NCBI GenBank assembly: GCA_043816185.1
Contig: JBDRIG010000039.1
Location: 1 to 30,094 of the forward strand
Length of the DNA stretch: 30,094 nucleotides
Source of the DNA: Elusimicrobiota bacterium
GTDB taxonomy: Bacteria > Elusimicrobiota > UBA8919
Reading direction: 5' to 3'
Under the pieces are notes generated by a model that saw nothing but the letters and a program-made list of their open reading frames with translations, searched no databases and was not told the origin of the DNA. This document shows, one piece after another, positions 1 to 30,094 of the stretch. Made by a program: the position numbers and the translations under genes. Each line of letters starts with the position of its first letter. Position 1 is the first letter of the stretch.

Positions 1-153
1 GGCGCTCGGGAATTGCTTCGCGGAAACGCCTCGCCTTTGAGGGCGGGCTCTCACTCGCACCGCTAAAAGTCATAAGGTGAAAAATAATAGTGTATGCGGT
101 GCTCCGTGAGGTTCCTCTCAGCAACCCCCTCACTCTGCGATGATATAAGGTGA
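1..153. repeat. Modular GC-rich structured repeat, two modules each ending in ATAAGGTGA
   Basis: 13-81 is identical (69 bp) to 10822-10890. 127-153 (CCCTCACTCTGCGATGATATAAGGTGA) matches 30058-30084 with one mismatch. GCACCGC (57-63) and GCGGTGC (95-101) are inverted. Confidence 0.9.
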
Positions 154-239
154 GAAAGTGTTTCGACATTCTAAAATAATGCCACAATTTATTGTAACTT
201 TAAACAATCCAACTTTTAGTTTTTAATTCTGGTTTACAT

Positions 240-2138
240 ATGTCTTGTAAAATAAAATTTTTACCATCTGATAAAGAGATAACCATTGCAGAAGGAACGG
301 ATTTATTGTCCGCTGCTATGATAGGCGGTATCCAGATTTATAATTCCTGTGGTGGAGAAGGTGTGTGTGGAAGATGTAAAGTCAAAATCATAAAAGGTAG
401 AATTCTTGTGAATGAAACAGATGAAAAAGAAAGAAATGATGACTATGTTCTTGCCTGTCAAACCATCTGCAACGGAAATATGGAGATTTTTATACCAGAA
501 GAATCACGTGTTGAAAATGCAGAAATTTTAACAAAAGGTAAAGAAATTTATACACCTGTTGAATCGATAGATATAACCCCTGCCACTTTTGAGGAAAAAT
601 TTTTCAAGATAAACACACTTTCAACAAAACTTTACCTACGATTACCAAAACCATCACTTAATGATATGGTTGCAGATCTTGAAAGAATTTTCAGAGAACT
701 AAAAAAATTAGAAATTACAAATCCCGTTATGCAAATGGGACTTGCAAATATAAAAAAACTTCCTTCACTTTTAAGAGCAGCAAATTTTGATATTACAGTT
801 ACTCTTGGAAACAGAAATGGCACCATGGAACTTGTAATGGTGGAACCAGGTGATGTGTCCGACAAAAATTTTGGAATTGCTGTTGATATAGGTACAACCA
901 CAATAGTTGCTTATCTTATTAATTTGAACCCGCATTTCGCGAAACAAAAAATCCTTTCCGCAAAAGCAATGTATAATCCGCAGATTTCTTTCGGGGAAGA
1001 TGTTATAACAAGAATAATTCATGCGGAAAATTTATCTGGACTTGACCGTCTACATCGTGTAGTTATTGATGCAATAAACGATTTGATAATTTCGTTGGTT
1101 GTTGAAAACAAAATTTCGCTTAACGATGTTAATTGCGTCGTTTGTGCTGGTAACACAACAATGATTCATCTTTTATTAAAAGTTGACCCAACAAATATTA
1201 GACGTTCGCCGTACATTCCAGCTGCAAACCTATTTCCTACAATTCGTGCAGTCGAAGCAGGTTTAAAAATAAATCCGAGAGGGCTTTTATCGTGTCTACC
1301 GTGTGTTTCCTCATATGTTGGTGGTGATATTACAGCAGGTGTTTTGGCAAGTGGAATGAGCAATTTTTCTCAACTTGCACTTTTTATTGATCTTGGCACA
1401 AACGGTGAAATTGTTTTGGGCAACAAGGACTTTCTTGTATGTTGTTCAACTTCTGCTGGCCCTTGTTTTGAAGGCGGTGGCTTAAAATGTGGAGTAAGAG
1501 CACAAACAGGTGCTGTAGAAAAATTCGAAATTAGCGACGACAAAATTTCAATCAAAACAATCAATAATAAACCACCAATTGGAATCTGTGGCGCGGGTAT
1601 TATCTCTGTTATTGCTGAGTTTTTTGTAAAAGGTATTATTGATAAGGCAGGCAATTTTATTGCAGGTTCTTCAAAATTCTTAGAAAAAACAGATGAAGGA
1701 TTGGAATTTTTCATTACGCCAACAATTTCGATAACACAAGCAGATATAAAAAATTTTATTCATTCAAAAGGAGCAATATTTTCGGGCATAGAAGTTTTAT
1801 TAAAAAAAATGGGTATCGATTTTCATCAGATTTCACAAATAATTATTGCTGGTGGACTTGGTAATGCACTTGACATTGAAAAGTCAATTATACTCGGACT
1901 TTTTCCAGAAATATCAAAAGAAAAATTTTCATTTATAGGCAACAGTTCAATTACAGGTGCTAAAATGTGTCTTTTATCTCAAAGTGCAATGCAAAAAGTT
2001 CAAGAAATTGCACAAAAAATGACATATATCGATTTAAGTTGCGACAATGAATTTATGGATAGTTATACTGCATCACTATTTTTGCCACATACGAATTTGA
2101 ATATGTTTCCGTCGGTAAAAAATGCAAAAAAGCGATGA
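240..2138 (+). CDS. acsV: Reductive activator of the corrinoid Fe-S protein (RACo; N-terminal 2Fe-2S plus ASKHA/DUF4445 domain)
   Basis: CGGEGVCGRC...LACQ ferredoxin motif, DIGTTT, DLGTNGE, AGPCFEGG and GICGAG motifs; lies next to acsD/acsE. Confidence 0.9.
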   Translation: MSCKIKFLPSDKEITIAEGTDLLSAAMIGGIQIYNSCGGEGVCGRCKVKIIKGRILVNETDEKERNDDYVLACQTICNGNMEIFIPEESRVENAEILTKGKEIYTPVESIDITPATFEEKFFKINTLSTKLYLRLPKPSLNDMVADLERIFRELKKLEITNPVMQMGLANIKKLPSLLRAANFDITVTLGNRNGTMELVMVEPGDVSDKNFGIAVDIGTTTIVAYLINLNPHFAKQKILSAKAMYNPQISFGEDVITRIIHAENLSGLDRLHRVVIDAINDLIISLVVENKISLNDVNCVVCAGNTTMIHLLLKVDPTNIRRSPYIPAANLFPTIRAVEAGLKINPRGLLSCLPCVSSYVGGDITAGVLASGMSNFSQLALFIDLGTNGEIVLGNKDFLVCCSTSAGPCFEGGGLKCGVRAQTGAVEKFEISDDKISIKTINNKPPIGICGAGIISVIAEFFVKGIIDKAGNFIAGSSKFLEKTDEGLEFFITPTISITQADIKNFIHSKGAIFSGIEVLLKKMGIDFHQISQIIIAGGLGNALDIEKSIILGLFPEISKEKFSFIGNSSITGAKMCLLSQSAMQKVQEIAQKMTYIDLSCDNEFMDSYTASLFLPHTNLNMFPSVKNAKKR

Positions 2139-2255
2139 TATACTAATACAAGACAACGACGACAGTGACGGAGATGACATACTAAGGCAATGATAGGGCA
2201 ATAAGATTTCTACGTATAGCCATATCAGCGTATAATCGATTTTTCGGAGATTTCA

Positions 2256-3263
2256 ATGGAACAAGTAATTGAAAAATGGCCTGGAAAAATATATGAATTG
2301 ACGATTGGTGCGACAAAAGAAGAGGGTGGAAGTCGCTCAAAAAAAATTAAAATTGGCGGATTTAACACACTCCCATTTCTTTTTTTTGAGTCCTCTCCAA
2401 CAAACAATCCACCTACTTCTCCGACGAGCAATTCACCTGCTTCTGCAATATACAATCCACCTGCTGTTGCGATGGAAGTATGGGATGCAGAACCAATCGA
2501 CTGGCCAGATGTTCTTAAAAATGAATATAGTGGTGTATTGAATGACCCTGCGAAGTGGGCAAAAAAATGCGAGGATACTGGTTGCGATTTAATATGTCTT
2601 CGATTAGAAAGTACAAATCCCGACGGGGAAAATGCATCTGCAACAGATGTAGCAAAAACAATAAAAAATGTTTTATCTGCAACAACCCTTCCTTTAATAA
2701 TAATTGGCTGTGGTAATAGCGAAAAAGATTCATCAATTATTATGAGTATAACCGATTCGGCAAAAGGCGAGAATTGTCTTTTGGGTGTTGCAACAAAACA
2801 GAATTATAAAACATTTACCGCAGCGGCTCTTTCGGGAGGACATTCGCTAATTGCAGAAACTCCGCTTGATATAAATCTTGAAAAACAATTAAATATTTTA
2901 ATAACCGATATTGGATTTAATTCTAACCGTCTTATAATTCATCCGTCAACAGGTGGTTTGGGATATGGGTTTGAGTATTGTTATACAATAATTGAAAGAA
3001 CGCGACTCGCTGCATTATCAGGCGACAAAATGATGTCTCAACCGATAGTTACTTTTGTTGGACAAGAGGTATGGAAGGCAAAAGAATGTAAAACAAATGA
3101 AACGGAAAGACCTGAATGGGGTTCTATTAAAGAGAGAGGTATTTTGTGGGAAATAACAACATCTGTCGGATATATTCAAGCAGGAAGCGATATTGTCGTC
3201 GTAAACCATCCAACAACCATTAAAGAAATAAAAAATTATATTGAAAAGTTAAGCATAAAATAA
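2256..3263 (+). CDS. acsD: Corrinoid iron-sulfur protein small subunit (CO dehydrogenase/acetyl-CoA synthase delta subunit)
   Basis: GATKEEGGSR, AMEVWD, TPLDINLEKQLN, GLGYGFEYCY..IERTRLAALSGD and RGILWE motifs; GGAGA RBS upstream. Confidence 0.93.
   Translation: MEQVIEKWPGKIYELTIGATKEEGGSRSKKIKIGGFNTLPFLFFESSPTNNPPTSPTSNSPASAIYNPPAVAMEVWDAEPIDWPDVLKNEYSGVLNDPAKWAKKCEDTGCDLICLRLESTNPDGENASATDVAKTIKNVLSATTLPLIIIGCGNSEKDSSIIMSITDSAKGENCLLGVATKQNYKTFTAAALSGGHSLIAETPLDINLEKQLNILITDIGFNSNRLIIHPSTGGLGYGFEYCYTIIERTRLAALSGDKMMSQPIVTFVGQEVWKAKECKTNETERPEWGSIKERGILWEITTSVGYIQAGSDIVVVNHPTTIKEIKNYIEKLSIK
2394..2465 (+). repeat. Three imperfect 24-bp in-frame tandem repeats inside acsD
   Basis: tctccaacaaacaatccacctact / tctccgacgagcaattcacctgct / tctgcaatatacaatccacctgct, encoding SPTNNPPT SPTSNSPA SAIYNPPA. 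Confidence 0.85.
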
Positions 3264-3375
3264 AAAACGACACGACGATGTAAGATAGATGATGTAAGAC
3301 AACGACTATAAAACAACAGCGGCCTTACGGTGATACAATTTTTGCGTATTAGCGATAAACATATTGGCAATAATT

Positions 3376-3385
3376 GGGGGGGGGG
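3376..3385 (+). promoter_or_regulatory. G10 homopolymer at the ribosome-binding-site position of ackA
   Basis: Ten G residues ending 7 nt before the GTG at 3393. Confidence 0.55.
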
Positions 3386-3392
3386 TGTAAAA

Positions 3393-4607
3393 GTGAAAAT
3401 CCTTGTCTTAAATTGCAGAATTTATTCTATTGAGTATGAGCTCTTTGAAATGCCTACTCAACACTCATGTGAGCCAAAGGAAACAGAATTGTGTTGTGGC
3501 ATTTTGGAGCATATCGGATTTGATGCCGCTATTCTTACCCATATTACAGGCGACAAAACAGAAAAAACTGTACAATCAGTTTTGGATCATCAGAAAGGAT
3601 TTGAACTTATTATGACAACAATCTTAAATTCAGAGTATAATTGTATCAAATCAAAGGATGAAATTTTTGCTATTGGACATAGGGTTGTACATGGCGGATG
3701 GACATTTACGTCTTCTGTTATAGTCGATGAAAACGTAAAGAAAGAGATTTACAAGAATTTTGAACTTGCTCCAATGCACAATCCATATAATCTAATAGGG
3801 ATTGAAACATCGGAGGTCTTTTTTTCCGGCAAAAAAAATGTTGCTGTCTTTGATACTGCATTTCACCAGACGATGCCAGAGGTTGCTTTCAGATATGCAC
3901 TACCTTCACGATTATATCATGAATATAAAATTAGAAGATATGGTTTTCATGGAACTTTTCATCAATATCTTTCTGAAAAAACTGCACAGTTATTGAAAAA
4001 AGACAAGGCAACATTGATTTCATTTTATCTTGGAGCTGGTTCAAGTGTTTGCGCAATTTCCGACGGTAAATCAATAGATATATCAATGGGTTTTACGCCA
4101 TTAGAAGGACTTGTAATGACCTCTCGTCCTGGTGATATAGACGCAGGAATCATTACTTATCTTTTAAGAAGTGGGTGGACGCTATCTGAAGTTGAAAACT
4201 GCCTCAACAAAGAAAGCGGAACTTATGGTATTTCTGGTATCAGCAATGAAATGAAAGACGTTGTGGAGGCGTTTGAAAAAGGAGATGCAAACGCAAAACT
4301 TGCAATTGATATTTTTGTTTACAGAATAAGAAAATATCTTGGTGCATATTATTTTATTTTGGGAGGGAAAATAGATGCAATTTCATTTACAGGAAAAATT
4401 GCAAAAAATTCGCCTCTTATAAGAGAAAAAATACTTACTGGACTTGAACAGTTTGGAGTGAAAATTGATTCAATAAAAAATGAAAAAACCATCAATACTG
4501 AAGGTGAAATAAGTACATTTGATTCAAAAGTGAAAATATTTGTTTTAACGAGAAACGAAAAATTGTTGATTGCAAGAGAAACAATGAAATTAGTAAAAAC
4601 AGAGTAG
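3393..4607 (+). CDS. ackA: Acetate kinase family protein with divergent nucleotide-binding motifs
   Basis: Start reassigned to GTG 3393 (MKILVLN). GHRVVHGG, LAPMHNP, VAVFDTAFHQT, RRYGFHGT and SMGFTPLEGL are retained; the phosphate-1, phosphate-2 and adenosine motifs are altered. Confidence 0.88.
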   Translation: MKILVLNCRIYSIEYELFEMPTQHSCEPKETELCCGILEHIGFDAAILTHITGDKTEKTVQSVLDHQKGFELIMTTILNSEYNCIKSKDEIFAIGHRVVHGGWTFTSSVIVDENVKKEIYKNFELAPMHNPYNLIGIETSEVFFSGKKNVAVFDTAFHQTMPEVAFRYALPSRLYHEYKIRRYGFHGTFHQYLSEKTAQLLKKDKATLISFYLGAGSSVCAISDGKSIDISMGFTPLEGLVMTSRPGDIDAGIITYLLRSGWTLSEVENCLNKESGTYGISGISNEMKDVVEAFEKGDANAKLAIDIFVYRIRKYLGAYYFILGGKIDAISFTGKIAKNSPLIREKILTGLEQFGVKIDSIKNEKTINTEGEISTFDSKVKIFVLTRNEKLLIARETMKLVKTE

Positions 4608-4612
4608 CATAA

Positions 4613-4704
4613 CACTACTTCGTTGAGTTCAGTCCGTCATCCATGGAAAAGCATGTCAAGTAGAAAATAGGTTGTCAATAAATAAGTCACTTAACGAAGC
4701 AGTG
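4613..4704. mobile_element. Putative ~92-bp MITE or IS remnant with terminal inverted repeats (IS701-like ends by recall)
   Basis: CACTACTTCGTTGAGT (4613-4628) versus the reverse complement of ACTTAACGAAGCAGTG (4689-4704): 14/16 match. Flanks are ATAA and GTAG. Confidence 0.55.
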
Positions 4705-4795
4705 GTAGAAAATAATGAAGAATAAAAGATAAAAAACATCTACTGTTTTCAGTTTCTCGTTTCCTGTTTCACACCTATCTTGATTGGAGAAAATT

Positions 4796-5587
4796 ATGTT
4801 TATTATCGGTGAAAAAATTAATGGAATGTTTAAAAATGTCGGCGAGGCAATTGCAACAAAGAACAAACTGATAATTCAGGAACTTGCAAAAAGTCAACTT
4901 GAAGCAGGTGCTAATGCTTTGGATGTCAACGTAGGACCTACATCAATAGATCCGCTAAAAGACATGGAGTGGCTAATTACTGCAATTCGAGGAGTGACCG
5001 ATAAACCACTTGCTATCGACACGACAAAACTGGCTGTTATGGAAAAAGGACTCTCGTTGGCAGGTAGCGGTTCGTTTTTAAATTCTGTTTCTGGACAAAA
5101 AGAAAAACTTGACTTGCTTTTACCAGTTGCTAAAAAATATGATTCAAAAATTATCGCTTTGACAATGAATAAATCAGGAGTTCCTGCAAATGCCGAATCG
5201 CGTTTGGAAATTGCATTAAATATAATTGCCGCTTGTCAGGAGCACGGAATTGAAATGGAAAATCTTTATATAGATGCAGTTATTCTTCCTGTAAATGTTG
5301 CTCAAGATCACTCGCCAGCAGTCTTGGAAACAATTAAACAATGTAAGCTTATTTGTGATCCTCCGCCTAAAACAATTTTAGGCTTATCAAATGTTTCCCA
5401 AAAAACACTTAACAGATCGCTTGTTGATAGAACATTTCTCATTATGGCTTTAGCATCAGGACTTGACGCCGCAATTTTAAATCCACTTGACAAAGAACTT
5501 GTAAATTCAATGATAACAGCAGAACTTCTTTTGGGTCGTCAACTTTATTGCGACTCGTATTTAGAAGCATATACAAAAAAATGGTGA
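4796..5587 (+). CDS. acsE: Methyltetrahydrofolate:corrinoid Fe-S protein methyltransferase
   Basis: MFIIGEKINGMF, LDVNVGP, LAIDTT, GLSNVSQ and GLDAAI pterin-binding motifs; ATG 4796 follows a GGAGA RBS. Confidence 0.93.
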   Translation: MFIIGEKINGMFKNVGEAIATKNKLIIQELAKSQLEAGANALDVNVGPTSIDPLKDMEWLITAIRGVTDKPLAIDTTKLAVMEKGLSLAGSGSFLNSVSGQKEKLDLLLPVAKKYDSKIIALTMNKSGVPANAESRLEIALNIIAACQEHGIEMENLYIDAVILPVNVAQDHSPAVLETIKQCKLICDPPPKTILGLSNVSQKTLNRSLVDRTFLIMALASGLDAAILNPLDKELVNSMITAELLLGRQLYCDSYLEAYTKKW

Positions 5588-5617
5588 CAGTATTAAAATA
5601 AAGAATAAGGACGTGTT

Positions 5618-7324
5618 ATGGCAAAAAAAATACCATCTGATATTGAGATAGCACAATCAATTAAGTTGAAACCAATAACCAATATTGCGGAAAAAATTGG
5701 CATCAAAAAAAATGAATTAGAATTATATGGTGATTATAAAGCAAAAGTAAAACTTGAAATTCTTGAACGAATAAAAAATAATAATCAAGCAAAATACATC
5801 GATGTAACCGCGATAACACCCACGCCACTTGGCGAGGGAAAAACTGTCACAACAATAGGTCTTTCACTCGGTCTTGCAAAAATTGGAAAGAAAGTTGCAA
5901 CTACAATAAGACAACCATCGTTGGGTCCTGTTTTTGGTATAAAAGGCGGTGCGGCAGGCGGTGGCTATGCACAGGTTTTGCCAATGGAAGATTTTAATTT
6001 ACATTTGACTGGTGATGTCCACGCAGTTTCAATTGCACATAATTTATGTGCCGCATTTTTAGATAATTCTCTCTACAAAGGAAATAAATTTAATATTGAC
6101 ATAAACAACATTTTATGGCGAAGGGTTGTTGATGTTTCAGATAGAGCATTGAGAAATATAAAAATAGGACTCGGAACAAAAGATGATGGAATTCCTCGCG
6201 ATTCAGGATTTGATATTTCAGTATCTTCTGAAGTTATGGCAATACTTGCACTTACAACCTCATTAAAAGATTTGAGGGAACGATTAGGAAAAATTGTTGT
6301 TGCATTTACACCAGACGGTAAACCGATTACTACTGAGGATTTGCAAGTCGCAGGTTCTATGGCAGCCCTTTTAAAAGATGCAATTAAACCTAATCTTCTT
6401 CAGACGACAGAATACACGCCTTGCCTTGTTCATGCCGGCCCTTTTGCAAATATAGCACACGGTAATAGTTCCGTACTGGCAGATTTGATTGCACTGAAAC
6501 TTGCTGATTATGTTGTAACGGAAAGCGGATTTGGTGCTGACTGTGGAATGGAAAAGTTTATGAATATAAAATGCAGATATTCAGGGCTTATTCCAAATTG
6601 CATAGTAATTGTCTGCTCGATACGCGCTTTAAAAATGCATTCTGGAAAATTTATGGTCGTTGCAGGCAAACCTCTTGACGACGGATTGATTAAAGAAAAT
6701 CTACCTGCCATCGAGGAAGGAATTTGTAATCTCGAAAAACACATAGAAAATGCTAAAATGTTTGGTGTGCCAGTGGTTGTTGCGATTAACAAATTTTCAT
6801 ACGATACCGATAAAGAAATAGAATTGGTTAGAGAAAGAGCAATAAAAGCGGGTGCAGATGACGCCGTATTAAGTGAGGTTTGGGAAAAAGGTGGTCAGGG
6901 TGGAGAAGAACTTGCAAAGGCTGTCGTAAAAGCAAGTGAAAAAAAGTCCAACTTCAAATTTTTATATGAACTCAATCAATCAATTAAAGAAAAAATAGAA
7001 ATAATAGCGACCAGGATTTATGGGGCAGATGGAGTTGATTATTTTCCTGAAGCAGAGAAAAAAATTGAACTATACACAAAATTAGGTTACGATAAACTTC
7101 CAATAAATATGGCAAAAACGCATCTTTCACTGTCGCACGATCCGAAACTTAAAGGCAGGCCACGCGGTTTTAGAGTTCCGATAAGAGATATTCGTGCATC
7201 TATAGGTGCTGGTTTTTTGTATCCAATTTTAGGCGAAATAAGAACAATGCCTGGTCTTCCCTCGATACCTGCTGGTACAAAAATAGATATTGATGAAAAT
7301 GGAAAAGTTGTAGGATTATTTTGA
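5618..7324 (+). CDS. fhs: Formate-tetrahydrofolate ligase
   Basis: TPTPLGEGKTVTT, GIKGGAAGGGYAQV, HAGPFANIAHG and TMPGLP motifs. Confidence 0.98.
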   Translation: MAKKIPSDIEIAQSIKLKPITNIAEKIGIKKNELELYGDYKAKVKLEILERIKNNNQAKYIDVTAITPTPLGEGKTVTTIGLSLGLAKIGKKVATTIRQPSLGPVFGIKGGAAGGGYAQVLPMEDFNLHLTGDVHAVSIAHNLCAAFLDNSLYKGNKFNIDINNILWRRVVDVSDRALRNIKIGLGTKDDGIPRDSGFDISVSSEVMAILALTTSLKDLRERLGKIVVAFTPDGKPITTEDLQVAGSMAALLKDAIKPNLLQTTEYTPCLVHAGPFANIAHGNSSVLADLIALKLADYVVTESGFGADCGMEKFMNIKCRYSGLIPNCIVIVCSIRALKMHSGKFMVVAGKPLDDGLIKENLPAIEEGICNLEKHIENAKMFGVPVVVAINKFSYDTDKEIELVRERAIKAGADDAVLSEVWEKGGQGGEELAKAVVKASEKKSNFKFLYELNQSIKEKIEIIATRIYGADGVDYFPEAEKKIELYTKLGYDKLPINMAKTHLSLSHDPKLKGRPRGFRVPIRDIRASIGAGFLYPILGEIRTMPGLPSIPAGTKIDIDENGKVVGLF

Positions 7325-7429
7325 TATACATTAAAATCCTATTTTGATATACCTTAAGCACGTTGTGCTCAACTTCATATCTGACAAATTACTAACTATA
7401 CCCATAATTTATATCGAACAATCGTTATT

Positions 7430-8614
7430 ATGAAAATGAAAAAATTTGAAAAAAATTGTTTAAAATTTTTGTTGAAAATGGTATCTACTAAAAGTTTGTC
7501 GAAAAACGAAAACGCTATTTCTGAAATCGTTGCCAAAGAGATGATGGCATTGAATTATGATGATGTCAAGATCGATAAACTCGGTTCTGTTGTTGGAAGA
7601 ATTGGAAACGACATATCTCAAAACGGCAAAAAAATTCTTTTTGATGCCCATATAGACACTGTTGGAATTGCCGATATAAAACAGTGGAATACAAATCCAT
7701 TTAAAGCAGTTTATAAAAATGGAGTTGTTTACGGAAGGGGTTCTTGTGATGATAAGGGTTGTGTCGCATCAATGGTTTATGCAGGAAGTTTAATAAAAAA
7801 ACTTGGGCTTTTAGGCAATTCTACGCTTTATGTTTCTGCGTCGGTTCAAGAAGAAACTGCTGAGGGCTGCGGAATTGATTATGTCCTTAAAAAATTAAAA
7901 TTTCGCCCAGATTGTGTTGTTATTGGCGAACCGTCAAACTTAAAAATTGTTAGAGGACATAAAGGCCGTGCAGAAATAAAAATCACAGCAATTGGTAAAT
8001 CCTGTCATGCAAGCACGCCTTCCGAGGGCGAAAATGCAATCTACAAAATCCTTCCGATAATAGAACACATTGACAAACTTAACAAAGAGTATAAATCAAC
8101 CTCACAACTCGGAAAACCAACAATATCAGTAACACAGATAGAAACAAAAAATGCATCAACAAATACAATTTCAGACAATTGTACAATTTATATCGACAGA
8201 AGGACTGTTGACGGAGAGACGAAGAAAAAGATTGATGGCGAACTTGAAAAAATATGTTGTAAAAACATAAAAATAGAATATCTGAAGAAATTTTTCAGTG
8301 CATGGATTTTACCAAAAGAACATTCTCTTGTTGAAGCAGCAATTTTATCCTATAAAAAAGCATACTCACAACCGAACCGTCGGCAAGGTCAATATGGTCG
8401 ACGGACAAGCAAAAAAAATCCGGATGTTATTCTGTGGCCATTTTGTACAAACGGTTCTTTCACAATGGGCGAAAAAAAAATTCCGACAATTGGTTTTGGA
8501 CCTGGCGAAGAAAAATATGCCCATATTGCAAACGAACAAATAAAATTCCGCGATGTTCTAACAGCGATAAAATTTTATTCTATCTTTCCATCGACATTTT
8601 CATCGAAAAAATAG
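7430..8614 (+). CDS. M20 family metallohydrolase, YgeY/ArgE-like
   Basis: DAHIDTV, GRGSCDDKG, VQEE, GEPS, CHAS..P..GENA, FCTNG and GFGPG..AH..NE motifs. Confidence 0.85.
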   Translation: MKMKKFEKNCLKFLLKMVSTKSLSKNENAISEIVAKEMMALNYDDVKIDKLGSVVGRIGNDISQNGKKILFDAHIDTVGIADIKQWNTNPFKAVYKNGVVYGRGSCDDKGCVASMVYAGSLIKKLGLLGNSTLYVSASVQEETAEGCGIDYVLKKLKFRPDCVVIGEPSNLKIVRGHKGRAEIKITAIGKSCHASTPSEGENAIYKILPIIEHIDKLNKEYKSTSQLGKPTISVTQIETKNASTNTISDNCTIYIDRRTVDGETKKKIDGELEKICCKNIKIEYLKKFFSAWILPKEHSLVEAAILSYKKAYSQPNRRQGQYGRRTSKKNPDVILWPFCTNGSFTMGEKKIPTIGFGPGEEKYAHIANEQIKFRDVLTAIKFYSIFPSTFSSKK

Positions 8615-8675
8615 GTTATCAATCAATTCACACTGTTGTATTCAATATCTGAATTCACCTTCACATGGCTTTTTA

Positions 8676-8703
8676 TTGATTTTTCCTGTTTTTTTGATAC
8701 AAT
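8676..8703 (+). promoter_or_regulatory. Putative sigma70 promoter for argF
   Basis: TTGATT-N16-TACAAT with an extended TGn before the -10 element. Confidence 0.45.
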
Positions 8704-8744
8704 GAAATTGTCGATAGTTTTTTCAATAGTCCCATTATAATATT

Positions 8745-9689
8745 ATGAAAACAAAACATTTGACCTCAATCTTGGATTTAGAAAAAAAAGACATTCTTGA
8801 GATTTTTAAGATAGCGGAAATCCTAAAATTGAAACAAAAACAAAAGAAAAAATATACCCCATTAACAGGTAAAACGCTTGCAATGATTTTTTCAAAACCG
8901 TCAACAAGAACACGTGTTTCTTTTGAAGCGGGAATGTATCAACTGGGTGGACTCGGACTTTTTTTAAGTAATCAAGAATTGCAACTTCGCCGCGGTGAAA
9001 CTGTCGCCGATACTGCAAAAATACTTTCCAGATATGTTGACGGAATTATGATAAGAACGTTCAATCATAAAGATGTTTTAGATCTTGCCGAACATTCGAC
9101 GATTCCTGTTATCAATGGTTTAACAGATTTAGAACATCCATGTCAGGCATTGGGGGATGTATTTACAATTTTGGAAAAAAAAGTAGAAAAAAGAGGGGAA
9201 AAAATAGAAAATAGAATCAAAAAACTAAAAAATCTAAAATTCGTTTTTATTGGCGACGGAAACAATATCGCAAATTCTTTAATGCTTTTATGTGCCAAAC
9301 TTTCAATGGATTTTACGGTAATTACTCCTTGCGGATATGAACCAAATAAAAATATCTTTCAAAAAGCAAAAGAAATATCCTCCAATATAAAACTTTCGAA
9401 TGACATTTCTGCAATACGTGATACCAACATTATTTATACCGATGTTTGGACTTCAATGGGCAAGGAAAAGGAAAAAGAAAAACGACTCTTAGCTTTTAAG
9501 CCATATCAAGTAAATGACTTATTATTATCAAAAGCAAAACAAGATTGTATTGTTATGCACTGTCTCCCCGCAAAAAGAGGAGAAGAAATTACGAGTGATG
9601 TAATAGACGGTAAAAATTCGGTTGTTTTTGATCAAGCAGAAAATCGTCTTCATATACAAAAAGCAATAATGTTGTTGTTGATGAGATAA
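8745..9689 (+). CDS. argF: Ornithine carbamoyltransferase
   Basis: STRTRVSF, HPCQ, DVWTSMG, HCLP and QAENRLH motifs. Confidence 0.96.
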   Translation: MKTKHLTSILDLEKKDILEIFKIAEILKLKQKQKKKYTPLTGKTLAMIFSKPSTRTRVSFEAGMYQLGGLGLFLSNQELQLRRGETVADTAKILSRYVDGIMIRTFNHKDVLDLAEHSTIPVINGLTDLEHPCQALGDVFTILEKKVEKRGEKIENRIKKLKNLKFVFIGDGNNIANSLMLLCAKLSMDFTVITPCGYEPNKNIFQKAKEISSNIKLSNDISAIRDTNIIYTDVWTSMGKEKEKEKRLLAFKPYQVNDLLLSKAKQDCIVMHCLPAKRGEEITSDVIDGKNSVVFDQAENRLHIQKAIMLLLMR

Positions 9690-9743
9690 AACAAGATAAA
9701 AATAGATAAAAGAAAATCAATAAAGACCGATGAAAAATAAATC

Positions 9744-10478
9744 TTGATTATTATCGGTTTAAATGCTATCAGTTTGAGTCGCTACAAAATAAACTTGCTC
9801 TATAAAATCTACAAAGATCTCTTGAAACATTTTGGCCCACAGGGTTGGTGGCCCATTGGCGGCATTTATAGTCTTTCCAAAAAACATTTAAAAGATGAAG
9901 AAAAATTTGAAATAATGATTGGTGCAATACTCACCCAAAATACCGCATGGAACAATGTTGAAAAAGCACTCTCCAATTTAAGAAAAGCAAACTGCCTCAC
10001 CATTGAAAAAATATCAAAAATAAGTTTAAAAAAACTTCAAGTTTTAATAAAACCGTCGGGATTTTATAGACAAAAAGCCAAACGGCTTAAAAATCTTGCA
10101 AATTCAATTAAGCCAATTGAAAATTTAACACGAGAATATCTTTTGTCGTTAAATGGTGTTGGTCCTGAGACAGCAGATTCGATTATGCTGTATGCTCTCG
10201 GAAAGACATATTTTGTAATTGATGCCTATACAAAACGTTTGGTAAATCGCCTTGGTATTTTTAACAGTAATAAATACGAGGAACTTCGGAAGTTTTTTGA
10301 AAAAAATATTCCAAAAGATGTAGAAATTTACAAAGAATATCACGCTTTAGTTGTGACTCTTGCAAAAAATTTCTGCAAAAAAAAACCCGAATGTATGGAT
10401 TGTCCGATAGCAAGTTTTTGCAAAAATAGAGGGAGGAAGAATGAAATACGCGGTAATTTTTGTAACGGCAGCAAATAA
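9744..10478 (+). CDS. Endonuclease III-related HhH-GPD DNA glycosylase (true start probably somewhat downstream of 9744)
   Basis: GPQGWWP, GAILTQNTAW, LNGVGPETADSI and VIDAYT motifs; C-terminal C-x5-C-x2-C-x5-C Fe-S motif. Confidence 0.88.
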   Translation: MIIIGLNAISLSRYKINLLYKIYKDLLKHFGPQGWWPIGGIYSLSKKHLKDEEKFEIMIGAILTQNTAWNNVEKALSNLRKANCLTIEKISKISLKKLQVLIKPSGFYRQKAKRLKNLANSIKPIENLTREYLLSLNGVGPETADSIMLYALGKTYFVIDAYTKRLVNRLGIFNSNKYEELRKFFEKNIPKDVEIYKEYHALVVTLAKNFCKKKPECMDCPIASFCKNRGRKNEIRGNFCNGSK

Positions 10479-10755
10479 AAAGGAGGCAAAAAAAATTGCT
10501 GAATGTGTTGTAAATGAACGGTTGGTTGCTTGTGCCAATATTGTTAAAAAAATTGAATCAATCTATTGGTGGCAAGGAAAAATTGAAAAATCTCAAGAGG
10601 TACTTTTGATAATGAAAACTCATCTACGACAAGCCAAAAAACTGATAAAAAAAATAAAATCGCTTCATTCGTATACTGTTCCAGAAATAATTTTTTTACC
10701 AATAATCGACGGCAATCGTGATTATCTTAAATGGATTGAAAAAGAAACGAAATGA
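10441..10755 (+). CDS. cutA: Divalent-cation tolerance protein CutA
   Basis: LVACANI, SIYWWQGKIE, HSYTVPEII and YLKWI motifs; GGGAGG RBS. Confidence 0.95.
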   Translation: MKYAVIFVTAANKKEAKKIAECVVNERLVACANIVKKIESIYWWQGKIEKSQEVLLIMKTHLRQAKKLIKKIKSLHSYTVPEIIFLPIIDGNRDYLKWIEKETK

Positions 10756-10807
10756 ACCCAACCTTTTTGCACAGAAGGATGGATGTTGAGATAAAAATTA
10801 GAAAAAA

Positions 10808-10977
10808 GGGTCGTTCGGGAGTTGCTTCGCGGAAACGCCTCGCCTTTGAGGGCGGGCTCTCACTCGCACCGCTAAAAGTCATAAGGTGAAGGTCGCTCGG
10901 GAATAAGTTTCTTTGAGACGCTCGTCAGAACTCGCTCTGCAATTAGAATAAAGTGAAAGGTATTAAAGGTCGCTCGC
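10808..10977. repeat. Tandem modules of the modular structured repeat family
   Basis: 10822-10890 is identical to 13-81. 10894-10944 is identical (51 bp) to 29959-30009. A third GGTCGCTCG start occurs at ~10968. Confidence 0.9.
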
Positions 10978-11063
10978 AAGACGTATCTTGTGAATCATAT
11001 TTCGTATTTCGTTTTTTTGTTTCTCGCTTCTTGCATCTTACTTCTTGCTTCCAATAATACATC

Positions 11064-11113
11064 GTACGAATAAATTCTGTCTACAACAAGCGCAGGGTAA
11101 ATCCTGCGACTAC
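11064..11113 (-). repeat. Two GTAG-type REP hairpins on the minus strand
   Basis: Reverse complements are GTAGACAGAATTTATTCGTAC and GTAGTCGCAGGATTTACCCTGCG. Confidence 0.65.
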
Positions 11114-11163
11114 CAAGTTTTATTCATATCCCATTGTTTGTATTTCGTACCCACAACATATTT

Positions 11164-12265
11164 ATGTTACCTGAATTAAAAGAAAAAACAAGAAAATTAT
11201 TACAAAAGGCCGACGATATTGGGAGGTACCTTTGAAGTAGAAAAAAAACTTAAAAAAATTTCTGAAATTGAAAAAACTATATCTCTTTCGAATTTTTGGG
11301 ACAATCCTGCCGAAGCACAAAAAACAATGCAGCTTCTCAGTCTACTAAAATCACAAATCACAAAATATCAAAATATAAAAAATGAACTCTCTGAAACATC
11401 GGAACTACTTTCTATATTAGAAATGGAAAACGATGAATCGATGCATTCCGATATTGAAAAAGCTCTTGAAAAAATAGAGGAAGAAATCTCGGAAATGGAT
11501 CTACAGTTAAAACTTTCTGGTGAGTTTGATAAAAACAGTGCAATTGTTTCCATTCATTCTGGTGCTGGTGGAACTGAAGCGTGTGACTGGGCAGATATGC
11601 TTTTACGACTATATTTGCGGTGGGCTGAAAGAAAAAATTTTAAAACAGAAGTTGTAGATTCACTTGCTGGCGACGAAGCAGGGATAAAATCAATAACATT
11701 TATCGTCAATGGCGAATACGCATATGGCTATCTAAAAGCAGAAATAGGTGTCCATCGTCTTGTCAGAATTTCTCCGTTTGACGCTAATAAAAGAAGACAC
11801 ACGTCATTTGCATCCGTCGATGTAATTCCTGAAATTGAAGACGATATTAAGATTGAGATTAAAGAAGAGGATATAAGAGTTGACACTTATCGTGCAGGTG
11901 GACATGGTGGGCAGTATCTCCAAAAAACGGATTCTGCAGTTCGCATTACTCATAACCCATCGGGTATAGTGGTGCAATCACAAAACGAACGTTCACAATT
12001 AAAAAATAAAAATACCGCTATGAAATTATTAAAAGCGAAACTTTACGAGCTTGAGCAGGAAAAAAAGCGGGCGAAGGTTGAAAAACATTACGACGAAAAA
12101 GGTTCAATTGCGTGGGGTAGTCAAATAAGGAGTTATGTTTTTATGCCATATCAATTGGTAAAAGACCATAGGACTGGTTTTGAAACAGGGAATGTCCAAA
12201 AAGTTATGGACGGCGAAATTGATAAATTTATTCACACATATCTGTCTCAAAAAAAACAGAACTAA
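11164..12265 (+). CDS. prfB: Peptide chain release factor 2, translated through a programmed +1 frameshift
   Basis: The ORF from ATG 11164 (MLPELKEK...GRYL) ends at CTT TGA 11230-11235. The +1 frame carries the SPF and GGQ motifs. Confidence 0.96.
11221..11236 (+). promoter_or_regulatory. prfB +1 ribosomal frameshift cassette
   Basis: GGGAGG internal Shine-Dalgarno, TAC spacer, then CTT TGA A. Confidence 0.92.
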
Positions 12266-12321
12266 GAGTTATTTTGTAATTTACAGTTGGTAATTGATAA
12301 CTTAATGGCGTAAGGTTTAGA

Positions 12322-12350
12322 TTGACAAATTTAAAAAAATGTGTTACACT
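12322..12350 (+). promoter_or_regulatory. Putative sigma70 promoter of the LysM/TPR/NlpC cluster
   Basis: TTGACA-N17-TACACT with an extended TG. Confidence 0.65.
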
Positions 12351-12447
12351 TCGCCAAGAGTTAGGACGCTATTCTCATACCATTTTTCTTTATAGCAGAC
12401 ATAGTTTTAGTGTCCATATTAAACACAATACGACGGAGGTATATTAT

Positions 12448-13338
12448 ATGAAAAAGATTTTTATTTTAGTGGTTAGCTTTGCAGTAGGGCTTGGATTAGG
12501 TTTTTCAAAGGAACAGTTAAGGGTTTATACAGTTGTAAAAGGTGATACTTTGAGCCAAATTGCTCAAAAATTTTACAATAAACCGTTGCAATGGGGAAAG
12601 ATTCATTCTTGCAACAAGTTTATTAAAGACTCACATTGGATTTTTCCTGGTGACGAATTGGTTATTCCTGTTGATGTCTTAGAAAAAGAAGAAGTAGCGG
12701 AAAAGAAATCAGGGGAAGAAAGTGAAAAAATAGTGGAAAAGAAATTAGAAGAAGAGAAAGCAATAGAAAAAGAATTGAAGGAAGAAATAACAGAAAAAGA
12801 ATTAGAAAAAGAGGAAGTAGTAGAAAAGGAATTAGAGAAAGAAAATGAAAAAATAGTGGAAAAAAAATCAGAAGAGAAAATAATGGAAAAGGAATTAGAA
12901 GAAGACGATGAAATAACAGAAAAAGAATTAGAAAAAGAGGAAGTAAGTTCTGCTACTCCTGTTCATAGTGCTGTCATAGCGAAGAAAGAATCAGAAAAAA
13001 AGGTTGAAGAGAATGCTGTGATTACAAGTGAAGATTGGGAGTTTGACGGTTATATTTCTAGTGAAAAAGATAGAAAAATAATTATTGGTCAAGGTGATAT
13101 TGTGTTTTTGGATTTAGGAAAAGAGCAGAATGTAAAACCATTTGATAAGTATACCATATACAGAAATGACAGAAAAATTATTCATCCTAAAACTGATGAA
13201 AGTCTTGGAGATCTGGTGAGAAAAATTGGCGTGCTTGAAATTTCAACAGATATTCAGAACAATACTTGTACCGCTAAAATTATTATGTCACGAGAACCAA
13301 TTTTGGTCGGTGACATGATAAAAAAGCAGCCACAATAA
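12448..13338 (+). CDS. Secreted LysM peptidoglycan-binding protein with a Glu/Lys-rich repetitive linker
   Basis: ATG 12448 follows GGAGG; signal peptide MKKIFILVV; LysM YTVVKGDTLSQIAQKFY...WIFPGDELVIP; EKELE-type repeats at ~12680-12945. Confidence 0.88.
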   Translation: MKKIFILVVSFAVGLGLGFSKEQLRVYTVVKGDTLSQIAQKFYNKPLQWGKIHSCNKFIKDSHWIFPGDELVIPVDVLEKEEVAEKKSGEESEKIVEKKLEEEKAIEKELKEEITEKELEKEEVVEKELEKENEKIVEKKSEEKIMEKELEEDDEITEKELEKEEVSSATPVHSAVIAKKESEKKVEENAVITSEDWEFDGYISSEKDRKIIIGQGDIVFLDLGKEQNVKPFDKYTIYRNDRKIIHPKTDESLGDLVRKIGVLEISTDIQNNTCTAKIIMSREPILVGDMIKKQPQ

Positions 13339-13362
13339 AGTCGAATAAAAGGTGAGATTAAA

Positions 13363-13746
13363 ATGAGAGGATTTGTAATTTTTGTTCTTATAACTATTGC
13401 TGTTTTTTATTGGGCGAATAATTTTGTAATAACAGGAAAATTTCAAAGATTTATTGATAATAATTCAGATAAATCGTGGGCATTAAGTATTGAATATAAT
13501 CTTGGAGCAATTTATCAGTTAGCATTAAAGTACGATAAAGCCGAATTTTATTACAATAAGATATTGGAAAAACCAACTTTGTCTAAATTTACTGTTGATA
13601 CAATGTATAATTTAAGTATAGTTTATGAGGAGACAAAAAGATTTGATCTTGCGAAAGAAACCTGCAATAAAATTATTGAAGAATACCCTGATTACAAGGG
13701 TATAGGAAAAATTAAGAAACGACTTAATTATATGATGTGTTATTGA
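13363..13746 (+). CDS. Membrane-anchored tetratricopeptide repeat protein
   Basis: N-terminal hydrophobic helix; YNLGAIY...KAEFYYNKIL and YNLSIVY...IIEEYP TPR patterns. Confidence 0.75.
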   Translation: MRGFVIFVLITIAVFYWANNFVITGKFQRFIDNNSDKSWALSIEYNLGAIYQLALKYDKAEFYYNKILEKPTLSKFTVDTMYNLSIVYEETKRFDLAKETCNKIIEEYPDYKGIGKIKKRLNYMMCY

Positions 13747-13801
13747 ATATAGATCACACTGATGAAATACACAAAATTACACCGATATACACCGATAAAA
13801 T

Positions 13802-14518
13802 ATGGTCAAATTATTTTTACTTCTTACCACCTACTCGTTACTTCTTAATTATCTTTATTGTGAACATTTTATACAGGTAGGTGTTTTTAGACATAAAGAA
13901 GAGGCGGTAACCCAACAATTATATCTTGCTAGCCGCAATTACCATGTTATATTGGATATCGCACTTTGTTACAGGGTTATTGTAGGACCATATAAAGACG
14001 AAGAAACCGCAAATTTTATAGTGGCAAAATTATTATCTGAAGAAAATATGTCTGCCAGTTTAATAGATAAAATGGATATGGAAAAAAGTGTTTCTTCTGA
14101 AAATGTTTCGCCTAATGAAGGTGAAGTTGAGATTTTGGACGAAGTGCTTGGCAAACTTGTAGTCGTAGCATTTGATTTTTTAGGTGTTAAGTACAAATAC
14201 GGTGGTATGAATGTTGAAAAAGGAATTGACTGCTCCTATTTTATGCAAATAGTTTATAAATCATTGGGGGTTGTTTTACCGAGAACATCTAATTTGCAAT
14301 TCAGAATAGGTAAGAAAGTAGAAAGAGATGAACTTGCGATCGGTGACCTTGTATTTTTCAGAAAATATCCAAAGAGTTCCAGGATAAATCATGTTGGGTT
14401 GTATATTGGCAATGAAGAATTTATTCATGCATCTTTGAATGCTAAAAAAGTTACAATAAGTTCTCTTAGTGAGATATATTTCAAAAAAAGATTTTCCGGT
14501 GCTCGTCGTCCTTTGTAA
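13802..14518 (+). CDS. SPOR-domain NlpC/P60 (C40) cell-wall peptidase
   Basis: IQVGVF...YRVIVGPY (SPOR-like); GIDCS, LPRTS, GDLVFF, NHVGLY and FIHAS catalytic motifs. Confidence 0.9.
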   Translation: MVKLFLLLTTYSLLLNYLYCEHFIQVGVFRHKEEAVTQQLYLASRNYHVILDIALCYRVIVGPYKDEETANFIVAKLLSEENMSASLIDKMDMEKSVSSENVSPNEGEVEILDEVLGKLVVVAFDFLGVKYKYGGMNVEKGIDCSYFMQIVYKSLGVVLPRTSNLQFRIGKKVERDELAIGDLVFFRKYPKSSRINHVGLYIGNEEFIHASLNAKKVTISSLSEIYFKKRFSGARRPL

Positions 14519-14987
14519 TAATGATTAGCACAAATGATATATAAAAAATATTTTGCCGAATTTTTATATGGGAATTTAAAATAAAGGAAGTTTCGTTTAT
14601 CTGGGAGATTGTCGGGGAGATATGGCATGTATGGTATTTTGAAGTCGGTATCTGTTTGTAAAGATGGTTTTGGTGGTTTTGACGGGAAGGGTTCTGGCCG
14701 TGTTGTTCTGCTCTATTCAACCGTGCAACCCTGAAGAATCTTCTATTATTTTTCTCTCTCTTTCTTTTTTTTCTGCTATACCTTCGACAATAAAATATCA
14801 GGGGGGTGTGCTGAAAGAAAAATTGGTGTTGGTTATTTGTTGACTAACTGTTAGTTACCTGTTAGCTAACGATACGTTCTGTGATAGTATATAGAACATA
14901 TGCAAACAAAACTACACAAGAATGTCAAGACAACATTAGTATTGAGATCTGAGATTGGAAGATGCAAGAGATTATCGGCGGAGGATT

Positions 14988-15509
14988 ATGTTAAAGAAAA
15001 AAGTTATTTCAATTATCGGCTTAGTGTTTATTGTTGGGATTGTTGTTGCAGTTGTTACGAGTAGCGATTTTCTTGTAATGCTTGGTAAGGTGGTTGGTAT
15101 TACATCAAAGTCAATCGGTGACGATTATGCACTCCAACAATCGATAGAGCCAATAGGTGCTGAAAAAATGACGAGTGAAGATTATGAATTACGTAGTGAT
15201 ATAGGTAGTGATATAAATTCTAAGATTGAAAACGATCTGACGAAAGTATATTGTTACCCTAGTCCATATAAACCGTCATTAGGGCATACAGAAATAAAGT
15301 TTTCACATTTAACGAGTTATACAAATTTAAGAGTATTTAATATTGCAGGTGAACTTGTTTATAGAGACGAGCAGGATACATCTAACGGTGAACTTTCTTG
15401 GGCTGTAGTCAATAATAATGGTAATAAATTAGCATCAGGTGTTTATATTTATCTGATAACAGATAATGATGGACACAAAGCAAAAGGAAAATTTGCAGTA
15501 ATTAAATAG
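14988..15509 (+). CDS. Small exported protein with a C-terminal FlgD-Ig / T9SS-sorting-like domain
   Basis: ATG 14988 follows GGAGG; signal or TM segment; YPSPY...VFNIAGELV...W...GNKLASGVYIYLI...GKFAVIK. Confidence 0.75.
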   Translation: MLKKKVISIIGLVFIVGIVVAVVTSSDFLVMLGKVVGITSKSIGDDYALQQSIEPIGAEKMTSEDYELRSDIGSDINSKIENDLTKVYCYPSPYKPSLGHTEIKFSHLTSYTNLRVFNIAGELVYRDEQDTSNGELSWAVVNNNGNKLASGVYIYLITDNDGHKAKGKFAVIK

Positions 15510-15526
15510 TTTACGAACGACGAAAT

Positions 15527-15549
15527 GTAGGCATGGTCTGTGACCGTGT
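15527..15549 (+). repeat. GTAG-type REP hairpin (variant stem)
   Basis: GTAGG CATGGTC TGT GACCGTG. Confidence 0.55.
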
Positions 15550-15557
15550 AACTAATC

Positions 15558-15816
15558 GAGATTGCTTCGCTTCTCGCAATCAGACTGTGCCGTAATTCAT
15601 CTTTTACCATCTAGTGTTGGATTGCAGTACCATATTTTACCATCAGTCGCTATCTTCTATAAAAATGCAACTTTTTAGCTCATTGCGACACAGTCTCAAT
15701 GACAACCAAAGCCGTCGTTGCAACGAGTCGTCATTGTGACACAGTCTGATTGCGAGGCTTTCGAAGGAAGCCGTGGCAATCTCTGTGTTGACTTCGGACT
15801 TCGCCCACGCAATGAC
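15558..15816. repeat. Palindromic GAGATTGCTTCG...CTCGCAATGAC / GTCATTGCGAG...CGTGGCAATCTC repeat, interrupted by insertions
   Basis: Both arms are restored once the inserts are removed; a related GAGATTGCTTCGCT occurs at ~29930. Confidence 0.75.
15581..15697. mobile_element. 117-bp MITE with terminal inverted repeats and an AAT target-site duplication
   Basis: CAGACTGTGCCGTAAT...ATTGCGACACAGTCTC flanked by AAT (15578-15580 and 15698-15700). Removing it restores CTCGCAATGAC. Confidence 0.75.
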
Positions 15817-15925
15817 TTTTCTCATCTCCCTTCTTTTCATTTTTCTGCCCCTCATCTCTTGTTTTTCGTTTTTTTGTCTCTCACATCCCCACTTATCACA
15901 AATTAAAAAAAATAAAAAAAAACGC

Positions 15926-15970
15926 TTGACAAATTTTCATTTTTTATTATAGTATAGTTAGTTGATAGAC
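15926..15970 (+). promoter_or_regulatory. Putative sigma70 promoter of the Rrf2/sulfur operon with a possible overlapping Rrf2 operator
   Basis: TTGACA-N16-TATAGT preceded by an A-tract (UP-like). The downstream TATAGTTAGTTGATAGAC is only a candidate operator. Confidence 0.55.
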
Positions 15971-16067
15971 AAAATAAGGAACACGGAACAAAAATAAAAA
16001 GTTTAGTGTCAATTCTGTGCTCTCTGTGTTTTTTTTTCTCTGAGTTCCTGCATAGGAATTTGGAAAA

Positions 16068-16169
16068 GCAGGGCTGAAGCCCTGCCCTACAATTTGTAGG
16101 GCAAACCTTTAGGTTTGCGTAATTGTGAATCTTCAGGTTTGCTTATAGTTAGCAATGCTTTAGGTTTGC
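16068..16169. repeat. Cluster of GTAG-REPs of the same family as the RAYT flanks
   Basis: Minus-strand GTAGGGCAGGGCTTCAGCCCTGC (16068-16090), GTAGGGCAAACCTTTAGGTTTGC (16096-16118), and degenerate copies at 16125-16142 and 16152-16169. Confidence 0.85.
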
Positions 16170-16194
16170 GTAACTTGTCTGCGGTAAGGTTTTT

Positions 16195-16698
16195 ATGAGA
16201 ATAACTTTTAAAGGCGATTATGCATTAAAAATTTTATTAGACCTGTCTCTAAATTATCCAGATAAAAAAGTCGGAATAAATTCCGTGGAGTTTGTCTCAT
16301 TAGGCAGTAAATATTCAATAGGATTGGTTCAGATTAAAGATATTTCAAAAAGGCAGGATATTCCTGTCAAATATCTTGAACAGATTATTTTGATATTGAA
16401 AGGTGCTGGATATGTCAGAAGCAAACGGGGACCTGTTGGCGGTGTCTATCTTGCAAAGCCACCGGAAAAAATAAAAGTTGGGGAAATTGTTCGGCTGATG
16501 GAGGGCTCAACTTCTCCTATAACCTGTGTTAGCAGGACGGAACCGTCAAAATGTAATTTTATCAGGCGATGTCCGTTTGTAGAAATGTGGACAGAAATAC
16601 GGGATTTGACAAACAAAATTATTGACGGTACCACCTTTGCAGATATTTCGGAAAAAGTAAAATCAACGTCGATAAAATCGACGGACTATTCAATATAA
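16195..16698 (+). CDS. Rrf2 family transcriptional regulator (CymR/IscR-like, three Cys) with an in-frame insertion
   Basis: KGDYAL, IPVKYLEQI, VRSKRGPVGGVYLAKPP and C-x8-C-x5-C motifs; heads the met/cys genes. Confidence 0.92.
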   Translation: MRITFKGDYALKILLDLSLNYPDKKVGINSVEFVSLGSKYSIGLVQIKDISKRQDIPVKYLEQIILILKGAGYVRSKRGPVGGVYLAKPPEKIKVGEIVRLMEGSTSPITCVSRTEPSKCNFIRRCPFVEMWTEIRDLTNKIIDGTTFADISEKVKSTSIKSTDYSI

Positions 16699-16796
16699 TA
16701 AAGGCAGAGAATGGTGGATATGTAATAGTGGATGGTGGACAAAAATGGCGAGTAATGAACGAAAAAAGCGAATTATAAATAATTTAATATTCATAA

Positions 16797-18140
<1,344 letters not shown>

Positions 18141-18159
18141 TAAAAACAGAGGTAGAGAT

Positions 18160-18210
18160 GTAGCGGCGAATGTGAATTCGCTAAAATCGTTGATTTACAT
18201 CAACTGCTAT
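18160..18210. repeat. Inverted pair of degenerate GTAGC-type REPs
   Basis: GTAGC GGCGAAT GTGA ATTCGCT, and on the minus strand ATAGCA GTTGAT GTAA ATCAAC. Confidence 0.6.
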
Positions 18211-18245
18211 GTTTACCTTCTACCATGTGTTATTGGAGGTAACTC

Positions 18246-19172
18246 ATGTCAAAAATTTTTGAGAACATTACAAAAACAGTAGGCAACACACCGTTGGTAA
18301 AAATTAACGAAATAGCATCCGAAACAGGTGCCACGATTTTAGCAAAACTAGAATCATTTAATCCGCTTTCAAGTGTTAAAGACAGAATAGGCATCGCTAT
18401 GATTGATGACGCTGAAAAAAAGGGATTAATAAAAAAAGGTTCTGTTATCGTTGAGCCGACAAGCGGAAATACTGGAATCGCACTGGCGTTTATTGTGGCT
18501 GCACGGGGTTACCGTCTTATTTTAACTATGCCGGACACTATGAGTGTAGAACGAAGGCAATTGCTGAAAATTTTCGGCGCCGAAGTTGTTTTGACCGATG
18601 GTACGAAAGGTATGCAAGGTGCAGTGGAAAAAGCGGAAGAATTGGCAAAAACAATTCCCGGCAGTTTCATTCCGCAACAGTTTGAAAATCCCGCAAATCC
18701 GGAAATCCATCGTCAGACAACCGCGGAGGAAATATGGAACGACACGGATGGTAAAGTGGATATTTTTGTGGCGGGAATTGGAACTGGCGGAACAATTACG
18801 GGAGTAGGTGAAGTTCTGAAAAAAAGAAAACCGTCTGTAAAAATTATAGGTGTTGAGCCAAGTGCTTCTCCCGTTTTATCTGGCGGAAAACCTGGTCCCC
18901 ATAAAATTCAGGGTATTGGTGCAGGTTTTGTTCCCAAAATATTAAATAGTAAAATTGTTGATGAAATTATAACCGTTTCAAATGACGATGCAGGAATTAT
19001 TGCCCGTCGTCTTGCGAAGGAGGAAGGAATTCTTGCGGGAATTTCTTCTGGTGCAGCACTTTGGGCAGCAATAGAAGTTGCCAAAAGAAAAGAAAACGAA
19101 GGAAAGACAATCGTGGTTATTTTGCCGGATACTGGCGAAAGGTATCTTTCAACATGGTTGTTTTCAGAGTAG
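18246..19172 (+). CDS. cysK: Cysteine synthase A
   Basis: [33 protein letters not shown] and PDTGERYLS motifs. Confidence 0.97.
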
Positions 19173-19262
19173 GGCATGGCTTTAGCCATGCGATAAAAGT
19201 GTATGTAGGGCATGGCTTTAGCCATGCGATAAAAGAAAGCAAACCTAAAGGTTTGCCCTACA
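19169..19262. repeat. Left REP array of the RAYT locus
   Basis: Two copies of GTAGGGCATGGCTTTAGCCATGCGATAAAA (19169, 19205) plus an inverted GCAAACCTAAAGGTTTGCCCTAC (19239-19261); identical to 19831-19924. Confidence 0.95.
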
Positions 19263-19269
19263 AATTATT

Positions 19270-19749
19270 ATGATTAAATTTAAAAAAAGAATACGGTTAG
19301 AAGATTTTGGCTACAAGGGAGTTTATCGTTATTTTATTACAGTATGCACAAATAAAAATGTAGGGCAATGCTTCAGCATTGCTAAAAAAGATGCTATAAA
19401 CAACATAATTGAACTGCTAAAATCTGTTTCAATAGAATTTAATTTTATCGTTTGGGTATATTGTTTTATGCCAGACCACTTACATTTACTTATTGAGGGT
19501 TGTAATGAAAATTCAGATTTTAAAAAATTTATTTCAATGTTTAAACAAAAGAGTGGATTTTATTATAAAAGATTATTCCAAAAAAAGTTATGGCAGATAA
19601 ATTATTATGAACATATTTTTAGAAAGGAAGAAACAACAAAACAAATAGTGAGATATATTTTAGAAAATCCTATTAGAAAAGGTTTAGTTAAAGATTTTTA
19701 TGAATATCCATTTTCAGGATCTTTTATGCTTGATGTAAAAAATTTGTAA
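19270..19749 (+). mobile_element. REP-associated tyrosine transposase (RAYT / TnpA-REP, Y1 HUH)
   Basis: YFITVCT, YCFMPDHLHLL (HUH), LWQINYYEH, YILENP (catalytic Tyr) and YPFS motifs; flanked by GTAG-REPs. Confidence 0.93.
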
Positions 19750-19758
19750 TAAATATAT

Positions 19759-19924
19759 GTAGGGCATGGCTTTAGCCATGCGATAAAAGTGTATGTAGGG
19801 CATGGCTTTAGCCATGCGATAAAAATATATGTAGGGCATGGCTTTAGCCATGCGATAAAAGTGTATGTAGGGCATGGCTTTAGCCATGCGATAAAAGAAA
19901 GCAAACCTAAAGGTTTGCCCTACA
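19759..19924. repeat. Right REP array of the RAYT locus
   Basis: Four 30-bp REPs at 19759, 19795, 19831 and 19867 (36-bp period; spacers GTGTAT, ATATAT, GTGTAT) plus an inverted REP at 19901-19923. Confidence 0.95.
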
Positions 19925-19969
19925 GAAATTTCTTGCTTCGCTCTTTGGGTTAAAACGAGGTGAAAAAAT

Positions 19970-21097
19970 ATGGAAAAAAATAGTGTTGGTTTGGTTGAAA
20001 CAAAATACTTTAATTTTGATGAATTAGTTCTTGATTCGGGCGAGCGACTTTCTACAATTACACTTGCTTATGAGACATATGGCCATCTCAACAAGGAGAA
20101 AAGTAATGCTGTTTTAGTAGAGCATGCTCTGACTGGCGATGCACACGCTGCTGGCTACCATAAAGACGATAAAAAACCAGGTTGGTGGGACACCATGATT
20201 GGCCCAGGTAAAGCATTTGACACCGAAAGATATTTTATTATTTGTTCAAATGTTATCGGTGGCTGTCAGGGCTCAACAGGTCCTTCTTCAATAAATCCAA
20301 AAACTGGGAAGTCTTATGGACTCGATTTTCCTATTATCACAGTTGTTGATATGGTCAGAGCCCAAAAATGTCTTATTGATTATTTTGGTATAAAAAAACT
20401 TTTAACAGTTGTTGGTGGTTCAATGGGCGGAATGCAATCATTGCAATGGTTTGTTTCTTATCCAGAAAATGTTGCATCGGCAATTCCAATCGCAACGACA
20501 GCAAAACATTCGCCTCAACAAATTGCTTTTTCGGAAGTGGGAAGACAAGCAGTTATGTCAGATCCCGATTGGCATAACGGAAATTATTATGGTGTGTCAT
20601 TTCCAGCTCGCGGGCTTGCTGTCGCAAGAATGATAGGACATATAACATATATGAGTGATAGTTCAATGGCTGAAAAATTCGGTCGTCGATCGAAGGAAGA
20701 AAAATTTACTTCAAAAAAAACGCCGAAGTTTGAGCCAAGTTTTGAAGTGGAGGGTTACTTAAAATACCGTGGAAATAGTTTTGTAAAAAGATTTGATGCT
20801 AATTCATATCTCTATATAACCAAGGCGTTAGATTTATTTGATTTGGCGGGTGAGAAAAAACTACACAAAGTTTTTGACAGTATTAAAGCAAAATTGCTGA
20901 TTTTATCATTCAAATCCGACTGGCTTTATCCATCATATCAATCAAAGGAGATAGTTAAGGTATGTAAATTGGTTGGAGTGGATATGACGTATTGCGAGAT
21001 TGATTCGACTTACGGGCACGACGCTTTTTTACTTGAAGTGGAAGAAGAAACACATCTGATAAAACATTTTTTAGAAAAAGTTGTTGATAGTTTGTAG
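19970..21097 (+). CDS. metX: Homoserine O-acetyltransferase
   Basis: [30 protein letters not shown] and GHDAFL motifs. Confidence 0.96.
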
Positions 21098-21154
21098 AAA
21101 TGGTTTCAACCGTGCAAAAACGCACAAAAACGCACGAATAGAATTCGTGTCTAC
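21094..21154. repeat. Inverted pair of GTAGA-type REPs
   Basis: GTAGAAATGGTTTCAACCGTGC, and on the minus strand GTAGACACGAATTCTATTCGTGC. Confidence 0.7.
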
Positions 21155-21171
21155 ATTTATAGGAGTAAACT

Positions 21172-21753
21172 ATGCTACACCTTGCATACAAAATAATTAC
21201 CGATTGGATTGAAGAAAAATCATCAGTTTTGGATTTGGGTTGTGGCGACGGCGAATTATTATTTATTCTTCGAGAAAAGAAAAGCGTGAAAGCGAGTGGA
21301 GTAGAAATAAGCGAACAAGCAATCTACAAGTGTATGGCAAAAGGCATTTCTGTTATACACGAGAATATAGAAAACTGTCTCACAGATTATGCGGACAAGT
21401 CGTTTGGTTATGTAATTCTTTATAATACTTTTCAAGAAGTAAAAAATCCGGCTGTAGTTTTGGACGAAGCACTGCGTGTTGGAAAAAAAGTTATTATTGG
21501 TTTTTCCAATTTTGCTTATTGGAAATCAAGATTTCAGATTTTTTTTAATGGTAAAGTACCTGTAACATCAGCAATGCCGTTTGAGTGGCATAATACGCCT
21601 AACCTCCATTTTTTAAGTATTTTAGATTTTGAGGATTACTGTCGTGCAAAAAAAATGAAAATAGAAAAATCGGTTTTTATAGAAGGAAAAAGACAAACAA
21701 AACTACTACCAAATTTATTTGCCGAAATCGGTATATTTGCTGTTTCAATTTGA
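21172..21753 (+). CDS. metW: Methionine biosynthesis protein MetW (SAM-binding fold)
   Basis: VLDLGCGDG and W.NTPNLH motifs; follows metX. Confidence 0.92.
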   Translation: MLHLAYKIITDWIEEKSSVLDLGCGDGELLFILREKKSVKASGVEISEQAIYKCMAKGISVIHENIENCLTDYADKSFGYVILYNTFQEVKNPAVVLDEALRVGKKVIIGFSNFAYWKSRFQIFFNGKVPVTSAMPFEWHNTPNLHFLSILDFEDYCRAKKMKIEKSVFIEGKRQTKLLPNLFAEIGIFAVSI

Positions 21754-21922
21754 AATACATTGAGATATGTAAAAATGTAATTGACTATATAAGATTTAAT
21801 ATCGTTGAAAAAGTCCCGATGATCTTGATAATGCAGTAGGCATGACCTGCGCCAGTGCAACACAACACCGTGCAACACAGCACACAAATAAATTCATATC
21901 TGCAACAAAAATTGCTTATTCT

Positions 21923-23212
21923 ATGACTATTTTCAAAAAAACAGATTTTTACTTTTTACTTTTTATTTTTTATTTTATATTTTGTACTTTTTTTACAAGT
22001 TGTACGGTACCAAAACGATTATCACCTGCCATTGAACATCCTACCACCGTTGATATTATTAACGAAATAAAACCAACCGAGCAAAAAAAAGAAACCATAG
22101 TGAAAATCGGAATTATTGAAAATACCGATAATATATTAGTATCTATTGAGGATGATTTCGAAATCATTGATATAAAAACTGACGAAAAAACCAAAATGTC
22201 AGCTAATGTCTACTCCGCAAATGTGGCAAAACAAGGAATAATTTTTGGTAAGGAACAATTTTTTAACGATATTAAAATAATTCAATCATCCGTTTCAACT
22301 ACGAAACAAATATCTTGCTCACAAGACGACGAGATAGTCATCAAAAAAAGTGATAAAAAAATTAGTATTAATGGCAAAAAATACAGAGGAAACATTATCT
22401 TAAAAATTAGTAATGGTAAAAAACTTACTGTCATAAATGAACTCTATCTTGAAGAATATGTTTGTGGAGTAATGACAAAGGAGGTCTCACCAACATGGTT
22501 TCCAGAATCATTGAAAGCACAGGCAGTCGTTGCAAGAACTTATGCAATCAAAAATCTTGGATTGCATGGCTCTCATGGTTTTGATTTATGCCCACAAACC
22601 CATTGTCAGGTTTACGGTGGTTTTAATTCAGAAGACGAAAGAACCAACAAAGCAGTGTACGATACAGCAGGAGAAGTTCTTAAATATGAGGGGGTTATAG
22701 CAAATACATTTTATCATTCAAGTTGCGGCGGTAGAACAGAAGGTGTAAGGAATGTATGGAATTGTTCAGCGACGAAAAATCCAGAATATCTTACGGGTGT
22801 TAAATGTGGTTTTTGCAAACAAGATAAGTGGTGTAATTGGTCAGCTTCAGTCTCATTGAAGACGATTGGCCATAATCTGCAATCTTTTGGTTATAAAATT
22901 GGTGACGTTAAAAGGATAAAATTAGTAGGACGTACATCGTCTAACAGAGTAAAAGAAATTTTGGTTGAACATTCAAAGGGGAAACTTTGGCTTTTAGCAA
23001 ACAGGTTTAGGTTGGTGATAAATCCGAATATCGTCCGTAGTACAAACTTTACAATAAAGATAAAAAATAATATAGTGTATTTTAGAGGTCATGGCTGGGG
23101 GCATGGAGTTGGAATGTGTCAATGGGGTGCAAAGGGTATGGCGGAAAATGGTTGGGATTACAAAAAAATTCTTGAACATTATTACCATGATACCGAGATA
23201 GATAAAAATTGA
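21923..23212 (+). CDS. SpoIID/LytB-domain lytic transglycosylase-like protein, probable lipoprotein
   Basis: EEYVCGVM.KE, LKAQAVVARTYA, CQVYGG, YHSSCGG and GWGHGVGMCQWGA motifs; ATG 21923 gives a signal peptide ending FTSC. Confidence 0.88.
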   Translation: MTIFKKTDFYFLLFIFYFIFCTFFTSCTVPKRLSPAIEHPTTVDIINEIKPTEQKKETIVKIGIIENTDNILVSIEDDFEIIDIKTDEKTKMSANVYSANVAKQGIIFGKEQFFNDIKIIQSSVSTTKQISCSQDDEIVIKKSDKKISINGKKYRGNIILKISNGKKLTVINELYLEEYVCGVMTKEVSPTWFPESLKAQAVVARTYAIKNLGLHGSHGFDLCPQTHCQVYGGFNSEDERTNKAVYDTAGEVLKYEGVIANTFYHSSCGGRTEGVRNVWNCSATKNPEYLTGVKCGFCKQDKWCNWSASVSLKTIGHNLQSFGYKIGDVKRIKLVGRTSSNRVKEILVEHSKGKLWLLANRFRLVINPNIVRSTNFTIKIKNNIVYFRGHGWGHGVGMCQWGAKGMAENGWDYKKILEHYYHDTEIDKN

Positions 23213-23271
23213 CAATAGTCCCCGTCGACAACAGTTTTCGTCAAAAACAGTCCTGTCGAACAAATTTATAA

Positions 23272-24330
23272 ATGAAAGAAATTAAACTTTCAGATTTTGA
23301 TTACGATTTGCCAAGCGATTTTATAGCGAAGTTTCCTTGTGAAAAAAGAGACGAATCAAAACTTTTGGTGCTTTTTAGAGATACTGGAAAAATAGAGCAT
23401 AGAATTTTCAAGGAAATCGTAGATTATCTTACCGTCGATGATGTACTGGTTATCAATAAAACAAAGGTTATTCATGCTCGACTTTTTGGAAAGAAAATAA
23501 CAGGTGGGAAGACAGAGATTTTAATACTTAATCTTGGCGATAGTGGCGACAAGAAAGTTGTTTCAGCAATTGTCAAACCACTAAAAAATCTTAAAATTGG
23601 TAGTCGTATTTTTATTTACCATGTTCTTACTGGAACATCTTTGGCGGAGAGCGGGGTTTGTGATGATTTTTGTGATGTAGTTTCAATTGAAAATGGCATA
23701 GTAAAATTAAAATTTTCCGATGAAATAAGTACAATTCTTAAAAAATATGGCAGGATTCCACTTCCACCATACATAAAAAGAAATTTAGTTCCGTCGGATG
23801 CCGAAAGATATCAAACGGTTTTTGCATCTGTCGTCGGTTCAATTGCCGCACCAACAGCGGGGCTTCACTTTACCGAAAATATTTTATCGAAATTAAAAAA
23901 CAAAGATGTAAAAATTGCCGATATTATTTTGCATATATCATGGGCGACATTTTTACCAGTAAGATGTGAAAATATATTGGAACATAAAATGGGCGAGGAG
24001 TATTTTGAAATAGAGAAATATTCAGCCGATATAATTAATTCCGCAAAAAGAAGAATTGCTGTTGGCACAACATCAGTAAGGGTTCTTGAAACAGTTTCAG
24101 ATGAAAAAAAAATTATACCAAAAAAAGGAAACACAAATATTTTTATTTATCCTGGCTATAAATTCAAAAATGTTGACGCATTGATTACAAATTTTCACCT
24201 TCCGCAAACGACACTTCTTATGCTTGTATGTGCATTTGCAGGTAAAGATTTAATTTTCAAGGCATATGAAGAGGCAAAAAAAAATAATTATCGATTTGCC
24301 AGTTTCGGCGACAGTATGCTTATTTTATAG
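23272..24330 (+). CDS. queA: S-adenosylmethionine:tRNA ribosyltransferase-isomerase
   Basis: DFDYDLP, PLPPYI, RYQTVFA, AAPTAGLHF and TNFHLP motifs. Confidence 0.97.
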   Translation: MKEIKLSDFDYDLPSDFIAKFPCEKRDESKLLVLFRDTGKIEHRIFKEIVDYLTVDDVLVINKTKVIHARLFGKKITGGKTEILILNLGDSGDKKVVSAIVKPLKNLKIGSRIFIYHVLTGTSLAESGVCDDFCDVVSIENGIVKLKFSDEISTILKKYGRIPLPPYIKRNLVPSDAERYQTVFASVVGSIAAPTAGLHFTENILSKLKNKDVKIADIILHISWATFLPVRCENILEHKMGEEYFEIEKYSADIINSAKRRIAVGTTSVRVLETVSDEKKIIPKKGNTNIFIYPGYKFKNVDALITNFHLPQTTLLMLVCAFAGKDLIFKAYEEAKKNNYRFASFGDSMLIL

Positions 24331-24393
24331 TCGGAACAGAGAGATCTCTCCTTTGTCGTCGGCAATCTATAGTTGACAGCCGGTCATATTACT

Positions 24394-25503
24394 ATGATTC
24401 AAAAAATCAAAAAATTTGTTGATAAATATAAAATGCTCCAAAAAAATGATAGAGTTCTTATTGGGCTTTCCGGAGGTCCAGATTCTATTTTTTTGACCGT
24501 TATTTTGAAAAAAATTGAGAAACTTTACAAAATAAAAATTTTTGCTTGTCATATTGACCATCAATATCGTAAGAATAGTTGGAATGATGCGGAATTTGTT
24601 AAAATTTTTTGTAAGAAATTATGCATACCAGTTGATATAAAAAAAATAAAATTAAAAAAATTTTCTGAAGAAAGAGCAAGAAATTTACGATACAAAATTT
24701 TCGAAAAGGTTGCCAAAAAATATGGATGTAATAAAATTGCAACAGGACACACATTAAACGATAATGCTGAGACAGTTTTAATGTGGCTTGCGCGTGGCTG
24801 TGGGTTGCAAGGAATCAAAGGAATTCCTCCCATATGTAGAAAAAAATGTGAAAAAATATCGCCATCCGCTCATATGCCAGTAGATGTAGTTTTATCTTCC
24901 AAATCCTCCAAACAAATAATCAGACCGATTTTATGTATTTCCAAAAAAGAGATTCTTTCGTATCTTAGTAAAGGTAGAATAAATTTTTGTATCGATAAAA
25001 CAAACAATTTTTCCAAATTTACCAGAAATAGAATACGACTAAATATAATTCCTCAGCTTGAAAAGGTAAATCCAAAAGCAGTAAAACACATATTTAATCT
25101 TTCAGAAATTTTAAGAAATAAAAAAAATGTTTATCCTACCAAAGTAACATCAAATATTATTGACATTCGTTCAAAAAAATGTTACAATAAATCTTCGCTA
25201 AAAGAGGTATCTGCGTTCTTTGATGCGTCGAAAATTGACATCAAAAAAATTAAGATAAGGAAGTGGCGTTTTGGCGATAAAATGGTTCCTTTTGGAATGG
25301 ATGGTTCAAAAAAACTGCAAGATATTTTCACCGATGAAAAAATCTCAAAAAATGTAAGAAATAAGATTCCTATTGTTTGCGATGGAAAAAAAATTATCTG
25401 GGTTGCTGGAGTAAAAAGATCTAACGACGCAAAAATTACTAATAAAAGTAAAGAGGTTCTAAAAATAGAACTAAAAAATAAATTGGGGATATTAAAAAAA
25501 TGA
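24394..25503 (+). CDS. tilS: tRNA(Ile)-lysidine synthetase (compact form)
   Basis: LSGGPDS PP-loop, ARNLRY, TGHTLND, RNRIR and C-terminal KKLQDIF...IP...WV motifs; start chosen at ATG 24394. Confidence 0.92.
   Translation: MIQKIKKFVDKYKMLQKNDRVLIGLSGGPDSIFLTVILKKIEKLYKIKIFACHIDHQYRKNSWNDAEFVKIFCKKLCIPVDIKKIKLKKFSEERARNLRYKIFEKVAKKYGCNKIATGHTLNDNAETVLMWLARGCGLQGIKGIPPICRKKCEKISPSAHMPVDVVLSSKSSKQIIRPILCISKKEILSYLSKGRINFCIDKTNNFSKFTRNRIRLNIIPQLEKVNPKAVKHIFNLSEILRNKKNVYPTKVTSNIIDIRSKKCYNKSSLKEVSAFFDASKIDIKKIKIRKWRFGDKMVPFGMDGSKKLQDIFTDEKISKNVRNKIPIVCDGKKIIWVAGVKRSNDAKITNKSKEVLKIELKNKLGILKK
25160..25188 (+). promoter_or_regulatory. Near-consensus sigma70 promoter inside tilS, upstream of ftsH
   Basis: TTGACA-N17-TACAAT with an extended TG. 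Confidence 0.6.
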
Positions 25504-27350
25504 GTAAACAATTAAAAAGCGTGGCACTATGGATGTTGATAACTGTTGGTTTTGTTTATCTTTGGCATATATCGTCGACAAAAGCAAAAGAAATTGAACT
25601 TACATATTCAGAGTTCAAGCAATTTATAAAAGAAAAAAAGGTTTCAGACATAGTCATTTCACCTGATTTTATTTCTGGTATTTTGGAAAAGGACGGCAAA
25701 AAAATTAAATTTAATACAGTTCCCGTTGCAGACAATAAACTTACTGAAGATTTGGAAGATAATCAAGTAAAATATAGAGGGCAGAAAAATCGTGGCTGGC
25801 TCATAGAACTTCTTTTGAGTGTTGCACCATGGATATTGATTGCAATTATATGGTATTTTTTATTTTTTCGTGGAGCATCAATGGGCGGCAAACAGATTTT
25901 TTCATTCGGTAGAAGTAAAGCTCGCCTTCAAACAGATAAAAAAACTAAAACGACATTTGCCGATGTAGCTGGAATTGAAGAATCAAAAGAAGAACTGAAA
26001 GAAATAATACAGTTTTTGAAAAATCCTGCTAAATTCCAAAAATTAGGCGGAAAAATTCCCAAGGGTGTTTTATTGGTTGGCCCAGCAGGAACTGGAAAAA
26101 CGCTTCTTGCAAAAGCGGTTGCAGGTGAGGCAGGTGTTCCATTTTTTTCATCAAGTGGTTCCGAATTCGTCGAAATGTTCGTCGGTGTAGGTGCTTCCCG
26201 CGTACGCGATCTATTTGATATGGGAAGGAAAAATGCTCCGTGCGTTCTATTTATCGACGAAATCGATGCTGTTGGTCGTCACAGAGGTGCGGGTTATGGT
26301 GGTGGCCACGACGAAAGAGAACAAACATTAAATCAACTTTTGGTTGAAATGGATGGATTCGAAACAAAGGAAGGTGTTATTATTCTTGCTGCGACAAATC
26401 GTCCCGATGTTCTTGATAGTGCACTTTTGCGTTCTGGAAGATTTGACAGACATGTTGTTGTTCCAGTTCCTGACATAAAAGGTAGGGAGGAAATTTTACA
26501 CGTTCATGCAAAAAATGTAAAGTTGTCACCGTCGGCAGATTTATCTATTATTGCAAAAAGAACACCAGGTTTTGTGGGTGCAGATTTGGCAAATTTGATA
26601 AACGAAGCGGCGCTTTTAGCTGCTCGGCGAGAAAAAGAGGCAGTTGAAATGCCAGAACTTGAAGAAGCAATTGACAGGGTTCAAGCAGGTCCCGAGCGAC
26701 GTTCCAAAAAGATTTCTGAAAGAGAAAAAAGAATAATTGCATTTCATGAATCAGGGCACGCGCTTGTTGCAAAACTTATGCCAAATACGGAACCAGTTCA
26801 TAAAATTTCTATAATTCCGAGAGGAATGGCATTAGGTTATACAATTCAACTTCCTACCGAGGATAAGTATCTTATAACCAAATCGGAAATAATTTCAAAA
26901 CTTACTGTTTTACTTGGTGGTCGTGCTGCTGAAAAAATTATTTTTAATGAAATAACAACTGGTGCAGAAAACGATCTAAGCGTTGCCACATCTATAGTTC
27001 AGAACATGATTTGCATTTATGGTATGTCGGATAAATTGGGTAACGTATCTTTGAAAAAAAGAGAGGAAGAAGTTTTTTTGGGACGAGATATATTTACACA
27101 TGAAAAAATGTATTCCGAAAAAACAGCGCAACAAATCGACGAGGAAACAAAAAGAATGATAGACGAGGCATTTGCTAAAGCGGTAGAATTGATAAATAAC
27201 AATACTGAAAAATTAAATCGGCTTGCTGAAAAACTTGTTGAAAAAGAAATTTTAGATGGTGATGAATTAGCGAGATTATTGAATGGTGACGAAATTATAA
27301 AGCCCGAAGAAGAGCATCGAATAGAAATACCAAGCGACAATATTAAATAA
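25500..27350 (+). CDS. ftsH: ATP-dependent zinc metalloprotease FtsH
   Basis: Two TM helices, [21 protein letters not shown] and HESGH; ATGA overlap with the tilS stop. Confidence 0.98.
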
Positions 27351-27396
27351 TTCGATTGTATTTGATTAGCATTCATTCGATTTCGTTTGAGTATTT

Positions 27397-27969
27397 GTGG
27401 AGCAAGTAATGAATAATAAACAAATTGAAAAATCAGTAAAAAATATACTTATTGCGATAGGTGAAAATCCAGAAAGAGAAGGGCTTAAAGAAACACCTAA
27501 AAGAGTTGCGAGAATGTATGAAGAAATTTTTTCCGGAATAAATAGTAATCCAGAAAAGGAACTCGAGGTTTATTATACAACAGAAGAACACGAAGAGGTA
27601 GTCATTGTAAAAGATATTAGTTTTTATTCTACTTGCGAGCACCATCTGTTACCTTTTTTCGGAAAAATTCATATTGGGTATATTCCCAAAAAAGATAAAC
27701 TATTAGGTATTTCAAAAATTGCACGACTCGTGGATGTTTTTTCCAAACGACTTCAATTACAAGAACGCATCACAAAACAAATTGCAGACATTATTATGAA
27801 AAGAATTTCGCCATATGGCGTGATGGTTGTGGTTGAAGCAGAGCACCTTTGTATGACGATGCGTGGTGTAAAAAAACCAGGAACAAAAATAGTGACATCT
27901 GCCATAAGAGGAATCTTTTCGAATGATGCTAAAGTGAGGGCAGAGGTACTTTCGTTGATTAAAGACTAA
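27397..27969 (+). CDS. folE: GTP cyclohydrolase I (start could be ATG 27409)
   Basis: [14 protein letters not shown] and HLCMTMRG motifs. Confidence 0.97.
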
Positions 27970-28088
27970 TAAAAGAATACGCTGATATGTTTATCGTTGA
28001 TATGTAAAAACCATATTGTCTGTCATTGTATCACCCATCACTGTATTATTACTATTGCCATATTATTAACACCTTTTTGCAAACGTAT

Positions 28089-28931
28089 ATGGTCAAAATA
28101 GCAGGAATTCTTAATGTTACACCCGATTCTTTCTCCGATGGTGGAAGATTTTACAAAATTGCTGATAGTATAAAATATGTAACAGAACTCGTTGCATATG
28201 GCGCAGATATAATTGATGTTGGCGGTGAGTCATCGAGGCCAGGAAGCGTTGTTGTGTCAGAGGAAGAAGAAATTAGTCGTGTAATTCCGACTATAAAAGA
28301 AATTAAAAAAAGATTTCCGAAAATTCCTATTTCGGTTGATACATATAAACCAAATGTTGCGTTAAAAGCAATTGAAGCAGGTGCAGAAATAGTTAATGAT
28401 ATTTATGGATTGAGATGGTCATCTCGCAAATCCCACAACGAAAACAGTATGGCTGATGTTGTTGCAGAAAAAAATGTTTCTGTAGTAATTATGCATATGA
28501 AGGGAACACCACAGAATATGCAGGAAAATCCAGAATATGATGATGTTGTTTCGGAAATCTACAAATTTTTCGAAGAGCAATTAAAATTTGCAAACTCGAA
28601 TGGCATAAAAAAAGAAAAAATAATTTTAGATCCAGGAATCGGCTTTGGAAAAACACTGCAGCATAACCTTCTGATAATAAAAAATCTCCAAAAATTCAAG
28701 AAATTGAAAATGCCACTTATGGTAGGCCCTTCAAGAAAATCGTTTATCAAGTGTTTGTTGGATACTAATCTTGTTGGAAATAATAATATTGATGTTTTAA
28801 ATCGTTTAGAAGGAACAATCGCAGCATCAATCTACTGTGCACTAAACGGTGCCGATTATTTGCGCATTCACGATGTCTTATCTGTAAAAAAAGCGATAAT
28901 CGTTTCTGAGGCAATAAAAAATGTTCAGTAA
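28089..28931 (+). CDS. folP: Dihydropteroate synthase
   Basis: GILNVTPDSFSDGG, DPGIGFGK, SRKSF and RIHDV motifs; start reassigned to ATG 28089. Confidence 0.96.
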   Translation: MVKIAGILNVTPDSFSDGGRFYKIADSIKYVTELVAYGADIIDVGGESSRPGSVVVSEEEEISRVIPTIKEIKKRFPKIPISVDTYKPNVALKAIEAGAEIVNDIYGLRWSSRKSHNENSMADVVAEKNVSVVIMHMKGTPQNMQENPEYDDVVSEIYKFFEEQLKFANSNGIKKEKIILDPGIGFGKTLQHNLLIIKNLQKFKKLKMPLMVGPSRKSFIKCLLDTNLVGNNNIDVLNRLEGTIAASIYCALNGADYLRIHDVLSVKKAIIVSEAIKNVQ

Positions 28932-29712
28932 AATTTTACTAAATATAGTCGATATATTACTTTTATCATATATTTTTTACCGTGCAATAATTCTCATTAA
29001 AGGAACACGTGCTGTTCAAGTGCTTTTGGGTATTGTTGTTTTGGGACTTGTAACGATAGTATCAATTTATCTCAAACTTGAAACTACATCATGGTTTCTG
29101 AAAAATTTTTGGTCGGCAGGACTCGTTATTTTGGTAGTTATATTTCAGTCTGATATTCGATCAGCCCTTGCACGGCTTGGCAGCGGGGACATTATTCATT
29201 TATTTATGAAAGAAGAAATTATTACAATAAAAGAAATCATCTCTGCTATAAAAGAGGCATCACATAAAAAAATCGGAATGCTTATTGTTGTTGAACAACA
29301 AACAGGCCTTAAAGATATTATTGAAGGAGGGGTGAAAATTAATGGGGATATATCACATGAGATTTTAATTTCAATTTTTAATCCGAAAACACCTCTGCAC
29401 GACGGTGCGGTTATAATATCGGGTTCAAAAATTGTCGCAGCATCATGTGTTCTTCCTTCAACTGAAAATCCCGCAATATCAAAATTTTTAGGCATGCGTC
29501 ATCGCGCTGCAATTGGTGTAACTGAGGTTTCTGATGCTTTTGTAATTGTTGTGTCGGAGGAGACGGGGAAAACTTCAATTTCTTACGATGGTAAACTTGA
29601 AAAAGATATTGAAATAAATAATCTTGAAAAACTTTTGTTTAATATATGGAAAAAACAGGAAAAATATTTTTTTAAGAAAAACATAAACAACACCGAACAC
29701 AGTTACTCTTAA
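28921..29712 (+). CDS. cdaA: Diadenylate cyclase CdaA (DacA)
   Basis: Three N-terminal TM helices, PLHDGA, RHRAA and VSEETG motifs. Confidence 0.95.
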   Translation: MFSKILLNIVDILLLSYIFYRAIILIKGTRAVQVLLGIVVLGLVTIVSIYLKLETTSWFLKNFWSAGLVILVVIFQSDIRSALARLGSGDIIHLFMKEEIITIKEIISAIKEASHKKIGMLIVVEQQTGLKDIIEGGVKINGDISHEILISIFNPKTPLHDGAVIISGSKIVAASCVLPSTENPAISKFLGMRHRAAIGVTEVSDAFVIVVSEETGKTSISYDGKLEKDIEINNLEKLLFNIWKKQEKYFFKKNINNTEHSYS

Positions 29713-29756
29713 ATATGGCTAAACAAATGTGTTAATTTGTGAATGAAAAGGATTAA

Positions 29757-29855
29757 ATGAAAATCAATTGGCTTAAAAAAAACTTAGAGATAAAAATTCT
29801 TGCTGTCATACTTGCAATACTCTTATGGTTTATAAAACAGAAAATCAGTAAGTGA
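29757..29855 (+). CDS. 32-aa single-TM peptide resembling the N-terminal anchor of CdaR/YbbR
   Basis: MKINWLKKNLEIKILAVILAILLWFIKQKISK*, AAAGGA RBS, immediately downstream of cdaA where cdaR normally lies. Confidence 0.65.
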   Translation: MKINWLKKNLEIKILAVILAILLWFIKQKISK

Positions 29856-29955
29856 GAAATGCTGATCAGAAGCGAAATATGAAATGCAAGACCGACGCTA
29901 AAGCGACTATCAAAGCAATGACGACAAGCGAGATTGCTTCGCTCTATGATTAAAA

Positions 29956-30094
29956 GGGCGCTCGGGAATAAGTTTCTTTGAGACGCTCGTCAGAACTCGC
30001 TCTGCAATTTGCTCCTGGAACAAATAAGTCGCAAATTGAGGCTCTGCAGAAACTTTTCCCTCGCTCTGCGATGATATAAGGTGAAAGGCATTAA
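29956..30094. repeat. Longest copy of the modular structured repeat
   Basis: 51 bp are identical to 10894-10944. Nested stems GGGAATAAGTTTCT/AGAAACTTTTCCC and CAATTTGC/GCAAATTG; ends CTCTGCGATGATATAAGGTGAAAGGCATTAA. Confidence 0.9.

Follow-up and report, generated by a model that had tools for sequence, protein, structure and literature searches.

Acetate kinase is the substrate-level source of ATP in acetogens. To our knowledge, its nucleotide-binding motifs are regarded as near-invariant, and the pyrophosphate (PPi)-dependent enzyme of Entamoeba is the only natural exception that has been characterised. The window analysed here, a stretch of 30,094 nucleotides from an Elusimicrobiota contig, carries within an acs operon of the CO2-fixing Wood–Ljungdahl pathway an acetate kinase paralogue, AckV, in which these motifs are changed, raising the question of which partner, if any, exchanges a phosphoryl group with acetyl phosphate in its active site. 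No report of an acs-operon acetate kinase variant was found in the literature searched. Judged from sequence comparison, AckV probably catalyses or does something different from the textbook ATP-making reaction. The reading favoured here, at a probability of roughly 40%, is that of an acetyl-phosphate phosphotransferase with a partner other than ADP, for which Pi or PPi would be the first candidate.

Sequence and Fold of AckV

AckV is a full-length protein of the acetate kinase family. The open frame spans positions 3330–4607 of the forward strand. All orthologues begin with MKILVLN..., a start that corresponds here to the GTG at position 3393 (Table 1). The product matches the Pfam model Acetate_kinase (PF00871) with 414.2 bits (cut-off 22) over positions 1–392 of the 392-position profile, and the subfamily model TIGR00016 with 422.5 bits (cut-off 293.4). 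None of the NCBIfam equivalog models reaches its cut-off for AckV, the best being NF009063 (346.5 bits versus 659). The end-to-end Pfam match of the 404-residue product agrees with the earlier note, in which the frame was described as full length and intact, and every motif quoted there is present where it had been placed.

The AF2 model of AckV (pLDDT 83.1, pTM 0.81) adopts the two-domain ASKHA fold of acetate kinases. In a Foldseek search, the model overlays with the ATP-dependent AckA (EC 2.7.2.1) of Thermotoga maritima (2IIR, TM 0.86) and Methanosarcina thermophila (1G99/1TUY, TM 0.83), with which AckV shares family, fold, and 44–46% sequence identity, and with the PPi/Pi acetate kinase of Entamoeba histolytica (4H0O, TM 0.77), to which it is 28% identical in the structural alignment and has no special phylogenetic link. 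The propionate kinases TdcD/PduW and the butyrate kinase Buk belong to the same ASKHA branch and have the same fold. AckV matches TdcD/PduW structures by sequence with E values of 1e-74 to 1e-83; butyrate kinase models score only ~67 bits, far under their cut-offs. TdcD/PduW and the butyrate kinase Buk combine canonical nucleotide motifs with a different acyl pocket, whereas AckV combines an acetate-type pocket with a different nucleotide side.

Table 1. Features of the ackV locus, with positions in the window
Feature	Position	Strand	Evidence
AcsV/RACo, corrinoid activation protein	240..2138	+	Pfam RACo_C_ter, Raco_middle, RACo_linker, Fer2; NF040756 609.9 bits, under cut-off 800
AcsD, corrinoid iron-sulfur protein small subunit, directly upstream of AckV	2256..3263	+	PF03599; NF003376 400.6 bits, cut-off 280
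Run of ten G (G10), likely the Shine-Dalgarno region of the GTG start	3376..3385	+	Sequence reading; role inferred
AckV CDS, acetate kinase paralogue, 404 aa, GTG start, TAG stop	3393..4607	+	ORF list, PF00871, TIGR00016, orthologue starts, fold
PHOSPHATE1 hairpin NCRIYSIEY, remodelled (canonical N[AC]GSSS[LIV]KY)	3411..3437	+	Alignment, sequence
GHRVVHGGW, R91 and V93 of acetate/acetyl-phosphate site kept	3675..3701	+	Alignment, sequence
PMHNP, H123 kept, L122M	3771..3785	+	Alignment, sequence
FDTAFH, D148 kept	3849..3866	+	Alignment, sequence
GFHGT, F179 and H180 kept	3942..3956	+	Alignment, sequence
PHOSPHATE2 FYLGAGSS (canonical CHLGNG[AS]S), H208Y and N211A	4023..4046	+	Alignment, sequence
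LOOP3 MTSRPGDID, G239T, R241 kept	4116..4142	+	Alignment, sequence
LOOP4 SNEMKD (canonical S[NS]D[FM]R[DE]), D283E and R285K	4242..4259	+	Alignment, sequence
ADENOSINE motif FTGKIAKNS (canonical FT[AG]GIGENS), G331K, G333A, E334K; lineage-specific	4386..4412	+	Alignment, sequence
TRNEKL (canonical PTNEEL), T382R and E385K; N383 and E384 kept	4548..4565	+	Alignment, sequence
AcsE, methyl-THF:corrinoid methyltransferase, downstream of AckV	4784..5587	+	PF00809; NF005719 285.5 bits, cut-off 259
Fhs, formate-tetrahydrofolate ligase	5618..7324	+	PF01268 864 bits; NF010030 808 bits

Retained and Replaced Residues of the Active Site

Residue equivalences were taken from a residue-by-residue alignment of AckV to the M. 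thermophila enzyme (1TUU/1G99). AckV has in common with AckA the acetate/acetyl-phosphate pocket and the catalytic residues N7, R91, V93, H123, D148, F179, H180, P232, R241, and E384, the last of which we take to be a Mg ligand; S12, G212, N335, and N383 are also unchanged, and L122M is conservative. AckV thus keeps the half-site for acetate/acetyl phosphate and for stabilisation of the transferred phosphoryl group (R91, H123, D148, F179/H180, P232, and R241), which in the window protein also includes N7 and E384. That this side is retained had been proposed in the earlier note, and R91, H123, D148, H180, and R241 are all present in the alignment. The roles presumed here for S10, S12, and K14 and for R91, H180, R241, and E384 follow in part the summary in PMC4390882.

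The differences lie on the nucleotide side, where the contacts to the β- and γ-phosphates (the PHOSPHATE1 hairpin, N211, G239, and R285) have undergone a conserved replacement and R9, R382, and K385 are new basic residues. PHOSPHATE1 is GSSS..K in AckA and RIYS..E in AckV. The hallmarks of this motif, N7, S10, S11, S12, and K14, are reported to be conserved in characterised prokaryotic and eukaryotic acetate kinases (PMC4390882); only N7 and S12 survive in AckV, with S10I, S11Y, and K14E accompanied by G9R. Further differences from AckA are N211A, G239T, D283E, F284M, R285K, T382R, and E385K, to which the sub-lineage of the window adds H208Y, G331K, G333A, and E334K; I332, next to G331K, is unchanged. 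In canonical enzymes, N211 touches the β-phosphate and hydrogen bonds with G239, and G331, which touches the α- and β-phosphates, is conserved in all acetate kinases except the PPi-dependent Entamoeba enzyme (PMC4390882).

Conservation and Origin of the AckV Clade

The relatives of AckV (56 unique sequences, compared with 100 unique canonical ones) form a monophyletic clade, found on one side of a branch with an SH-aLRT of 100 in two trees, and all of its taxon-labelled or genome-placed members are Elusimicrobiota. Each position changed in AckV is at least 89% conserved in the canonical set (N211 in 96/100, G239 in 99/100, and G331 in 93/100). In the clade, N211 is found in none of the 56 sequences (39 Ala, 11 Gln, 3 Glu, and one each of Ile, Ser, and Asp), nor is G239 (41 Thr, 9 Ser, 3 Met, 2 Asn, 1 Pro). 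The PHOSPHATE1 replacements are shared throughout: R9, I/V/M10, and Y/H/K/N11 are each present in 52/52 members and E/D14 in 52/53. Position 285 is Arg in 2/55 and Lys in 43/55, position 382 is Arg or Lys in 51/55 (45 Arg, 6 Lys, 4 Gly), and position 385 is Lys in 44 of 55 (7 Asp, 2 Gly, 1 Arg, 1 Thr). On the acyl side, R91 and H123 are invariant in 55/55 and D148, F179, H180, and R241 in 56/56. The clade-wide change therefore comprises the phosphate-contacting elements PHOSPHATE1, N211, G239, R285, and T382/E385, and the remodelling is far beyond chance. These counts support the earlier suggestion of a concerted change limited to the phosphoryl-partner side. A family scan of genome contigs listed at least 601 stretches and 597 relatives; each of the best 80 has a PHOSPHATE1 loop of the canonical Gly-Ser/Thr/Ala type, with 78 matching G[ST][ST][ST] and two reading GSAT, and the scan carries no information on the range of the clade beyond Elusimicrobiota.

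The changes in the ADENOSINE motif and H208Y are restricted to some sub-lineages, including that of the window. Position 331 is Gly in 36 of 55 members (8 Arg, 7 Asp, 2 Lys, 2 Ala), and position 208 is His in 39/56 and Tyr in 17/56. The claim that all nucleotide-binding motifs are remodelled thus holds for the window protein and not for the clade as a whole; because G331 and H208 are so often kept, an Entamoeba-type occlusion of the adenosine pocket, also raised in the earlier note, is not the defining feature of the clade. The canonical ADENOSINE motif in 36/55 members, basal lineages included, is what one would expect if much of the clade still binds nucleotides, and counts against the favoured reading.

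Within the clade, position 384 is Glu in 44 of 55 members (7 Gly, 3 Ala, 1 Ser), and N383 is replaced by Ser in eight. The loss of E384 (11/55) sits in a nested sub-clade that occupies the same operon slot, an argument that the kinase reaction may not be required, again counter to the favoured reading. Across the clade, the acetate pocket retains V93, F179, and P232, and L122 varies only conservatively, for which reason formate or another acyl substrate was set aside.

The earlier note had proposed to test, in homologues from acs clusters, whether the substitutions are conserved; they are, and the gene is under purifying selection. The substitutions are common to a clade that spans down to 49% identity, and dN/dS is 0.06–0.12 for the variant copies, compared with 0.04–0.14 for the canonical paralogues in those genomes. 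For the least saturated pair (G009–G010, dS 0.26), omega is 0.091 for the variant and 0.111 for the canonical gene. AckV is best explained as a functional, vertically inherited acetate kinase paralogue, and it is part of the acs cluster in a set of Elusimicrobiota.

Operon Context

The proposed link to the acs operon is evident in the gene order AcsV/RACo, AcsD, AckV, AcsE, and Fhs. AckA, in contrast, is encoded beside pta, and a canonical AckA coexists with AckV in the same genome. In 16/19 loci of relatives, the variant gene comes immediately after acsD; the two frames overlap by 14 nt in one genome (G012), and ~26 nt separate the aligned acsD end from the variant start in another (G106). 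In a sample of 251 genomes of the phylum, the variant occurs together with the acetyl-CoA synthase CdhC in 19 and without it in 2; 10 genomes have CdhC alone and 220 have neither, such that CdhC is found in 19/21 variant carriers versus 10/230 other genomes. The position of the gene points to the machinery of the carbonyl and methyl branches. A complex prediction for AcsD and AckV gave an ipSAE of 0.00 in two runs without controls, which speaks neither for nor against binding.

A canonical ack gene beside acsE in one genome (G066) was considered as an evolutionary intermediate and rejected, as it branches apart from the variant clade. A scan of positions 1–8000 for promoters and terminators gave counts no higher than in shuffled sequences, Rfam had no match in the window, and the metatranscriptome libraries X2 and X3 contained nothing useful for the ackV locus. 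In a groundwater metatranscriptome library (X1), a contig piece of 384 nt is identical to positions 2580–2963 in acsD, and a 119-nt piece at 3922–4040 contains a single-base insertion and has a loose end; so little material does not establish transcription or habitat.

Acetate and Pyrophosphate Metabolism of the Genome

A second, canonical ackA, which the earlier note had proposed to look for, is present on contig C81 of the same genome, and a PduL phosphotransacylase is encoded on contig C10. The earlier claim that AckV would change the energetics of acetogenesis is softened because this canonical pair is also available. The phosphotransacetylase family PF01515 was not found in the genome; the idea that AckV stands in for a missing phosphotransacetylase was nonetheless dropped, given the PduL-type enzyme. 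The genome also encodes a membrane H+-PPase (862 bits) and a PPDK-like frame of 915 aa, and a family-I soluble PPase was not found in the 94% complete assembly. The H+-PPase is near-universal in the phylum (235/251 genomes) and is therefore not specific support for a PPi-dependent AckV.

Comparison with the Entamoeba Acetate Kinase

Similar to AckV, the E. histolytica enzyme keeps the acetate side and departs from the canonical residues at N211, G239, and G331, which are Thr, Ser, and Gln in Entamoeba (PMC4390882) and Ala, Thr, and Lys in AckV. At 211 and 239 the positions match and the residues differ, the clade having mostly Ala/Gln and Thr/Ser. The adenosine pocket of the Entamoeba enzyme is narrowed by the bulky residues Q323 and M324, one of which replaces G331; AckV has Lys at 331 next to the unchanged I332, and position 331 is Gly in most of its clade. 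The additional glycine that lengthens PHOSPHATE2 in the Entamoeba enzyme (G203; PMC5517563) is absent from FYLGAGSS of AckV, and only P0052 among the tabulated sequences has one. The D272–R274 pair (PMC5517563) is Glu and Lys in AckV. The determinants of PPi specificity are unresolved, since Entamoeba-like swaps in the Methanosarcina enzyme gave no PPi activity (PMC5517563). If the PPi enzyme keeps the PHOSPHATE1 hallmarks, their loss is no part of the known PPi solution; this point, the missing PHOSPHATE2 glycine, and the outcome of the swaps all count against the favoured reading. The AckV clade represents a second, independent natural experiment, with dozens of diverged members and a canonical paralogue as internal control in the same genomes.

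Possible Functions of AckV

In the favoured reading, AckV would still bind acetyl phosphate or acetate and catalyse acetyl-P + X <-> acetate + X-P, with the partner X held differently from ADP/ATP in canonical enzymes, and would work beside canonical AckA and PduL. The sub-lineage of the window would be further along, as G331K, G333A, E334K, and H208Y are expected to remove contacts to the α- and β-phosphates of a nucleotide. With Pi/PPi as the leading candidate for X, the reaction might feed the membrane H+-PPase and PPDK, PPi being a smaller energy quantum than ATP. With Pi/PPi or any other such acceptor, the ATP bookkeeping of the Wood–Ljungdahl pathway would change in these organisms and new specificity determinants would be at hand. 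A stricter proposal, which is doubtful, makes AckV the first acetate kinase of the Pi/PPi-dependent kind in bacteria, evolved independently of the Entamoeba enzyme and hard-wired into a Wood–Ljungdahl operon. Acetyl phosphate formed in acetogenesis, or acetate activation in reverse, would in that case be linked to pyrophosphate and the membrane H+-PPase rather than to ATP, and the energy-limited Elusimicrobiota would gain, next to canonical AckA, a second "gear" for a smaller amount of energy.

A non-catalytic role is a somewhat improbable alternative. AckV would in this case have kept only its acetate/acetyl-phosphate pocket and would serve the corrinoid protein/ACS module as a ligand sensor or a structural accessory. 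It could, for example, adjust the activity of RACo, CFeSP, or the methyltransferase to how much acetyl phosphate is present. If bound to this module, it would add a new accessory factor to the complex. The strictly invariant residues of the clade are those of the acyl-phosphate pocket, the partner side drifts (G331 is lost in several lineages, in addition to the losses at 383 and 384), the gene keeps its slot behind acsD, in some genomes with frames that overlap or nearly abut, and the catalytic need is already met by canonical AckA. However, E384 together with N7, R91, H180, and R241 is intact in AckV and in 44/55 clade members, which a mere binder would not need, and the conservation of the replacing residues R9, E14, R382, and K385 suggests a new specific site rather than a loss.

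It is unlikely that AckV is still an NTP-dependent kinase of acetate or a short-chain acyl group, in which a rebuilt PHOSPHATE1 loop, helped by compensating basic residues, fulfils the usual function. Such an enzyme would be an isozyme dedicated to the operon and altered in its kinetics, its preferred nucleotide, or its direction. The full-length family match above the subfamily cut-off, the intact catalytic core, and the ADENOSINE motif GGIGENS retained in most of the clade are all consistent with such an enzyme. In the Methanosarcina enzyme, N211A or R285K singly cost only ~6–9-fold in activity, and a fungal acetate kinase with N211S still uses ATP (PMC4390882). In AckV, however, five to eight hallmark positions have changed together, including S10, S11, and K14 of PHOSPHATE1 and G239, and G239S alone causes a ~190-fold loss (883 versus 4.6 specific-activity units; Table 1 of PMC4390882). 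The sub-lineage of the window adds G331K/R, where G331Q brings a ~117-fold loss (Table 1 of PMC4390882). The lack of an NCBIfam equivalog at cut-off also argues against this assignment, and selection for a radically different loop with the same chemistry is hard to explain.

That ackV is an incipient pseudogene or relic, a copy of ackA that arose by duplication, lost its function and is now decaying, is suggested by a terminal branch ~3-fold longer than those of its sisters (0.11–0.12 versus 0.02–0.05), and is rejected as very improbable by the frames that are intact in the window and in the 13 genome copies with extracted coding sequences, by the low dN/dS, and by substitutions shared and conserved over the whole clade. 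The long branch is genome-wide, because the canonical copy of the window genome is similarly accelerated (0.22 versus 0.04–0.10).

Fold and Active-Site Residues of AckV

AckV, the rebuilt acetate kinase paralogue of the acs cluster, is an acetate kinase family member by sequence and by fold. Its 404 residues cover the entire Pfam Acetate_kinase profile (414.2 bits) and score 422.5 bits against the NCBIfam subfamily model TIGR00016 (cut-off 293.4), and none of the NCBIfam equivalog models is matched at its cut-off (best, 346.5 bits versus 659). The AlphaFold2 model, built from a 25-sequence alignment (pLDDT 83.1, pTM 0.81; low confidence at residues 161-171, 177-181 and 234-248), overlays on solved acetate kinases with TM scores of 0.83-0.86. 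Because MKILVLN is the N terminus of all orthologues, translation is taken to start at a GTG codon, with a G10 run 7 bases upstream, and the gene coordinates of the earlier note are thereby upheld. A 7-residue insertion around PTQHSCE (residues ~21-29), located after the first hairpin, is absent from the closest homologues, and model confidence falls to ~64 in this region.

Residues were equated by HMMER alignment to the Methanosarcina thermophila (1TUU/1G99) and Thermotoga (2IIR) enzymes and are numbered as in the former. AckV keeps N7, S12, R91, V93, H123, D148, F179, H180, G212, P232, R241, N335, N383 and E384. R91, H180 and R241 reportedly bind the transition state and the acyl phosphate, and E384 is said to bind Mg. 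The substitutions are G9R, S10I, S11Y, K14E, L122M, H208Y, N211A, G239T, D283E, F284M, R285K, G331K, G333A, E334K, T382R and E385K, and by its hallmark residues AckV does not qualify as a canonical, ATP-type acetate kinase. In characterized enzymes, N211 contacts the β-phosphate and hydrogen bonds to G239, G331 contacts the α- and β-phosphates and is conserved in all acetate kinases but the Entamoeba enzyme, and the PHOSPHATE1 hallmarks N7, S10, S11, S12 and K14 are conserved across prokaryotic and eukaryotic acetate kinases (PMC4390882). Given these published roles, the changes lie on the phosphoryl-partner side, as the earlier note had claimed; each motif string that it quoted is found in the sequence.

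Conservation and Extent of the Variant Clade

A search of 5.8 billion proteins returned the variant signature in 39 and the canonical one in 81 of the best 120 matches, and the 7 of the 39 variant proteins with a taxon label are all Elusimicrobiota/Elusimicrobia. These matches were pooled with copies from relatives' genomes, giving 56 unique variant and 100 unique canonical sequences. On the acyl-phosphate side, R91 and H123 are kept in 55/55 variant sequences, and D148, F179, H180, G212, P232 and R241 in 56/56. On the partner side, G9 is replaced by R (52/52), S10 by I, V or M (52/52), S11 by Y (34), H (8), K (6) or N (4), and K14 by E or D (52/53); position 211 is never N (A39, Q11, E3, I1, S1, D1), position 239 is never G (T41, S9, M3, N2, P1), and R285 persists in 2 of 55 (K in 43). 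T382 has become R (45), K (6) or G (4), and E385 has become K (44), D (7), G (2), R (1) or T (1). The same partner-side positions are 89-100% conserved among the 100 canonical sequences.

In two quick maximum-likelihood trees (69 and 59 rows), which included 20-23 of the 81 canonical database matches plus canonical copies from Elusimicrobiota genomes and left out the fragments P0020, P0033, P0037 and P0056, a branch with SH-aLRT 100 sets all variant rows apart. When 1.84 billion 50%-identity representatives were searched with a profile, only three of the best 150 (P0121, P0122 and P0126) carried the signature, indicating that the clade is narrow.

That the substitutions are common to the clade (56 sequences) answers a point raised in the earlier note, as do the pairwise dN/dS values for the closest genomes, which span 0.061-0.122 for the variant and 0.041-0.137 for its canonical counterparts in the same 14 pairs, dS being saturated in many of them. 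Among the least saturated are G009-G010 (dS 0.26; ω 0.091 for the variant, 0.111 for the canonical copy) and G001-G010 (dS 0.39; ω 0.115 and 0.133). The lengthened terminal branch of AckV (0.11-0.12) is paralleled by that of the canonical paralogue of its genome (0.22), and the faster evolution thus affects the genome as a whole.

Most clade members, basal lineages included, have a canonical ADENOSINE motif (FTGGIGENS). G occupies position 331 in 36 of 55 sequences, and the other 19 have R, K, D or A there; at position 208, 39 sequences have H and 17 have Y. AckV belongs to a shallow sub-lineage marked by FTG[KR]I[AG]KNS and Y208 (P0001-P0004 and P0020 in the database; genomes G001, G009 and G010). 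The clade is thus defined by rebuilt phosphate-contacting loops rather than by an occluded adenosine pocket. Of the remodelling of all nucleotide motifs that the earlier note described, the phosphate-contacting loops hold clade-wide and the ADENOSINE and H208 changes are lineage-specific; its underlying observation, the partner-side change and the operon link stand, and its interpretation is borne out in part.

Genomic Setting

Features and their coordinates
Feature	Sequence	Positions	Strand
Open frame containing AckV	window	3330-4607	+
AckV (GTG start)	window	3393-4607	+
AckV PTQHSCE-region insertion	window	3453-3479	
AcsV/RACo	window	240-2138	
AcsD	window	2256-3263	
AcsD low-complexity insertion	window	2400-2459	
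AcsE	window	4784-5587	
Fhs	window	5618-7324	
PduL-type phosphotransacylase	own genome, C10 (L034)	5845-6366	
Insert between variant gene and acsE	G010:C1 (L047)	5348-9179	
H+-PPase to folD gene run	G011:C96 (L052)	4326-10723	
Locus with canonical-type acetate kinase 3' of acsE	G066:C58 (L057)	369-2403	

Of 251 genomes drawn evenly across the phylum, 21 yielded the variant (identity at least 49%, E ≤ 1e-118; G074, at 48%, was counted on the strength of its loop) and 29 yielded CdhC, the acetyl-CoA synthase. Both were found in 19 genomes, the variant without CdhC in 2, CdhC without the variant in 10, and neither in 220; because the genomes are related to one another, these counts are descriptive and carry no statistical test. 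The PHOSPHATE1 loop was read in 20 of the 21 carriers, G007 having only fragments at contig ends. The carriers in which CdhC was not found are G011, which is 94% complete, and G212, which is 79% complete and has its variant gene flanked by acsD and acsE.

The variant gene lies directly downstream of acsD in 16 of 19 relatives' loci (sets of 12 and 7), the others being G006 and G126, at contig edges, and G011, in which the order is H+-PPase, flavodoxin, ychF, AckV, fchA, folD. In 11 of the 19, acsE follows within ~1.5 kb. Three unrelated genes intervene in G012, and a ~3.9-kb mobile insert splits the cluster of the close relative G010 (AcsB-AcsC-AcsV-AcsD-AckV-...-AcsE-...-formate dehydrogenase); it encodes a YhcG-type PDDEXK nuclease, an integrase fragment and a nucleotidyltransferase/HEPN pair. 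AcsD of the window carries an Asn/Pro/Ser/Thr-rich insertion, NNPPTSPTSNSPASAIYNPP (residues ~49-68), and has 335 residues as a result (311-319 in 15 orthologues).

In another Wood-Ljungdahl lineage of the phylum, G066, a canonical-type acetate kinase (NYGSSTVKF) is encoded immediately 3' of acsE. It does not branch with the variant clade in the tree, which suggests that acs clusters recruited acetate kinase genes on more than one occasion.

The genome of AckV (1.44 Mb, 112 contigs, 94% complete) also holds a second, canonical ackA, a possibility that the earlier note had raised, on contig C81 (NSGSSSVKY, HLGNG, SSDMRA, FSAAIGERS, PTNETI). It adjoins ndk and an isocitrate/isopropylmalate dehydrogenase-like gene, both named from translations alone. 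A canonical copy is likewise present in 13/13 variant-carrying genomes checked for one. Pta (PF01515) was not found in this 94% complete genome, and a PduL-type phosphotransacylase is encoded; conversion of acetyl-CoA via acetyl phosphate to acetate and ATP is therefore covered without the variant.

Possible Functions of AckV

Full-text literature searches turned up no account of an acetate kinase paralogue that is both Wood-Ljungdahl-linked and rebuilt in its PHOSPHATE1 loop, and in the passages available a study of groundwater Elusimicrobia refers to acetate kinase in generic terms only (10.1101/765248). AckV probably retains binding of acetyl phosphate/acetate, with a partner site that would be rebuilt around the conserved basic and aromatic replacements R9, Y/H11, R382 and K385 and accompanied by the charge reversal K14E/E385K. 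The simplest fit would be a reaction that moves a phosphoryl group between acetate and a partner held unlike ADP, and we tentatively favor such a phosphotransferase (probability about 0.4).

Pi/PPi would be the leading candidate partner, since the Entamoeba enzyme, the single natural acetate kinase known to work without ATP, departs from the canonical enzymes at N211, G239 and G331 (PMC4390882), all of which are altered in AckV. The Entamoeba solution is not reproduced, however. The PHOSPHATE1 hallmarks reported as conserved in characterized enzymes are rebuilt in AckV, the extra PHOSPHATE2 glycine of the Entamoeba enzyme (PMC5517563) is missing, the ADENOSINE motif is canonical across most of the clade, and E384 is lost in one sub-clade. 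These four facts weigh against the reading and set the odds given here, and specific Pi/PPi dependence, as a portion of the phosphotransferase reading, is improbable. The genome encodes a membrane H+-PPase (862.6 bits) and a 915-residue PPDK-like frame, and no family-I soluble pyrophosphatase was found in it; with an H+-PPase in 235 of the 251 genomes, a PPi role is permitted, yet not pointed to.

The sub-clade in question, nested and long-branched (P0036, P0040, P0042, P0052 and P0056; G060, G074 and G126, loci L059, L065 and L066), has G331D and N335E and lacks both N383 and E384 (PRSGDL). It retains the acyl-phosphate pocket (R91, D148, H180 and R241) in an unchanged acsD-X-acsE slot, a combination consistent with a non-catalytic acetyl phosphate/acetate-binding accessory of the CFeSP/ACS module; for AckV, with its catalytic core intact, this role is a doubtful but serious contender. 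An isozyme that is still NTP-dependent would accord with the prevalent canonical ADENOSINE motif and is unlikely with the nucleotide-phosphate contacts replaced. AckV as a pseudogene is extremely improbable: it is under selection and is a member of a conserved clade, not a product of decay.

Seven other family representatives in the 50%-identity set (P0139, P0153, P0165, P0168, P0208, P0249 and P0265) have degenerate, non-Gly-Ser PHOSPHATE1 loops unlike that of AckV and may be further uncharacterized off-shoots of the family. P0249 and P0265 are about 780-800 residues long, with a ~170-residue stretch N-terminal to the kinase part.
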